Positions 1 to 64,000 of a DNA stretch of 64,000 nt are shown here, piece after piece. How positions within the stretch are numbered: position 1 is the stretch's first letter; each line of letters opens with the position of its first letter. The notes below the pieces were generated by a model that saw only the letters and a program-made list of their open reading frames with translations, was not told the origin of the DNA and made no database searches. Both the position numbers and the translations under genes were made by a program. Source of the DNA: Marispirochaeta sp. (GTDB lineage: Bacteria; Spirochaetota; Spirochaetia; JC444; Marispirochaetaceae); contig CAXXFF010000004.1 in assembly GCA_963676835.2 (NCBI GenBank), positions 416,001 through 480,000 of the forward strand. Direction: 5' to 3'.

Positions 1-896
1 GTAAGCACCATGCCGCCGAACTGAAATCCGCTGTAGGGATTCAGAAAAGTCCGTTTTCCCTGTCCCAGATAGCGGGGATAGAAGTCCTTGCCCAGACTAT
101 AGGTAACAATGTCATTGGCCTGACTTGTAATCGAGGCATCACGGCCGGAAACAGGCTTAAGTATACCGACTGTAAAGAAGGATTTACCCAAGGTAAAAAG
201 GTAGCGCAGCGCTCCACCGGCGTAAACTTCAGCGCTCTGACCGGATTCCGGATTTTCTATAACATAAAGAAAGGATTCCACCCCGGGCATATTGATAAAC
301 TCGGGAAACATCTCATCGTCGTCGAGGTACTGCACGGTTTTCTCCGACACCGTAAGCCTCAGTTCAGAGAAGGCAACTTCTTTCTCAAGCGCCAGAGCAA
401 GCTTGCCGCTGGCGTAGATCTGATCCTCTATGGCGCGAAGTTCCTTCCAGAGATGCTGATACTGCTCCGGGAATTTCTCTGCATCTACAGCATCAAGCTC
501 CGCCTGATAAACATTCTGCCGGGCAAGAAGAAACTCCTGTTCATAGCGGGCGGCTTCAAGTTTATCCGTATTGTTGCTGGTCTCTATGTTCTTTGCCTGG
601 GTAATACCCAGCTTTTCGAAAGCCTCCAGCACCGGTTCAAGAGAGCTGTCGCGCTGCAGCAGGGTATAGGTACTCCTGCGGCTTTGCTTGTCGATATCCA
701 TGGAGTCAATTTCAAGTCCGAACTGCTGAATAAGGGCTGCAGCACTTTTATCTGCATCCTCAATATTGTTGACCACAACCAACAGAGAGGCCTTGCGGCT
801 GAAACTGTCATATCCCACTGAACCAGAAGCGGCCTGCGCATAAAGAACTGCTCCGCAGATACAGATAAAAAGCACAACAGGCAAGAATTTCTTCAT
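1..896 (-). CDS. Exported protein, DUF4349-like N-terminal region; runs off the left window edge
   Basis: Not in the ORF track. Manual translation from ATG at 896 (SD AAAGGAG upstream) gives MKKFLPVVLFICICGAVLYAQ..., a signal peptide followed by a coiled-coil segment, open to position 1. Confidence 0.7.
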   Translation of the reverse strand, partial: MKKFLPVVLFICICGAVLYAQAASGSVGYDSFSRKASLLVVVNNIEDADKSAAALIQQFGLEIDSMDIDKQSRRSTYTLLQRDSSLEPVLEAFEKLGITQAKNIETSNNTDKLEAARYEQEFLLARQNVYQAELDAVDAEKFPEQYQHLWKELRAIEDQIYASGKLALALEKEVAFSELRLTVSEKTVQYLDDDEMFPEFINMPGVESFLYVIENPESGQSAEVYAGGALRYLFTLGKSFFTVGILKPVSGRDASITSQANDIVTYSLGKDFYPRYLGQGKRTFLNPYSGFQFGGMVL

Positions 897-940
897 ACAT
901 TTTCTCCTTTATTATCAGCTCCCCTCAATGCTGCAGAAGA

Positions 941-1783
941 CTACAGAAGAGAGACAAAACGCTCAATTGTTTTCGGTGCGGACCCTTCGTAATGGTTGTT
1001 GATATTAACCGTAACCTTTATATCCCTGCGGATAAGGTCACCCACCATAAGGGCAATATCCTCAAGACCAGCTTTCGGTTCAACAACCCGATCCCAGCGG
1101 TTTCCCGCCGCAGCTTCAATCTCTTTTCGGTCTCCACCTAAAAGACGCAGACAGGACTGCTGAGCTATGAGATTAGCAAATCTTTTATAGACTTCATATA
1201 CAGGGGGCATGTAAATTTTCTCCGAGAAAACATGAGCAACTCCTTTTTCCATGAGAAAAGAAAAATACTCCCTGTTCAGATAATTGCTGTTGCGGATCTC
1301 TACTCCGAGAGGGACCGGCGGGTTCCCAAGAGCCGTCAGAAATGCATCCATTTTTTCCAGGAACTGCCCCTGAGAAGCCATCTTCTGCCGGTTAAGATAT
1401 TCGAATTCCAGAATTATCATATCCATCTGAGGTAACAGCGGAGAACAGCCGTCAATATACTGGTGAAAAAGTACGGGGGAGAGAAACTCAGGGTTATCTG
1501 CTGCTTTCTGCCCCCGGGGACCGTTAAGCAGGGGCCGGGTTATGCGGCTGGTCAGCTTGGCGGTGAAGCGGAAATCTCCATCCACAGCCTCCCGGTATGA
1601 TGCGGCTTCATCGACTGTGGGGATTTTATAAAACCAGCTGTCGATCTCGGCCGTACGAAACCGGGATGCATACTCGGGCAGATAATCAACCGCCCTGCTC
1701 TGTTTCGAAGAGTACACAAGCCCCTTCCAGGAGTCATAATTCCATGAACAGCTACCGATTCTGAGAAGGTTTCCATCCGACAT
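941..1783 (-). CDS. DUF72 (YecE-like) family protein
   Basis: IGSCSWNYDSWKG, EIDSWFYKIP, FRFTAK and NNHYEGSAP motifs. Confidence 0.85.
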   Translation of the reverse strand: MSDGNLLRIGSCSWNYDSWKGLVYSSKQSRAVDYLPEYASRFRTAEIDSWFYKIPTVDEAASYREAVDGDFRFTAKLTSRITRPLLNGPRGQKAADNPEFLSPVLFHQYIDGCSPLLPQMDMIILEFEYLNRQKMASQGQFLEKMDAFLTALGNPPVPLGVEIRNSNYLNREYFSFLMEKGVAHVFSEKIYMPPVYEVYKRFANLIAQQSCLRLLGGDRKEIEAAAGNRWDRVVEPKAGLEDIALMVGDLIRRDIKVTVNINNHYEGSAPKTIERFVSLL

Positions 1784-1838
1784 GGCTTAAATATACAAAG
1801 GGAACGTCTATAAACGTTCTATTTTTAGAGGTGACCTG

Positions 1839-1871
1839 AAAAAACCCTCCCGTGAAAAGAGAGGGAGGGTT
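1839..1871 (-). terminator. Rho-independent terminator after satP
   Basis: AACCCTCCC/GGGAGGGTT stem followed by a T-run on the minus strand. Confidence 0.75.
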
Positions 1872-1896
1872 CTGGAAAGAATCCGTAGACCTGGAT

Positions 1897-2457
1897 TTAC
1901 AGGGGCAGTACAGTTTTTCCGTATTCGTTATTAAGGGTCTGAGCCATGGCTCCGTAGATAGCGGAAAGACCGCAGAAAATTCCCTCAACACCGGCAACCT
2001 TGCCGAGGACAATCCCGAAGGTGCTTTCACCGGCAAACTTGTGAATGGCCAGCATGGCAAAAAGCAGCGTCAGGGAGCCGAAGATAATCCGGGTAGTCAT
2101 ATTGTGCTTCAGGGTTCCGATGAACATGTACAGGGTAAACAGTCCCCAGAGAGACAGATAGAAGCCCATGGCACTGGCGGGTGCACCACCAATTACAAAA
2201 ATTGCCACCAGGGTAAGCCAGAAGGCACCGTAGGAAGTAAAGGCAAGCCCACCGAAGGCATTTCCCTTCTTGTACTCGATAACCCCTGCAATCATCTGGG
2301 AAAGTCCGCCGTAGAAAACACCCATGGCAAGGATAACAATATTTACTTCAAAAAGACCCGCATTGTGCAGGTTCAAAAGAACAGTGGTCATTCCAAAGCC
2401 CATCAGCCCCAGGGGTGCGGGATTGGCGTAACCGCTTTTGTCGATTTCGTTACTCAT
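1897..2457 (-). CDS. satP: Acetate/succinate uptake channel, GPR1/FUN34/YaaH family
   Basis: ANPAPLGLMGFG signature, SYGAFW motif, six hydrophobic segments. Confidence 0.92.
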   Translation of the reverse strand: MSNEIDKSGYANPAPLGLMGFGMTTVLLNLHNAGLFEVNIVILAMGVFYGGLSQMIAGVIEYKKGNAFGGLAFTSYGAFWLTLVAIFVIGGAPASAMGFYLSLWGLFTLYMFIGTLKHNMTTRIIFGSLTLLFAMLAIHKFAGESTFGIVLGKVAGVEGIFCGLSAIYGAMAQTLNNEYGKTVLPL

Positions 2458-2515
2458 AATTTATTCCTCCGAGGTGAACTGTATAAACATATACCGCTGA
2501 TCTGTCAAGAAAGCC

Positions 2516-5500
2516 TTAAGGGCTTACACTTGCAATACGCCTGCGGATGGAACTGCTTACCGGGTCGAGCTCAAGAGCAGATTCATAGGTATCCCGGGCG
2601 AGAGCATCCCTCTTCAATTCTCTATACAGATCACCCAGGGCAATATACCCCTGGGTAAATTTCGGATCAAGAGAGAGGGCAGACCTGAAAAGCTCTTCAG
2701 CATGATCGTACTCTTCCATTTTTCGCAAGGCCCGGCCATACCAGACATAGGCCCAGGGATAATCAGGCATGGTTTCCAGACTGCGGGCAAAGGGCTCTCC
2801 GGCTTTTTCGTACTCTTTGTTCCGGTAGTAGGCCTTCCCCAGATCCATCCAGGCAGACCCATACTCCGGACGCGCCTTAACCACCTGCTCTAACAGTTCC
2901 GCAGACTCGGGGAATTTCTGAAGGTCGTAGAACATCTCAGCCAGATCCCTCTGCGCGGCAAGCGCCTCCTGCTGATTTGCGATAACAGTGCGGTAGATGC
3001 TCTCGGCATCATCAAAGCGTTCCAGCTTCTGCAGAACCCCCGCAAGATCCAGTGAAATATCCGGATCATCAGGTTGATAACCGGCCGCCTGGCGAAGATA
3101 TTTTTCGGCCTCATCCCATTCATCACCATCAGCATAGATCTTCCCGAGGCTGGAAAGCACATCAGCATTCCCGGGAAATTTCAGGACTGCTTCATGAAGG
3201 ATTTCCAGAGCGTCCTCCCTGCGGCCCTGACTGTACATCAAGGCTGCCAGCTGACTGGGCCATACCGGATTATTCGGATCATCCTCAATACGCTGCAGAT
3301 AAATTTCATCCGATTCATCCAGCATGGCAAGCTCGTCTTCCATCAAACGGCCAATCCCCGGATCGATATTCAGAGCCATGGAATAACTCTCTTCCGCCCG
3401 GGCATAATTACCAAGTGCCTGATAGACTTTACCGGTGTTGTACCAGATAAACTCATTATCCTGAATCGATTCCAGTGCGGCATTCATATAATCCAGGGCT
3501 TCCGGATAACGGCCAAGAACATAGAGCTCTTTTCCGGCAAGGTAACGCAGATAAGGATCAGGATCCTCATCTGCACTGTAAGCCCGGGTAAAAGCATTCA
3601 ATGCTTCAAAGTGCCGGTCAAGATCGGAGAGAAGGGAACCAAGCTCTTTCCAGCCCTTTCCATAGGCCGGATTCAGCGAAACTGCTATTTCGTACTGCTC
3701 GACGGCGGGTGAAAAATCCCCAAGCTTCTCATACTGAAGAGCCAGGTTGAAATGCAGCTCTTCCGCATCCGGATTAATCTCTACAGCTTCTAGAAGAAGA
3801 TCCCTCGCCTCCTCTACCCTGTTCCTGGATGACAACAGTGCCGAGAGGTTCATCCAGTAGACATGCTGTTCCGGCTCAAGAGCGAGGGCCCGGCGGTATG
3901 CCTTCTCCGCCTCATCGGGGTTGCCAAGATTACGCTGCAGCAGGGCAAGATTAAACCATGCGGTGGTATACTCCGGATTAAGCTTGAGCACAAGAAGGTA
4001 TTCCTCAAGGGCCGACGGTTCATCTCCCAGCTTGCGGTACTGTACAGCCAGATTAAGCCTGGACTTGATATCTTCCGGATTCAAAGCAAGGGCCTGATGA
4101 TAGGCATCAACGGAAGCATTCAGATTTCCCCTTAAGCCCTCGGTAACCCCCAGATTATACCAGGCTTCCTGGTAGCCGTCGTTAATTTCAAGAGCTTTTG
4201 CAAAGGCGGCCTCCGCCGCATCATACTCCTCCATGGAGAGGCGGGTAACGCCGAGGTTATACCAGGCACGGTCATACCAGGGTGCTGCCGCAATGGCTGT
4301 TTCGTAGGCTTCCACCGCTTCGGGAAGCTTTTCCTGAGAGGAAAATACCAGCCCGAGATTGTTCATAGCCTCCACAAAGGGATGCTCCGAACTCTCCCAT
4401 GCCTGCCGGAACATCTCCTCCGCCGCAGCATTTTTATTCTGTTGAAAATAGATCCGGCCCCGCTGAAAAAGAACGTTGGCGTACTGGGGGTCTGATTCAG
4501 CAATAAGATCAAGCTGCCCGAGGGCCGTCCTCTGCTCACCGAGATCAATGTAGATTTTCGCAAGCTCAAGCCTGAGAGTTCCGGAATCCGGAAAAAGAGG
4601 CAGCGCATCCGAAAGAACAACCACAGCCTGATCCCTGTCGCCTTCCTTAAGCTCCAGTTCCGCAAGGCCCAGATAGACTTCAGGAACATTACTGTCCAGG
4701 CGCAGAACTTCTCCGTACACTGCTCTGGCCTCATCCGATCTTCCCAGGTTCTGTCCAAGGAGTTCCGCCAGGGCAAGTCTGGCACTGACAGCGGCAGGTT
4801 CCAGAAGAATGGATTCATTCAATACACCCTGCGCCTCTTCAAAACGGCCTGCAGCCATCAGACTCTTTCCGAGCACCCTGTAGGCAGCTGCTTTCTTAAT
4901 CCCCCCTGCATACCCGACTGCCCTGCGCAGATAGGTTTCCGCTTCACTCTGCCTGCCGGTGTTGAAAAAAAGAACACCGAGATTATAGGCTGCTTCAAAA
5001 TAGTTCGGCCTGAGGGCAAGAGCTTTCTGATACGCCCCCAGTGCATCCAGTGTTCTCCCTGCGGCGCTTGTCATAATCCCGAGATAGAGATAATAACGGG
5101 CGGTTTGCCTGCGGTCCTCCGCCATGGACTCAAGCAGGTCCAGCGCCGAAGCTGGTCCGTCCTTTTTCATCAGCAGAAATACATCAAAAAACGCAGCATC
5201 TGCCGATGCGGCTTCTTCCGGGTGAAGAACCTTCCAGGCAGTCCACTCTTTCTCAATCTGTTGCGGATCCTCCAGAGACAGTCTTTCCTGAAAATCCGTA
5301 ACATCCCGCACTGCAGATTCTCCGGCAAAAACCTCCTGCCGGATATTGTTCCTGTTCACCCCGCCGAAATCACGGGCCTGGGTATTGATGGAAACCATTA
5401 GAGGTTCAGATTTTATCCGGTGAGCGGCATATTCAAAATGGCCAAGCCCCAGAAGCAGAAGCGAAACTGCGGAGAGAATTTTTACCGGTGAACGCTGCCA

Positions 5501-5524
5501 GAGCAGCCGGGCGGTGCTGTTCAT
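2516..5524 (-). CDS. Large TPR-repeat protein with N-terminal membrane anchor/signal
   Basis: Roughly 20 or more TPR units (AWYNLG, A..AY..AL.L.P). Hydrophobic N-terminus. ATGA overlap with the upstream gene. Confidence 0.9.
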   Translation of the reverse strand: MNSTARLLWQRSPVKILSAVSLLLLGLGHFEYAAHRIKSEPLMVSINTQARDFGGVNRNNIRQEVFAGESAVRDVTDFQERLSLEDPQQIEKEWTAWKVLHPEEAASADAAFFDVFLLMKKDGPASALDLLESMAEDRRQTARYYLYLGIMTSAAGRTLDALGAYQKALALRPNYFEAAYNLGVLFFNTGRQSEAETYLRRAVGYAGGIKKAAAYRVLGKSLMAAGRFEEAQGVLNESILLEPAAVSARLALAELLGQNLGRSDEARAVYGEVLRLDSNVPEVYLGLAELELKEGDRDQAVVVLSDALPLFPDSGTLRLELAKIYIDLGEQRTALGQLDLIAESDPQYANVLFQRGRIYFQQNKNAAAEEMFRQAWESSEHPFVEAMNNLGLVFSSQEKLPEAVEAYETAIAAAPWYDRAWYNLGVTRLSMEEYDAAEAAFAKALEINDGYQEAWYNLGVTEGLRGNLNASVDAYHQALALNPEDIKSRLNLAVQYRKLGDEPSALEEYLLVLKLNPEYTTAWFNLALLQRNLGNPDEAEKAYRRALALEPEQHVYWMNLSALLSSRNRVEEARDLLLEAVEINPDAEELHFNLALQYEKLGDFSPAVEQYEIAVSLNPAYGKGWKELGSLLSDLDRHFEALNAFTRAYSADEDPDPYLRYLAGKELYVLGRYPEALDYMNAALESIQDNEFIWYNTGKVYQALGNYARAEESYSMALNIDPGIGRLMEDELAMLDESDEIYLQRIEDDPNNPVWPSQLAALMYSQGRREDALEILHEAVLKFPGNADVLSSLGKIYADGDEWDEAEKYLRQAAGYQPDDPDISLDLAGVLQKLERFDDAESIYRTVIANQQEALAAQRDLAEMFYDLQKFPESAELLEQVVKARPEYGSAWMDLGKAYYRNKEYEKAGEPFARSLETMPDYPWAYVWYGRALRKMEEYDHAEELFRSALSLDPKFTQGYIALGDLYRELKRDALARDTYESALELDPVSSSIRRRIASVSP

Positions 5525-6387
5525 AGAGCATCCTCCAGAACTGTTCTCAGGCCTGTACCGTTTACCACCTGGATTTCCAGCCCCGGGCGGGCATTGAGTT
5601 CGAGAACAAGGGGACCCCGTTCAGCATCAATAACAATATCAACACCTACATAGCCTAAGTTTACACAGGAGGCAGCCTTTACGGCTGTTTCCAACACATC
5701 CGGCCACAGGGGAAGCACCCTGCCGCGAAACTCAACCTGCGAATCCGGGTGGAGAGATATGGATTCTCCTTTAAGGGATCCAGCGGAAAGCATCCCGTCT
5801 GCCAGGGAAACAGCAATACCGACAGCCCCCTGATGCAGATTCGCCTTCCCGTCGGACCGGCTGGTGGGTACCCGTAGCATGGCCATCACCGGTTCGCCTT
5901 TCAGAACAATAATACGCAGATCCGCAACCCCCCGGTCGTAGATGGTATGGAAAAAATCATGCGGAATGATCCGCTCCTCAACCAGAGCTTTATCAGTGGG
6001 ATTACCGAAGGAGAAAACACCGAAAAGAATATCACCAATATGCTTCAGAATAGCATCCCGGCCCATAATCCTGCCCGAAGGGGTTGAGAAGCTGCCTTCC
6101 CCCATATTCTGCAGCACCAGAATGCCGCCGCCGCCTTTACCCATGGTTGGTTTGATAACGATATTCTCAAGCTGAATCAACTGTTCCCAGACTGCGTCAA
6201 TCTCCACATAGGAATCGATGACTGCATGGGTACGCGGCACAGGAACAGAGGAATCCTCAAGCAGAGTCTTCGTCTGAAGTTTATCGTCTGCCTGGGGAAA
6301 ATACTTTCTCCGGTTCAGGGGCTGAATTATCTCAAGGTTGCGATGGTTTATGCCCATGAGGCCCGCAAGACTCTCCGGATGAATCAT
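5521..6387 (-). CDS. RimK-related alpha-L-glutamate ligase-like ATP-grasp protein (ATPgrasp_ST type)
   Basis: GINHRN, ADDKL, VIKP..GKGGGGI, DLRII, SDGKANLHQGA, GVDIV and LELNARPGL motifs. Confidence 0.9.
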   Translation of the reverse strand: MIHPESLAGLMGINHRNLEIIQPLNRRKYFPQADDKLQTKTLLEDSSVPVPRTHAVIDSYVEIDAVWEQLIQLENIVIKPTMGKGGGGILVLQNMGEGSFSTPSGRIMGRDAILKHIGDILFGVFSFGNPTDKALVEERIIPHDFFHTIYDRGVADLRIIVLKGEPVMAMLRVPTSRSDGKANLHQGAVGIAVSLADGMLSAGSLKGESISLHPDSQVEFRGRVLPLWPDVLETAVKAASCVNLGYVGVDIVIDAERGPLVLELNARPGLEIQVVNGTGLRTVLEDAL

Positions 6388-8006
6388 GGTGCGCTCCTTC
6401 TGAAAATAAGCCCTCTGAAGCGGTAGAACTCGAGAAGCCGTATGCCTATCCAGCTGCCGATCCAGAGGTCCATGGCAATCACGCCGAGCAGCAGTTCCGG
6501 AAAGGCGAGAACAAGAGAACGGAGGGCAACAGAGCTCATTACCAGATAGCAGGCGATGATCACCACAAGAGTCTGGAGCATGGTGGTTAACATTTTCCCC
6601 ATACCTTCTTCACTTATAGTCAAAGCGATCCGCTCCGAAGTCAGAGTCAGTATGGCCACCGGAAACAGGGTGGTCGAGTTCAGCGCCGTCAGCCCTTCCA
6701 GTTCCCACAGCCGGGCGAGAAAAGAGACCAGAATAAGGCTGAAGATAACTCCGATCATCATGATCGCCAGCTTGGGGGTATGCAGAAGCCCCAGCTTATC
6801 CAGTGGGTAGCGCATAATAACTGTAAGACCGAGAACAAGAAGGAAGGCAAGCATGCCCTGGACTATCCCCGTCTCCTGGACAGCCATGGCCATTAATGCC
6901 GGCAGAAAAGTACCGAAAGTCCGCAATCCTATAACATTTTTAAACAGAACCACAAACAGCACACCAAAGGGTATCACCAGCAGAAACTGCAGGATTCGCA
7001 GCGAAACACCCTGATCAACAAGCCCCTTTACCAGCTGATACAGGTTCCAGGAACGGCTGTCGAGAAAACCTGCCAGACGCACATTGGTAACATCACTGAC
7101 GGAAATGGTAAAAAGATAGTCAAACCCGATATTTCTGGAATGGCTGAACAGGGCCTCGTCACCCCGGTAGAGAGCAAGGTAATTTTCCGGAAGTTCTGCA
7201 AAATGATGATTCAGGGTATCGAATGGCACCCAGTACCCGCCGATATACACTTCTGCCCACTGGTGACTTGTCCGTTTGGTCCCGGTGGTCATAATCAAGC
7301 CCCCCACAAGACGGGAAGGAATGCCGAGCTGACGCATCATGGCCACAAAGAGCCTGCTTTTGCCGTTGCAGCTGGCTTCTCCCAGCTTCATTGCCGTCAG
7401 GGCATCGGTGGTACCCTTGAAAGGTCTGGATCCAAGATCATCAACATATTCAAAAATATGCCCTATAACCGTCAGCAGGTTGTCGGAATTGCCTGCAAGT
7501 TCCCTCACCTTCTCTACGATCAGGGGATCATTCACCTGTATGACTTCCGTGGGAATAAGGAAATCGCGGAACTGTTCCGGATAGGAATCGAGGAGCTTCA
7601 AGTCGGGAGAAACAGCGTACTCAACCGCACGGGATCTGACAGAATAACTCACATTAATGGAATAGGGACCTTCCGCCTGAAAACGGGTCCAGTCGCCCCG
7701 GGAGAAGAGCCCGGTGTTTTCCCGGGAAAAGTTCAGATCAGGAGCTTCCAGAAGTTCCTCACTGATGGTCTGCCTGTCCGTGTCCGCCGGAAGAAAGGTA
7801 CGGACAACCACATCATCTCCGTTTCCGGAAAAACTCATCCGCAGCCGTACATGATAGCTGCTCTGAGGAACCAGCGATTCAAATGAATAATTCCAGACAA
7901 ACAGCTTCAATGCCATAAGGGTCAGCATGGCAAGAACAAGGAGAACCATTATTCCCCGGATAACCAGATGCCTGGAGATGGTTTTCACAGCACTCAGTCC
8001 TCCCAC
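6384..8006 (-). CDS. Transglutaminase-like domain fused to a 7TM (7TM_transglut) domain
   Basis: ASCNGKS..LGIPSRLVGG..SHQWAEV..WVPFDT transglutaminase core. C-terminal hydrophobic block with GLRTFGTFLP, LFPVAILT..SER and FPELLL. Confidence 0.85.
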   Translation of the reverse strand: MGGLSAVKTISRHLVIRGIMVLLVLAMLTLMALKLFVWNYSFESLVPQSSYHVRLRMSFSGNGDDVVVRTFLPADTDRQTISEELLEAPDLNFSRENTGLFSRGDWTRFQAEGPYSINVSYSVRSRAVEYAVSPDLKLLDSYPEQFRDFLIPTEVIQVNDPLIVEKVRELAGNSDNLLTVIGHIFEYVDDLGSRPFKGTTDALTAMKLGEASCNGKSRLFVAMMRQLGIPSRLVGGLIMTTGTKRTSHQWAEVYIGGYWVPFDTLNHHFAELPENYLALYRGDEALFSHSRNIGFDYLFTISVSDVTNVRLAGFLDSRSWNLYQLVKGLVDQGVSLRILQFLLVIPFGVLFVVLFKNVIGLRTFGTFLPALMAMAVQETGIVQGMLAFLLVLGLTVIMRYPLDKLGLLHTPKLAIMMIGVIFSLILVSFLARLWELEGLTALNSTTLFPVAILTLTSERIALTISEEGMGKMLTTMLQTLVVIIACYLVMSSVALRSLVLAFPELLLGVIAMDLWIGSWIGIRLLEFYRFRGLIFRRSAP

Positions 8007-9808
8007 CTGAAGCCGACACTCATCCCCCAGAAGCTGTAATTGGTTGCATAGAAATCTTCATAGGTATGGTTGGAAACGGACTGCCTGTATGACAGATCAA
8101 AAAGCAGGGAAAACCGGCCCCTTGTATCAGAATCCGCCAGAATAATTAGATTATCCCAGGACGCTTCAAAACCGGTATCCTGCCGGGTTTCTCCAGTAAA
8201 TGCCTGAAGCTCATCCCTGGCGGGATAGTTGATAAAGTTGCGCAGATCAAGAATCAGACCAATGCCCGAACGTAAGGACCCCTTTTTATAAGAGGTATCA
8301 GCTTTCAGCTGATAACTCATGTAGTCAAAATAGTCCGCAACAAACTGATCTGCGGGTGTTCCCGAAACAAGATAGTCATAATTAAATGTTTTCAGGTACT
8401 CCACCCCTGCACCAAGGGAAACATCAAGGCCCGGCAGAACTTCACTGCCCAGTTCGAGGTCGAAGGCATTACTCAGATACTGCCGGGTACCGGGGTCAGT
8501 GCCTCCGGCGGCAGTATCGAAGTGAGCATCCAGGTAATACTTCCAGAACACCGTGTAATCAATCTTTAACCAGGAATCCGGTGTAAGCTGATAATAATAG
8601 TAGGGGCTGAAATTAGCCTTGGCATAATCAATAGTATTTCCGGCATTGATATAATCCGGATAGGTCACCAGGGAAATATAGGTGTCCGTTCCTATCCTGG
8701 CGAATCTGCTGATGTTCGCATCCAGCTGATGTCGGATTTTCCCTTTATAGTTTGTATCACCATCGTCCTCAGCCAGGGATAGATCTCCTTCCAGACTGAT
8801 GGACTGTTCCATATAATACTTCGATCCCCAGCGAATACCTGCAGAGGCTGAAAGGCTCTCTTCAGCCTGAATAAGCCTGGTATTACCAGTCTCGTCAGCA
8901 GGAAAATTGAATGTCTTGAAGGCAAAGGGATCATGAATATAGCGCCCGTCCCAGTCAAAATACATCAGGGGACTTATGGGTAATGAACCGGAAAGCTTCA
9001 GATCAAGTTCCCAGGAGGGAGTTGAAGCATATGAGTTGTAAGCCCCGGCCGCTGCAAATGCATAGTTAAATTTTGTCTTTCCGGCAGAAACTTCGGCAAT
9101 GTCCTGCTCCAGGGCAGCTGATTTTTCATATGACCCGGGGAAGCTGTTCTGCATTTCTGCAAGATATTCCTCTGCTTTTGCCAGCCACTCCTCAACATTT
9201 CCGGCTGTTTTTCCAAGGCCCGCCAGACGTACTGCAAACTTGACCCGGTACTCCATGAGAGTCTCAATGGTATCTTCATCCAGCTCCATGGCAAGAAGAG
9301 TATCTGCAGTATCTATACCGGCAGTCCACACGTCCTCCGCCGCAGAGCCGAAGCCGCCGGATCTGGCATGAACACCGGCAAGCAGATAACCTTTCATCAA
9401 CACCGGTATTGCACGGTTAAAATAATTATCCGGCTTAAGGGAAAAAATGAGGGGGACAGCAGCGTCGGGTATATCATCTTCCCTGTCCAGGTGATCATAC
9501 AACTTAAGCAGATCAGAAAGCGACTCGGTTCTCCTGTTGCTCGTTTCATCCTTAAGAACAGTTAGAAAAGCTGCTTCACTTTCGCCAAAAAGGTTAAGCT
9601 TCCAGTAGATTCGGCCAAGGTACCAGAGAGCATCATCAGCCTTTGCACTGAGAGCCTGCTCATCCCTGAATTGTTCCAGAGATTGGCGGGCACCATCAAA
9701 CTCGTCATTTCGGTACTGCTCCTGCCCTGTGCGGTAAAGATCATCCTGTTGGGAAAAAAGCGGCAGGGAAAATAATGCTAAAAGGATACTATATATAAAA
9801 TATCGCAT
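7994..9808 (-). CDS. Exported protein: N-terminal TPR (BamD/YbgF-like) plus probable C-terminal outer-membrane beta-barrel
   Basis: Signal peptide ending LPLFS, ADDALWYLG TPR motif, a Tyr/Phe-rich C-terminal half with alternating beta-strand pattern ending WGMSVGFRWED. Confidence 0.65.
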   Translation of the reverse strand: MRYFIYSILLALFSLPLFSQQDDLYRTGQEQYRNDEFDGARQSLEQFRDEQALSAKADDALWYLGRIYWKLNLFGESEAAFLTVLKDETSNRRTESLSDLLKLYDHLDREDDIPDAAVPLIFSLKPDNYFNRAIPVLMKGYLLAGVHARSGGFGSAAEDVWTAGIDTADTLLAMELDEDTIETLMEYRVKFAVRLAGLGKTAGNVEEWLAKAEEYLAEMQNSFPGSYEKSAALEQDIAEVSAGKTKFNYAFAAAGAYNSYASTPSWELDLKLSGSLPISPLMYFDWDGRYIHDPFAFKTFNFPADETGNTRLIQAEESLSASAGIRWGSKYYMEQSISLEGDLSLAEDDGDTNYKGKIRHQLDANISRFARIGTDTYISLVTYPDYINAGNTIDYAKANFSPYYYYQLTPDSWLKIDYTVFWKYYLDAHFDTAAGGTDPGTRQYLSNAFDLELGSEVLPGLDVSLGAGVEYLKTFNYDYLVSGTPADQFVADYFDYMSYQLKADTSYKKGSLRSGIGLILDLRNFINYPARDELQAFTGETRQDTGFEASWDNLIILADSDTRGRFSLLFDLSYRQSVSNHTYEDFYATNYSFWGMSVGFRWED

Positions 9809-9949
9809 GTTAGCCCCCTTTTATCTTTAAGGTACCCCCTAATTATTACCATTTCAATTATATTACTAATTAAATAATATTTGACTGAATATACAATGAC
9901 TTAACCAGCCAGGTTAAATATGAGATACTTCCCCTCACAGGAGAACATA

Positions 9950-10663
9950 ATGACAGGCCCTTTTCTCAACAGTGCAGCAATAATTACAGGCGGGATTCTC
10001 GGTGTTGTTCTAAAGAATGTTGTGCCCAAACGAATAGAGGAAGGGCTGCCATCGACCTTTTCCCTGGTTGCCATGTCTCTCGGAGTAACCATGATTATCC
10101 GGGTAAGCAATGTACCCGCAGTGGTTATCGCCCTGCTTATCGGAACTGTCATAGGGGAACTTCTCAAACTGGAAACAGGGGTACAGACCGCCGCAGGAAA
10201 ACTGCAGAAAAGCGTTGCCCGCATAATTCCCCACACCCACTCGCTGGACGATGAAACCTTCGCCAGGAACTTTACTTCCATGACCATACTCTTCAGCGTA
10301 AGCGCCCTGGGAATTATCGGAGGCCTGACAGAGGGATTGAGCGGGGACTATCAGCTGCTGATTATAAAGTCTCTGCTGGATTTTCCCACAGCTCTGATAT
10401 TTGCCATGAGCCTGGGAGCGGCTGTTGCATTTATTGCTGTTCCCCAGCTGATCATTCAGGGGGCTATGTTTTTTCTGGCTGAGGCAATAATGCCCTGGAT
10501 GGATGAGGCAGCCTACGGCGACTTTTCCGCACTGGGAGGCATCATAATGCTCGCCATAGGACTGCGTATTGCAGGAATAAAGAACTACTCGGTTACCAAC
10601 TTTCTGCCCGGCCTGCTGCTGGTAATTCCCGTATCATACCTCTGGAGGCACTATTTCGGCTGA
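9950..10663 (+). CDS. DUF554 (YdfK/YqgA-like) membrane protein
   Basis: GPFLNSAAIITGG and KSLLDF motifs. Start moved to ATG 9950, which follows an AGGAG SD. Confidence 0.88.
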   Translation: MTGPFLNSAAIITGGILGVVLKNVVPKRIEEGLPSTFSLVAMSLGVTMIIRVSNVPAVVIALLIGTVIGELLKLETGVQTAAGKLQKSVARIIPHTHSLDDETFARNFTSMTILFSVSALGIIGGLTEGLSGDYQLLIIKSLLDFPTALIFAMSLGAAVAFIAVPQLIIQGAMFFLAEAIMPWMDEAAYGDFSALGGIIMLAIGLRIAGIKNYSVTNFLPGLLLVIPVSYLWRHYFG

Positions 10664-12151
10664 AGAATCACCGGTCGCTTCCCCCACGTCAGCGGCGGTA
10701 TTCAGCCCGGCAATACTCTCTTCCCTGTTTTTCTGCTTTAACCAGAGAATCTGTTTCTGGGTTCCCACCAGGTGAAGCTGGCCACCGTTTTCCTTCAGCA
10801 CCATATACAGGTTAAGCAGGTAGCGGATACTTTCGGGATCGATTGATTCAACCTTACTCATTCGAATGGTAATCTCTTTCTGTCCGGAATAGAGGAGCTG
10901 GCGGATCATAGGGGAGAGATACTCAACATTTCCCAGGGATAACGATCCGGAGAGGATAAAAACCCCCGGGGACTCTCCGTCAATCTCAATGGACAGAGGA
11001 TTCTTCAGGGCTTTTTTGTCTTCAACCTTCTGACTTTGGGAGGTGACATGAGAAAGCATCTCGTTGGTATTCCGCAGCCGCTTTACCAGCCCCTCCAGAA
11101 TATTCATAAACCAGTCGGGCACGGTATATACATTGGCAAAAAACTCACGGGGGGTAATTTCCAGAACAGTACTGGTTTTTGCAGCCTTCACTGTGGCAGA
11201 GCGCTTGCCTTCCCGCAGTAGAGACATTTCGCCTACAACATCACCGGAACGGGATTTTCCAAGAAAAACCGGGTTCTGCCCTTTTACCTCCTCGAGAATC
11301 TCAAACTCACCGGACTTGATAACAAACATGGATCGTTCATAATCACCCTGGCGAATCAGAATCTCTCCCTGTTCAACCCGACGGAGGGGCAGGTTTGAGC
11401 TTTCAATTAGGCTGCGAATCTCTTTTATTCCGGCAACCTTATTGCGGATAAGCTGCATATTCCGCAGCTTTATTTTACCTTCCTGTGCAGGCCTGCTTTT
11501 AGCCAGCTGAAGCAGATAGCCCAGACTCTCCATATCGGCATCAATTACGCCGGAAAAATCGATAACAATACCTTCGGGGCACTTCAACAACGCCTTTCGC
11601 ACCCGGACTTTGACCGAATCTATCTGAGTCTGGTCAAAAACACCCTTCAGATGCAGTTCGCCATTACACTCCTGCTGTTCAAGGGGTGCAGAATTTTCAG
11701 AGCTTTCATCCCGAGAGCTCTCTTCAGCTGCTATTGGATGAGGACCGGAGGCCATGTAGTCTCCAAGCAGTTCTGTTGTACGTTTTATCCGTTCAACCAG
11801 AACCCGGGCAATACTCAGGGCCCAGCCGGAAATACTCAGAGCGTCATCTTTGAGAATATCTTCACTGATTCTATTGGCAATTACAGGTTCAAGGGCGGTG
11901 ACTGTTGCGGTACGGGGAATCCCTGCAATAAAGGACATTTCCCCCACATGACAGCCTTTTCCAAGCTCGGTAATGGGTACGGTGGCTCCTTCCTTGGAGA
12001 TTGCTACCCGTACCCGCCCCTTGCGGATAATATACATTTCCCGGCTTTCGGATCCTTCCTTAAAAAGGAGATCCCCCGCATCGAAACGCAAAAGCTTTGT
12101 CTGTGGATAAAGATCATCGGCCCGTTCGGGCGATTCTTCTGTCTTGCCCAT
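10634..12151 (-). CDS. Tandem cNMP-binding/STAS protein (cNMP-STAS-cNMP-STAS)
   Basis: Two CNB motifs (GEMSFI..PRTATV; GEMSLL..KRSATV), each followed by a STAS-like segment (IVIDFSGVIDAD; ITIRMSKVESID). Confidence 0.8.
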   Translation of the reverse strand: MGKTEESPERADDLYPQTKLLRFDAGDLLFKEGSESREMYIIRKGRVRVAISKEGATVPITELGKGCHVGEMSFIAGIPRTATVTALEPVIANRISEDILKDDALSISGWALSIARVLVERIKRTTELLGDYMASGPHPIAAEESSRDESSENSAPLEQQECNGELHLKGVFDQTQIDSVKVRVRKALLKCPEGIVIDFSGVIDADMESLGYLLQLAKSRPAQEGKIKLRNMQLIRNKVAGIKEIRSLIESSNLPLRRVEQGEILIRQGDYERSMFVIKSGEFEILEEVKGQNPVFLGKSRSGDVVGEMSLLREGKRSATVKAAKTSTVLEITPREFFANVYTVPDWFMNILEGLVKRLRNTNEMLSHVTSQSQKVEDKKALKNPLSIEIDGESPGVFILSGSLSLGNVEYLSPMIRQLLYSGQKEITIRMSKVESIDPESIRYLLNLYMVLKENGGQLHLVGTQKQILWLKQKNREESIAGLNTAADVGEATGDSSAEIVPPEV

Positions 12152-12210
12152 ACTTTACAATATAAGTCATGGACGCAGCACAAGCAAATAAGCGGGAATA
12201 TGCCTGAAAT

Positions 12211-12477
12211 CTAACTGGCCGCCTCAGCAGGATCAAGGGTAATGGTACAGCGGTTTCCCCGGAATGAGAGTATACCGCTGGCGGCAGACACAGAGTGTTC
12301 CTGACCAACCCCGTCCCGGTAGCGGACCAGGGAGTTCTCCTTGAGAACCGCCAGAACCGGCTCGTGCCGGGCTTCGAATCCCATGGACCCGTCGGGGGTT
12401 ATTATCCCGCAGAATCCAGCCTCTCCGTCATAAAAAACGTGGGTCACCGAAGTGATGGTCAGATCAAAGGTCTTCAT
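12211..12477 (-). CDS. atpC: F0F1 ATP synthase epsilon subunit, N-terminal beta-domain only
   Basis: Last gene of the atp operon; GSMGFEARHEP motif; 88 aa. Confidence 0.85.
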   Translation of the reverse strand: MKTFDLTITSVTHVFYDGEAGFCGIITPDGSMGFEARHEPVLAVLKENSLVRYRDGVGQEHSVSAASGILSFRGNRCTITLDPAEAAS

Positions 12478-12479
12478 AC

Positions 12480-14767
<2,288 letters not shown>

Positions 14768-14780
14768 GCCTTATCCGTTC

Positions 14781-16970
14781 CTATTTCTCCGAAAGCTCTT
14801 TTATTCTGGGAATAAGATCCTTCAGCTCTTCCGGAGTCTCAGCTTTGAGCCAGGAATCTTCAAAGGAGGGATGGTTTACTATCAGTGCCAGGGTGGAGAT
14901 TACCACCAGGTGAAAGTGGCGCTGATCCATGGATCCCGCCAGGAAGAACATGGCATGAACCTCGGGAGCCGTATCGGTAAATTTAATTCCCCGTTTTGAG
15001 CGGACAATAAGCAGCTGAAACTTGCGCTTGCCCTCGATAACAATATGGGGCAGAGCAAAGAATGGGCTCAGGGCAGTCGAACTGGAAGCCTCCCGGGCAA
15101 GGAGTTTGTCGTAAATCTCCTTGGCGTTGATATCCGCGTGTTCCTTTGCCATTTTTTTGGACGCAACCTTGAAGAGGGTTTCCATCTTTGAGGATTTTTC
15201 ATAATCAATAACTTCACAGTTGGCCACGAGCTCTTCGAAGCGGTCCTTCTCAAGCACATCGTCCCCGGCAATAATCTGCTCCAGCTCCTTCTCCAGAGAA
15301 GGAGATGCAAGCTCCCGGGAAGTGACCCGTTCAACCAGCTTGAGCATATCCCGGTTTATCCGTGAAGAACGCTGACTCATGGCCATGGCAAGCTTTACTG
15401 TGTAGCCCGAGTCTATGCCGCCGCTCACTGAATCCGGCCGGAAATGCTTTTCAAACTCGTCAAAGAGAGCATCAATCTCCTTACCAAGAGCATCATCAAT
15501 GGCTCCGGTCTCCCGAAGCTTTGCCAGAACCGGGGCACCTTCATTATCAAGATAGTCAAAAAGCTCCGACTGGTAGCTTAAAAGCTTACCCGTAGGATAC
15601 TTGTCCAGACGGCCTGATGTACCGGCCTTAAGAATAAAAACCTGTTTAAAAACATCCACCGGCTGATACTGGGGCTGCTTGAGAATCTCCGTAAGCCGTT
15701 CTCCCCGGTCGAGCTGCTTCTTGGTGGCGCTGTCCAGGTCTGATGAAAACTGCATAAAGGCTGCAAGCTCCCGGAACTGGGCAAGGTCAATACGAAGAGA
15801 ACTTGCGGTCTGCTTCATTGCCTTTATCTGGGCATCACCGCCGACACGGGAAACAGATATTCCCACATTAATAGCCGGACGCAGACCGGAGTTGAACAGG
15901 TCAGCCTCAAGGAATATCTGACCGTCGGTTATGGAGATTATATTTGTGGGAATATAGGCGGAAACGTCACCTTCCTGAGTCTCGACAATAGGCAGGGAGG
16001 TGAGGGATCCTCCTCCCTGCTCATCACTCATCTTGGCGGCACGCTCAAGGAGCCTGGAATGGAGGTAGAAAACATCTCCCGGATAGGCTTCCCGTCCCGG
16101 AGAACGGCGCATCAGCAGGGAGAGCTCCCGGTAGGCCTGGGAGTGCTTGGTCAGGTCATCATAGATAACCAGGGCATGCTGTCCGTTATCCCGAAAGTAC
16201 TCCGCCATGGCCGTAGCGGCGTAGGGAGCAAGATACTGAAGTGCAGCAGGGTCGGAAGCGGTGGCGGCAACCACAGTGGTATACTCCATAACACCATGAC
16301 GCTTAAGGGTTTCGATAAGCTGAACCACCGAGGAGCGCTTCTGTCCGATGGCTACATAGAAACAGTAAACCGGTTCATTACGGCTGTCCTGCTTCTGATT
16401 AATTATCGTATCCACGGCAATGGTGGTTTTTCCGGTACGGCGGTCGCCGATGATCAGCTCCCGCTGTCCACGGCCGATGGGAATCATGGCATCAATAGCC
16501 TTGATTCCTGTCTGCAGGGGTGTGGCCACATTCTGCCGGTCGATAATGCCGGGGCCCTTCCGCTCCACCCGGTAATAGGCTTCCGCTTCAATGGGTCCCT
16601 GCCCGTCGATGGGATTTCCCAGGGGATCAACAACCCGTCCGAGAAGAGCTTTACCCGCAGGAACCTCCGCAACACGGCTGGTCCGGCGGACAGTACAGCC
16701 TTCCCGGACCTTCTCGTATTCCGAAAAGAGGACAATACCCACAGTATCCTCTTCGAGATTCATGACCATGCCGCTGACTGGATCACCGGCATCGACATCA
16801 ACCTCTACAAGTTCCCCGGACATAATATTGTCCAGACCCCAGACCTGAGCTATACCGTCACCAGCCTGAACAACCCGGCCGACTTCAACTTCCCCGGAAG
16901 ACGGCTTGAAATCGGAGATTCTGTTTTTAAGCAGTTCAAGAATCTCCCCCGGTTTTATCTCTTCTCTCAT
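14781..16970 (-). CDS. atpA: F0F1 ATP synthase alpha subunit fused to a C-terminal PTS EIIA-like domain
   Basis: GDRRTGKT and [20 protein letters not shown] in aa 1 to about 510. A further ~219 aa follow in frame, containing LARE..SSTAL..FALPH. Confidence 0.97.
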
Positions 16971-17512
16971 ACCCTATCCTGTTTTAACCACCGCCGCATT
17001 TCCTGCAGTCTGTGGGCAGTGGACATATCTATCAGTTTTGAATTCATGAGGATTCTTACCCCTCCGAGGATTTCCGGTCTGTGGCGGTATTCAACCCGGA
17101 CACTTCTGCCGGCAAGAGTCTCGAAAAGTGGATCCAGCCGTTCTGCAAGGTCATTCCCCGGATCAAAGGCTGTATCAACCAGCACAGGAGTAATACCCTC
17201 CTCCCGGTCTGCTACCTGCTGGAAAGCATCAGGCAGAAGCGGCAGAATCGCAATCCGGCCGTTTCTTACAGCAGCCTCAAGCAGCCTCTCTGCAAGTTCA
17301 CTCACGTAGGGCGCAAAGGCTATGCGGCAGAATTCAATCCCCTCATTGCGTCCGTTATCTCCCCGGAGACAGTACTCCCGAACTCCCTCCACCTGGGAGA
17401 AAATCCCGGCCAGTGCAGAGATATCTGCTGCTGCTTCCTTGAGACTGGAGCTTTCCCGTGCAGTTTCATACAAAGCACGGGCATATCTGACAGCCAGACC
17501 GCTTTCTGTCAT
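16967..17512 (-). CDS. atpH: F0F1 ATP synthase delta subunit
   Basis: [10 protein letters not shown] and [13 protein letters not shown] motifs; operon position. Confidence 0.92.
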
Positions 17513-17991
17513 AAGCTTTTAATAAGCTCCTCTACCCGGTTCCTGTCCGCATCTGCACTGTAGGTCTGATCCACCAGTTTTTCAGATACAGATAGTACCA
17601 GGTCGGCAATTTCCGACCTCAGAGACTCTATAGCGGCCGCCCGCTCTGTGGAAATAGATGCTGCAGCCTGAGAGTGGAGTTCACTGATCTCCGCTTCCGC
17701 TTTCTCAAGCATCCGGGTTTTTATCCCTTCCGCGTCCTTGCGGGTCTGACGGAGAATCTCATCCGCTTCATCCCGGGCACGCTGGATAACCTTTCCGTGC
17801 TCTGCTTCAATCTCTGCAAGACGCTGCTCAATCTGTTCGGCCTTGTTTACGGACTCCCGGATTTTTCTTTCCCGGCTGTTTATGGCACCGAAAAGACCGG
17901 GAAACACAAACTTCCATAAAAGAACAAACAGCAGTCCGAATGTTATCCAGGTCCATAAAAAAAGGCCCGGATCCAGTTTAAACAAGTCCAC
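17509..17991 (-). CDS. atpF: F0F1 ATP synthase b subunit
   Basis: N-terminal TM helix then coiled coil; GTG start with SD. Confidence 0.95.
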   Translation of the reverse strand: MDLFKLDPGLFLWTWITFGLLFVLLWKFVFPGLFGAINSRERKIRESVNKAEQIEQRLAEIEAEHGKVIQRARDEADEILRQTRKDAEGIKTRMLEKAEAEISELHSQAAASISTERAAAIESLRSEIADLVLSVSEKLVDQTYSADADRNRVEELIKSL

Positions 17992-18066
17992 ACTTCACCT
18001 CTCTATCCTACTACCCTACTACCTCTCCACCTCTGGCTATTATTCTTTCTCAACTATAGAAACAGA

Positions 18067-18297
18067 TCAGTTAGAGAAGATAACCAGAAGGGCGATGATG
18101 GCACTGAAGAAAGCGAGGCCTTCAATAAGGGCTGCCATCAGAATCATGTTACTGCGGATATCCTTCTTCTCTTCCGGCTGCCGGGCGATGGCTTCCATAG
18201 CCTTTGCACCAATCATACCAATACCTATCGCTCCTCCAATGGCGCCGAGTGCGGCGCCGATAACAGCAAGCGCTTTGGCAAGTGCAACAAAATCCAT
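18067..18297 (-). CDS. atpE: F0F1 ATP synthase c subunit
   Basis: Gly-rich first helix, ARQPE loop, ALIEG carboxylate. Confidence 0.97.
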   Translation of the reverse strand: MDFVALAKALAVIGAALGAIGGAIGIGMIGAKAMEAIARQPEEKKDIRSNMILMAALIEGLAFFSAIIALLVIFSN

Positions 18298-18328
18298 ATA
18301 ATTCCTCCGTTCTATTTCTTTTTATAGA

Positions 18329-19171
18329 TCACCCGTGGGCACTGCTGGCCTGGGTAATAAAAATACAGCTGAGTAAGGTAAACACCAGGGCCTGGATAAG
18401 TGCAACCAGCACCTCCAGGGCATAGGTAAAAAGTGCAAAAGGTATTGAAACTGCGGTCATTATTGGACTGAGAACAAAAATAAGTACAATAAAGGAGAGT
18501 ATTGCCAGATGTCCGGCGAACATGTTGGCAAAAATCCGCAGGCTTAAAACCATTATCTTGATAAAAAATCCCAGCATCTCCAGAATGGCAACAAAAACCG
18601 CAACAGGAAAGGCTGTGTCTTCGGGAAAGAAATTCTTGAAAAAGTGAACCACCCCGATCCGCAGGAAGCCTATAAGCACCATGAGGACAAAGACCATTAT
18701 CGCCAGGGCGCTGGTAACGTTAATATTGCCGGTGGCAGATTTAAATGCCGGAATCAGTCCGATCAGGTTCATTACCAGAATAAAGAGAAACATGGTGGTA
18801 AAGAAGGGCATCCAGCGCTCCCCCCGCTCCTCTCCCATCACGGGGTAGACAATATCATCCCGGACAAACAAGACAATCATCTCCAGTCCCACAGCGGCAA
18901 ATCCGGGCTTAAGCCGGGGTTTACGGAAAATAACGGCAAAGGTCAGAAATATAAGCAGGCCGGACAGTATCAGCATAAGCCGGTGAACGGTAAGAAATGC
19001 AGGAAGCTCTATATGAGGAAGAAAGGGGAAGATTTCCAGAACCTGTCCGTCCTGAATATGAGAAAAGAGGGCATCTGCGGGACTTTCATTTGCAGCCTCA
19101 CCGGATTCTGCAAAGAGAGGAACCAGGAAAAAGAGAAGCACTATGAGTGGCAGCAGTTTTCTATTTCTCAT
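18329..19171 (-). CDS. atpB: F0F1 ATP synthase a subunit
   Basis: NLIGLIP, ATGNINVT, LRIFANMFAGH and LIQALVFTLL motifs. Confidence 0.97.
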   Translation of the reverse strand: MRNRKLLPLIVLLFFLVPLFAESGEAANESPADALFSHIQDGQVLEIFPFLPHIELPAFLTVHRLMLILSGLLIFLTFAVIFRKPRLKPGFAAVGLEMIVLFVRDDIVYPVMGEERGERWMPFFTTMFLFILVMNLIGLIPAFKSATGNINVTSALAIMVFVLMVLIGFLRIGVVHFFKNFFPEDTAFPVAVFVAILEMLGFFIKIMVLSLRIFANMFAGHLAILSFIVLIFVLSPIMTAVSIPFALFTYALEVLVALIQALVFTLLSCIFITQASSAHG

Positions 19172-19390
19172 TATATCCGCCGTATCCCTGAAAGATACGC
19201 ATAAAAACTATCATAGAACATTTTCTGTGTACACTGCAAACAGTACATTATTGGCTAATTATGGGTTCTATTGTCCAGCTTGTAGTGTAATTGGGGACTT
19301 ATGTCCTAAAAATAGTCGATTTTACCCGACATAAAAGAAGGTGATTCCACTTGTTCTCCATCGGTGATACTGCTACTATTTCATACCGGC

Positions 19391-20689
19391 ATGAGTAGCA
19401 AAATCGAAACATACGATTACGTCATAGTCGGATCAGGCCCCGCAGGACTGGGAGCCGCCTTCCACATTGTCGAGAATCACCCCGGCAGCAGCCTCCTTAT
19501 TATGGATCAGGAAAATTTCTCCACCGGCGGGCTGCGTAACGACTGTAAAATGAACTTCACCTTCCCCATCGGTTTTCCCGAAGACAACTGGACAAGAGAA
19601 CAGGGTGAACATTACCTCGCAAAGGTGAGAGACAAACTCGCCCCCAGTATCCTCAACCGTACAAATCTTGGTGTTTACGCCCGAAGATCCGAACGGCTGG
19701 GTGTAAACCTGCTGGAAATAGAACAGACCCACCTTGGGACCGACGGCGGACTGGAATTGATCAAAGAGCTGACCGCGGAACTCACGGAAAAGGGGGTTCA
19801 CTTTTCCCTGGGAGAAGAGATGATCGGGGTCAACGAAGATACCCGCCTCATCAGTACCACCCGGAGGGAGATCAACTACGGATCTCTCCTCATCGCCCCC
19901 GGCAGGCGGGGGTTCAAGTTCCTGCAGAAGGTTATGGACGCTCTGGATATAGCCTATGTAGACCACATTGTGGATATCGGGATTCGAGTAGAAACCAGGC
20001 AGGAGCGATACCCCATTGTCTCCGACTATTATGACCCGAAGTTCCATTTTCCCGACAAGGTGCGCACCTTCTGCACCAATTCGGGGAACGCCCACGTGGT
20101 ACAGGAAAAATACCAGACTGTGGACGGATCCATCTATTACAGCGTAAACGGCCACGCTTATTCCAAACAAAAGGGAAAAGATAACGGCCTGGTCAATTTC
20201 GCCATGCTGAAAACCATCCGGCTCACCCAGCCTGTCGCATCAGGACAGGCTTTTGCCGAAGGCCTGGGTCTGCAGGCCATGCTCATGGGCGGCGGCCACC
20301 CCCTTATGCAGAGGGTGGGAGATTTCCGACTGGGAAAACGGTCCAAGCGGGACTCCTTTTCCGGTGATCTTTACGACTTTGAACCAACCCTGAAAGGATG
20401 CTCCCCGGGGGATATCAGCCTGGCCATGCCGGCAAAGGTTCTCAGGGGCATATGGAAATCCATGAAGCTCCTGGACACCATTGTTCCCGGACTGCTTCAT
20501 CCGAGCACCATAATGTACTATCCGGAAATCAAACTCTACGCCAATAAACCCACCTTCATCGATGGAAACTTCCGGGTAAAAGAGACCATATTCTTCGCCG
20601 GCGACGGAGCCGGAACCAGCAGAGGTATCACCGCCGCCTGGGCGGCGGGAATAAGGGCTGCAGAAGGAATGGTGAAACACACCAAATGA
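19391..20689 (+). CDS. Uncharacterised FAD-dependent oxidoreductase (COG2509-like)
   Basis: IVGSGPAG, HLGTD, DIGIRVE, VRTFCTN and AGDGAGTSRG motifs. ATG at 19391 preferred over the GTG at 19364. Confidence 0.85.
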   Translation: MSSKIETYDYVIVGSGPAGLGAAFHIVENHPGSSLLIMDQENFSTGGLRNDCKMNFTFPIGFPEDNWTREQGEHYLAKVRDKLAPSILNRTNLGVYARRSERLGVNLLEIEQTHLGTDGGLELIKELTAELTEKGVHFSLGEEMIGVNEDTRLISTTRREINYGSLLIAPGRRGFKFLQKVMDALDIAYVDHIVDIGIRVETRQERYPIVSDYYDPKFHFPDKVRTFCTNSGNAHVVQEKYQTVDGSIYYSVNGHAYSKQKGKDNGLVNFAMLKTIRLTQPVASGQAFAEGLGLQAMLMGGGHPLMQRVGDFRLGKRSKRDSFSGDLYDFEPTLKGCSPGDISLAMPAKVLRGIWKSMKLLDTIVPGLLHPSTIMYYPEIKLYANKPTFIDGNFRVKETIFFAGDGAGTSRGITAAWAAGIRAAEGMVKHTK

Positions 20690-21909
20690 CAGAAAAGCTC
20701 TACTACCGGGATCCCTACCAGCGGGAGTTTTCCAGCCGCCTTATTCGTCAGGAGGAGATCTCCACGAAACAGGGGCCCCGCTGGAAGGCCGTGCTGGCAT
20801 CCACCTGCTTCTATCCCGCCGGCGGCGGTCAGCCTTCGGACAAGGGCACTCTTAACGATAATGAAGTGGTGGATGTACAGAAAGAGGGTGATGAGGTGGT
20901 ACACATACTGGAAACCCCGCTTGATCCCGATACAATTGAGGTTTTCGGACGTATAGAACCCATGCACCGCAGGCACTTTATGCAGCAGCATACAGGGCAG
21001 CATATTATTTCCGCAGTGCTTCAGAAATTCGGAAGGCCGACAAAGTCTGTTCATCTTGGAGAGGCGGAAACCAGCGTGGAATCCGAAGGTGAGGCCCCCA
21101 CCCCTTTCGAGCTGATCCAGATTGAAGATGAGGTAAACCGCATTATCTGCAGCAACCTGCGGGTAGACGGTTTCTTTGTAGATGATTCAGAGCTGCACAA
21201 GCATAACCTGCGCCGTTCACTGAAAGCCGAAGGGAACATACGGCTGGTGGAAATTGAGGGAGTGGATAAAATCGGCTGCGGCGGTGTACATCTGCAGCGA
21301 ACCGGAGAAGTCCGGCTGATTAAACATACGGGAACAGAATCTGTCAGGGGAAACTGCCGTCTCTCCTTTGTAATAGGAGACGCTGCAGTTGCAGACTACC
21401 GGGAAAAAAGCCGGATTAGTGCAAGGCTCACTGAAATGCTTTCGGCGCCCCGGGGGAAACTCCTGGAACGCCTGGGGGAATACCGGGAAAAAACGGCTGA
21501 ACGGGAGGGAATGCTAACTTCCCTCAAAAAAACAGTTAACAGCCTGACTGCAGAATCCCTGCTTCGGCAGGGGGAAGAGCTTCCCGGCGGAAGTCTCATT
21601 GCCGCAGTACTGCCTCCGGACCGGGCAGACCAGCTGCGGGAAATTGCTGAACTTCTACCCCGGGAAAAAATAGAACTTTACGGGCTTCTCTGCGCTGAAA
21701 TTGAAGGAACCCTGCGCTGGGTTATCTGCGCACCGGAAAAGGATGCTGACTTTTTCAAAGAGGAGAAGGACCGGCTTCTCTCCCTGATCAAGGGCAAAGG
21801 CGGCGGCAGACCTCCCTTCTGGCAGGGCAGCGGGACCCACCCGGAAGGGACGAAAGAGTTGATACAAAGCTTTAAAGAAAGAGTTAAAGCACGCCTCCGT
21901 CCCATATAA
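20686..21909 (+). CDS. AlaX-type alanyl-tRNA editing protein with C-terminal DHHA1 domain
   Basis: TEKLYYRDPY, FYPAGGGQPSD, QQHTGQH, CGGVH and GKGGG motifs. Confidence 0.9.
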   Translation: MTEKLYYRDPYQREFSSRLIRQEEISTKQGPRWKAVLASTCFYPAGGGQPSDKGTLNDNEVVDVQKEGDEVVHILETPLDPDTIEVFGRIEPMHRRHFMQQHTGQHIISAVLQKFGRPTKSVHLGEAETSVESEGEAPTPFELIQIEDEVNRIICSNLRVDGFFVDDSELHKHNLRRSLKAEGNIRLVEIEGVDKIGCGGVHLQRTGEVRLIKHTGTESVRGNCRLSFVIGDAAVADYREKSRISARLTEMLSAPRGKLLERLGEYREKTAEREGMLTSLKKTVNSLTAESLLRQGEELPGGSLIAAVLPPDRADQLREIAELLPREKIELYGLLCAEIEGTLRWVICAPEKDADFFKEEKDRLLSLIKGKGGGRPPFWQGSGTHPEGTKELIQSFKERVKARLRPI

Positions 21910-21935
21910 GGAACACTGTACATTATACGGGACAA

Positions 21936-21964
21936 TTGACCGGAACCATTTTTCACTGTAGAAT
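21936..21964 (+). promoter_or_regulatory. Sigma70-type promoter of the IclR-eda pair
   Basis: TTGACC-N17-TAGAAT. Confidence 0.6.
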
Positions 21965-21975
21965 AGCTATCCGTA

Positions 21976-22743
21976 ATGGTACCGGCAATCGAAAAAGCGG
22001 ATCTTATTTTTTCCTTTCTCATGGAACATCCCGAAGGGGCAAGTCTGAAAGAGACAAGCTCCATGCTCAACATCCCAAAATCAACCACTCACCGGCTGCT
22101 GGTTTCACTGACCAACCTGGACTATATTGAGCACGACACCCAGGCCGGCCGCTTTTTCCTGGGGCCAAAACTTATGTCACTTTCCCGGGCCGCTGAACGC
22201 AGACTCAATCTCAACCGGATTGCCACCCCGTATCTGCAGGAGCTCTCCGATACAACCAGAGAGACGGTAAAACTCAGCATTATCCGCCACAACAAGGTAT
22301 ATGTAATAAATACTGTCCTGAGTCCCCGGATCATGAAGATTACCGTGGAATCCGGTACAATCTTTCCACCCCATATCGGAGCAGCTGCAAAGATGCTCCT
22401 CTCATCTCTTTCCCGGGAAGAGATAGAAGAATATCTTTCCGGAGAACTTGAAGCCTATACACGCAATACCATTACCGATAAAGCCTCACTGAGAAAAGAG
22501 CTTGAAACCATTCAGGAGGAAGGGGTTGCGAGGGACAGGCAGGAGGAAACAGTAGGCATAAGCGGAATTGCAGTACCTGTCAGGGACTCATTCGGCGGCA
22601 TTGTTGCCACCGTCAGCATTCCCTATCTAACCGCCCTCAGGCAGGAAGAAGACCTTCTGCCCAGCCTGCTGGAATGTGCCGAAGCCATATCACGGCGTCT
22701 CGGCTACTACGACCATACAAACAATGCGCCGGCGGCGCAGTAA
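21976..22743 (+). CDS. IclR family transcriptional regulator
   Basis: VPAIEKA..IPKSTTHRLL helix-turn-helix; C-terminal effector domain with IAVPV. Confidence 0.92.
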   Translation: MVPAIEKADLIFSFLMEHPEGASLKETSSMLNIPKSTTHRLLVSLTNLDYIEHDTQAGRFFLGPKLMSLSRAAERRLNLNRIATPYLQELSDTTRETVKLSIIRHNKVYVINTVLSPRIMKITVESGTIFPPHIGAAAKMLLSSLSREEIEEYLSGELEAYTRNTITDKASLRKELETIQEEGVARDRQEETVGISGIAVPVRDSFGGIVATVSIPYLTALRQEEDLLPSLLECAEAISRRLGYYDHTNNAPAAQ

Positions 22744-22761
22744 ATAAAAGGAGTACAAAAG

Positions 22762-23418
22762 ATGAATGCAACTTTGAAACAGAAGTATGATTCCATGATC
22801 GAAACACTGCGGAAAATCCGGGTGGTACCGGTCGTCAAAATCGAGGACGCAAAAGACGCAGTGCCCCTCGGAAAAGCCCTGCTGGAAGGCGGCCTTCCCT
22901 GTGCGGAAATTACCTTCCGGACAGCAGCCGCGGAAGAGGCTATCAGCCTGGTTACCAAAGAACTGCCGGAACTGCTTGTTGGCGCCGGAACCGTACTGAC
23001 CCCGGCACAGGCCGATGCGGCAGCAAAAGCTGGAGCAGCCTTCATGGTTTCTCCCGGCTTCAACCCCCGGGTTGTAGACCACTGCCTGGGAATGGATATG
23101 CCCATATTTGCGGGAATCAACAACCCCACCGGCATTGAGATGGCCCTTGAACGGGATATCCCTGCGGTTAAGTTCTTCCCCGCAGAACCCTCCGGCGGAC
23201 TGGGCATGCTCAAAGCCATGGCAGCACCCTACGGCGACATCCTGTTCATGCCCACCGGCGGTGTAAACGCCAAAAACATCAGTACCTACCTTGGTTTCTC
23301 CCGGGTACTTGCCTGCGGAGGAAGCTGGATGGTTCCTTCCGACCTTATCTCTGCCGGAAAGTTTGACGAGATTACAAAACTGACCAAAGAGGCCGTTGCA
23401 GCTGTAGCTGCGATATAA
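22762..23418 (+). CDS. eda: KDPG/KHG aldolase
   Basis: AEITFRT, VGAGTVL, VKFFPAE and FMPTGGV motifs. Confidence 0.95.
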   Translation: MNATLKQKYDSMIETLRKIRVVPVVKIEDAKDAVPLGKALLEGGLPCAEITFRTAAAEEAISLVTKELPELLVGAGTVLTPAQADAAAKAGAAFMVSPGFNPRVVDHCLGMDMPIFAGINNPTGIEMALERDIPAVKFFPAEPSGGLGMLKAMAAPYGDILFMPTGGVNAKNISTYLGFSRVLACGGSWMVPSDLISAGKFDEITKLTKEAVAAVAAI

Positions 23419-23447
23419 GCGCGCTCCTTCTTATAAGAGACTTAAGG

Positions 23448-23477
23448 GCTGCCGGAATTAATCCGGCAGCTTTTTTT
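23448..23477 (+). terminator. Rho-independent terminator after eda
   Basis: GCTGCCGGA-attaa-TCCGGCAGC followed by T7. Confidence 0.8.
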
Positions 23478-24051
23478 ATTTCCAGCTGTTTCTGAAGGCA
23501 AAGGACGAAACCTCCCCCCGGGGAGTCCGCACCGCCTCTTTTTCCCGAAACTCTTCGGGACAGCTGTCGGGTTCTCCCGGATAGCCCCAGGCTACTGCAG
23601 CAACAGGAAGATAATCCTCCGGAATGCCCAACACTTCTGTTGCCTTTTTCCGGCTGAAGCCCGCCATGGGATGTCCGAAAATGCCCATGGATGTTCCCTG
23701 CAGCAGCATGGACATAAGAAAAAGACCGGTGTCATGCTGGGCAAAAAGATTTTCACTGCCGTTGGCCCTGTATAAACCCCGGGCAGCGGTAATCATCAAA
23801 GCCCCGGCAGATTCCGCCCAGCTCTGATTCTTCGGGCTGAGACAGCCCAGGAGGTTTTCGAACTCCTTTGAGTCCTGCTTCAGGGCGTATACACAGCCCC
23901 AGGGCTGCTCGTTGAAACATGACGGCGCGAAGCGCCCCGCTTCCAGAATACTTTTCATATCAGTTTCTTCGACAGGTTTATCGAGAAAGCTTCTGGGGCT
24001 GTACCGTTTTGTCAGCAGATCAATAATGGGTGAATCTGGTGTTCTGCTCAT
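23476..24051 (-). CDS. Nitroreductase family protein
   Basis: KRYSPRSF, APSCFNEQPW and HPMAGF motifs. Confidence 0.92.
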   Translation of the reverse strand: MSRTPDSPIIDLLTKRYSPRSFLDKPVEETDMKSILEAGRFAPSCFNEQPWGCVYALKQDSKEFENLLGCLSPKNQSWAESAGALMITAARGLYRANGSENLFAQHDTGLFLMSMLLQGTSMGIFGHPMAGFSRKKATEVLGIPEDYLPVAAVAWGYPGEPDSCPEEFREKEAVRTPRGEVSSFAFRNSWK

Positions 24052-24222
24052 AGCTTTGCTCCTTCTTATATGGAGGAAAAATACTCAGGAAACTGCTGCA
24101 GGGCAAATACGGGCTTCGAAGTGTTAGATTTTTGTGAGCAACATTACACAGGGAAAACCATTGGTATCATTTAGCTCCTCTTGTTGCTATAATTGTATGA
24201 TTCCACACCGCAGGAGACCGGG

Positions 24223-25197
24223 ATGAGCACCGAATACTGGATAGGATTTGACCTGGGCGGAACCAAAATGATAGCAGCCCTTCTGGACAGCAAACTCCAG
24301 GTACTTCAACGTATAAAAAAGCGAACCTCTCCCCAGGATGGCAACAGCGCTGTTCTCAAGAGAATATGCAGTACCATTGAAGAGGTTATGACCCTTGCCG
24401 GAATATCCTCAGAGCAGGTTGGCGGAATCGGCCTTGCAGTACCGGGCCCCATGGACAGGGATGCGGGGATAATTATTGATACACCCAACCTCGGATTTCA
24501 GAACCTTGCCCTGAAGCCCTATGTGGAACAGCACACCGGCTTGCGGGTAATTTTGGAAAATGATGTAAGCGCCGGAACCTATGGAGAATTTGTCCGCGGA
24601 GCAGGACAGGGCTACCGGGATTTAATCGGTGTATTTCTGGGTACCGGCATCGGCGCGGGACTGATTCTCAACGGCCGCCTTTACCGCGGAAAAAGCGGCA
24701 ACGCCGGAGAATTCGGCCACATGATTATACAGACCGACGGCCCCATGTGCGGATGTGGACGTAAAGGCTGCGTCGAAGCCCTGGCAAGCCGGCTCTCAAT
24801 AAGCAAGGACGCAGTCTCTTTGGCCTCATCGGGAAAAGCTCCGGTGCTGCACGAACTGGCGGGAACAGATATATCTCTTTATAAAAGCGGCGTTTTCAAG
24901 CAGGCATGGAAAAAGAAGGATCCGGCGGTCAGGGAACTGATTCAGAGGTCGGCCCACTATCTCGGCATCGGACTGGCCAACGCGGTCAACCTGCTGAATC
25001 CCGAAGCGGTTATCCTCGGGGGTGGCCTGATTGAAAAGATCGGCAAACCCTACCTGACTGCCGCCAGGGATTCGATGCGGACCTATGCTCAGCCCGGGAT
25101 TGCCGAGGATGTGACAGTTCTGCCTACAAAACTGGGAGATGATGCGGTACTCATAGGAGCGGCCGCCCTTGCAGCAGAGGAGCTTACCAAAGAATGA
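24223..25197 (+). CDS. ROK family sugar kinase (glucokinase-like)
   Basis: DLGGTK, LEND, GTGIGAG, GEFGH and CGCGRKGCVE motifs. ATG at 24223 follows an AGGAG SD. Confidence 0.9.
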   Translation: MSTEYWIGFDLGGTKMIAALLDSKLQVLQRIKKRTSPQDGNSAVLKRICSTIEEVMTLAGISSEQVGGIGLAVPGPMDRDAGIIIDTPNLGFQNLALKPYVEQHTGLRVILENDVSAGTYGEFVRGAGQGYRDLIGVFLGTGIGAGLILNGRLYRGKSGNAGEFGHMIIQTDGPMCGCGRKGCVEALASRLSISKDAVSLASSGKAPVLHELAGTDISLYKSGVFKQAWKKKDPAVRELIQRSAHYLGIGLANAVNLLNPEAVILGGGLIEKIGKPYLTAARDSMRTYAQPGIAEDVTVLPTKLGDDAVLIGAAALAAEELTKE

Positions 25198-26726
25198 GCT
25201 ACCGACTTATTTCCATAATCGATGTGGGATCAACGGCAATACGTATGCTGATTGCCGAAGTGGACGAAAAAAATCAATGGAGAATAGTAGAGTCCGCCGG
25301 GAAATCAATTCCCCTGGGACAGGATGCCTTTACCAGTGGAAGAATCAGCCTGAAAACCCTGCGCCAGTCAGTCCAGATTCTGAAAGGCTTTGTTGAGATT
25401 CTAAAAGGGTGGAAAATTAATCCTGAAGAGGTAAAAGCCATTGCCACTTCAGCTGTCCGGGAAGCTGCCAACAGGGACACCTTCATCGACCGGATCGCCA
25501 TCCAGACAGGCATAATGATTACCCTGGCCGACGGTATCGAAGAAAACCGACTCACTTATATAGCGGTACAGTACGCCCTGGCACCGATCAGCGGCCAGTT
25601 TTCCCGTTCAAATTCACTGATAATCGAAGTCGGCGGGGGCAGTACGGAACTGATGCTGCTCCAGCGCAACCGCATGGTGGCGGCCCACTCCCTTAAGATA
25701 GGCACCGTACGCACCCAGCAGCAGGTCCTCTCCACCCTGGGCTACAAGGACCACATGCATCAGTATATTGCAGAAAGCGTGCAGACCCTGAAGGACAGAC
25801 TGGACACCGAGTTTGAGCTTAAGCGCATCAAATATTTTGTTGCCGTCGGCGGCGACGCCCGGGTTGTGGCAGCGCGAATAGGGCGTAAAGAACACCAGCA
25901 CTTTTCCGTAGTGGACAAGCAGGATTTCCGCAAATTTGTAGCCGAGACGGCGGCAATGAACACAGAAGAGATCATGGAATCACTGCAGATTCCCTACGCC
26001 ACGGCAGAGCTGCTGATTCCGGGACTGCTGATGTACCAGGAATTCCTCGAAGGAACCACCGCCTCCCAGCTGATAATTCCCAGTATAAGCATCAGGGAGG
26101 GAGCACTTCTCAGCTATACCCTCCATGAAGGCCATTCGGTCAGAGAAAAATTCTCAGCCCAGATTCAGGCCTCCGCACTGAGCCTTGCCCGGCGCTACTA
26201 CTTTGACGAAAAACATGCCCGGCAGGTTACCAAACTGGCCCTGCTGCTTTTTGACGGCATGCGGGACGAGTTTCAGCTTAAACCGGAATCACGGCTCCTC
26301 CTGGAAGTGGCGGGTATCCTCCATGATATCGGCACCTATATCAGCGCCGGCGGGCATCACAAGCATGGACAGTATCTTATCGAGCACTCCGAGGTGTTCG
26401 GGCTGACCCGGGAGGATATCCTGATAATCAGCAATATTGTGCGCTACCATCGGAAAAAAGCGCCCAATCCAGGCAATCTGAGTTACCAGCGGCTTCCCCG
26501 CCGGGAGCGCCTGAGAGTATTGAAGCTTGCAGCTATTCTGCGCATAGCAGACGCCCTGGACCGGGGACATACAGGACGCATAAAAACCATAAGCCTGGAA
26601 CGTGATGAAGGCAGGCTGATCATCACCTGCAGCTACAACGGCGACATTGCAGTGGAACGGTCGGGCATTGCGGAAAAGGGTGATCTTTTTCAGGAAGTCT
26701 TTGGACTGAGAGTTATAATCCGCTGA
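25194..26726 (+). CDS. ppx: Ppx/GppA exopolyphosphatase with HD domain
   Basis: IDVGST, ATSAVREA, GGGSTE and LHDIG motifs. Confidence 0.92.
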   Translation: MSYRLISIIDVGSTAIRMLIAEVDEKNQWRIVESAGKSIPLGQDAFTSGRISLKTLRQSVQILKGFVEILKGWKINPEEVKAIATSAVREAANRDTFIDRIAIQTGIMITLADGIEENRLTYIAVQYALAPISGQFSRSNSLIIEVGGGSTELMLLQRNRMVAAHSLKIGTVRTQQQVLSTLGYKDHMHQYIAESVQTLKDRLDTEFELKRIKYFVAVGGDARVVAARIGRKEHQHFSVVDKQDFRKFVAETAAMNTEEIMESLQIPYATAELLIPGLLMYQEFLEGTTASQLIIPSISIREGALLSYTLHEGHSVREKFSAQIQASALSLARRYYFDEKHARQVTKLALLLFDGMRDEFQLKPESRLLLEVAGILHDIGTYISAGGHHKHGQYLIEHSEVFGLTREDILIISNIVRYHRKKAPNPGNLSYQRLPRRERLRVLKLAAILRIADALDRGHTGRIKTISLERDEGRLIITCSYNGDIAVERSGIAEKGDLFQEVFGLRVIIR

Positions 26727-26754
26727 GCAACAGCGGTATCGGGAGTCGGAACAG

Positions 26755-28866
26755 ATGAACTTTAAAGGAAAGAAATATTTTTTCAACCGGGATATCAGCT
26801 GGCTGGAATTCAATAACCGCGTCCTGTCGGAGGGCCTTGAACCGTCGGTCCCGCTCATGGAGCGTCTGAAATTCCTGGCCATAACCAGTTCAAACTTCGA
26901 TGAGTTCTTTATGGTCCGGATAGCAACCCTTAAACGGGCGGTTCGTGCCGGAAACCACATAAACTGCCCCTCAGGCCTTACTCCGGAAAAACAGCTGAGC
27001 CTGATAGATAAAAGGATAAGGGAAATAGTTGCCGCACAATACCGCTGCCTGCAGGATGAAATATTCCCGGGAATGCGTGAGCACGGAGTTATCTATCTTC
27101 CGCCGGAAGAGTGGACCCCACGGCAGCTGCGGCAGATTCAGACCCTGTTCCGCAACGAACTCTTCCCGGTGCTCAGCCCTGTCCGCATCAACGATGAAGA
27201 GCCTTTCCCCTATATCGCCGGCCTGCGGCTTCATCTGCTCTTTTCCCTGGTAAAAGAGGGATCCGATGAGGAGAAATATGCCCTGGTCCAGATTCCCGAA
27301 GACCAGTCCCGGGTAATCTATCTCCCGGACAAGGGAGAGGATAAACCCTTCACCCTGCTTGAGGACATTCTGCTCCATCAGGGCGAACACCTTTTTCCGG
27401 GATACTCCATAAGGGAGGCAGCGATTTTCCGTATTACCCGGGATGCAGACATGGGCGTGGACGAACAGCGGGATGAAGACTTTGTGGAAGCCATGGAAGA
27501 GGTGCTGGAAAACCGAAAAACCGGCCGGGTTATCCGCCTGGAACTGAGTACCCACTCACCTGCACTGAAAGAGGCTCTTTTGGCCAGGGTAAACTCCGAG
27601 AGTACGGACATTTACGAAATCGACGGTCCTCTGGATTTAAAGAGCTTCATGGGCCTGGCCCTGAGTCAGGGCGGTCCGGGGCTGCATGACCCCGAATGGC
27701 CATCATACCCCTCGGCAGACCTGCAGGTTGATGAGAACATATGGGAAACCCTGAAAGACCGGGACATACTGCTGCACCACCCCTACGACAGCTTTGATAC
27801 GGTGGTAAAAATGGTACAGCAGGCCAGCATCGACACGGAAGTCCTGGCAATCAAGATGGTTCTCTACAGAACCAGCGGCTCATCCCCCATAGTCAAGGCC
27901 CTCAAAACCGCAGCCGCCGCCGGCAAACACGTTACCGCAGTGGTGGAGCTCAAAGCCAGGTTCGATGAAGCCCGCAATATCCGCTGGGCAGAGGAACTGG
28001 AAAGAGCCGGCGTCATTGTTGTCTATGGTATAGCTCACTTAAAGATACACGCAAAACTGCTGATGATAGTCCGCCGTGAGGTGGACCGTATACGGCGCTA
28101 TATTCACCTTGGTACCGGAAACTATAACGACAGTACTGCAAAGCTCTATACAGATATGGGACTGTTAACCAGTAACGACGACATCGGCGAAGATGCCTCC
28201 ATGGTATTTAATGCCATTACGGGATACTCCAACATTCCGGAGCTGAAAAAGATTGTAATGGCCCCGACAACCCTGAAAAACCGCATAATTCAGCTTATAG
28301 AACGGGAGGCTTCACGCTCAAGCAGCGAAAACCCCGGACTGATCCGGGCAAAAATGAACTCCCTGGCCGATCCGGATGTGATTAAAGCCCTTTACACGGC
28401 ATCAATGGCTGGTGTGAAAATAGAGCTGAATATCCGCGGCGTCTGCATGCTGGTTCCCGAAACCGCTCCGTTCAGCAGCAACATCTCGGTAATCTCCGTA
28501 ATTGACCGCTACCTTGAACACACCCGGCTTTTCCATTTTCAGAATGGCGGAAACGATGAATATTTTCTGGCCAGCGCCGACTGGATGCCCAGAAACCTGG
28601 AACGGCGGGTTGAACTCATGTTTCCGGTTACATCAAAAGTCCATAAGCAGCGCCTGGATGAGGCCCTGAACATTTACTTCAGTTCCAACAGCAAGTCCCA
28701 CCTGCTGAGACCAAACGGAAGCTATGAGAGGATACAAGCGGGGAAAAAGAGACCCTTAAGGGCTCAGGAGTTGTTTCACCAGTCTGCCCGGCATGCTGCA
28801 GAAGCTCAGATAGTCTCACCGAAAAGAGAATTTACCGTACGGCGAAAGCCCCCTGCAATTGATTGA
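26755..28866 (+). CDS. ppk1: Polyphosphate kinase 1
   Basis: NRDISWLEFN, LHHPYDSF, ELKARFDE, KIHAK and SADWMPRNL motifs. Confidence 0.98.
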   Translation: MNFKGKKYFFNRDISWLEFNNRVLSEGLEPSVPLMERLKFLAITSSNFDEFFMVRIATLKRAVRAGNHINCPSGLTPEKQLSLIDKRIREIVAAQYRCLQDEIFPGMREHGVIYLPPEEWTPRQLRQIQTLFRNELFPVLSPVRINDEEPFPYIAGLRLHLLFSLVKEGSDEEKYALVQIPEDQSRVIYLPDKGEDKPFTLLEDILLHQGEHLFPGYSIREAAIFRITRDADMGVDEQRDEDFVEAMEEVLENRKTGRVIRLELSTHSPALKEALLARVNSESTDIYEIDGPLDLKSFMGLALSQGGPGLHDPEWPSYPSADLQVDENIWETLKDRDILLHHPYDSFDTVVKMVQQASIDTEVLAIKMVLYRTSGSSPIVKALKTAAAAGKHVTAVVELKARFDEARNIRWAEELERAGVIVVYGIAHLKIHAKLLMIVRREVDRIRRYIHLGTGNYNDSTAKLYTDMGLLTSNDDIGEDASMVFNAITGYSNIPELKKIVMAPTTLKNRIIQLIEREASRSSSENPGLIRAKMNSLADPDVIKALYTASMAGVKIELNIRGVCMLVPETAPFSSNISVISVIDRYLEHTRLFHFQNGGNDEYFLASADWMPRNLERRVELMFPVTSKVHKQRLDEALNIYFSSNSKSHLLRPNGSYERIQAGKKRPLRAQELFHQSARHAAEAQIVSPKREFTVRRKPPAID

Positions 28867-28918
28867 ATTTTTATTGGATTTATTACTCCGGCTAGCATAC
28901 AATAATTAGTGGAGTAAC

Positions 28919-29812
28919 TTACGAGGACTTTTCAGCTTCTTCCATCGGGGACCGTCCGGATTCGTCGGGCGGTCTTTTTTTGCCCTGATCACCCATCCCG
29001 GACAGATCATCTTTCTCATTCAAAGCGTAATAGCGAACGAGCAGGGTCGCTATCACCACAATATCCGCCAGAATCCTCAGAATAATGCTGTAGCTTACTG
29101 CTCCTGCCATGGCGCCGTAGACAATAAACCTGCGCCCGGCGGAACGGATAATAAAACCGCTGAGAAGATTAACCAGCTGCCAGATACCGGAAGCTGAAAA
29201 AGAGATAAGCAGAAGGGGAATAAGCTTGAATCTCTTTCCTGCATAGACAATCTGACAGAAGGCAAAGAAGAAGCTGGTAAGAACCAGAGAGAGCAGCATA
29301 ATACCGAAAGGAAGAAAGCGGCTGCTGAAATGGCCGAAGGTGTTGATAATTCTCACCCCCATGGAGAGAACCGCCGAGGCATAGACAAACAGCAGGCTCC
29401 CAACAACCATGGCGGCAGATATTCCCCTGGCCTTCCACCAGCTCCTGCCGACCCCGCCGAGCATGGTACGAATAATCCTCTCCAGGGATTCAAAGAGGAA
29501 GAAGATTGTCACGAAGAATGTAACCGAAGTTAACGTTCCAAGGGCCCCCTTGGACTGACTGAGATATTTTATCTGATCGAGGATAATTTCCGAAAGGGAC
29601 TGGGGGAGCAGTGTGAGGACCTCCTCCTGGAGCAGCTGCAGAAGCTGCAGCCCCGGAGCAAGATCAACCAGTAAAGCCGCGGTCCAGAATACGAGAAAAA
29701 TCAGGGGCAGCAGGCCGAGCAGAAAATTATATGCAAGCCCCTTCGCCAGAAGAGGGCCATTTTCCGCATAATACCGCTGCACTGTCACCTGAATAACTCT
29801 AGGGCATCTCAT
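28919..29812 (-). CDS. YihY/BrkB family membrane protein
   Basis: LAKGLAYNFLLGLLPL and VYGAMA motifs, several TM helices. Start trimmed to ATG 29812 because the ORF-track extension overlaps the riboswitch. Confidence 0.75.
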   Translation of the reverse strand: MRCPRVIQVTVQRYYAENGPLLAKGLAYNFLLGLLPLIFLVFWTAALLVDLAPGLQLLQLLQEEVLTLLPQSLSEIILDQIKYLSQSKGALGTLTSVTFFVTIFFLFESLERIIRTMLGGVGRSWWKARGISAAMVVGSLLFVYASAVLSMGVRIINTFGHFSSRFLPFGIMLLSLVLTSFFFAFCQIVYAGKRFKLIPLLLISFSASGIWQLVNLLSGFIIRSAGRRFIVYGAMAGAVSYSIILRILADIVVIATLLVRYYALNEKDDLSGMGDQGKKRPPDESGRSPMEEAEKSS

Positions 29813-29856
29813 CGATTGAATAGTACCGAAAAGAAAAAAGACTGGAAACCCCGGCC

Positions 29857-29885
29857 TTGACGGTTGAAAACCGGCGGTGTAATCT
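29857..29885 (+). promoter_or_regulatory. Sigma70-type promoter for the riboswitch-btu transcript
   Basis: TTGACG-N17-TAATCT just upstream of the riboswitch. Confidence 0.6.
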
Positions 29886-29892
29886 TTCCGGG

Positions 29893-30048
29893 CAGACAGG
29901 ATCGGCAGAAAACCTGCCGGAACAGGGAAACGGGTGCAAGCCCCGTGCGGTCCCGCCACTGTAAGAGAGTAAACCTGCACACTGCCGCTGTCTTTAAGGA
30001 CAGAACGTATGCAGAAAAAAACTCCCGAGCCAGGATACCTGACCTGAT
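29893..30048 (+). ncRNA. Cobalamin (B12) riboswitch; ends approximate
   Basis: AGGGAAACGGGTGCAAGCCCCGTGCGGTCCCGCCACTGTAA core and GAGCCAGGATACCTG B12 box, upstream of a btuFCD-like transporter. Confidence 0.9.
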
Positions 30049-30149
30049 TGCGTACCAGAAAGATTCACGGAGTATGGATCGGGTACGGACTCCTGAGCGT
30101 CCTGTATCCACTCATCCGGGACTGAACAGAACGTATAATAGGAGATCCC

Positions 30150-31085
30150 CTGAAAACGCACCGCCCCCTGATCGGTACAATACTGCTGTTTCTTTCAACC
30201 CTGACTATAAACACCCTGCCGCTGTCTGCAGGGGGGGTACCCGAAACAGAAAAGAGTCAGACTTCAATCACCGCAACCCGCAGCATGACCGACAGTTATG
30301 GACGAAGGGTCGATTTTCCCGAAGATCCCCGCAGGCTTATTTCCCTGGGACCGAATATGACGGAAATTATCTTTGCCCTGGGACGGGGGAGCGACCTTCA
30401 GGGACGGACAGACTGGTGCAATTACCCGGCGGAAACAGCCAATATTCCATCTGTGGGCTCGCTTTTGGAGCCGAACATAGAAACCCTGGCAGCCATGGAG
30501 CCCGACCTTGTCCTGGCGTCCACCCATTTTCAGAAAGCCAGTCTTGAGCTTATGGAAAAACTGAATATTCCGGTTCTTGTTCTCTACGGAGAATCAAGCT
30601 TCAATGGTGTCTACAGCACCATCAGTCTGGCTGCAGAAGCCCTGGGAGTTGAACAGGCAGGAAAAAACCTTATAGCGGAAATGCAGGAACGGGTAAGAAC
30701 CGTTACCGCCAGGGTAAAGGACAAACCGGAACCTTCCGTCTACTACGCTATTTCCTATGGAGACACCGGGGACTATACCGCCGGAGGCGACACATTCATC
30801 AACCAGCTTATCGGCCTTGCAGGGGGACGCAACAGTGCTGCCGACCTCAAAGGATGGGCATACAGTATCGAAATGGTTATGCAGAATGATCCGGATATTA
30901 TCATCTGCCCGGATACCCCCGGGTTCGCAGAAGGCCTTAAGGAAGCACCGGGGTACAAATACCTGCGCGCCGTAAAAGAGGGCCGGGTTTTCACCATCGA
31001 CCCCGACCTCATAGACCGTCAGGGCCCCAGACTTGCTGAAGGACTGGAAGCCCTTGCCCGGATCCTGCACCCGGAGTCCTTCTGA
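30150..31085 (+). CDS. btuF: Cobalamin ABC transporter substrate-binding protein; probable CTG start
   Basis: RLISLGPNMTEI, PNIE and RQGPRL motifs. The in-frame extension to CTG 30150 encodes a signal peptide and follows AGGAG. Confidence 0.85.
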   Translation: MKTHRPLIGTILLFLSTLTINTLPLSAGGVPETEKSQTSITATRSMTDSYGRRVDFPEDPRRLISLGPNMTEIIFALGRGSDLQGRTDWCNYPAETANIPSVGSLLEPNIETLAAMEPDLVLASTHFQKASLELMEKLNIPVLVLYGESSFNGVYSTISLAAEALGVEQAGKNLIAEMQERVRTVTARVKDKPEPSVYYAISYGDTGDYTAGGDTFINQLIGLAGGRNSAADLKGWAYSIEMVMQNDPDIIICPDTPGFAEGLKEAPGYKYLRAVKEGRVFTIDPDLIDRQGPRLAEGLEALARILHPESF

Positions 31086-32161
31086 TGACCCCTTCAGGAA
31101 AACAATCCGGCAGCAAGCGCTCAACCCGGTTTCTCCTGGCCCTGACCACAAGCCTCCTAACCATTGCAGCCGTATTCTTTTCCGCCTCCATGGGTTCTGC
31201 AGATATCTCCTTTCGTGATGCGGCAGGCATTATCCTGGACTTTTTTTTCCCATTCCTGCACTGGCACTACCCGGATCTTGCCAGGAAAATAGTGCTTGAA
31301 CTGCGCCTGCCGAGAATCATGCTTTCCCTGATTGTCGGAATGAGTCTTGCCTGCAGCGGAACGGTTTTCCAGGGGATATTCCGCAACCCCATGGCAGACC
31401 CGTACATACTGGGTATCTCATCAGGGGCTGCTTTCGGCGTAACCCTGGTAACCGTAAGCACTGTTCCTCTTTCACTTCTCTCGGTTATTCCTTTTCTGGG
31501 GGGAATGCTCCTTCCTGCAGCGGCATTTGCCGGAGCAATAGCGGCAGCTCTGCTGGTTCTGCTCATATCGGGAGGAATGAAACAGACAAGCCTGATCCCG
31601 CTGCTGCTCTCCGGGGTAGCCGTCAGTTTTCTGCTCTCTGCAGCCATTTCGCTGCTGATGTACCTTCACCGCGATGAGGCACAGCGGATTCTCTTCTGGA
31701 CCTTCGGCAGCTTTGCCTCACCATCATGGAATAAAGTACTCATATCCGGCTGGATACTCCTTACCGGACAGGCGCTGATCTATATATTTCACCGCGACCT
31801 GGACCTGCTGACCCTGGGCGAAGAGTCAGCCCGGTCTCTTGGAGTCCGGGTACGCAGAACCAGGATGCTGCTTTTAGGAACCGCCACGGTTATGACCGCC
31901 TCGGCTGTTATGGTAAGCGGAATCATCGGCTTTATCGGGCTTATAGTTCCCCATGCGGTGAGACTGCTTACCGGGCCCCGTCATAAACTGCTTATTCCCT
32001 GGAGCATGAGGGCCGGAGGGCTTTTCTGCCTGCTCAGCGATACAATTGCCCGCTCCATAATGCCCCCGGCGGAAATACCCGTGGGTATTATCACCGCCCT
32101 TTTCGGCGCCCCCTATTTTCTTTTTCTCCTGCGCCGCCGTACAGGCAGGTTCTCCAGATGA
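31085..32161 (+). CDS. btuC: Cobalamin/iron-chelate ABC permease (FecCD family)
   Basis: LRLPR, FRNPMADPYILGISSGA and IGFIGLIVPH motifs. Confidence 0.9.
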   Translation: MTPSGKQSGSKRSTRFLLALTTSLLTIAAVFFSASMGSADISFRDAAGIILDFFFPFLHWHYPDLARKIVLELRLPRIMLSLIVGMSLACSGTVFQGIFRNPMADPYILGISSGAAFGVTLVTVSTVPLSLLSVIPFLGGMLLPAAAFAGAIAAALLVLLISGGMKQTSLIPLLLSGVAVSFLLSAAISLLMYLHRDEAQRILFWTFGSFASPSWNKVLISGWILLTGQALIYIFHRDLDLLTLGEESARSLGVRVRRTRMLLLGTATVMTASAVMVSGIIGFIGLIVPHAVRLLTGPRHKLLIPWSMRAGGLFCLLSDTIARSIMPPAEIPVGIITALFGAPYFLFLLRRRTGRFSR

Positions 32162-32946
32162 AACAGCTCAAAACAGACGGCCTTGGCTTCAGTTACGGCG
32201 GAAAAAAGGTCCTGTCCGGCATTTCTGCGGAAATCCGCAGCGGCGAGTTTACCGCAATCACCGGACCAAACGGCTCAGGGAAGACAACACTGCTGAAAAA
32301 CCTGCTAACCCTGCTCTCCCCGGATGAAGGGACTATATTGCTGGACAGCAGGGATATTCGCAGTTTTTCCCGGCGCGAGCTTTCACGGAAGGCCGGTTCG
32401 GTTCCACAGAATCCTTCCATGGATTACGATTATACCGTGGAAGAAGCGGTACTCATGGGACGCTTTCCCCATCTTTCCCGTTTTCAAAGCCTCTCTTCCG
32501 CCGACTATGCAATAGCGCGAAACGCCATGGAGAAGGCAGACATACTTGGAATGAAAGACCAGCTGGTTAGCCGTCTTTCCGGAGGGGAAGCCCAGAGAGC
32601 GGCAATTGCCCGGGCACTGACACAGGAGCCGGATATCCTCGCCCTGGACGAACCAACCAACCACCTGGATATAAGACACCAGGTGGAAATACTCTCTCTG
32701 TTGAAAAACCTCTGCAGAGAAAAAGGTCTGGCGGTTATTACTGTCCTTCATGATCTTAACTTCGCCCTGGGCTATGCAGACCAGGTAATCCTTCTCCAGG
32801 ACGGAAATATACACAGCGCCGGAAAGCCGGAAGAGGTGCTCAACCCTGACAGTATCCACTCAGTTTACGGTGTAGAGTCCACCATGGAAAAAGACCCCTT
32901 CAGCGGCCGACCCAGGATTCTTTTTCAGATAACCCCCCGGGAATAG
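32158..32946 (+). CDS. btuD: Cobalamin/iron-chelate ABC ATPase
   Basis: GPNGSGKT, LSGGE and LDEPTNHLD motifs. Confidence 0.9.
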   Translation: MKQLKTDGLGFSYGGKKVLSGISAEIRSGEFTAITGPNGSGKTTLLKNLLTLLSPDEGTILLDSRDIRSFSRRELSRKAGSVPQNPSMDYDYTVEEAVLMGRFPHLSRFQSLSSADYAIARNAMEKADILGMKDQLVSRLSGGEAQRAAIARALTQEPDILALDEPTNHLDIRHQVEILSLLKNLCREKGLAVITVLHDLNFALGYADQVILLQDGNIHSAGKPEEVLNPDSIHSVYGVESTMEKDPFSGRPRILFQITPRE

Positions 32947-33064
32947 TCCCCGCCCATATGTAATTGGGAAAAGAGAAATTTGCCACATTTCTACAGGATA
33001 ACTATACTTAGACCATTGTTAGTCTGTATTCAGTGGATGAAAAATTAAGGAGCAGCAGTAAAAA

Positions 33065-34027
33065 ATGAAATATATAGCCTACGGTGTCGCACCGGACCAG
33101 GCAGATGAAGATCTGCTTTTCAGTCTGCAGAATGCCGCACCGGATTACACCATAGTAACAGGACGCACAAAAAAAGAGCTGAAACCCTATCTTTCCGGTA
33201 TAGAGATAGCCTTCCGGGATATTGAGAATGATGCCCTGGGGGCAATGCCGAAGCTTAAATGGTTTCAGGCCTGGTCTGCCGGTATCGATCATCTTTTAAA
33301 AGATAAGAATCTGCAGAAAAGCAGTTTTCAGATATCCAGTGCCAGCGGGATTCACCCGGTACCCATGGCGGAACATATATTCAGCCTCCTTCTGACCCTC
33401 GGTCGGGGGCTGCTCCATGCAGACCAGTTTCGCCGGAACCACGAATTCGGCAAGGTTGCTCCGGAGAAACTCTTTGAGCTGGACGGAAAGAATATGCTCA
33501 TTCTTGGAGCCGGGGCCATTGGAAGGAGAACCGCCACCCTGGCCCGGGCCTTCGGCATGCGGGTAACCGCTGCAAAACGGCGCAATCTGGACCGCCTTGG
33601 GCCCTTTGATCAGGTGATACCCTGGGAGTCCTTCCGTGAGTATCTTGAGTCATCGGACATTGTACTAAACATTCTTCCCCTTACCCCGGATACGGAAAAT
33701 CTGTTTACCGCAGCAGAGTTTAAACGGATGCGCACCGACTCAATCTTTGTAAATGTGGGAAGAGGCAAAACCGTGGTCCAGGAAGCTCTGGAAGATGCTC
33801 TCTTGTCCGGTACCATTGGAGGGGCATGCCTGGACGTTACCGACCCGGAACCCCTGCCTTCTGCTTCACCCCTCTGGGAAATGGACAATGTGGTTCTTAC
33901 CGGACACTATGCAGGGTTTACCCCCCGCTACGAAGAGAGGGGTAATAAACTGTTTCTTAAAAATCTTGAACTGTATCTCCAGGGAAAAACCCCGGAGAAT
34001 ATTGTAGACCGCGAAAGGGGCTACTGA
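33065..34027 (+). CDS. D-2-hydroxyacid dehydrogenase
   Basis: GAGAIG, NVGRG, LDVTDPEPLP and TGHYAG motifs. Confidence 0.9.
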   Translation: MKYIAYGVAPDQADEDLLFSLQNAAPDYTIVTGRTKKELKPYLSGIEIAFRDIENDALGAMPKLKWFQAWSAGIDHLLKDKNLQKSSFQISSASGIHPVPMAEHIFSLLLTLGRGLLHADQFRRNHEFGKVAPEKLFELDGKNMLILGAGAIGRRTATLARAFGMRVTAAKRRNLDRLGPFDQVIPWESFREYLESSDIVLNILPLTPDTENLFTAAEFKRMRTDSIFVNVGRGKTVVQEALEDALLSGTIGGACLDVTDPEPLPSASPLWEMDNVVLTGHYAGFTPRYEERGNKLFLKNLELYLQGKTPENIVDRERGY

Positions 34028-34033
34028 GGCTGC

Positions 34034-36982
34034 CTAAACAGGAAGCCTCAGGCTTTTCTCCCGGAACCCGGGAAATACAGTACACACCTCTTCGAGCTTT
34101 TCGGGAGAAGTAAAGAGCACCCGGCTCCCCTGGTTCATTTTCTCCCTGAGGAGTTTCGCCGCTTCCTGCACAGAATCGGGCGTTGCAGCCAGCAGCTGAG
34201 TACGCTTATCCTGCCTCAGAGTATCGGGGATACCGTAGACCATACGCCGGAACGCCAGCAGCCCTTTCTCTCCCGGAGAGAGGGGCCTAAGCTCCCTGCC
34301 GACAACACTTATTATCGATTTCTCAAGCAAACCGGCATCTACGCCTTCAGTAAGCAGATCCAGGGACTCCTGAAATGCCTGAAATGTTTTAAAGGTGTTG
34401 GGATCCCGGTAACTGGCCATGGTGAAAATCCCCTCCGTGGCATTTACCGAAGCAAAAGCGCCATACGCACCGCCCTGCATACGGATCTTCTCCCAGAGAG
34501 CTTCCACTTTCAGTATGTGACTTACCAGAACTTCCTCAGCGTGCAGTTTATCTCCCAGCCGGGCGGCGGGAAAGCAGACTGCACCAAAATTAACCGTGGA
34601 AGGAATAAGCAGGGATTCATAGTCCGATTGTACCGGAGAACCGGCAAGAAGCGTCTTACCCGGTGCTTCACCCCGGTTGAACCGTTCCCTGAAGGAATCA
34701 ATCAGGGGAAGAACCCGGGAATCCGCCCCTTCGTCGGCGGTAAGCACAAACTGCATACGGTTCTGGACCATCAGACGGTTTTTGAGGGAGGTCATCCGCT
34801 GGGAAAGACTCTCCCAGACAGTTTCAAATCCGGTACTCATGGAGTTGAGGTAAAGAAACTGCTCAACACCCCGCCACTCTTCCTCAAGGGCAAGAACAGG
34901 TGAAAATCCCCGGGATGCCCGTAAGGATGCATAGGAATGGCCGGAAGAAACAAGAGAAGAACGCATATCATTGCGCATCTCAAAGAGTTCTTCCTTGAGG
35001 CGCTGCTGATCATCCATGATACCCCGGGTGAGCAGATTGGAGACAATCTCCAGAGTCCGCTCAAACTCATCTTCCAGAGCTTTTATTCTGAAATAGAGGT
35101 ACATCGCCGGATCATCAGGATTCTCAACCCGGTCGGAGGCCTCCATAAAAGAGTAAAAGCCACCGCTATGCCGGCTGAGAAGCATGGCTACCCGGTCATA
35201 GGAGACCCCGGGGTAGCCGGTATTGGTAATATATTTTGAAAAATAGGGCAGAAGGAGCAGTTCATTCTGCTCGAGTCCGCCCAGGTCAATGGCAATATCA
35301 AGATAGACAACCCCGTTACAGAAGGTTGTGTGGGTATAGAGCTCAGAACCGTCCCGGGTCTGGCGGTCAAGTGAAAGCTTCTGTACTTCCCGGGGGAGGT
35401 CATCCATGGAAACACAGGGAACAGCCGCAAGGTCTTCAGGAGCATCCGGAGTGTCCTGAAAGCGTTTCATCTGAGCCAGCTCCTCAGCAAGAACCTTGAC
35501 ACCGGAGCTGCCGATAGTAGCCTCGGTATGCTTGAGCCATTCCCGCTCATCTTCCTGGTTGTGCTGATGATACTGTTCTTCGGGACGGACGGTGACTACA
35601 ATTCTGTTGTAATTGTCTATGAGCTCTTCCTGAATCATGCGGGTAAAGAGATCCGGACTGCCGTCAATACGCTGTTTCAGTTCCTCGATAACATTTTCAT
35701 AGCACATGGTATTTTCGGGAGCTTCATCATGGAGCCATCCCCGGAGAGCCCGGCCCATAAGCCTGAGCCCGAAAGGAGCGCCGCCGCGAATTTCGCGATG
35801 ACGGAAATCGATTCGGGCAAGAGCTGCTTCCTGAAATTCTGCAGGAATCCCCTCGGATACAAGACTCTGAAGAATACCGAAAATAGTCTCTTCCAGCCGC
35901 TCCCGTTTTCCGGCTTCTATTCCGCGCAGCCCCGCTGCAAAAACAAGATCCCGCAGTTCGGAATCAAGACCGCTGGAGGGAGAAATATCTTCACCCATAT
36001 GGGAATCAACCAGGGCCTTATACAGGGGCGATCCGGGATGTCCGAGAAGAATTTCCGCAAGGACCTCCCAGGCAAGCAGATAAACCGGATCATTGATGGT
36101 ACCAAGACGCCAGCTGATGAGGATGGAAGAACCCTGTTCGCCCTCCTCGGACTCTCCTCCGGGGGCATCCACCGTAAGGTTCCGGGGAGCATCCCAGTCG
36201 GATTCCTCACTTATGCGGGCATCCACCTGCCGGGGCTCGGTAAAGCCTGAAAGAAAGTTCTCCTGGATAAACTGCAGCTGTTCACCGGTGGGAATGTTTC
36301 CATAGAGAAAAACCCGGCAGTTGGAAGGGTGATAAAACTCTTCGTGGTAAGCCTGGAAATCCTCATAGGTGAGTTCCCGTATAGAGGCAGGCTCTCCGCC
36401 GGAATCAAATCCGTAGCTGGAATCGGGAAACAGTCCACGATAGGACCACTCCCCCACAATCGATTCAAAGGAGGAGTAGTTTCCCTGCATCTCGTTGAAA
36501 ACAACGCCGGAAACTTCAAGCCCCTTATCGCCGGGTTCCAGCCGCACACCTTCCTGATGAAAAATCTCTTTTCTCAGCAGAGGGAAGAAGACCGCATCGC
36601 CGTAGACGGACATGAGATTATAATAGTCCGCCGCCACAGTGCTGGCACCGGGGTAAACGGTTTTATCGGGATAGGTCATGGCATTGAGGAAGGTATTAAG
36701 ACTTCCTTTCAGCAGCACCAGGAACGGATCCTTGATGGGAAACTTACGGGAACCTGCCAGTACCGCATGTTCCACGATATGGGCAACACCGCTGTTGTCC
36801 CTGGGGGGGGTTTTGAAGGTGAAGGAGAAAAGATTCTCCCTGTCGTCGTTATACACATGAAAAAGATCCAGACCCGTCGCTTCGTGGCGGGCCCGGATTC
36901 CTTTTCCCCGGAATTCAGGCAGGTCGATTACCGACTCGATCCTGAATCCGTGAAGAGCATCACCGGGATGCAGATTTTCCAT
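34034..36982 (-). CDS. M16C (PreP/insulinase-like) Zn metallopeptidase
   Basis: HIVEH inverted zincin motif, FLNAMTYPDKT, IRMQGGAYG and SYRDP. Confidence 0.93.
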   Translation of the reverse strand: MENLHPGDALHGFRIESVIDLPEFRGKGIRARHEATGLDLFHVYNDDRENLFSFTFKTPPRDNSGVAHIVEHAVLAGSRKFPIKDPFLVLLKGSLNTFLNAMTYPDKTVYPGASTVAADYYNLMSVYGDAVFFPLLRKEIFHQEGVRLEPGDKGLEVSGVVFNEMQGNYSSFESIVGEWSYRGLFPDSSYGFDSGGEPASIRELTYEDFQAYHEEFYHPSNCRVFLYGNIPTGEQLQFIQENFLSGFTEPRQVDARISEESDWDAPRNLTVDAPGGESEEGEQGSSILISWRLGTINDPVYLLAWEVLAEILLGHPGSPLYKALVDSHMGEDISPSSGLDSELRDLVFAAGLRGIEAGKRERLEETIFGILQSLVSEGIPAEFQEAALARIDFRHREIRGGAPFGLRLMGRALRGWLHDEAPENTMCYENVIEELKQRIDGSPDLFTRMIQEELIDNYNRIVVTVRPEEQYHQHNQEDEREWLKHTEATIGSSGVKVLAEELAQMKRFQDTPDAPEDLAAVPCVSMDDLPREVQKLSLDRQTRDGSELYTHTTFCNGVVYLDIAIDLGGLEQNELLLLPYFSKYITNTGYPGVSYDRVAMLLSRHSGGFYSFMEASDRVENPDDPAMYLYFRIKALEDEFERTLEIVSNLLTRGIMDDQQRLKEELFEMRNDMRSSLVSSGHSYASLRASRGFSPVLALEEEWRGVEQFLYLNSMSTGFETVWESLSQRMTSLKNRLMVQNRMQFVLTADEGADSRVLPLIDSFRERFNRGEAPGKTLLAGSPVQSDYESLLIPSTVNFGAVCFPAARLGDKLHAEEVLVSHILKVEALWEKIRMQGGAYGAFASVNATEGIFTMASYRDPNTFKTFQAFQESLDLLTEGVDAGLLEKSIISVVGRELRPLSPGEKGLLAFRRMVYGIPDTLRQDKRTQLLAATPDSVQEAAKLLREKMNQGSRVLFTSPEKLEEVCTVFPGFREKSLRLPV

Positions 36983-37000
36983 CTTCAGAATACTCCGAAA

Positions 37001-39304
37001 TCAGGAAAGAAGATCAGCGAAGGGATTGTAGCCGTCGCTAGAATTATTGTTATTGTTGCCCCGCCCGCCGCCGCGGTTGTTACGGTTGTTGCCGCCTCCA
37101 CGGGGCCCACCGCCGCGGTTGTCGTCCCGCCGGGGACGGCGGTCACCACCGCCGCGCTGCTGGGTGGAAGATGCTCCGCTTTTCATGGTAAGGGCAATAC
37201 GCTTGCGGTCCGCATCAACCTCAAGAACCTTAACCTTAACCTGCTGGTGCACTTTCACAATATCTGCGGGATTCTGTATAAACTCATCGGAGAGCTCACT
37301 GATATGTACAAGGCCGTCCTGATGAACACCGATATCAACAAAAGCACCGAAATTGGTAACGTTGGTAACAATTCCCGGAAGCTCCATTCCCGGCTCAAGC
37401 TGGGAAATCTCGGTTACACCGTCGGCGAAAGCAATGGCTTCGAACTCATCACGGGGGTCACGTCCGGGCTTGGCAAGCTCCTCAACGATATCCTTGAGAG
37501 TAGGTATTCCGACCTCACCTTCTGCATAGGAGGCAAGATCAAGCTGATCCCGGAGCGATCCGTCATCCATAAGAGCCTTTACATCAACACTCAGGTCGGA
37601 GGCCATCTTGTTTACCAGCTCGTAGCGTTCTGGGTGAACAGCACTGGCATCCAGGGGGTTTTCCGCATCCTGAATCCGCAGGAAGCCCGCAGCCAGTTCA
37701 TAGGTTTTCTCACCCATGCCTTCCACAGACTTAAGCTCATCCCGGGTTTTAAAAGGACCGTTTGTCTCCCGGTATTTTGCAATGGCTTTGGCCAGGCGTC
37801 CGCCCAGTCCACTGACATACTGCATCAGGTGGGGAGAGGCGGTATTAACCTCAACCCCCACGGAGTTAACCGCGGAAACAACAACGTCGTCCAGGCTCCG
37901 TTTAAGGAGTTTCTGATCAACATCATGCTGATACTGCCCCACTCCAATGGCTTTGGGGTCGATTTTAACCAGTTCCGCCAGGGGATCCATGAGTCTGCGG
38001 CCGATGGAGATGGCTCCACGGACGGTAACATCATAATCGGGAAATTCTTCCCGGGCAGCCTTGGATGCAGAGTAAACCGATGCGCCGGACTCGTTCACCA
38101 TAACCAGGGGAATCTTCATTCCCAGGGAACGGACAAAGGAGAATGCCTCCCGCCCGCCGGTACCGTTACCCACGGCAATAGCTTCAATCTTATATTTTTC
38201 CACCATCTTTTTCAGTGCTTCTGACGCATCCTGGCGGCGGTTCCGGGGAGGAAGGGGAAAGATTGTTTCTGAATGGATAAGATCACCCTGGGCAGTCAGA
38301 CAGACAACCTTGCAGCCGGTGCGAAGGCCCGGATCAATTGCCAGAACCGGCTTCTGTCCAAGGGGAGCTGCCAGCATAAGGTCTTTCAGATTCTGGGCAA
38401 AGACCTGAACTGCAGCCTCATCGGCACGCTGTTTTACCGTTTTGCGGTACTCGTTGGAAAGGGAAGGTGCAATAAGACGCTTGTAGGCATCCCGGATAGA
38501 GAGCTTAAGCTGCTCGGTATCGTCATCACGTCCTTCGGTAAATCCCCGCTCCAGCATATCAATAGTCGCTTCCTCATCGGGAGCCATACTCAGCGAGAGA
38601 TAACCTTCCTCGGCACCGCGCATGGCAGCAAGAATGCGGTGAGAGGGTGCGGAGTGGGCTTTTTCAGTCCAGTTGAAGTAATCCTTGTATTTATAGGCTT
38701 CGCGGTCCTTCTCTTTTGCCTTGTTCACCGAGCTTTTGATTATTGCTTCATCTTCAAAAAGATGGCGGAGGTCGGCTCGAACATCCGGATCCTCACTGAT
38801 CCATTCAGCGACAATATCCCTGGCTCCCTGAAGGGCATACTCAGCAGTATCAACACCTTTCTCGGGGTTAACAGCCTTCTCTGCTTCCGCGTCAAGGTCG
38901 ATATGGTCTTCGTCGTAGATTTTGTGGGCCAGCTCTTCGAGGCCTTTTTCCCTGGCAACAATGGCCCGGGTCCGCCGTTTGGGCCGGAAAGGAAGATAGA
39001 GATCCTCAAGATGGCTGAGAGTATCGGCCTTATTGATCTCCGCTTCAAGTTCGGGGGTAAGCTGTTCATGCTCCCGCATTGATTTGAGAATCGCCTCCCG
39101 GCGCTTGTTCAGTTCCACAAGCTTTTCAAGCCGGTCACGAATCGCAATAATCTGTACCTCATCGAGTCCGCCGGTCGCTTCTTTACGATAGCGGGCAATG
39201 AATGGTACCGTCGCTCCTTCTTCGAACAGCTTGATTACTGCTTCAACCTGATGCGGCTGAATGCGCTGTTCAAGGGCGATCACCTCCGGGTAGCTGTCTG
39301 GCAT
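37001..39304 (-). CDS. tex: Tex transcription accessory protein with S1 domain
   Basis: TVPFIARYRKE, DPGLRTGCK, GVGQYQHD and S1 FGAFVDIG motifs. ATG at 39304 follows GAAGGAG. Confidence 0.95.
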   Translation of the reverse strand: MPDSYPEVIALEQRIQPHQVEAVIKLFEEGATVPFIARYRKEATGGLDEVQIIAIRDRLEKLVELNKRREAILKSMREHEQLTPELEAEINKADTLSHLEDLYLPFRPKRRTRAIVAREKGLEELAHKIYDEDHIDLDAEAEKAVNPEKGVDTAEYALQGARDIVAEWISEDPDVRADLRHLFEDEAIIKSSVNKAKEKDREAYKYKDYFNWTEKAHSAPSHRILAAMRGAEEGYLSLSMAPDEEATIDMLERGFTEGRDDDTEQLKLSIRDAYKRLIAPSLSNEYRKTVKQRADEAAVQVFAQNLKDLMLAAPLGQKPVLAIDPGLRTGCKVVCLTAQGDLIHSETIFPLPPRNRRQDASEALKKMVEKYKIEAIAVGNGTGGREAFSFVRSLGMKIPLVMVNESGASVYSASKAAREEFPDYDVTVRGAISIGRRLMDPLAELVKIDPKAIGVGQYQHDVDQKLLKRSLDDVVVSAVNSVGVEVNTASPHLMQYVSGLGGRLAKAIAKYRETNGPFKTRDELKSVEGMGEKTYELAAGFLRIQDAENPLDASAVHPERYELVNKMASDLSVDVKALMDDGSLRDQLDLASYAEGEVGIPTLKDIVEELAKPGRDPRDEFEAIAFADGVTEISQLEPGMELPGIVTNVTNFGAFVDIGVHQDGLVHISELSDEFIQNPADIVKVHQQVKVKVLEVDADRKRIALTMKSGASSTQQRGGGDRRPRRDDNRGGGPRGGGNNRNNRGGGRGNNNNNSSDGYNPFADLLS

Positions 39305-39636
39305 AAATACTCCTTCTTCCTTCTCAATTAACACATGAGCCGGAAACTGTAGTACAATGCGACAGACACTGCCTCTTCCCGGCGCTCTATTTTTGCCTCT
39401 ATACCCTCTTTGCTTTTATACAAAGAAAACCATTCTCCTTTTATAACCTGAAGTTATAACCGGCAGAAAGGTAATCAAGCAGAGGCGCTAATTCTCTTCA
39501 TTTACGTTGCTGAACGAAAAGACATGGGCTTAGTAGAAAGTAGCAGAGATTGGAGATAATGACAAGAGGATGGATCCTGCCCCGCCTTCCCGGCGGTAGA
39601 GGAAAAAAGAATCCTGGAGTATGATTCTCCCCTGTT

Positions 39637-40614
39637 ATGATATCTCTTGAAACCGCCCGGCTTCGGGCAGAACTGCTGAATGGAGTGCGCACCTTTTTCC
39701 GCTCAAAAGAGTTTCTTGAGTGCGATACACCCCTGATGGCAGAGAAAGTAATCCCCGAAGCAACCATCGAGCTTTTCCCCGCCCGCTTTTCCAATCCCGA
39801 CGGCGAAGACCGGGAACTGTATCTGCTGCCGTCTCCTGAATACTGGCTGAAAAAGGTTTTAAAGGAGTTTCCCGGGACCGATATCTTTCAACTGGCCAAA
39901 TGCTTCCGCAACCGGGAGCAGACCGGCGGGCATCATAATATAGAGTTCACCATGCTTGAATGGTACCGGCAGAAGGCCGACTACCTCGATATAGAAAAGG
40001 ACACCAGAGAGCTGATACAGGACCTCTGCCTGAAGACAAACCTGCCTGTTCCTGTTTTTACCCGTATAAGCATGGAGGAGGCATTCTGCGAGTTTGCAGG
40101 CATCGATCTGGCTCCTCTCTGCAAGGACCTTTCAGGAGAGGGACTCAGGGAAGCAGCTGCAAAAAACCATATTCATACAGAAAGAGACGACAGCTGGAAT
40201 GATCTGTTTCAACGGCTCTTTATCAGCCTTGTGGAACCGGAGCTTCCCACGGAAGAACCCCTGTTTCTCTATGATTTTCCCGCAGGGATTACCTGCCTTG
40301 CTGCGGAAAAACCGGGAACCCCCTGGCGGGAACGGTGGGAGCTTTACTGGAAGGGAATTGAGCTTGCCAACTGCTACACCGAGATGACAGACCCGGAAGC
40401 GGTAAAAAGATTGATTAATAAGGAAACGGAAGAGAAGAACAGAATCGCGGCGGTCAAGGTTGCAGCAGACACAGAGTACTGGAAGACCTTCCAGCCCCCC
40501 TACCCTCCAACATCCGGAGCAGCTCTGGGGTTTGACCGGCTTATGATGCTCCTTTCCGGAAACGAGGACATTAAAGATACAATCTACTACCCTTTTATCC
40601 CGGATAAATCATAG
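39637..40614 (+). CDS. epmA: EF-P lysyl ligase (EpmA/GenX/PoxA)
   Basis: LLPSPEYWLK, CFRN.E..HNIEFTMLEWY, ELAN and GAALGFDRL motifs; no anticodon-binding domain. Confidence 0.9.
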   Translation: MISLETARLRAELLNGVRTFFRSKEFLECDTPLMAEKVIPEATIELFPARFSNPDGEDRELYLLPSPEYWLKKVLKEFPGTDIFQLAKCFRNREQTGGHHNIEFTMLEWYRQKADYLDIEKDTRELIQDLCLKTNLPVPVFTRISMEEAFCEFAGIDLAPLCKDLSGEGLREAAAKNHIHTERDDSWNDLFQRLFISLVEPELPTEEPLFLYDFPAGITCLAAEKPGTPWRERWELYWKGIELANCYTEMTDPEAVKRLINKETEEKNRIAAVKVAADTEYWKTFQPPYPPTSGAALGFDRLMMLLSGNEDIKDTIYYPFIPDKS

Positions 40615-40621
40615 AACCGAA

Positions 40622-42412
40622 TCATTCTCCGGCAATATCGGGCAGAATTATTCGGAAAAGAGGTGACGGACTGGATTCCAGGGTACAGGTACCGCCCATC
40701 TGCTTTACCATTTCGTCAATCAGTCTCAGCCCGAGAGTCTTCCGGCCGGTCACTTCCTGCGGATCCCGGAAAGGTTGACCGTTGTTTCCCGCCGTAAAGA
40801 GACACCCGCCGTTCTTCCAGAGCTGTAAAGAGATAAAAAACTCAGGATCATCCTTCCCTGCGAAGGCATACTTCAGGGAGTTCATGGCAATCTCGTTTAC
40901 TATAAGCCCAAGTTCAAGGGCTATTTTTGAAGAAACCGGAATATCGCAAACACTGCTTTTGATACTGACTTTTCTGCTGGCAAAACTGCTGAAAACAGTC
41001 TCCACAAGGTCATCCAGATACTCCCGCAGATTGACTCTGCTCTGACTGTCGGAATAACTGAGCTTCTCGTGCACAAGCCCGATAGCCTGAACCTGACTGC
41101 GAATGTCTGAAAGATTTATATCGCCGGCATACTCCTTGAGCCTGAGCAGGGAATTGACCATCAGAAGGTTATTCTTTACCCGGTGATTCAGCTCTTTCAT
41201 AAGCTGTTTTTTCTCATCCAGCGCTTTTTCAAGCCTGCCGTTCAAAGCAAGAAGCTGATCAGCCCAGGATTTACTTTCCGAGATATCCCGGACAAAACCC
41301 TCCATAAGCACCGGGCCGTCTTCCTGCCTCCGCAGACTGATGTTCATACTGAACCAGCGGATATCACCCTGAATTGTTCTTCCGGGAAATTCAAAATTCT
41401 CAACACCTTCACATACCTTCAAGAGCTGCCACAAGTCCTGACGACGGGAAGGATCAACATTAAAGGGCGAATCCTCGCTGTTAAAATAGCGAAGCCCCTC
41501 CTCCTCGTTTACTGCTCCCATCATACGGACTGCGGAAAGATTGGCATGCAGCATGTGCCCATCAATTGTACTTATAAAAATCCCTACAGGAGCATTATTA
41601 AAAATACTACTGTAATCTTCCGCTTTCTTACTGGCTTCAGTAAGAAGTTTCTTATACTTATTTAAAATGGTTGTGTAGATAATAATTCCGCCGATCTGCC
41701 CCCCGCTCTCATGCCAGGGGCGCATTTCCCAGCTGGTATAATCCGTACTGCCGTCAGGCCGGGTAAAGGTGTCATCAGCACAATGAAGGACTTCTCCCTC
41801 CATAGCCCTGCGGTGAAGCTGCTTTAATTTTTCGGGAAGATTCGGATGAAGCTCATAATGACTGAGCCCCTTAAGATCGGCGAATTCAAACTTGTTATCC
41901 CGGATAATCTGGTCACTTACATAGAGATAGCGGAAATCCCGGTCCAGAACCACAATGCCTACGGGAGTATGCTTGACCACATATTCAAAGAGATTGCGCA
42001 AGTGCCCAGTTTCTTTCGCTTCACTTACAATCTTTTTGTTAGCCGAAAAAAGTTCCCAGGCCATCTGAATTGCTTCCAGCAGGACAAACTCTCCTGAATT
42101 CTTCAGCACATAGCCGTAGCGGGTAATATTCTTGACTCTGGCAACCATCTCTTTCTCTGCATGGCTTGTGAGAAAAACTATGGGAAGATCTTTCTTCTCA
42201 AGAATCAGCCGGGCTGTTTCCGTTCCATCCATGCCGGAACCCAGATCAATATCCATAAGTACAAGGGAGATGTCAGTATCGGTAAAAGCAAGATCCAGAG
42301 CCTGAAGCCCGTTATAGGCAGTAACAATGCTGAACCCCTCGGCTTGCAGAATTGTGGAGGTGTTTAATGCAATAAGTGCCTGGTCTTCCACCAGGAGAAT
42401 TTTTTTAAGCAT
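40622..42412 (-). CDS. REC-PAS-PAS-HisKA_2 sensor histidine kinase
   Basis: LLVED..LMDIDL receiver domain, ELNHRVKNNL H-box, NEIAMNSLKYAF and TLGLRLI. Confidence 0.9.
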   Translation of the reverse strand: MLKKILLVEDQALIALNTSTILQAEGFSIVTAYNGLQALDLAFTDTDISLVLMDIDLGSGMDGTETARLILEKKDLPIVFLTSHAEKEMVARVKNITRYGYVLKNSGEFVLLEAIQMAWELFSANKKIVSEAKETGHLRNLFEYVVKHTPVGIVVLDRDFRYLYVSDQIIRDNKFEFADLKGLSHYELHPNLPEKLKQLHRRAMEGEVLHCADDTFTRPDGSTDYTSWEMRPWHESGGQIGGIIIYTTILNKYKKLLTEASKKAEDYSSIFNNAPVGIFISTIDGHMLHANLSAVRMMGAVNEEEGLRYFNSEDSPFNVDPSRRQDLWQLLKVCEGVENFEFPGRTIQGDIRWFSMNISLRRQEDGPVLMEGFVRDISESKSWADQLLALNGRLEKALDEKKQLMKELNHRVKNNLLMVNSLLRLKEYAGDINLSDIRSQVQAIGLVHEKLSYSDSQSRVNLREYLDDLVETVFSSFASRKVSIKSSVCDIPVSSKIALELGLIVNEIAMNSLKYAFAGKDDPEFFISLQLWKNGGCLFTAGNNGQPFRDPQEVTGRKTLGLRLIDEMVKQMGGTCTLESSPSPLFRIILPDIAGE

Positions 42413-42576
42413 ACCTGTTTTACCTGTGGGCTAAAGTGTAGATTGTCAGTCTGCGAAAAGCAATGCAAAAAATCTTATATGCCGGGAGGGGGGTCGAAAA
42501 AAAATTTTACTTGGGATATACTCACGGCTCATCACGCAAATGAAAAACCAATCTCAAGAGGATTAAGGATAGACGA

Positions 42577-43143
42577 ATGATCAAAGCAGGACAGATAGAA
42601 CAGGGAATGTTTCTTCTGGAAAAGGGAGAACCATATCTGGTAGTAGAGCGGGAGTTCGTAAACCCCGGAAAAGGGTCAGCCTTTGCACGGCTTAAACTTA
42701 AGCACGTAGTTACCGGCTCGGTACTGAAACCGACCTATAAAACTCAGGATTCCGTTGAAGAATGTATAGTAGAAGACCACGACTGTCAGTATCTCTACTC
42801 CGATGGCGAAAACTACCATTTCATGGACTCCACCACCTATGATCAGTTTGAAGTACCCGCAGCGGGCGGTATGGAAGACAAGGTTCTCTTTATGAAAGAC
42901 GGGGAAACCTACCGGGTTGTATTCTGGGAAGGGAAACCCATCGACATCAAGGTTCCCTATAAGGTGGTTTATGAGGTAACCGAAGCTGCAGACGCGGTAA
43001 AAGGTGATACCGTAACCGGAGCTACCAAGGTTGTTACCGTCGAAACCGGTCTTACCGTAAAAGTGCCTATTTTCATCAAACAGGGTGAAAGAATTATGGT
43101 CAACACAGAAACCCGTGAATATGTTGAACGGGTAAACAATTGA
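42577..43143 (+). CDS. efp: Elongation factor P
   Basis: NPGKGSAF loop, VKGDT and VPIFIKQGE motifs. Confidence 0.97.
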   Translation: MIKAGQIEQGMFLLEKGEPYLVVEREFVNPGKGSAFARLKLKHVVTGSVLKPTYKTQDSVEECIVEDHDCQYLYSDGENYHFMDSTTYDQFEVPAAGGMEDKVLFMKDGETYRVVFWEGKPIDIKVPYKVVYEVTEAADAVKGDTVTGATKVVTVETGLTVKVPIFIKQGERIMVNTETREYVERVNN

Positions 43144-44327
43144 GTTCACTCTCAGAGCTTATCAACAAGCGCGTTCCCCTGGCCTTTATGGGGGAACGCC
43201 TTTTTTTTGACCTCTCCCACGCCCTTTTTTCCAGCTACAAAATTGACGACGGCAGCCGGCTGCTGCTCAAAACCCTGGCAAAACAACTCGACCTTGAGAA
43301 AATAACCTCAATTGCAGATGTAGGATGCGGAGTTGGAACACTGGCGCTGGCCCTGAAGAAACGGTTCCCCGAAGCAACCCTGACCGCCCTGGACAGGGAC
43401 GCTCTGGCAGTAGCAATGACCCTGCATAATGCAGAACTCAATAAGGTTGCCCTGGAAACAGCCGAAACAGCCATGATGAACGAACTTGGCTTTCCGCCGG
43501 TGGATCTGATTGTTTCCAACATTCCCGCCAAGGCCGGGGCTCCTGTTCACCGGGCATTTCTTGACTCCCTGCACCGCATCCTCACCACTGACGGAACGGC
43601 AGCACTGGTAATTGTCACCCCTCTTGAGGAGAGTTTCCGGAGCATGATTATCTCCTCAGGACTCTCCATACGCTATGAGGAAAAAACCGCCAACCATCTG
43701 GTTCTACACCTGAAGGTACTGGAGAACCGGTCAGTAAAACCGGCAGATGCCGACGGCCCTCTGGGTACGGCCTTCAGAACAGCATGCAGCTGCAGCCTGG
43801 CTAAACGGGAATACTCCCTGGAATCCGTCTATGGACTGCCCGCCTTCGATACCCCGGCATACGGAACACAAACCGCGGCGGAGCTGGTTAAAAAAAGAAC
43901 AATTAACGGCAGAGTGCTCTTTATAAATCCCGGACAGGGACATCTTGCAGCCTGGGCTGCAGGACACGGACCTGAACCTGTTATCCTTGCCGGACGGGAT
44001 ATCCTTGAGCTGAAGGTTTCTTCACACAATGTTAAGCTGAACAGCCCTGAAGGCAGGGTTGAAACAGTCTGTACAGCCTGGCCCGGTGAACTGACCGGTC
44101 TTAAGAAACAATGCAGATGGGCGGTGGTGGATTACAGTCCAATACCTGAAGCTCCCCCGGAAATGGGGTTTCCGGAAATCGCGGAATGCCTTATTCCCGG
44201 AGGAAACCTGCTGGTCTTCGGCAGAAGTTCGGACATACATGCTCTGCTGAAAAAACTGTCCGGATTTGTAAATATCGAAAGCCGTAAATACCGCGGTTAC
44301 CGGGCATGCCTGCTCAAGAAAGAGTAA
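43140..44327 (+). CDS. Class I SAM methyltransferase, RsmC/MTS-like, two domains
   Basis: FSSYKIDDGSRLL, DVGCGVG and IVSNIP motifs; TTG start overlaps the efp stop. Confidence 0.8.
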   Translation: MSSLSELINKRVPLAFMGERLFFDLSHALFSSYKIDDGSRLLLKTLAKQLDLEKITSIADVGCGVGTLALALKKRFPEATLTALDRDALAVAMTLHNAELNKVALETAETAMMNELGFPPVDLIVSNIPAKAGAPVHRAFLDSLHRILTTDGTAALVIVTPLEESFRSMIISSGLSIRYEEKTANHLVLHLKVLENRSVKPADADGPLGTAFRTACSCSLAKREYSLESVYGLPAFDTPAYGTQTAAELVKKRTINGRVLFINPGQGHLAAWAAGHGPEPVILAGRDILELKVSSHNVKLNSPEGRVETVCTAWPGELTGLKKQCRWAVVDYSPIPEAPPEMGFPEIAECLIPGGNLLVFGRSSDIHALLKKLSGFVNIESRKYRGYRACLLKKE

Positions 44328-44383
44328 GAGGCACTTTAACCGCAGGCTCCGATATGATATATTAGTAAAGAGGTAAGCAAGAG

Positions 44384-44800
44384 ATGAGAATCACAACAAA
44401 GGGCAGATATGCGCTTCGGGCGGTATCACAACTGGCAGCCCATTATTCTGATAAACCGATTTCAATCCGCGAACTTGCAGAGATGGAAAACCTGTCCGCC
44501 GAGTTTCTGGAACAGATATTCTACAAGCTGCGTAAAGCGGGCATCATCAATTCTACCAGAGGTCCCGGCGGAGGATTCAGCCTGAATCACGCCCCGGAAG
44601 ACATCTCCGTCACCCAGATATTCGATGCCGTGGGAGAAGGTCTGGATATGGCTCCCTGTGCCGCCGAGAATCCCGAACCATGCGAGATGAATTCCTGTAT
44701 AACCCACAATATCTGGGTGGAAGCGTCCAACCATTTTAAAGAGTATTTCAGTAATATTTCGGTAAAAGATATCGTAGCGGCTAATCCGGCAAAGGTTTAA
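44384..44800 (+). CDS. Rrf2 family regulator (IscR-like, three Cys)
   Basis: TTKGRYALRA, LEQIF.KL, STRGPGGG and C-x7-C-x4-C. Confidence 0.92.
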   Translation: MRITTKGRYALRAVSQLAAHYSDKPISIRELAEMENLSAEFLEQIFYKLRKAGIINSTRGPGGGFSLNHAPEDISVTQIFDAVGEGLDMAPCAAENPEPCEMNSCITHNIWVEASNHFKEYFSNISVKDIVAANPAKV

Positions 44801-44828
44801 TCCCGCGCCGGTTTCCCGTAAACCTTCC

Positions 44829-46037
44829 CTACTTTTTTCCCCTGCTGTTCTCTTTTCCTTCTTTACGGATTTCCCGTATCTCACGAATGAGGGGCTCCAG
44901 CCCGGTTCGCAGATGAAGATCCCGCTGGGGAAAGGGAATCTCTATGCCCTCATCCTTGAAACGGCGCCATATTTCGAGGTTGTTCCACGAATGGGCTGAA
45001 TATTTGTCCGCCACATCGTTCAGCCAGGTAAGCAGAATCAGGGTTATCCCCGAATCGTCAAAGGAATCCACCCGGACATCCGGCTCGGGAACCTTCAATC
45101 CATAGGGATTCTGAAGCCCCACACCGACCATAACCTCGATTGCCTGATCCAGGTCCGTTTCATAACTCACCTGAACAGGATTACGCAGGATTATACGCCG
45201 GTCATCATAGCTGTAGTTGTAGACGGTGTTATCCGTCAAATGACGGTTCGGAACAATAATGGTCTCATAGGAGATGGTATTTATTACCGTGGAAAGAAGC
45301 CGGATACTGACAACGGTGCCCTCGTAAGGGTCAACCAGAATACGATCACCCTCCTTTATGGGCCGGGTAAAGATAATCACAATACCGGCAAAAACGTTGG
45401 CCACGATGTTCTGCAGACCGAAACCAAGACCAATACCGAGCACTCCGAACATAACCGTCAGGGCTGAAAGATCGATACCGATAACCGACAGGCCGATCAT
45501 GGTGGTAAGGATCATTACCGTATATCGGATCAGACTTGAAAGGGAAAATTTCTTCGACTCATCCAGCCCGACACGATTGAAGAGATACTGATCGGTGAAA
45601 CTTCTGGTAAGGTGCCCGGCTTTTCCGGAAAGATAAAAAACCGGAATCAGCAGCAGCAGAGTGAGGAGAGAAATCTTCGTTCCGCCGGAATCAATCAGCG
45701 GGGTGTTAATTACAGACTGAAGAAAACTGCCGTACTTGCTTATCTCCGCGCCAAGAAGCCTTAAGCCCAGGCTGACCAGCGCAACAAGCACCAGAAAACG
45801 GAAAATCAGGCGAATCCAGCGCTGTATTTTTACCCGGGTCTCCTCCTTCCATGGAGTACGGGCAAGTAGTTTGCCCAGTCCCAGATTAAGGGTTTTGTAA
45901 ACCACTATAACCAGGATAAAGGGCAGCACCAGCTCGAGAAGAAGCCCGAGCAGAGAGAAGGGAAACTCCAGTTCCCCGATATTTATGGGTGTAAGAAAAA
46001 TGCGTTTAAGAATGGCAATAAACTCATTCACCTGCAT
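44829..46037 (-). CDS. MscS family mechanosensitive channel
   Basis: GIGLGFGLQNIVAN, IIVPN and IEIPFPQRDLH motifs. Confidence 0.93.
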   Translation of the reverse strand: MQVNEFIAILKRIFLTPINIGELEFPFSLLGLLLELVLPFILVIVVYKTLNLGLGKLLARTPWKEETRVKIQRWIRLIFRFLVLVALVSLGLRLLGAEISKYGSFLQSVINTPLIDSGGTKISLLTLLLLIPVFYLSGKAGHLTRSFTDQYLFNRVGLDESKKFSLSSLIRYTVMILTTMIGLSVIGIDLSALTVMFGVLGIGLGFGLQNIVANVFAGIVIIFTRPIKEGDRILVDPYEGTVVSIRLLSTVINTISYETIIVPNRHLTDNTVYNYSYDDRRIILRNPVQVSYETDLDQAIEVMVGVGLQNPYGLKVPEPDVRVDSFDDSGITLILLTWLNDVADKYSAHSWNNLEIWRRFKDEGIEIPFPQRDLHLRTGLEPLIREIREIRKEGKENSRGKK

Positions 46038-46046
46038 ACGCCTGCT

Positions 46047-47480
46047 TTATTCTGCAATAAATGCCAGCAGCTCATCCAGTTTGGCCTGGTTGATTATTCC
46101 CCGGTCAAAAAGGAAGTGAAACAGATCTTCCGCTTTTGCATAAGCCGTAAGGTTGATATTGTTCTGCTCCATATCGCGGCGGCCCTGGGTACCTCTTTCG
46201 AGGAGAACAATCAGATCATCCACTTCCAGGCCTTCTCCCCGAAGTATCTCCACCGCTTCCAGCTTGCTCTTGCCGGTGGTAATCAGATCATCAACCATGA
46301 CAACCTTTTCTCCGGGCTTATAGGCGCCTTCGACACTGTTGCCGGTACCATGGCCCTTGGCATTCATACGGGGATAAATCATGGGAATATCCGTTTCCAG
46401 CGAGAGGGCCGTGGAAAAAGGAACTGCAGCAACCGGGATTCCGGCAACCCTGTCGATTTTGCCCTCCGGCAGCAGTGAAGCATAGGCCCGCGCAACCTGT
46501 CTCATAAGACGGGGAGATGATGAAATCCGCCGCAGATCGAGATAAAAGGGAGATACAATTCCGGATTTGAGGGTAAAGTTTCCCAGCCGGAAACAGCCGG
46601 TATCAACAAGCCCCTGAAAAATCTCATCCTTCCGGGGATCCCGGGATACCGCAGGCAGTTTTGACCCTACAGAAGCTTTTACAGCAGCTTCTCGTGCGGC
46701 ATTGATCGAGTCCCTGAACTCTTTTGCCGCTTTTGCGGGATCCGCAGCGGCACTGATCCCGCGGGCCACCATGGGAAGAAGCTTGGAACCGTCGGCGCCG
46801 ATTCCGGCTGCAACAGCATCTTCGACACTGCCGCCCTGAGCGCCGATGCCGGGTGCAAGAATCCAGACATGGGGATGGCGGCGGCGTACTGCAGTGAGGC
46901 TTGCCGGGTCATTTCCCGCAACCACAAGGCCGGCGCGGTCGGACCAGGAGGTGACCTCATCGGCTATACGCAAAAACAGGGGGTCACCTCCGCTGCTGCC
47001 CACAGACAGCTCCTGGATACGGCCCACCTCAGGATTAGAGGTGCGGCAGAGGAAAAAATAACCTTTGTCACCGTAGGCAAGCCAGGGGTCTGCCGAGGTT
47101 TTTCCCATATAGGGGCTCAAGGTAACCGCGCCGCCCTCGAGGAAATCAAAAATAAGCTTCGCGTAGGCTTCGGCGGTGGCACCGATGTCGCCCCGTTTGG
47201 CATCTATCATTACCGGTATTTCGTCGGGGATAAGCTCCAGAGTTTTCTGAAGTGCCTCCAGTCCGGAAGGTCCGTGGGATTCGTAAAAAGCGATATTGGG
47301 TTTGTAGCATGCAGTATATTCCGCTGTCTCGCCGATAAGCCGGCGGTTGATCTCTACAATTGATTCTGCAGCAGTGGCACCTGCCTCGACTCTGGGGTCA
47401 AGACCGACACAGAGAAGTGTTTTTGCTTTGGCTATACGCTCTTCAAGAGTGGTAAAAAAAGGGGCTTTGTTTTTGCTCAT
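46047..47480 (-). CDS. pyrF-pyrE: Fused OMP decarboxylase (N-terminal) and orotate phosphoribosyltransferase (C-terminal)
   Basis: LCVGLDP, DAKRGDIG and PGIGAQGG, then FTLKSG..SPFYLDLR and VDDLITTG. Confidence 0.93.
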   Translation of the reverse strand: MSKNKAPFFTTLEERIAKAKTLLCVGLDPRVEAGATAAESIVEINRRLIGETAEYTACYKPNIAFYESHGPSGLEALQKTLELIPDEIPVMIDAKRGDIGATAEAYAKLIFDFLEGGAVTLSPYMGKTSADPWLAYGDKGYFFLCRTSNPEVGRIQELSVGSSGGDPLFLRIADEVTSWSDRAGLVVAGNDPASLTAVRRRHPHVWILAPGIGAQGGSVEDAVAAGIGADGSKLLPMVARGISAAADPAKAAKEFRDSINAAREAAVKASVGSKLPAVSRDPRKDEIFQGLVDTGCFRLGNFTLKSGIVSPFYLDLRRISSSPRLMRQVARAYASLLPEGKIDRVAGIPVAAVPFSTALSLETDIPMIYPRMNAKGHGTGNSVEGAYKPGEKVVMVDDLITTGKSKLEAVEILRGEGLEVDDLIVLLERGTQGRRDMEQNNINLTAYAKAEDLFHFLFDRGIINQAKLDELLAFIAE

Positions 47481-47573
47481 CCCGGGACTTCCTCATCTCA
47501 CATGGCATGGGTTGTCGGACCTTACCATTGCCGGTGGTATTGGTCAAGATTAGCATACAATAGTCAGTGGGCG

Positions 47574-49370
47574 CTACCGTGACATCTCCGGACTTCCCTC
47601 ATTGAGCAGGTCATGAATGGACTGGGGATTTTCTTCAAACTCCACAAAACGCTTGATCCGTAGAAATACTTCCTGGTTTTCCAGAAAAATATCCACAATC
47701 TGAGGATCAAAATGGCGCCCCCGCTCTTTGCTGATCAACTCCACCGCCGTCTCATGGCTCATGGGCTTTTTATAGGGCCGTTCACTGGTAAGGGCATCAT
47801 ATACATCCGCCAAAGCAACTATACGGGCCGACAGGGGAATCTCCTGCCCCTTTTTGCCTTCAGGATAACCCTTGCCGTCCCAGCGTTCATGATGCGAGTA
47901 GGCAACCTCTTTGCCGATTGTCAGGAATGACTCCATCTTCATCTGGGCTTCCACTTCCCGCAGGGCTTCCCCGCCAAGTACCACATGTTCCTGGATCTTT
48001 TTATACTCCAGATCCGACAGTGGACCGTCCTTGAGCAGAACCTGATCCTCAATTCCAACCTTTCCCACATCATGGAGAATGGCGGAAATATACAGGTCTT
48101 CAAGGTACTCATCGGTAATATAGTCTTTATACTGGGGCAGCTCCCGGAGCTTAAGGGCCAGGATACGGGTAAACTCACGGATCCGCTCAAGATGCTTGCC
48201 GGTACTTTTATCCCGGTACTCAGTCAGCTTGGCAAAGCCCATTATGGCCGCCGCCTGGGTTTCCCGCAGACTGGAGATAGTCTCTTTCAGCTTGTGCTCA
48301 AGATTCCGACGTTCCGTAAGATCCTTTTCCACAATGGAATAGGCGACCAGCTCTCCGGAAGAGTCGGTTACCCTGGAGTAGATGGCATAGGTATACCGGA
48401 TTTCACCGTTGCTGCACTTTCTGGCCGCTTCCGGCTCTATATAGCGGCCGTCGTTTCGTTCGATAATGGAGGTCAGCCGGTTGAACGAAGGGGTATCCTT
48501 TCCCACCCGGAAGATGGAATCGTAATGCTGGCCGAGGATCTCCTCCCATTCGTAGCCGTAAATCTTTTCAGCAGCGCTGTTCATATTCAGAACCTGACCG
48601 TAGGGATCCACGATAATAATGGAAGAAAGGATTGTTTCAAAAAGGGTGGTAAAGTTTTTCTCCGAAAGAAGCAGCCGGGATTCGATATTCTTCACATAGG
48701 ATAAATCTTTAAGATGAGTAGTATATCCTGCCACGGTTCCATCGGGATTATGATTAAGCCAGGATGTTTCCATTACATGTTTGACCGTATCTCCTGGACA
48801 GCTCACGGTTGTTTCATAATCACGGCACATGGAATAGTTATTCAGACAGTCAAGCTTCTCCTGAAGCTCTTCGGTATCGGCATACATGGCCGTAACAGAT
48901 TCCGGTACCGACTGAAGGGAACAGCCGAAAAAATCACAGAATCCCGGATTTACCGTCAGAATCCTGCCCTGCATGTCTGCGGTAAAAAAGGCTTCCGGAA
49001 GATTGTTAAAAAGGTCATCGTAGAGTTCGCGGTAGCCACCGCTCTCCCCGGTTTCAGGCTTCTTTTCCGGCGAAAGAGCCACCAGAGTATAGGTCCCTGC
49101 CTGAGACTGAACGGAAAAGGAGTTGAGCAGAAACCTCTTCTCCACATTACTCACCGAGGGGATGGTTACAGGCTTCTTGGTCTCCTCCCCGGCAACAATG
49201 CCGAGATAGGAAAGAAACTCTTCTCTGCGGGTAAAGATATCCATACTGCGCCAGCCCGTAATTGAGAGAAGTATCTCGTTAAAAAAGAGGATTTCTTCGG
49301 AATCATCCAGAATAAGGAACCCTTCCGAAATTTCTTCTATTATCTTAATCAGAACACCGGAGAAAAAAAT
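47574..49370 (-). CDS. PAS-PAS-PAS-HD-GYP c-di-GMP phosphodiesterase; 5' end uncertain
   Basis: LHDVGK, HHERWDGKGYP and ADVYDAL motifs. The frame stays open upstream of ATG 49244 and encodes a PAS-like start. Confidence 0.85.
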   Translation of the reverse strand: MFFSGVLIKIIEEISEGFLILDDSEEILFFNEILLSITGWRSMDIFTRREEFLSYLGIVAGEETKKPVTIPSVSNVEKRFLLNSFSVQSQAGTYTLVALSPEKKPETGESGGYRELYDDLFNNLPEAFFTADMQGRILTVNPGFCDFFGCSLQSVPESVTAMYADTEELQEKLDCLNNYSMCRDYETTVSCPGDTVKHVMETSWLNHNPDGTVAGYTTHLKDLSYVKNIESRLLLSEKNFTTLFETILSSIIIVDPYGQVLNMNSAAEKIYGYEWEEILGQHYDSIFRVGKDTPSFNRLTSIIERNDGRYIEPEAARKCSNGEIRYTYAIYSRVTDSSGELVAYSIVEKDLTERRNLEHKLKETISSLRETQAAAIMGFAKLTEYRDKSTGKHLERIREFTRILALKLRELPQYKDYITDEYLEDLYISAILHDVGKVGIEDQVLLKDGPLSDLEYKKIQEHVVLGGEALREVEAQMKMESFLTIGKEVAYSHHERWDGKGYPEGKKGQEIPLSARIVALADVYDALTSERPYKKPMSHETAVELISKERGRHFDPQIVDIFLENQEVFLRIKRFVEFEENPQSIHDLLNEGSPEMSR

Positions 49371-49488
49371 AGCGCGCCTCCATACCCTTGGCTTCCCTTA
49401 TTATCGGTAAAGACGGACAGAACTCCACTCTTTTACTGATAGAGGAATTTGACTTGACCTGAAAAATAATGCGACTACAATAGTATAT

Positions 49489-50499
49489 GTGGATAGTCAA
49501 TTATATGTACAAATAGAAAATAAAAGTCTTATTCCATTCTTTGATCTCGAAAAGGATGTCAGCCGCAGCCTGACATTGACCACGATAAAAGACTACCAGC
49601 GCAAAGCTGTGGTAACCATCTACAGCCGCAATGCTGACGGTTCAAACCATAAGCTGAAACAGTTCAGCCTGGATCCCATTCCACCTGCACCCGCAGGGGA
49701 ACCGAAAATAGGGCTGAAAGCACGCAAGAGCGGCAAAAGAGCTGCAGATTTAACCCTGACACTTAACCGCAAGTATATGGCGGGAGGTACGGTAAAGGTC
49801 CCCGGAACATTTCCCTGGAAGGCCATACTTCTTGTCCTGCTGCTTCTTCTGCTGTTCGGCGGGGCGGTATGGGGAATAATGCAGCTTTTTACAAGTGCCG
49901 CAGCGCCGGACGCCACCTCCCGGGAAAAAGCAGGAGTTACTCAAACAGAAAGAGTCGCAGAAGCACCAGGAGAAGTAAAAGAAGTAAAACAGGAAGAGAC
50001 ACGCCAGGAGCCGGTAACACAGAAGACCCAGCCGGCCCCGCTGCCCTCTCCTTCACAGGCACAGGAATCTCCCGAAAAAACTCCTGCCCCGAAACAGCCG
50101 GAAATAACGACACCTCCTCCGGTTCCGGCAGCAGTACCAGAGCCGGAGCCGCTCATCCCGGCTCAACCGCTAAAGAAGATTATCTATTTTACACCGGACA
50201 GTGCATATCTCACCGCCGAAGCCAGAAACCAGCTGGATACAATTATTCCGGAGTTAAAAAAATACCCCGATGCAGGCATGGAAATTTCAGGTCATTGCGC
50301 TCCCCACGGAACGGAAAAGGGCAGACAGGAGCTCTCCAGCATGAGGGCTGAAGCTGTTGCCGCTTATCTGAGACAACACGGGCTGAAAGTAGACCGTGTA
50401 AGCGGCCTGGGCGCACGCTTCCCTGCCACCCGGGATCTGGAACAGCAGAACCTCAACCGCAGAGTTGAAATTTTACAACAGGACACTAAGAGGGAGTAG
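49489..50499 (+). CDS. Membrane protein: Hsp70-SBD-like N-domain, TM helix, Pro-rich linker, OmpA-like peptidoglycan-binding domain
   Basis: IYFTPDSAYL, GHC..LSSMRAEAV and NRRVEI motifs; TM segment AILLVLLLLLLFGGAVW. Confidence 0.85.
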   Translation: MDSQLYVQIENKSLIPFFDLEKDVSRSLTLTTIKDYQRKAVVTIYSRNADGSNHKLKQFSLDPIPPAPAGEPKIGLKARKSGKRAADLTLTLNRKYMAGGTVKVPGTFPWKAILLVLLLLLLFGGAVWGIMQLFTSAAAPDATSREKAGVTQTERVAEAPGEVKEVKQEETRQEPVTQKTQPAPLPSPSQAQESPEKTPAPKQPEITTPPPVPAAVPEPEPLIPAQPLKKIIYFTPDSAYLTAEARNQLDTIIPELKKYPDAGMEISGHCAPHGTEKGRQELSSMRAEAVAAYLRQHGLKVDRVSGLGARFPATRDLEQQNLNRRVEILQQDTKRE

Positions 50500-50503
50500 A
50501 AGC

Positions 50504-51757
50504 ATGACGAAAAACATCGGGTTTATCTCTTTCAGGATTTCCGGAACAGATGGAGTCTCTCTGGAGACAAAAAAATGGGCGGCCATACTGGAAAGAATGG
50601 GACACAAGTGCTTCTACATGGCAGGAGAGGTGGACACCCCCCCGGAAGCCTCCTATGTTGCCCTGGAAGCCCATTTCCATACACCCGAGATCAAGGATCT
50701 CTATGACGGATGCTTCAACAATACCCGACGTCCCCAGGCCCTCACCCGCAAACTTCACCTGTACCGAGAACGGCTGAAGGAAGAAATCTACGCCTTTATA
50801 AAAAAGTTCTCCATCGATGTGATGGTACCGGAAAATACCCTTACCATACCTCTGAATATTCCCCTGGGAATGGCCATTACCGAAGTAATCGCTGAAAGCG
50901 GCATTCCAACCATTGCCCATCATCATGATTTTTTCTGGGAACGGAAGCGGTTTCTGCGCAACTGTGTCTGGGATTATTTCAACTCCTGTTACCCACCCCA
51001 CCTGAATAATATCCAGCATGTAGTAATCAACTCCTCAGGGCAGAACCAGCTGGCCTTGAGAACAGGAATAAACTCAACCCTTATTCCCAATGTTATGGAT
51101 TACGCCACCCCTGCCCCGGGAATCGACGACTGGAACAGGGATGCCCGGAAAGCCTTTAAAATTGATGATGATGAACTGCTGATTTTACAGCCCACCCGGG
51201 TGGTGCAGCGCAAGGGAATAGAGCATGCCATCGAACTTGTGGCCCGGCTTGAACGAAAAGCGGCACTGGTAATATCCCATGCCTCGGGAGATGAAGGCTA
51301 CGAATACCAGAAGCGGGTTGAAGACTTTGCAAGCCTTATGAAAATACGGGCCATCTTTGTGGATGACCTTATCCGGGAGAGCAGGGAACACACCTCAGAT
51401 GGACGAAAAACCTACACCCTGTACGACGTCTATCCCCACGCGGATCTGGTAACCTATCCCTCAATTTTTGAAGGATTCGGCAATGCCTTTTTGGAGGCGG
51501 TCTACTTTAAACGCCCCATAATGGTAAACAACTACTCGATCTATTCCCATGACATAAAACCCAAGGGATTTGATGTTATCGAGATGGATGAGTTTCTTTC
51601 TGATGATATCGTAGACTACACCCGCAAGGTTCTGGATGATCCCGAAAGGATGGCGGCCATGGCGGAGAAAAACTACGAAATTGCCCGCAAGTTCTACAGC
51701 TATGAAATGGTCGAAGAAGCTCTGCACTTTCTGCTGAAAAACTTCTTCGGCCAGTAA
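50504..51757 (+). CDS. GT4 glycosyltransferase, MggS (mannosylglucosylglycerate synthase)-like
   Basis: GTDGVSLE, HHHDFFWER, QPTRVVQRKGIE and EGFGNAFLE motifs. Confidence 0.75.
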   Translation: MTKNIGFISFRISGTDGVSLETKKWAAILERMGHKCFYMAGEVDTPPEASYVALEAHFHTPEIKDLYDGCFNNTRRPQALTRKLHLYRERLKEEIYAFIKKFSIDVMVPENTLTIPLNIPLGMAITEVIAESGIPTIAHHHDFFWERKRFLRNCVWDYFNSCYPPHLNNIQHVVINSSGQNQLALRTGINSTLIPNVMDYATPAPGIDDWNRDARKAFKIDDDELLILQPTRVVQRKGIEHAIELVARLERKAALVISHASGDEGYEYQKRVEDFASLMKIRAIFVDDLIRESREHTSDGRKTYTLYDVYPHADLVTYPSIFEGFGNAFLEAVYFKRPIMVNNYSIYSHDIKPKGFDVIEMDEFLSDDIVDYTRKVLDDPERMAAMAEKNYEIARKFYSYEMVEEALHFLLKNFFGQ

Positions 51758-51800
51758 ACAACTAATAGCCGGGTCGCAGATAGAAAACAGACAGACCGGG

Positions 51801-53522
51801 TCAGATGCTCAGCCAGAGAACCTGATAGGGAGCAAGCCTGATGCTGCCATCTTCGGCAGCAACCCTGCTTCCGCCAACAAGATCATCAGCCGCATCTCCG
51901 ATACCGGATGCGGGATCTACCTTCCACAGAGAAGGTGAATCGCTGACATTCACCAGACAGATAATCCTGCCCGGCTTACCTTCAGCCCCCCGGGATACCG
52001 CAAAAACAGGTCCGTCCGCCTCGAGTATTCCGAAGGGAGAGGAGGGATCAAATGCCTTCAGCCCCCGTCGAATGGTCAGCAGCCTGGTATAATAACTGAA
52101 AATACGGCTTCGCAGGCTTCCTTTGTGGTCGAGTTCGGCACTGACTGTTTCAAGGTCAAGCTTCTGCCGGTTGATGGTGCGGTTCATGCCGGTAAGCTCC
52201 ATCCCCTCCGTCCAGTTTCCCGAGCCGATCAGGCTGTGTACATAAATCCCCGGAACTCCCGGCATAGCCAGGAGAATAGACTGGCTGGCTATAAACTTCT
52301 CAGCCTTCATTTCCGGATCATCCACATCTCCGGCAACGGCATCGCAGTAGTTTATATTCATTTCGTAGGGGATTTTTCCCGTGGCGGTTGCTTTGTAGGA
52401 GACCCGCCCTCCCCGCTCCTCAACGCTTGAAAGAAGCCCGGCAAGCTCATCGTCACTCAAAATACCATGGGCGGGAGTTACTCCCACACCGTCGTGGGAG
52501 GCCATAAAATTGAAATAGGTGGTTTTTCCGTCCACCGGAGGCAGGGTTGCCGCCCAGTCCCGCAGATGCCCCGCATCCTGACGCAGAAAAGCGTCAAGGG
52601 TAAGAGGAGGCAGGCTGAACTGATAAATCATCTGAGCCTCATCCTCACCATTTCCGAAGTAGGAGATATTCTCCTTATGGGGAACATTGGTCTCCGTAAG
52701 AATCAGAACCCAGGGTACATACTGCTTCACCACTTCCCTGAAAAGCTTTACCACCGCGTGGGTTTTCGGATGATGCAGACAGGAGTGCCCAATCTCCTTC
52801 CAGAGATAGGCTATGGCATCAAGCCTGATAATCTGCACCCCCATTTCAACATGGAAAAGGAAAACATCCACCATCTCGATAAGCACCTGGGGGTTGCCGA
52901 AATTCAGATCAACCTGATCTGCCGAAAAGGTTGTCCAGACATGCCGAACCCCGGCATCAGTCTCAAAAGGGGTCAGCAGGGGCAAGGCCCGGGGACGGAC
53001 AACCATGGAAAGATCCGTTTCCGGATCTTCGGTTATAAAAAAGTCCCGGTACTCCTCTTCGTCCCGCAGAAATGCCTGAAACCATTCATGGGAGGCAGAG
53101 CAGTGATTTAATACCAGATCCGACATCAGCCGGAAGGATGCACCGATGGAAGAAATCTCCGGCCAGTCTCCCCAGCCGTCATGGACAGCCTTGTAGTCGG
53201 ATATGGAGAACCCGTCATCCGAAGTGTAGGGAAAAAAGGGCAGTATATGTATACCCGACATACAGCCGGCGAGCCGCTTCTGCGCAAACTCCTCAAGACA
53301 CTGCAGAGAGGGACGCAGCTGATCCTGAAACTGATCTCCATAGGTGATCATGAATGCATCTTTCTGATCCAGCGGCAGAGATCCCTTAACCCGGCTTGCA
53401 GGAGGATGAATCCCGGCCACCCTGGCTTCAATCCGGGAAACCAGCCTGGACAATAACGAATCCGCATCATCCTTACCGTAGATAAACCCCAGCAATTCCT
53501 TCAGATAGTCAGTTTTCGCCAT
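51801..53522 (-). CDS. GH13_18 phosphorylase, probably glucosylglycerate phosphorylase (YcjM-like)
   Basis: ITYGD, HILPFFP..DDGF, RLDAIAYLWK, TETNVPH, SHDGVG and PYEMN motifs. Confidence 0.85.
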   Translation of the reverse strand: MAKTDYLKELLGFIYGKDDADSLLSRLVSRIEARVAGIHPPASRVKGSLPLDQKDAFMITYGDQFQDQLRPSLQCLEEFAQKRLAGCMSGIHILPFFPYTSDDGFSISDYKAVHDGWGDWPEISSIGASFRLMSDLVLNHCSASHEWFQAFLRDEEEYRDFFITEDPETDLSMVVRPRALPLLTPFETDAGVRHVWTTFSADQVDLNFGNPQVLIEMVDVFLFHVEMGVQIIRLDAIAYLWKEIGHSCLHHPKTHAVVKLFREVVKQYVPWVLILTETNVPHKENISYFGNGEDEAQMIYQFSLPPLTLDAFLRQDAGHLRDWAATLPPVDGKTTYFNFMASHDGVGVTPAHGILSDDELAGLLSSVEERGGRVSYKATATGKIPYEMNINYCDAVAGDVDDPEMKAEKFIASQSILLAMPGVPGIYVHSLIGSGNWTEGMELTGMNRTINRQKLDLETVSAELDHKGSLRSRIFSYYTRLLTIRRGLKAFDPSSPFGILEADGPVFAVSRGAEGKPGRIICLVNVSDSPSLWKVDPASGIGDAADDLVGGSRVAAEDGSIRLAPYQVLWLSI

Positions 53523-53575
53523 TCCGGTTCCTCCTCTTACCTATTACAGTAGGGGCCAAACCCCCATTTTGCAAG

Positions 53576-53659
53576 TCTTTATAAAAAATCGGATTCGGCC
53601 ACTTCGACTTTGCTCAGTGAAAGTACGCTCAACCACCGCTCTGTACATCTTTATAAAAA
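53576..53659. repeat. 12-bp direct repeat flanking a REP-like remnant
   Basis: TCTTTATAAAAA at 53576-87 and 53648-59, with CTTCGACTTTGCTCAG..CGCTCAACCACCG between them. Confidence 0.45.
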
Positions 53660-53712
53660 TTCATGTTCACAGTAGTATCAACTGACATGTGCAGCATAGT
53701 GCGGAGTAAATC

Positions 53713-55293
53713 ATGATTCAGGCCGTAACAATCTTTCATTATCATCTCCTTCCCGGAGGGGTTACCAGTGTAATCACTCTTGCCTGTGAGGCCCTGGCCC
53801 GGCATATGCCGCAGCTGAAGAAAATTACTCTATCTGCCGGAACCGGGGAGAATCTAGCCGAAACAGCAGAGGCCATCAGAAACCGCATAAAGGATTACCC
53901 CCTGCAGCTGGAAACCGCGGTGCTTCCGGAAATCGGCTATGTTAGCGGCATGCCTTCAGCCCCTTCGGTAAAGACAATAAAGCGGCATCTGCTCAGGTTT
54001 TCCGGCAGCCTCTGGTGGATACACAACTACCACCTGGGCAAGAATCCGCAGTTTACCCAGGCTCTTCTGGAGCTCATCGAAGAGAAACCTGAACAGCAGA
54101 TACTCTTCCATATTCATGACTTTCCCGAATGTGCCCGCTATGAAAACCTTCTTCGTCTGAAAAGCAACCTCACAAAAAATCCCTACCCCCGGGGAAAGAA
54201 TGTACGCTATGCCCTGATCAACCGGAGAGACCTGAATCTGATGAAACAGTCGGGGGTTCCGGAGAATTATCTGTTCCTGCTCAATAATCCGGTAAGAAAA
54301 AGCACTGCCGCGGCAGTTGTTGATCCCCCGGATACCGCCAGAATACGCCGAACCCTCGCCCGGAATTTTTCCGACCGGGGAAACTATCTCCCGGAGGGGC
54401 TGCATCTGTTTTATCCGGTTCGAACAATCCGCCGTAAAAATATCCTGGAGACGGGAGTCTGGGCGCGACTAGCTGCTGCCTACAGGAGTGAACCGGTAAA
54501 TCTGATTGTCACACTTCCGGGGGTCTCCGCAGCAGAGAAGCATTACTCTGCCGCCGTAGAAGCTGCGTTCAAAGATGGACTAATCCCCGGTCTGTGGGGC
54601 ATCGGGCGCCACCTTGAATCCGCAGGTGTTTCATTTACCGATCTGGGACGCTCCTGCGACATAATGACAGCAAGCTCCGTTCAGGAAGGTTTCGGCTATA
54701 TCTTTGTGGAGGCACTGCAGTGGGGACTGCCTCTCTTCGCCAGGGATCTGGATATACTTGAAGGAATACGGCACCTTTTTGATCCGAAATCCAGCCGGTT
54801 TTATTCCGAACTGAAAATACCCGCCAGTCCGGCCCGGGTGGAAAAGCTGCGGATCCAGTACCGGCAGAAACTGGAACGGACCGCGGATCACCTGCCCGGG
54901 GAAGCGGCAGAAAAACTGAAAGAAGAAATTGAACAGACAGGAAGAGATGAGTACCTGGACTTTTCCCTGCTGAGTGTTCCGGAACAGATAGAAACACTGA
55001 AACTGCTGGACAGCCCGGTCTTCCTGGAAGAAACATTGCTGCTGAACAAGCAAAACCTTACAGGGTTTAATGATATTCTACATAACAGCCCGGATTCAGC
55101 CATGGTAAACACTGCGGAAGAACTGTTCAGCTTCAGCAACTTTGCTGAAAAAACCGGAGAAATATTTCTCTCCTATCAGGATGGGGAGAGAAGGGAACAG
55201 AAAACTGAAACCAGCCCCCGGACAAGCCTGGTGGAAGCATTTGCCCGGCTGAAATTCATGCTTCTGCTGTATGACTACAACGGGGAAAGCTGA
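53713..55293 (+). CDS. GT-B (GT4-like) glycosyltransferase, uncharacterised
   Basis: HYHLLPGGVTSVI, HIHDFPE, YPVRTIRRKN and SVQEGFG..FVE motifs. Confidence 0.75.
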   Translation: MIQAVTIFHYHLLPGGVTSVITLACEALARHMPQLKKITLSAGTGENLAETAEAIRNRIKDYPLQLETAVLPEIGYVSGMPSAPSVKTIKRHLLRFSGSLWWIHNYHLGKNPQFTQALLELIEEKPEQQILFHIHDFPECARYENLLRLKSNLTKNPYPRGKNVRYALINRRDLNLMKQSGVPENYLFLLNNPVRKSTAAAVVDPPDTARIRRTLARNFSDRGNYLPEGLHLFYPVRTIRRKNILETGVWARLAAAYRSEPVNLIVTLPGVSAAEKHYSAAVEAAFKDGLIPGLWGIGRHLESAGVSFTDLGRSCDIMTASSVQEGFGYIFVEALQWGLPLFARDLDILEGIRHLFDPKSSRFYSELKIPASPARVEKLRIQYRQKLERTADHLPGEAAEKLKEEIEQTGRDEYLDFSLLSVPEQIETLKLLDSPVFLEETLLLNKQNLTGFNDILHNSPDSAMVNTAEELFSFSNFAEKTGEIFLSYQDGERREQKTETSPRTSLVEAFARLKFMLLLYDYNGES

Positions 55294-55298
55294 TTCTG

Positions 55299-56192
55299 CT
55301 AAGGATAGAGATCAGTTAAAAGTTCCTTCAGATTCCTCACCCCTTCAGAGAGCATCGGCCTGGGAGAAAAAACAAAGGCTCCCTGCCGCGGCGGCGGACT
55401 CTCCCCGGAAAGCTTCAGTACTGCAACAGCTTCACTGCTATCCGCTTCCAGCACCGTTGCCGGAAGAAAGCCCACTCCAAGGCCGGCAGCGGCAAAGCGG
55501 CGTATTCCTTCGGGATTTGAAGAGATATAAACCGGCGACCAGTCCGCCGGCGGCGAAAGCCAGTTATTCAAAATCTGACCGGCGGTGCTTTGCGCCGGGG
55601 GCACAGCCAGGGGCTCATTCAGCAGTTCAAGAGATCCCGGAGGCTTTCCCTTCAGCAGGGGCGATGCGGGTGCCGTTACAAATACGTCTTCAATATCCAT
55701 AAGAGGAATAACCCCAAGCTCCCCGGTGTCCGCAGGCAGAGTTATAAACCCCGCTTCCAGACTGCCGGAGCGGACCTGATCAACCACCGCACCGGATTCC
55801 AGAGTCCGGCACTGCAGCTGAAAATCGGGGTAACGCTCTCTGAAGCTGCGAAAAAGAGATGTGAGATAATAACTGCCCAGGTCTTCCGGCGCTGCCACGA
55901 GGAGATTCCCGGCGGATTTTTCAAGGAGTCCGTACACGGCGCGTTCACCAAGCTTGAGAAGTCGGTAGGATTCGCGCACGTAGGAGTAGAGCTCCCTCCC
56001 AGTTTCTGTAAGCTCTACTCCCCGTGAACGTCGTCTGAAAAGCCGCACTCCGAATGCCTGCTCCAGATTGCGGATGCTTTGACTCACCGCCGGCTGGCTT
56101 ACGGACATATCCGTCGCCGCTCCTGAAACACTTCCCCGAAGAGCTACCTCGTAGAACACCTTATACCATTCAAAATCGATTGATCTTCTCAT
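55299..56192 (-). CDS. LysR family regulator
   Basis: GSVSGAA..SQPAVSQSIRNLE..LFRR...GVELT helix-turn-helix. Confidence 0.93.
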   Translation of the reverse strand: MRRSIDFEWYKVFYEVALRGSVSGAATDMSVSQPAVSQSIRNLEQAFGVRLFRRRSRGVELTETGRELYSYVRESYRLLKLGERAVYGLLEKSAGNLLVAAPEDLGSYYLTSLFRSFRERYPDFQLQCRTLESGAVVDQVRSGSLEAGFITLPADTGELGVIPLMDIEDVFVTAPASPLLKGKPPGSLELLNEPLAVPPAQSTAGQILNNWLSPPADWSPVYISSNPEGIRRFAAAGLGVGFLPATVLEADSSEAVAVLKLSGESPPPRQGAFVFSPRPMLSEGVRNLKELLTDLYP

Positions 56193-56246
56193 TGATATAA
56201 GTAATTTCTATAACATCATTATAAACATAAGTTTTAATTATATCAA
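56192..56246. promoter_or_regulatory. Probable LysR operator / divergent promoter region
   Basis: AT-rich, with a TTGATATAA...TTATATCAA inverted repeat and ATAA-type half-sites abutting the LysR start. Confidence 0.5.
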
Positions 56247-56332
56247 GTATAATTTTTTCTTATATGAGACATTTTTCCACTCAGGTCAGATACTTTTAAG
56301 GGAAGAGCCCCTTGTGATACAGTCGAAGCAGA

Positions 56333-56764
56333 ATGAGTAACAGGAAGGATAAACGGGTTCTGGTTTTCGGGACATTCGATCTGCTCCACGAAGGCCATCG
56401 ATACTTTCTCAATGAGGCGCGCCGCTTCGGAAACACCCTGATCGCAGTAATAGCCAGGGACGACTTTGTTTTGCGCAGAAAAGGGCATCTCCCTTCTGCT
56501 CCGATCGATGAGAGGACAACTGTTTTAAAGGAAGCAGGTCTTGTGGATGAGATTTTTCCGGCGGATGAGACCATCGGCAGCTATCATATTCTGCGAACCG
56601 CCCTTCCGGACGTTATCTGCCTTGGGTATGATCAGAAAGAGTTGAAATCAAACCTGGAAGCCTGGCTGGAGGAGCACCATAAACCTCTGGAGATCCATGT
56701 GCTTCCTCCATTCAGGGAAGATGTGTATAAAACAACCCTGCTGCGCCGGAAAAACAGTCAGTAG
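56333..56764 (+). CDS. Cytidylyltransferase-family nucleotidyltransferase, RibL (FAD synthase)-like
   Basis: FGTFDLLHEGH, VIARD and DVICLGYDQ motifs. Confidence 0.8.
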   Translation: MSNRKDKRVLVFGTFDLLHEGHRYFLNEARRFGNTLIAVIARDDFVLRRKGHLPSAPIDERTTVLKEAGLVDEIFPADETIGSYHILRTALPDVICLGYDQKELKSNLEAWLEEHHKPLEIHVLPPFREDVYKTTLLRRKNSQ

Positions 56765-56820
56765 TTCCGGCGTTTACACAGGGCTGCCTTTACTCAGAGA
56801 AAACAGAGCAAATTGAAGAA

Positions 56821-58371
56821 CTACTCCAGACCGAAGATCAGGCTGTATTCAACCCCGGACTGCACGGACTCTTCGTACTGCCCCACTTCCAGCCAGTAGG
56901 TACCGGGAGCAAGATAACGGCTGATTCTTCCGTTATAATCCTCGCCGTCATCATCACTCTCCTCGATAATGTCAGACTCATCATGCAAACGGATAATGGT
57001 ATCCGCCGAACCTTCCGTTGCCAGGACTACCGTTGCCGCTGCATTAAGGGTAAAAGTATACCAGTCCATGTCTCCCGGACCGGTAAAGCTATGTACCTCA
57101 CGGCCTTCTTCCCCGGTCAGGGTAATAGAATGGGCTTCATCCATACTGTTGTCCGGTTCGTATTCATCCAGAACCGGCGCCGTCATGGATGCTGTAAGAG
57201 AATATTCTCCAATACCGCTGTTCTCGTACTCTTTAACGCAGAGATAATAGGTTTCGCCAGCAGAAACAGGCCCGTAGAAGATCCTGGCCTGAATATCACC
57301 GCTTCCGTCGTCATCCGACAAAAGGAGCTCCCCGTCTTCATCGTAAAGGTCCATATAGGTATCGAGGGATCCTCCGGCAAGAACATCAAGAAAATCACCT
57401 GCTGCTGCACCAGAGGGAATGGAAACCCGGTACCAGTCCTGATCGCCGGAGGGGAATATCCTCGCACTCAGAGCAACCGGGGAAACCTGCAGAACCGTAG
57501 CATCTTCCTTCCGGTTATTCGGCTCCATGCCATCGTCTTCAAACTCTTCCAGAGTGGAAACCAGTGTATAGGGGCCGCTTACATCACTGTCATACCCCCG
57601 TACTGCAACAATAAGGGTCTGACCAGGCTGAATGTCGAGAAAAACACGGGCATTTTCACCTACATCATCATCGTTCTCCATATAGGCATAATCCGGCTCA
57701 TCTGCATGATAAACCTCGATATAGGTATCGAGGCTGCTTTCGGTTCCCACAGAAAGAACACCCGCCCGGGCATCACTCGCCAGGGTGAAGCTGAACCAGT
57801 CGGTATCGTTATCCCCGGAGATTGTTCTATCGGAAACGGAACTGCCCGGCTGGACAACCTGGGGTGCCGTAAATGAATCGGGCTCGTAATAATCACCGTC
57901 ACTGTCTGACATCCTTGAAACAGCAAGGAGATCGGCCATAGATGGGCTGTTGGGAATGCGCAGTTCTTTTCCGCCCGCCAGTTCTCCGGCTGCATTGTGA
58001 ATGGAGAAAAAGAGCTGCAGGTTATCTCCTATGGGAAAGATCTGGCCTGAAAGCAGATAGTCTCCGGGCCCCCGGGTTGCAATAGATATACTATGCCCCC
58101 TCTTTGACGCAAGCCGTATGGGCAGGGCTGCGGCTATATACTCACCAAGAACAACGCTGCTTCCGTTATAGGTAATATCGCCGATACGGAGATCTGCAGC
58201 AGGGCTGTCTCCGCCCAGCTCCTTGACAATCAGCCCGGCAAGCTCATCCACCATCCAGGTTAGAGCCTCGCCGGTTTTATCCGTTCCGGAAGCCCCCGCT
58301 GACTGGGCACTCACCTGAAAGAGTGCCGAAAACAGAAGAAGGACTACTATAAAATTAGTTAAATACTTCAT
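56821..58371 (-). CDS. Exported protein with three PPC-like acidic beta-domains
   Basis: Signal peptide, then three repeats of D.YEPD/N..D.DW(F/Y)..DT....DDD. ATG at 58371 follows GAGGT. Confidence 0.8.
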   Translation of the reverse strand: MKYLTNFIVVLLLFSALFQVSAQSAGASGTDKTGEALTWMVDELAGLIVKELGGDSPAADLRIGDITYNGSSVVLGEYIAAALPIRLASKRGHSISIATRGPGDYLLSGQIFPIGDNLQLFFSIHNAAGELAGGKELRIPNSPSMADLLAVSRMSDSDGDYYEPDSFTAPQVVQPGSSVSDRTISGDNDTDWFSFTLASDARAGVLSVGTESSLDTYIEVYHADEPDYAYMENDDDVGENARVFLDIQPGQTLIVAVRGYDSDVSGPYTLVSTLEEFEDDGMEPNNRKEDATVLQVSPVALSARIFPSGDQDWYRVSIPSGAAAGDFLDVLAGGSLDTYMDLYDEDGELLLSDDDGSGDIQARIFYGPVSAGETYYLCVKEYENSGIGEYSLTASMTAPVLDEYEPDNSMDEAHSITLTGEEGREVHSFTGPGDMDWYTFTLNAAATVVLATEGSADTIIRLHDESDIIEESDDDGEDYNGRISRYLAPGTYWLEVGQYEESVQSGVEYSLIFGLE

Positions 58372-58525
58372 TTGTACCTCATGCAAAAATTATCACTGTC
58401 AGTGTATCACGTTGAAAAAGCTTTTTCACCGGTTCCGCTCTCCTTACCTGGACAGAGTGCAGGCCACCTCTAAAAACTACTCTTTTCTCCATATTCTGCG
58501 TCGTCAAGATTTCCCGCGGTCCTCT

Positions 58526-58552
58526 CCTGCACCAAAACAATTTTGGTGCAGG
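58526..58552. promoter_or_regulatory. Perfect 12-bp inverted repeat in a divergent intergenic region
   Basis: CCTGCACCAAAA-caa-TTTTGGTGCAGG. Confidence 0.4.
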
Positions 58553-58662
58553 GTGCGGGCGCTATAAAATCTCTCCTCCTGGGCTATGGCAAAAATACTA
58601 GGTGCTTAGAAGTGTCTTGAAGATATTTATCTTACTGCAGATTTTAACTATACTCCCGGGCA

Positions 58663-59610
58663 ATGAAACAGCAATTTATTATCGGCCTGCTTGTATGCGG
58701 AGCTATCGTTGCGGCAGCCCTCGGGCTGGCAGAACTTCTGCCGGCGGTAGGTTCAGTTACCCTTGCCATTATACTGGGTATTTTTGTGGGAAACCTTACC
58801 GACTTCGGGGTTAGAGGCAAAACCGGAATCGCCTTCTGCGAAAAGAGGCTTTTGAATATTGCAATTGCCCTTATGGGATTTGAACTCTCCGTAAAGGCTG
58901 CCGCAGGTCTCGGTCTGCAGGCTATTCCGGTAATTCTCGGCGTAATAGTGTTTTCAATTTTCGCAGGAGTTCTTGCTGCCCGCTTTCTGCCGGTGCCGGG
59001 AAAACTGGGACTGCTTTTAGGTATTGGAAACGGGGTCTGCGGATCAGCTGCTATTGCAGCTTCTGCGCCTCTGATTGATGCAGATACAGATGATGTCGGG
59101 ATCTCCGTGGGAGTGGTAAATCTGCTCGGCGCCTTCGGAATATTCCTTCTTCCCATGCTTGCAGGAATACTGAAACTGAAAGACCCCCAGACGGGCCTTC
59201 TTATCGGTGGAACCATTCAGGCCGTGGGACAGACAGTGGCGACCGGGCTGCGCATGGGTGATCATATTGCGGGTCTGGCAATTGTAGTAAAAATGGGACG
59301 GGTTCTCCTTCTGGGAGTGGTACTTATAGCCTTGAGTCTGGTTTTCCGGAAGAAAAATGCCAAAGGCTTTCCGGTGCCGCCTTTTATCCTTGCCTTTCTG
59401 GCCTGCGCCCTGGCGGTCAACCTGCTTCCTATTCCCGAGTCGGTTCTCAGTTGGATAAATCTGGTGAAAAAGATTTTCCTCATGTGCGCCATGGCAGGAA
59501 TAGGCATGGGAATAAAGCTTAAGACACTCCGCACCCACGGAGCAGCAGCGCTGCTAGTTGGAAGTGCAATTTTTGCTGTGAATATTGCCTACGTTCTGCT
59601 GGTTATTTAG
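58663..59610 (+). CDS. YeiH/PSE family putative sulfate exporter
   Basis: GNGVCGSAAIAA, GGTIQAVGQ, VVKMGRV and AMAGIG motifs. Confidence 0.9.
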   Translation: MKQQFIIGLLVCGAIVAAALGLAELLPAVGSVTLAIILGIFVGNLTDFGVRGKTGIAFCEKRLLNIAIALMGFELSVKAAAGLGLQAIPVILGVIVFSIFAGVLAARFLPVPGKLGLLLGIGNGVCGSAAIAASAPLIDADTDDVGISVGVVNLLGAFGIFLLPMLAGILKLKDPQTGLLIGGTIQAVGQTVATGLRMGDHIAGLAIVVKMGRVLLLGVVLIALSLVFRKKNAKGFPVPPFILAFLACALAVNLLPIPESVLSWINLVKKIFLMCAMAGIGMGIKLKTLRTHGAAALLVGSAIFAVNIAYVLLVI

Positions 59611-59648
59611 AGACTGATTGTAGAATTATCTTCCAGAGTAAATAATCC

Positions 59649-60620
59649 CTATGATTTGGGGTATCTCTCATTCAATGATGAGTATAGATTTTCCAGGGCA
59701 GTTCCGCCCTGGTAAAGGGCAACATTTCCCTCAGGCCAGGAATGTCCTTCAATATTATAACCATCATCAGGAAAGATAAGATTTCCATTTAAATGGCGCT
59801 GTTCCACGCACATTGCCAGAAGAGTTTCAGCGATACCTTCTGCTGAAGCAAAACGCTTGGTTGGAGTATGCGCAAGGATGCTCTTTGCCCGGGGCTTTGG
59901 TTCTCCGTTGGGTGTAAAACTCAATGATCTATTAAGGTCAGTAACAACTGTGCCGGGAGCGATCCCATTCACACGTATACCAAATGGGGCTAATTGAGCT
60001 GCTGCTGTTTGCACAAGCCCTTCAACACCATGCTTACTTGCATTATAGCCATAACTGCCATACAGCGAATGCCTACTGGCACTGCTGCATAAGTGTATGA
60101 TATGACCTTTACGCTTAGGGACCATATTTCGAGCCATAGCGAGAGTAAAATTAAAAGCACCTGTCAAATTCAGCTCTATAACTCTTTTAAAAGCTTCAGA
60201 AAGCTGAACCGGGTCTTCCAGGACGAGATCAAACTCCGGGTGATGCACTCCTGCAAAATTCACCGCCACATCGATACTTTCCAATCTCTCAAATATCGCC
60301 CTGGAAGCTTCCAGTGTATCTTCAATGCTGCGAACATCTGATGCGATAGCAAGAGAAAGAGCTTCTTCGTCTATAGAATTAAGGTTTCCCACAATCGTTT
60401 TAAAGCGTTCCATACGCTGTGCTCCGAGAATTTCATCACTGGGAATAAAGTCAACAATAGCCAATTCTGCGCCACATAGGGCAGCGGAGTATAGAAACAT
60501 CTCTGCCAGGGCACCTATGCCGCCAAAGGCAGCAATTTTTTTTCCCTTCAAGTCTATTTGCGGGGTGAAGTCGTAATTAAAATCTCTGCTTTTCAAGTTC
60601 TCAAATTCTATAATTCGCAT
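59649..60620 (-). CDS. SDR family oxidoreductase
   Basis: NFAG, NLTG, YNASK and IRVNGIAPG motifs. Confidence 0.88.
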   Translation of the reverse strand: MRIIEFENLKSRDFNYDFTPQIDLKGKKIAAFGGIGALAEMFLYSAALCGAELAIVDFIPSDEILGAQRMERFKTIVGNLNSIDEEALSLAIASDVRSIEDTLEASRAIFERLESIDVAVNFAGVHHPEFDLVLEDPVQLSEAFKRVIELNLTGAFNFTLAMARNMVPKRKGHIIHLCSSASRHSLYGSYGYNASKHGVEGLVQTAAAQLAPFGIRVNGIAPGTVVTDLNRSLSFTPNGEPKPRAKSILAHTPTKRFASAEGIAETLLAMCVEQRHLNGNLIFPDDGYNIEGHSWPEGNVALYQGGTALENLYSSLNERYPKS

Positions 60621-60712
60621 ATAACCTCTTTATCTACCAATGTTCTTAGCTCCCGAAGTGATCCCACTGTAGGTTGATCTTCTTTATAGAACTACCCCCC
60701 ACATCAATAGAT

Positions 60713-62002
60713 TCATCCCGCAGCAACTCCGAATATCAGGTTTGGCAACCAAAGACTAAGCTGTGGAATAAAAGTGAGCAAAAGAAGCACAATAACCAGA
60801 GGAATTATATATATCGCAGTAGACCGTGCTACATTTTCGACGGTTGTATTAGCAACACTGCTTAACACAAAGAGCACCGTTCCAAAGGGCGGAGTAAGAA
60901 TACCAATCATCAAATTAAGAATCATAATCACGCCAAAATGAACAGGATCAATTCCAAGAGATGCCATAAGAGGCAAGAAAACAGGTACAAGTATATTGAT
61001 CGCTGCTACAGTCTCCATAAAAAGGCCGACAATCAGAAGCAAAATATTTATTGATAAAAGAATTAAATAGTAATTATGTATGTGGTTCAACATAAAGTTT
61101 GCTACTATTTGCGGAACCTGCTCCTTGGCCAGGATCCATGCGAACAGACTCGCTGATACAACAATAAACATCACCTGTACCGTAGTACTCATCGAACTTC
61201 GTAATGCACGGAGGAATCGTTCGAGATTCATTTCCTTATATATCAAGACTCCGATAATTATCGCGTAAACACAAGATATGGCGGCCGCCTCTGTTGGAGT
61301 AAAAACACCAAAAAAAATCCCGCCAAGGATAATTCCTGGTGTCAACAACGCCCAGAAAGTCTGCAAAAAAGAGACTGCAACATCCTTGATAGAGCTGGAA
61401 GCCTCTACAGGAGTACCAAGTTTAACCGCCTGGAAATAAATTAAGACCATTAAGGCACCGCCCATAAGAAATCCCGGAACAATACCAGCGGCCAGGAGCC
61501 GCCCAACTGATGCCTGAGCAACTACGGCATAGATTACTGCAACCATACTCGGGGGAATAATTGGACCAATAGTTGAAGATGCGGCAGTTATACCCAGAGT
61601 CATACTATCTGGATAACCAGCTTTTCTCATTGCAGCAATCTCGATAGCGCCTAACCCGCCTGCGTCTGCAATTGCAGCACCCGACATTCCTGCAAATATT
61701 ATACTGGCAACAACATTCACATGACCAAGCCCGCCTTTTATATGGCCAACAAGACGGCTGGCAAATGTAAAAATCCGTGTGGTTACTCCTGTTTCATTCA
61801 TAAGATTGCCTGCCAGGATAAAAAAGGGGACAGCAAGCAACGGATATGTGTTTGCACCGGCAACCATCCGCTGAATGGCGGTAAAATTTGGAACCGCACC
61901 ATCTGCTATGACATATAACATCGAAGGGAGAGCTATTGCGACTGAGACTGGTATTCCCAAGGCAATAAACATGAAAAGGCTGATAAATAAAAACCACAGC
62001 AT
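60713..62002 (-). CDS. dctM: TRAP transporter large permease
   Basis: LLAVPFFILAG, GPIIPPS, FTPTEAA and GILTPPFG motifs. Confidence 0.95.
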   Translation of the reverse strand: MLWFLFISLFMFIALGIPVSVAIALPSMLYVIADGAVPNFTAIQRMVAGANTYPLLAVPFFILAGNLMNETGVTTRIFTFASRLVGHIKGGLGHVNVVASIIFAGMSGAAIADAGGLGAIEIAAMRKAGYPDSMTLGITAASSTIGPIIPPSMVAVIYAVVAQASVGRLLAAGIVPGFLMGGALMVLIYFQAVKLGTPVEASSSIKDVAVSFLQTFWALLTPGIILGGIFFGVFTPTEAAAISCVYAIIIGVLIYKEMNLERFLRALRSSMSTTVQVMFIVVSASLFAWILAKEQVPQIVANFMLNHIHNYYLILLSINILLLIVGLFMETVAAINILVPVFLPLMASLGIDPVHFGVIMILNLMIGILTPPFGTVLFVLSSVANTTVENVARSTAIYIIPLVIVLLLLTFIPQLSLWLPNLIFGVAAG

Positions 62003-62024
62003 ATTAAAAATGTCTCCTTATAAA

Positions 62025-62528
62025 CTAAGCTCCCAGTTTTGTCGTAGGTTCATTAAATCCTTTTTTAAATTGCCTGTAGGCATCCGGTATTTCTCTAATA
62101 GTAAATAAAACCCCTCCAACAGCTGGTGCGATATATAGCCAAAACTGGGATAACTGCATCGCCTGCGAACGGAATAATGCCGAACGCGACGCAAGTTGAA
62201 AGCTAAAAACAATGAGTAAGACAAGAAAAAGTAGAATAATAATTTCTTTAAAAAGCCATATAACCATTCGAACAACAGGGTGCAATGCCGGCTCAATCAT
62301 TGCATACATAATCTCAATTTTTATATGCGATCCAAATCTACGCACATATGCAGCACCGACAAAAGATAACCAAACAAACGAATAGCTGGAAAATTCAACA
62401 CTCCATGAAGCATAGAAACCTAGGACATATCTAGAAAAAACCCCAAAAGTCATAACAACAAATACTGACATGAAGAATATTGTTGGCAATGCTTCTTCAA
62501 AAACATCATAGATTTTTTGTAGTTTCAT
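62025..62528 (-). CDS. dctQ: TRAP transporter small permease
   Basis: Four TM helices; VFSRYV, WSVE and HIKIE motifs. Confidence 0.9.
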   Translation of the reverse strand: MKLQKIYDVFEEALPTIFFMSVFVVMTFGVFSRYVLGFYASWSVEFSSYSFVWLSFVGAAYVRRFGSHIKIEIMYAMIEPALHPVVRMVIWLFKEIIILLFLVLLIVFSFQLASRSALFRSQAMQLSQFWLYIAPAVGGVLFTIREIPDAYRQFKKGFNEPTTKLGA

Positions 62529-62566
62529 TACATTTCCTAAAGAGAAACAAGTACATGCTTTTAAAA

Positions 62567-62589
62567 GGCCGGGAAATTCGTTCCCGGCC
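62567..62589 (-). terminator. Intercistronic hairpin after dctP
   Basis: GGCCGGGAA-attcg-TTCCCGGCC followed by T4 on the minus strand. Confidence 0.6.
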
Positions 62590-62597
62590 CAAGGGGG

Positions 62598-63620
62598 TCA
62601 CATATTCTGGATTCTGGTAAAGAGATCTTCTCCATAGCGGATCCACCACTTGCGAAAGTCCACAGGCATAGACGCTGTCTTTTTCAGGAAAGCATCCTTA
62701 TCAGGCTGGATAATTTCACATCCTTGCGATTCAAAGAACGATCCAAGGTTTTTATCATCTTCCTTGAGAAGATCAATGATAAGAGTAGAGGCCTCATCAA
62801 AAGCATCGGTGACAATTTTCTGTTGTTCGGATGAAAGTCCTTTAAACTTCTCTCCGTTCATAAGAAAGAAACACAGATTGGTTACATGCCCGGTTAAATT
62901 GATGTATTTAGCAACTTCGTAAAATTTCATTGCTTTAATAGCAGAAAGGGGATTCTCAAGACCATCAACAACACCTTGCTGCATAGCCATGTAAGCTTCA
63001 GAAAATGCGATGGGCGTTGGTTCAGATCCCATAGCTTTACCATATGCTACTGTTACCTGCTGCTGGGGAACTCTTAATTTAAAACCTGACAAATCTTCAG
63101 GAGTTCTGATTGGTTTTTCTACCGAAACGAGATGTCGAATTCCATATGCAGAAGTTCCGATTACCTTTATGCCAAATTCCTTCTCCAGATCGTCGAACAT
63201 CTGCTGTCCTATATCGCTTTTTGCAAAACGAACAACATGGTCAAGGTCTTTGAAAAGATACGGCATTTCAGCAACGTAAATCGGTTTATAGAGATTTCCG
63301 ATTTGACCAGCACCTGAAACTGCCATATCAACAGACCCAAATATTACAGCCTCGGTAATCTGTTCCTCAGTTCCCAGCTGGGATGAAGGGTAAACTTCAA
63401 TTTTAATTAACCCGTCCGTTCTCTCCTCAATCAGCTTTGCTGCAAGATTCGCGCCCTGGTCCCATGGATGCCCAGGGTTATACACATGTGCCAGCTTCAT
63501 TACAGTTGGTTCAGTAATACCTTCGCCACCTGATGCACTCTGCTGTTGCCCATTAGAGAAAGCAAGAGACATCACAACACCCATGAGCGCCATTACCATG
63601 ATCATTTTTTTGATGTTCAT
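62598..63620 (-). CDS. dctP: TRAP transporter substrate-binding protein (DctP family)
   Basis: YPSSQLG, LRVP and QGVVDGLENP motifs; signal peptide. Confidence 0.95.
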   Translation of the reverse strand: MNIKKMIMVMALMGVVMSLAFSNGQQQSASGGEGITEPTVMKLAHVYNPGHPWDQGANLAAKLIEERTDGLIKIEVYPSSQLGTEEQITEAVIFGSVDMAVSGAGQIGNLYKPIYVAEMPYLFKDLDHVVRFAKSDIGQQMFDDLEKEFGIKVIGTSAYGIRHLVSVEKPIRTPEDLSGFKLRVPQQQVTVAYGKAMGSEPTPIAFSEAYMAMQQGVVDGLENPLSAIKAMKFYEVAKYINLTGHVTNLCFFLMNGEKFKGLSSEQQKIVTDAFDEASTLIIDLLKEDDKNLGSFFESQGCEIIQPDKDAFLKKTASMPVDFRKWWIRYGEDLFTRIQNM

Positions 63621-63692
63621 TTGAGATCCTCCTATTTTTTGCCGAAATACATGTGCGATCTCAGGAAGCTATTCTTTTTTCGGCAGTATTTG

Positions 63693-63751
63693 ATATATGT
63701 TATCACAGTACAGTAACATGTCAATACAAATATATGTGATAACATATATTT
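63693..63751. promoter_or_regulatory. Probable GntR operator
   Basis: 15-bp inverted repeat ATATATGTTATCACA / TGTGATAACATATAT. Confidence 0.6.
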
Positions 63752-63872
63752 GTAAATCTAAAATAAAATACTATATAAAAAGAAAATATATGTTCAATCT
63801 AATCCCGATAAACACTTTACCCTAAATACCTCAATCGATATAATGCAGAAAAGGACATACAGGAAAAGACCG

Positions 63873-64000
63873 ATGGGCATTGATAAGATTAGTACCAAAA
63901 CACTCCGACAAAAGGTTTTTGATCAACTTAAAGATTCAATAATGTCTGCCGAGATGGAACCTGGGCAGATTTTAAACCTCAGGGGATTAGCCGAGAAATT
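63873..64000 (+). CDS. GntR family regulator, N-terminal part; runs off the right edge
   Basis: Manual translation gives MGIDKISTKTLRQKVFDQLKDSIMSAEMEPGQILNLRGLAEK. Confidence 0.75.
   Translation, partial: MGIDKISTKTLRQKVFDQLKDSIMSAEMEPGQILNLRGLAEK

What the first reader, a model, noticed from the sequence alone, without database searches (positions are those of the whole stretch)
2516..9808. Coupled operon (OM barrel-TPR, transglutaminase-7TM, ATP-grasp ligase, giant TPR): candidate peptide-polymer synthesis and export machine
Seen: four same-strand genes with overlapping stop/start codons, spanning cytoplasm (ligase), inner membrane (7TM), periplasm (TGase, TPR) and probably outer membrane (barrel). 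Established: RimK-related ligase plus 7TM/inactive-transglutaminase pairs occur in Proteobacteria, usually with a predicted peptidase, and to my knowledge their product is unknown. A TPR scaffold plus beta-barrel is the layout of synthase-dependent exopolymer export (AlgK/AlgE, PgaA, BcsC). Inference: this is a trans-envelope system that makes a poly-amino-acid or peptide (e.g. polyglutamate), cross-links or anchors it, and exports it. No separate peptidase gene is present in this version.
Basis: partly seen in the sequence, partly recalled or inferred. Interest (0 to 1): 0.8.

Follow-up and report, generated by a model that had tools for sequence, protein, structure and literature searches.

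The report
Protease-free Rlo variant with export pore
Four tightly linked genes encode an amino-acid-joining enzyme, a membrane protein with an intact cutting site, a long scaffold and a predicted outer-membrane pore, a set kept together across many bacterial phyla that likely makes an acidic peptide polymer and exports it much as bacteria export alginate or cellulose.

Summary
Four minus-strand genes: A, a TPR plus predicted 16-strand barrel (pLDDT 95.8; top Foldseek hits BcsC and PelB); B, transglutaminase-7TM; C, RimK-related ligase; D, membrane-anchored TPR. B and C are relatives of Pseudomonas RloB and RloC (mBio 2025). The new point is a two-way split. Here B keeps the Cys213-His248-Asp263 triad. 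Loci of this type carry TPR-D (70 of 78 genome loci; all 8 misses truncated) and the barrel (59 of 78; 14 misses truncated) and none has the RloA peptidase (0 of 158 loci). Canonical Rlo loci lack the cysteine (0 of 37), mostly carry RloA (34 of 37), and have neither TPR-D nor barrel (0 of 37). Eight B-C-D triple fusions exist. Best reading, inferred: a synthase-dependent exporter for an acidic poly-amino acid, probably poly-glutamate, whose own transglutaminase-fold domain replaces RloA as cutter. Product, direction and enzyme chemistry are untested, and the ligase lacks RimK's glutamate-selecting domain. Six literature searches found no description of this version. This scan reported the same cassette before on other genomes. 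New variant of a known kind; interest 0.7.

The parts
7994..9808 (-). Gene A, 604 aa: signal-peptide-like N-terminus, YfiO/YbgF-like TPR helices (residues 24-242) and a predicted outer-membrane barrel
   Evidence: pLDDT 95.8; BcsC 9B8A E 1.5e-10, PelB 9H80 E 1.3e-8; signal peptide judged by eye from the sequence
8000..9073 (-). Barrel domain of A, 16 predicted strands (residues 246-603); one family with the stand-alone barrels beside B-C-D in other phyla
   Evidence: (hhalign 96-99% among the three barrel clusters; their profiles hit no other ORF among 2851)
6384..8006 (-). Gene B, 540 aa (likely start GTG 7988, 534 aa): N-terminal membrane helix, periplasmic beta-sandwich + transglutaminase-fold domain, 7TM domain; relative of RloB
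   Evidence: NF052267 132.5 bits, cut-off 900; pLDDT 86.5; 3ISR E 7.7e-16, TgpA 6G4H
7218..7370 (-). Codons of the intact catalytic triad of B: Cys213 (7370-7368), His248 (7265-7263), Asp263 (7220-7218)
   Evidence: sequence; invariant in 46 of 46 aligned homologues with K216, R218, K244; aligns with Cys/His/Asp of 3ISR
5521..6387 (-). Gene C, 288 aa cytoplasmic ATP-grasp ligase, relative of RloC and RimK; ATP-grasp motifs intact, RimK N-terminal domain absent
   Evidence: K36, K80, E137, R158, N183, D250, E263, N265 invariant in 64 of 64
2516..5524 (-). Gene D, 1002 aa TPR scaffold with an N-terminal membrane anchor (inferred type II inner-membrane protein, repeats in the periplasm)
   Evidence: hydrophobic stretch near residues 15-32 (sequence); in fusion P0276 a membrane helix sits between ligase and TPR
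1897..2457 (-). SatP/YaaH acetate transporter gene 58 bases after D; probably on the same transcript here but not a conserved part
   Evidence: same place only in L005 among the loci
1845..1865 (-). Terminator-like hairpin with T run, likely end of the transcript
   Evidence: consensus scan only: 17 found, 9.5 expected

Best explanation
The four genes likely form one envelope-spanning machine that makes an acidic poly-amino acid, most likely poly-alpha-glutamate, and exports it across both membranes. Steps: (1) ligase C, likely docked on the cytoplasmic face of B's 7TM domain, would use ATP to extend the chain (enzyme family and intact motifs shown; docking weakly predicted; product inferred). 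(2) The 7TM domain would pass the chain through the inner membrane (inferred; no channel shown). (3) B's periplasmic transglutaminase-fold domain keeps its Cys-His-Asp triad (shown) and likely cuts the chain, releasing it or clearing strays, the job that RloA does in canonical Rlo systems (inferred from mutual exclusion). (4) The membrane-anchored TPR D and the TPR of A would guide the chain across the periplasm to the 16-strand barrel (fold predicted; role by analogy with BcsC, PelB, PgaA). Canonical rloABC would then be the periplasm-only form of the same synthase.
For: Co-occurrence (tallied by hand from its table): among 78 genome loci TPR-D 70 of 78 (all 8 misses have 1257 bases or less downstream) and barrel 59 of 78 (14 misses truncated; of the other 5, L080 has it divergently upstream, and L076 has another barrel-like ORF); ligase 153 of 158 loci. 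RloA 0 of 158. Canonical loci picked by PF14402 alone: Cys 0 of 37, RloA 34 of 37, TPR-D 0 of 37, barrel 0 of 37 (0 of the 29 with 4400 bases or more downstream). Both types occur within Gammaproteobacteria, within Spirochaetota (G000 versus G040) and in one genome (G298), so the split is not only taxonomy. Eight B-C-D triple fusions of 1549-1613 aa among 10 long hits, with coherent out-in-out topology in the one read. A folds as TPR + 16-strand barrel; Foldseek ranks 1-3 are BcsC, BcsC, PelB, rank 8 PgaA. 7TM-ligase complex: weak support, 0.42 against best control 0.00; the mark was reached by 116 of 157 solved complexes and 2 of 215 mismatches, but at 0.60 or under by only 18 of those 157 and by both mismatches; runs agree in at least 77% of contacts, partner pLDDT at least 82. 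Literature: RloA cleaves runs of 8 or more glutamates, no genome-encoded substrate was found, and loss of rloB or rloC rescues the triple rloA mutant (PMC12239564), which is what a synthase-plus-clearing-enzyme pair would show (compare AlgL, PMC8829089 abstract). RimK makes free poly-alpha-glutamate in vitro and in vivo (PMC11957791). C keeps R158, equivalent to RimK R189 at the acceptor site. Basic residues flank B's Cys and His invariantly.
Confidence: 0.45

Rival explanations
1. Same synthesis and export, but B's domain is a true transamidase: it ties the chain to amines (peptidoglycan, a surface protein, or another chain), giving an anchored or cross-linked capsule-like layer. This is the first reader's version and resembles what CapD does for poly-gamma-glutamate (recalled).
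For: The triad is intact. Structural neighbours include TgpA and other transglutaminases. Anchoring would make a clearing peptidase unnecessary, which also fits RloA 0 of 158.
Against: The best match by far is the putative cysteine protease 3ISR (E 7.7e-16 against 4.5e-5 for TgpA). An enzyme at the inner membrane that anchors the chain would work before the barrel is reached. The partner it excludes is a hydrolase.
Confidence: 0.2
2. The ligase tags a protein or small carrier (for example adds an acidic tail), B processes it, and the TPR-barrel exports or displays that protein, as Slam-type TPR-barrels do for lipoproteins.
For: RimK's best-known job is protein tailing (PMC12239564). Six of 85 barrel-alignment members weakly match SlipAM (best E 1.8e-4). 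TPRs bind peptides.
Against: No conserved substrate gene turned up among neighbours of 80 aa or more; clusters beyond B, C, D, barrel and YfiO-like TPR hold 9 loci or fewer. The model has 16 strands, whereas Slam is recalled as 14.
Confidence: 0.15
3. The flow is inward: the barrel admits an external peptide or polymer, B hydrolyses it in the periplasm and takes up the pieces, and the ligase reuses them.
For: Porins tie at the top of the VIA-align list. A hydrolase fused to a membrane domain suits scavenging. A monocarboxylate transporter gene follows D in this genome.
Against: The P. aeruginosa genetics make RloBC the source of what the periplasmic peptidase must remove. A 620-1000 aa TPR scaffold is typical of export, and no TonB-dependent or ABC uptake genes are conserved nearby.
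Confidence: 0.1
4. The proteins form a structural or stress-sensing bridge between the two membranes, and the ligase product is a local periplasmic or cell-wall modification that is never exported.
For: rlo mutants show shape, osmotic and vesicle phenotypes (PMC12239564, PMC12096838). A's TPR resembles YbgF and BamD. Some loci lack the barrel.
Against: It does not explain why a full 16-strand pore is kept beside nearly all untruncated loci of this type and beside none of the canonical type.
Confidence: 0.1

Closest known systems
rloABC operon of Pseudomonas aeruginosa (Lormand et al., mBio 2025, PMC12239564; NCBIfam NF052267 RloB, TIGR02291)
   Same: Adjacent transglutaminase-7TM gene and RimK-related ligase in the same order; B is 26-34% and C 39-46% identical to canonical-type proteins in the loci blasted.
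   Different: B keeps the catalytic triad; no RloA in the operon or genome; adds a membrane-anchored TPR and an outer-membrane barrel; spread over at least nine diderm phyla by record titles, whereas the paper reports 96% of RloB hits in Proteobacteria.
Synthase-dependent exopolysaccharide secretion (BcsC, PelB/PelC, PgaA, AlgK/AlgE, with periplasmic clearing enzymes such as AlgL)
   Same: Inner-membrane enzyme unit, periplasmic TPR scaffold, outer-membrane barrel with TPR, and a periplasmic hydrolase-type domain; A's top Foldseek hits are BcsC and PelB.
   Different: No glycosyltransferase or sugar-modifying gene; the catalyst is an ATP-grasp amide ligase; no sequence match of the barrel to solved structures.
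RimK / RimB (poly-alpha-glutamate synthesis and trimming; PMC11957791, PMC10375531)
   Same: ATP-grasp core and the acceptor-site arginine (R158 = R189).
   Different: C lacks the RimK N-terminal domain, scores far under the RimK cut-off (72.6 against 143.4 bits), and is tied to a membrane partner.
Cap/Pgs poly-gamma-glutamate system (CapB, CapC, CapA, CapD; roles recalled)
   Same: Concept: cytoplasmic ligase plus membrane partner plus outside processing enzyme; a colinear but non-significant resemblance between CapC and the 7TM domain.
   Different: CapB is a Mur-type ligase, not ATP-grasp; no PF14102 match in this genome; the Cap operon is not recalled to carry a TPR-barrel.

Membership tests
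RloABC operon | 7TM_transglut membrane protein followed by ATP-grasp ligase | tested here: met
   PF14402 141.6 bits, PF14397 234.3 bits, 4-base overlap
RloABC operon | Transglutaminase domain inactive (no catalytic Cys) | tested here: not met
   C213-H248-D263 present and invariant in 46 of 46; NF052267 132.5 against cut-off 900
RloABC operon | Secreted retropepsin RloA in the operon | tested here: not met
   No PF05618 in the genome; 0 of 158 related loci
RloABC operon | Role in hypo-osmotic tolerance, cell shape, biofilm | not testable with these tools
   needs mutants
RimK family alpha-L-glutamate ligase | Score over TIGR00768 cut-off and N-terminal domain with R8/R64 | tested here: not met
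   72.6 against 143.4 bits; alignment to RimK starts at RimK residue 86 = C residue 22
RimK-related ligase TIGR02291 (RloC type) | Score over the curated cut-off | tested here: inconclusive
   291.7 against 314.2 bits, E 5.4e-87, near full length
ATP-grasp amide ligase | ATP- and metal-binding Lys, Glu, Asp, Glu-x-Asn motifs | tested here: met
   invariant in 64 of 64; aligned to RimK 5ZCT
Synthase-dependent secretion system | Outer-membrane barrel with periplasmic TPR | tested here: met
   predicted only:
Synthase-dependent secretion system | Glycosyltransferase synthase making a polysaccharide | tested here: not met
   none among the four genes or among the conserved neighbours scanned
Synthase-dependent secretion system | Polymer made at the inner membrane and exported through the barrel | not testable with these tools
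   needs biochemistry
Cap/Pgs poly-gamma-glutamate synthase | CapC (PF14102) membrane subunit | tested here: inconclusive
   No PF14102 match in the genome or in 46 B homologues; profile comparison 6% probability, score 24.05 against at most 19.56 in 30 shuffles; N-half colinear over 67 columns, 25% identity, E 0.33
Cap/Pgs poly-gamma-glutamate synthase | Mur-type ligase CapB | tested here: not met
   C is ATP-grasp
Active transglutaminase-like (PF01841) enzyme | Cys-His-Asp triad in the transglutaminase fold | tested here: met
Active transglutaminase-like (PF01841) enzyme | Transamidation rather than hydrolysis | not testable with these tools
   needs an assay

The most novel reading that the evidence does not exclude
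This is a synthase-dependent export system for a poly-amino acid in bacteria with two membranes: an ATP-grasp ligase and 7TM domain act as the synthase, a built-in cysteine enzyme replaces RloA, and a TPR-barrel conduit carries a so far unnoticed surface polymer in at least nine phyla. It would also explain the Pseudomonas and Vibrio rlo operon as the periplasm-only form, and the 7TM domain may be a distant CapC relative.
Probability: 0.45. Interest if true: 0.85.

Novelty: new variant of a known kind. Interest (0 to 1): 0.7.

Why it matters
The product of RloB and RloC is an open question in a 2025 paper on Pseudomonas stress tolerance, biofilm and antibiotic sensitivity. This version supplies a testable answer: the same core comes with a complete export conduit, so its product should be collectable outside the cell. 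If true, it extends the alginate/cellulose export plan from sugars to peptides and implies an overlooked surface polymer in spirochaetes, Bacteroidota, Myxococcota, Campylobacterota, Nitrospirota and others. The clean swap (active transglutaminase fold without RloA, versus dead domain with RloA) also gives a specific prediction for an uncharacterised enzyme family.

Tried and rejected
CapC homology of the 7TM domain (a recalled resemblance): hhalign 1% with shallow alignments, 6% with deeper ones, 0.18% for the N-half; two weak PF14102 hits in Bacteroidota were MFS-like transporters by eye; left as an unproven lead. Fold of the 7TM domain: Foldseek returned only transglutaminase-domain matches; the wide structural search for B never ran, and the atlas search gave no usable hit; the atlas search for the barrel did not complete. 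No solved structure matches the barrel by sequence. No relatives in viral contigs. Expression: no RNA holder listed. Promoter scan: 14 sites against 9.5 expected, nothing decisive. Iyer et al. 2009 (PMC3268129), which may discuss these neighbourhoods, is not held and was not seen. Literature searches for this version: domain names; underscores were collapsed, 0 hits; 0 hits; none showed the four-gene form; subscription papers and supplements were not searched, and the supplements of PMC12239564 (taxonomic survey, Fig. S2) were not opened. No family tree was built, so which type is ancestral is open. Rows dropped before counts: of the 44 PF14402 places, G386 and G411 (near contig ends; both show RloA) and G219 (already L019) were not refetched; of the 40 regions fetched, L248 (no 7TM hit), L247 (active type) and L246 (third type) were left out of the 37. 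SatP as a member was rejected: not conserved. A chance cluster was rejected: see fusions and co-occurrence.
Full report
1. Observation. Four minus-strand ORFs lie at 9808-7994 (A, 604 aa), 8006-6384 (B, 540 aa), 6387-5521 (C, 288 aa) and 5524-2516 (D, 1002 aa). B/C and C/D overlap by ATGA. B probably starts at GTG 7988, five bases after A's stop, behind a GGAGGA run; its closest homologue is six residues shorter. The closest named genome record is titled Marispirochaeta sp., 91% identical in B. The cassette is patchy among kin: 2 of 6 genomes of the genus; PF14402 in 3 of 61 relatives, one of them the canonical type.

3. Neighbourhood. The B alignment found 472 confirmed stretches in the species-genome collection (78 loci kept) and 291 in metagenomes (80 kept). 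Record titles span Spirochaetota, Bacteroidota, Gammaproteobacteria, Myxococcota, Campylobacterota, Nitrospirota, Calditrichota, Acidobacteriota and Desulfobacterota, all diderm (phylum assignment from the titles is mine). The ligase is present in 153 of 158 loci. In the 78 genome loci TPR-D is present in 70, and all 8 misses have 1257 bases or less downstream; the barrel is present in 59, 14 misses are truncated and 5 are not (hand tally). Of those 5, L080 has the barrel divergently upstream, L076 has another barrel-like ORF, L065 has a partial hit on another contig, and L047 and L058 have none genome-wide. The barrels form three sequence clusters that are one family (hhalign 96-99%) and whose profiles hit nothing else among 2851 ORFs. 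In spirochaetes the barrel gene is first and carries a YfiO-like TPR; in Myxococcota a separate YfiO-like TPR protein lies between D and the barrel; elsewhere the barrel follows D. A search among longer proteins gave 10 hits, 8 of them B-C-D triple fusions of 1549-1613 aa; in P0276 a membrane helix separates ligase and TPR, fixing the topology as outside enzyme, inside ligase, outside scaffold.

4. The split from canonical Rlo. NCBIfam linked B to RloB. In PMC12239564 (abstract, passages, sections 8 and 12 read) RloA is a secreted aspartic peptidase that cuts 8 or more glutamates, has no genome-encoded substrate, and is needed against hypo-osmotic stress unless rloB or rloC is deleted. I sampled 250 Gammaproteobacteria with PF14402 alone (42 positive) and fetched 40 regions. 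One had no 7TM hit, one was of our type (L247), one a third type without triad, ligase or RloA (L246). In the other 37: catalytic Cys 0, RloA 34, TPR-D 0, barrel 0. In the 158 active-type loci RloA is 0. Genome-wide, this genome has no PF05618; 14 of 50 active-type genomes have one elsewhere, and three of those loci show a RimK-like neighbour. The barrel family is found full length in 1 of 37 canonical-only genomes, plus 3 weak partial hits; that one, G493, is an unlinked TPR-barrel gene, and its operon lacks RloA. G298 holds both types, and spirochaetes have both (G000, G040). Caveats: active-type loci were fetched with motifs that contain the Cys and His; kin are not independent; no tree was built. 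Two earlier notes describe Cys-less pairs without a protease, and 3 of my 37 are like that, so the pairing is strong but not strict.

5. Mechanism. Shown: gene linkage, fusions, intact motifs, the exclusion pattern. Predicted: barrel fold; weak support for a 7TM-ligase contact (0.42 against best control 0.00; the mark was reached by 116 of 157 solved complexes and 2 of 215 mismatches, but at 0.60 or under by only 18 of the 157 and by both mismatches; runs agree in at least 77% of contacts; partner pLDDT at least 82). Inferred: C extends an acidic peptide chain, the 7TM domain passes it on, B's cysteine domain cuts it, D and A carry it out. The inference rests on three analogies. RimK makes free poly-alpha-glutamate (PMC11957791 passages). 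The rlo genetics look like a synthase with a clearing enzyme, as AlgL clears periplasmic alginate (PMC8829089, abstract only). The TPR-barrel layout is that of synthase-dependent export (PMC9384988 and PMC9734138, search listing only). I put 0.45 on export with cutting, 0.2 on export with anchoring, 0.15 on a tagged protein cargo, 0.1 on uptake and 0.1 on a bridge without export. The monomer is the weakest link.

6. Known systems. It is not rloABC (two defining features tested and not met) though it shares the core. It is not an exopolysaccharide system (no glycosyltransferase) though it likely works like one. It is not Cap/Pgs; a recalled resemblance between CapC and the 7TM domain lines up in order but is not significant. 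An rloB-type gene also affects vesicle output in Shewanella (PMC12096838 passages).

7. Novelty. Searches showed no paper on the four-gene form; Iyer et al. 2009 could not be read, and subscription papers and supplements were not searched. This scan has reported the same cassette, its fusions and archaeal cousins on other genomes; those are unchecked notes and not independent support, and my reading was logged before seeing them. Verdict: real, widespread, uncharacterised; new variant of a known kind; interest 0.7, and 0.85 if the polymer-export reading is proven.

Noticed in passing
window 14781-16970 (-): ATP synthase alpha subunit of 729 aa, about 200 aa longer than usual; the C-terminal extension looks like a PTS EIIA-type domain by eye (recalled, not scanned). 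Also 729 aa in L005.
   Followed up: no
window 10634-12151 (-): 505-aa protein with two cNMP-binding plus STAS units, directly after the ATP synthase genes.
   Followed up: no
window 1897-2457 (-) and 1845-1865: SatP/YaaH acetate transporter 58 bases after D, followed by a strong terminator-like site; same place only in L005.
   Followed up: partly
L048, L050, L064: Sulfurimonadaceae loci with a tandem second copy of B and D (B-C-D-B-D-barrel); relatives L047 and L058 have one copy and no barrel.
   Followed up: partly
L272 6847-8502 (G493): Unlinked 551-aa TPR-barrel of the same barrel family beside uvrD and trk genes; that genome's rloBC-type operon has no RloA and no catalytic Cys: a possible intermediate state.
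   Followed up: partly
L164 7674-10832 (G040): Canonical rloA-B-C in a spirochaete, with B and C each read in two frames (frameshifts or assembly errors).
   Followed up: no
L246 (G273): Third type of 7TM protein without triad, ligase or RloA nearby.
   Followed up: no
P0283: Single 1131-aa sequence joining a degenerate outer domain, 7TM, ligase and a barrel-like C-terminus; topologically odd and possibly an assembly artefact.
   Followed up: no
L021, L023, L026, L049, L095: In Bacteroidales a membrane-fused spermidine-synthase-like gene follows the barrel (5 loci), a possible hint of an amine co-substrate.
   Followed up: no
17 of 158 loci, e.g. L024, L045, L053: The third triad column reads Cys or Gly instead of Asp, mostly in Myxococcota/deltaproteobacterial loci; real change or alignment shift not checked.
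   Followed up: no
window 60001-64000: G+C drops to 0.39-0.43 against about 0.51 for the rest of the window.
   Followed up: no

Follow-up and report, generated by a model that had tools for sequence, protein, structure and literature searches.

In the F-type ATP synthase of a Marispirochaeta sp., the alpha subunit continues in frame into an EIIA domain of the phosphotransferase system (PTS). The gene lies in a window of 64,000 nucleotides, which is the whole stretch of DNA analysed (GenBank assembly GCA_963676835.2, contig CAXXFF010000004.1, forward-strand positions 416,001 to 480,000). The fusion is confirmed as genuine and is no assembly artefact. Its parts are known: regulation by EIIA-Ntr through binding, transporter-fused IIA and the regulatory alpha extension of mycobacteria. 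For the union of such parts on a rotary ATPase no description was found in the open literature; subscription journals and supplements lay outside this search. Public databases already display this architecture through precomputed Pfam domains, so that a listing of it may exist unnoticed.

The alpha-EIIA fusion

14781..16970, minus strand: atpA, F1 alpha with junction and PTS EIIA (Ntr/Fru/Mtl fold), 729 aa (ORF, Pfam, NCBIfam)
15441..16970, minus strand: standard F1 alpha core, aa 1-510 (TIGR00962; Foldseek matches to F1 alpha chains)

A sequence-only reading of this DNA had described AtpA as alpha fused in frame to EIIA. The motifs quoted there were found, and the reading frame contains no internal stops. 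Pfam assigned ATP-synt_ab_N to aa 29-97, ATP-synt_ab to aa 155-374 and ATP-synt_ab_C to aa 381-506. These are followed by PTS_EIIA_2 (PF00359) at aa 588-720 (E 1.8e-20, 73.8 bits vs a cut-off of 27), the match which had been predicted for the tail. The NCBIfam atpA equivalog TIGR00962 spans aa 5-510 with 772 bits (cut-off 484). An identity as alternate or N-type alpha was rejected, as the score for TIGR03324 was 586 and lies below the cut-off of 750.

The same reading had suggested a survey of the alpha plus EIIA architecture. With aa 505-729 as query 110 clusters were matched, comprising 107 with alpha and EIIA, two permease-EIIA proteins and one alpha with the junction only. Since 107 of 110 homologue clusters possess both domain types, the fusion is not due to chance or misassembly. 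Its full-length members measure 721-745 aa. The closest named record over the tail is a Marispirochaeta MAG with 96% identity. Core and tail of the gene have GC3 values of 0.56 and 0.59. A stop or misassembly at the junction, considered beforehand as an objection to the fusion, was not seen. An 88-kb contig of run X1 covers the whole gene with no differences, but it is possibly the source DNA and so not independent. For four pairs dN/dS was 0.011-0.126 in the junction, 0.020-0.217 in EIIA and 0.026-0.063 in the core.

That the tail is a neutral passenger or an artefact of assembly is extremely improbable. Its repeated losses show that it is dispensable in some lineages, as a passenger would be. 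However, more than 100 independent clusters carry the fusion at a constant length (721-745 aa), and dN/dS in the tail is 0.01-0.22. The artefact reading as such is ruled out by the shared architecture and the low dN/dS, to which the spanning contig, possibly the source, is added.

The EIIA domain and its active site

14784..15215, minus strand: EIIA domain, aa 586-729 (PF00359, 1A6J profile match, Foldseek)
15045..15047, minus strand: His642, predicted phospho-acceptor (aligns with the AIPH His of EIIA-Ntr)
15093..15095, minus strand: Arg626 of the RE..ST motif (108/108)
14910..14912, minus strand: His687 (aligns with the THL His of EIIA-Ntr)

The assignment of the tail to EIIA, made in the sequence-only reading, is backed by Pfam, by a profile match to 1A6J (E. 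coli EIIA-Ntr; E 6.4e-9) and by the fold search. The AF2 model of the tail has a mean pLDDT of 77, is confident from about aa 575 and reaches 80-95 across EIIA. Foldseek matched this model to 2A0J with E 1e-6, TMt 0.85 and rmsd 2.4.

An alignment of 108 fusions shows that the active-site residues are conserved. R626 and E627 are each present in 108/108, H642 in 106/108, so that the His was rightly described as intact, and H687 in 106/107. We take R626 to be the active-site Arg, H642 the phospho-His and H687 the second active-site His. The domain resembles EIIA-Ntr/PtsN (1A6J, 2A0J, 3URR, 4GQX) in its fold (TMt 0.80-0.85), in the RE..ST and A.PH motifs and in the second His. In contrast to PtsN, which is a free soluble protein, it is fused in cis and only about 22% identical. 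Being not stand-alone, it falls outside the PtsN equivalog TIGR01419; a permease tail of the same subfamily reaches 27 bits with this family (cut-off 138.7). Unlike PtsN, the AtpA domain is a member of a distinct subfamily of transporter tails, which have R657, R684 and W707.

Junction, linker and origin of the tail

15378..15440, minus strand: alpha-specific junction, aa 511-531 (P-D...I-D-S-G-Y-T-V-x-L-A-M-A), candidate effector (conservation)
15216..15377, minus strand: three-helix linker, aa 532-585, probably captured (homologous to the part that follows the final TM helix in APC permease-EIIA proteins)

Between core and EIIA two stretches can be distinguished. The junction is highly conserved in the aligned fusions (D520 107/108, G522 108/108, A530 106/108), and an HMM of transporter tails gave no match to aa 511-531. 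A helix at aa 523-531 is predicted with low confidence. Confidence in the junction is low in both the full-length and the tail model, with pLDDT <50 at aa 515-538 in the former. The linker is predicted to form helices at aa 537-550, 559-567 and 572-584; E562 is kept in 108/108 and R577 in 103/108 aligned fusions.

The HMM, built from 37 transporter C-termini, matches AtpA at aa 532-720 with E 2e-63. Position 532 corresponds to the point just past the last TM helix of the permease. A FastTree tree calculated for the module places 116 ATP-synthase tails and three unassigned fragments in one clade (support 0.81) nested among transporter tails. Because of this match from aa 532 onwards and the nested clade, residues ~532-729, linker and EIIA together, were likely captured from the tail of a membrane transporter. 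Module capture from a permease-EIIA-type tail had already been presumed from the letters of the sequence, and it agrees with these results. As likely donors, APC-EIIA and CPA2/Kef-like Na+/H+ exchanger-TrkA_N-EIIA proteins show the same helical linker and EIIA. In these proteins the tail is attached to a secondary transporter, behind one of its TM helices, whereas that of AtpA sits on a rotary motor.

When all representatives at 50% identity were searched with a profile, 137 matches at E <= 1e-30 were obtained. Pfam was run on 65 of the best 150 matches, namely the long ones plus some fragments. The hosts scanned in this way were mostly APC permeases, then CPA2 Na+/H+ exchanger-TrkA_N proteins or fragments of them, one P-type ATPase and alpha fusions. 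The EIIA tail appears to be a regulator module that moves between membrane transporters (CPA2, P-type cation ATPase, APC). CPA2-TrkA and P-type cation ATPase fusions of the same tail subfamily include P0251, P0284, P0293, P0295 and others. In the own genome no strong second match to the subfamily was obtained, and no functional study of it was found in the open literature.

Alternatively, the tail could be a docking scaffold. It would recruit HPr/NPr, metabolic enzymes, a transporter or a second ATP synthase (via the helical linker) and leave rotation ungated, as in SLC4/band 3. The tail model did match SLC4 cytoplasmic domains in Foldseek, more weakly than 2A0J (E 4e-5 to 5e-3). These domains are scaffolds and are not known to be phospho-acceptors, whereas the active-site Arg and both His of the tail are nearly invariant. 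We consider this alternative unlikely, even though the linker was apparently captured along with EIIA and has been conserved. The mode of action of PtsN would also suit a scaffold: according to a review, PtsN acts by binding to proteins, with no known phospho-acceptor target (PMC13104625).

The subfamily is set apart from the canonical EIIAs of the genome by its residues and in the tree. R657 (116/116) and R684 (115/115) are invariant in the ATP-synthase tails and nearly so in transporter tails. Among six aligned canonical EIIAs of the own genome R657 occurs in one and R684 in none. Hence the tail might be a ligand sensor that works without phosphorylation, with the basic R657 and R684 (with H685/H687) binding an anion or a phospho-metabolite which tunes F1. 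This is distinctly unlikely, as H642 is conserved regardless and no ligand is known.

Distribution and losses

An F-type alpha was matched in 77 of 401 genomes of the class Spirochaetia, and 28 of them, from ten families, possess an alpha of the fusion clade. The reading frame has at least 726 codons in 23 of these and is shorter in five. Among the shorter ones, G196 is cut by the contig end and G354 at the 5' end, and there is one true loss of EIIA; the 636-codon frame of G153 was left out of the sequence inspection. In the last of the five (L064, G224:C15) a stop near aa 110 splits alpha into frames of 109 and 613 aa with an intact tail. Of five other Marispirochaeta genomes one carries the whole fusion and one a fragment cut by the contig end; no F-type alpha was found with this query in the remaining three. 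Outside the spirochaetes, record titles name Omnitrophota, Planctomycetales, Fibrobacter, Kiritimatiellota, KSB1 and Chitinispirillaceae; these are MAG labels, some of which may be misbinned.

An IQ-TREE tree of the alpha core was calculated with 54 hand-picked sequences out of 216. One clade (97/89) unites all 21 fusions with five tail-less derivatives and an alpha of 513 aa. Its sister consists of five alphas of 543-550 aa with a short IDxG-type extension, and both together are supported by 100/99. Four of the five nested alphas without EIIA end at 551-560 aa with the junction helices retained, the junction being degenerate but still present. One pair of EIIA-less alphas is sister to a fusion without its His. 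The tree fits a short extension first, one capture and then several losses.

Some loci deviate in their arrangement. One contig (L066, G167:C150) carries two divergent F-type operons; the alpha of one is fused to EIIA, and that of the other is an ordinary alpha of 517 aa. In a Kiritimatiellota-titled genome (G056) the fusion of 737 aa (L054:1246-3459) has neither delta nor gamma as a neighbour. It is convergent to ORFs which resemble an ammonium transporter and GlnK, named by inspection of the sequence. A separate contig of this genome (L069) carries beta, epsilon and gamma, the last of these in two pieces.

The PTS relay

The phospho-donors assumed in the sequence-only reading, EI and HPr, are both encoded in the genome. 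It contains PtsI, a longer PtsP-like EI, two HPrs and an HprK adjoining one of the HPrs. The T-S-H motif is retained in both EIs, and both score above the cut-off of TIGR01417. Nine further EIIA domains were detected, and a search for EIIC with PF02378 only gave no match. Among 23 distinct fusion genomes, G021 and G043 being counted as one, HPr is present in 23/23, EI-N in 22/23 and a PF02378 EIIC above the cut-off in 4/23. Since so few have this EIIC, the PTS of these bacteria seems to be mainly regulatory. The review cited above describes PTS-Ntr as present in Spirochaetales and carbohydrate PTS as nearly absent there (PMC13104625). Partners such as TrkA, YcgO and KdpD are bound by PtsN according to its phospho-state (PMC13104625). 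In the main text of this review, which covers PtsN, ATP synthase or ATPase is not mentioned.

Loss of the tail following loss of the PTS was considered, but this was not seen: EI and HPr remain in G183, which lost EIIA, and in G107, which lost the His. Therefore, the co-occurrence of fusion and relay is permissive only.

Signalling in the reverse direction, from the ATPase to the PTS, is very unlikely. The tail would then report the state of the ATPase, its phospho-state following the conformation of F1, or act as a stoichiometric phosphoryl sink which shifts the phosphorylation of HPr/NPr. Three copies per abundant complex, as expected from the alpha3 stoichiometry, and a PTS mostly without sugar EIIC would be favourable. 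However, with nine other EIIA domains in the genome one extra sink is a weak lever, and the losses drop EIIA but keep the junction.

Operon, F1Fo partners and other ion pumps

18329..19171, minus strand: atpB, subunit a (PF00119)
18067..18297, minus strand: atpE, subunit c (PF00137)
17509..17991, minus strand: atpF, subunit b (PF00430)
16967..17512, minus strand: atpH, delta (PF00213)
13901..14767, minus strand: atpG, gamma, 288 aa (PF00231)
12480..13898, minus strand: atpD, beta (PF00006/PF02874)
12211..12477, minus strand: atpC, epsilon, 88 aa, beta-sandwich only (PF02823 at aa 4-82 only)

The fusion is part of a complete operon in the order atpB-E-F-H-A-G-D-C. Related loci show the same order as far as their contigs reach, except L054. 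Promoter and terminator scans gave scores at the level of shuffled sequence. After atpC a cNMP-STAS-cNMP-STAS protein of 505 aa is encoded (10634-12151, minus strand); of 21 related loci, the Marispirochaeta one is alone in having it beside the operon.

In subunit c neither the Na+-site Gln nor the E-S/T pair is present, and the same applies to 16/16 aligned c subunits of related loci. We take these residues to be the Na+ motif of c/K subunits. Thus, the F-type enzyme is likely coupled to protons.

Epsilon has 83-88 aa and no C-terminal inhibitory helices in 16/16 related loci that show it. A replacement of the epsilon brake by the tail was considered and is weakened, as epsilon is generally short in the class of G056 as well, with epsilon frames below 120 codons in 21/23; named Kiritimatiellia/Pontiella alphas measure 502-505 aa. 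The short epsilon seems to be a trait of a wider lineage and not specific for the tail. In the alignment of gamma no large or fusion-specific insertion was seen as a docking site.

The idea that this enzyme is the sole rotary ATPase of the cell was rejected, since a V/A-type ATPase is also encoded (L058, G000:C1:326095-333352; E, unknown, A, B, D, I, K by NCBIfam). Its I subunit was missed by PF01496 and caught by NCBIfam; PF01496 exceeds the cut-off in 14 other genomes of the 23, and this family under-calls. The K subunit has residues which we presume to be of the Na+ type. Furthermore, the genome contains two RnfD/NqrB genes, and no match for cytochrome bd was obtained. Given this combination, the main role of the F-type enzyme is likely that of a proton pump which consumes ATP.

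Proposed regulation of F1Fo

Brakes of F1Fo described so far are epsilon, zeta, IF1, a gamma disulfide and the mycobacterial alpha lock; in the excerpts of the two sources, no phosphorelay drive is described for any of them (PMC9317440, PMC8698299). Mycobacterial alpha533-545 docks into gamma and blocks hydrolysis, as given in an excerpt of the second source (PMC8698299; PDB 7JG5/7NJK). The analogy to this lock, drawn earlier from the sequence, holds for the position: the extension lies past the last alpha helix at an equal distance from the core (colinear numbering). It does not hold for the sequence, as no homology to mycobacterial alpha518-548 was found and the match stops at about residue 517. 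Moreover, the mycobacterial extension comprises ~35 aa without a signalling domain, in contrast to ~220 aa with a folded EIIA in AtpA.

LacS is a further parallel. Its C-terminal IIA-Glc-like domain is phosphorylated by HPr and tunes a non-PTS membrane machine, i.e. a PTS IIA domain is likewise fused in cis to such a machine. It differs in the EIIA fold, which is of the Glc family, and in the host protein.

We propose that an EI-HPr/NPr relay would phosphorylate His642 on the EIIA of each alpha subunit. The phospho-state of this residue would switch the activity of the enzyme with carbon and nitrogen status. His642 is probably phosphorylated in vivo. The chances that this phosphorylation would alter ATP hydrolysis or synthesis seem evenly balanced. 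For the combined proposal, phosphorylation by HPr/NPr and thereby gating of F1Fo, arguments of similar weight might be put forward on either side. The EIIA-Ntr fold and the membrane transporters as other hosts of the subfamily are in favour of gating, and the repeated loss or degradation of the tail stands against it. Transporter tails retain the His to the same degree (83/87 and 26/26); its conservation could therefore be an inherited constraint of the domain and not the result of selection for gating of F1. As its epsilon lacks inhibitory helices, the enzyme would benefit from an off-switch that responds to PEP/pyruvate or glutamine/2-oxoglutarate.

The junction was chosen as candidate effector because it is alpha-specific, conserved, usually kept after loss of EIIA and located at the distance of the mycobacterial lock. 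EIIA would then hold or release the junction (here aa 511-550). This choice is tentative, and another effector would be less surprising. In its widest form the proposal describes a rotary motor gated by a PEP-driven relay, in which phospho-His642 on three EIIAs would hold or release a junction helix that latches gamma. Such a covalent, signal-controlled brake would have originated in two steps, the IDxG extension and then the capture of EIIA. Through the mobile module, a single PTS control would extend over F1Fo as well as APC permeases, Kef-like antiporters and a P-type ATPase. Taken as a whole, this picture is possible but rather doubtful.

If gating is true, a PTS phospho-acceptor on alpha would wire carbon and nitrogen signalling straight to the energy converter. 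With the fusion, the regulatory-only PTS of spirochaetes gains a target that is amenable to experiment, and attention is drawn to the transporter-tail EIIA subfamily. H642 allows a test with a single residue, and relatives without His or EIIA serve as natural controls. One such relative (L067, G107) has the fusion with the phospho-His replaced, and another (L065, G183) an alpha of 560 aa with junction and without EIIA; both keep EI and HPr. In the latter, a single case, gamma shows a deletion of ~14 aa.
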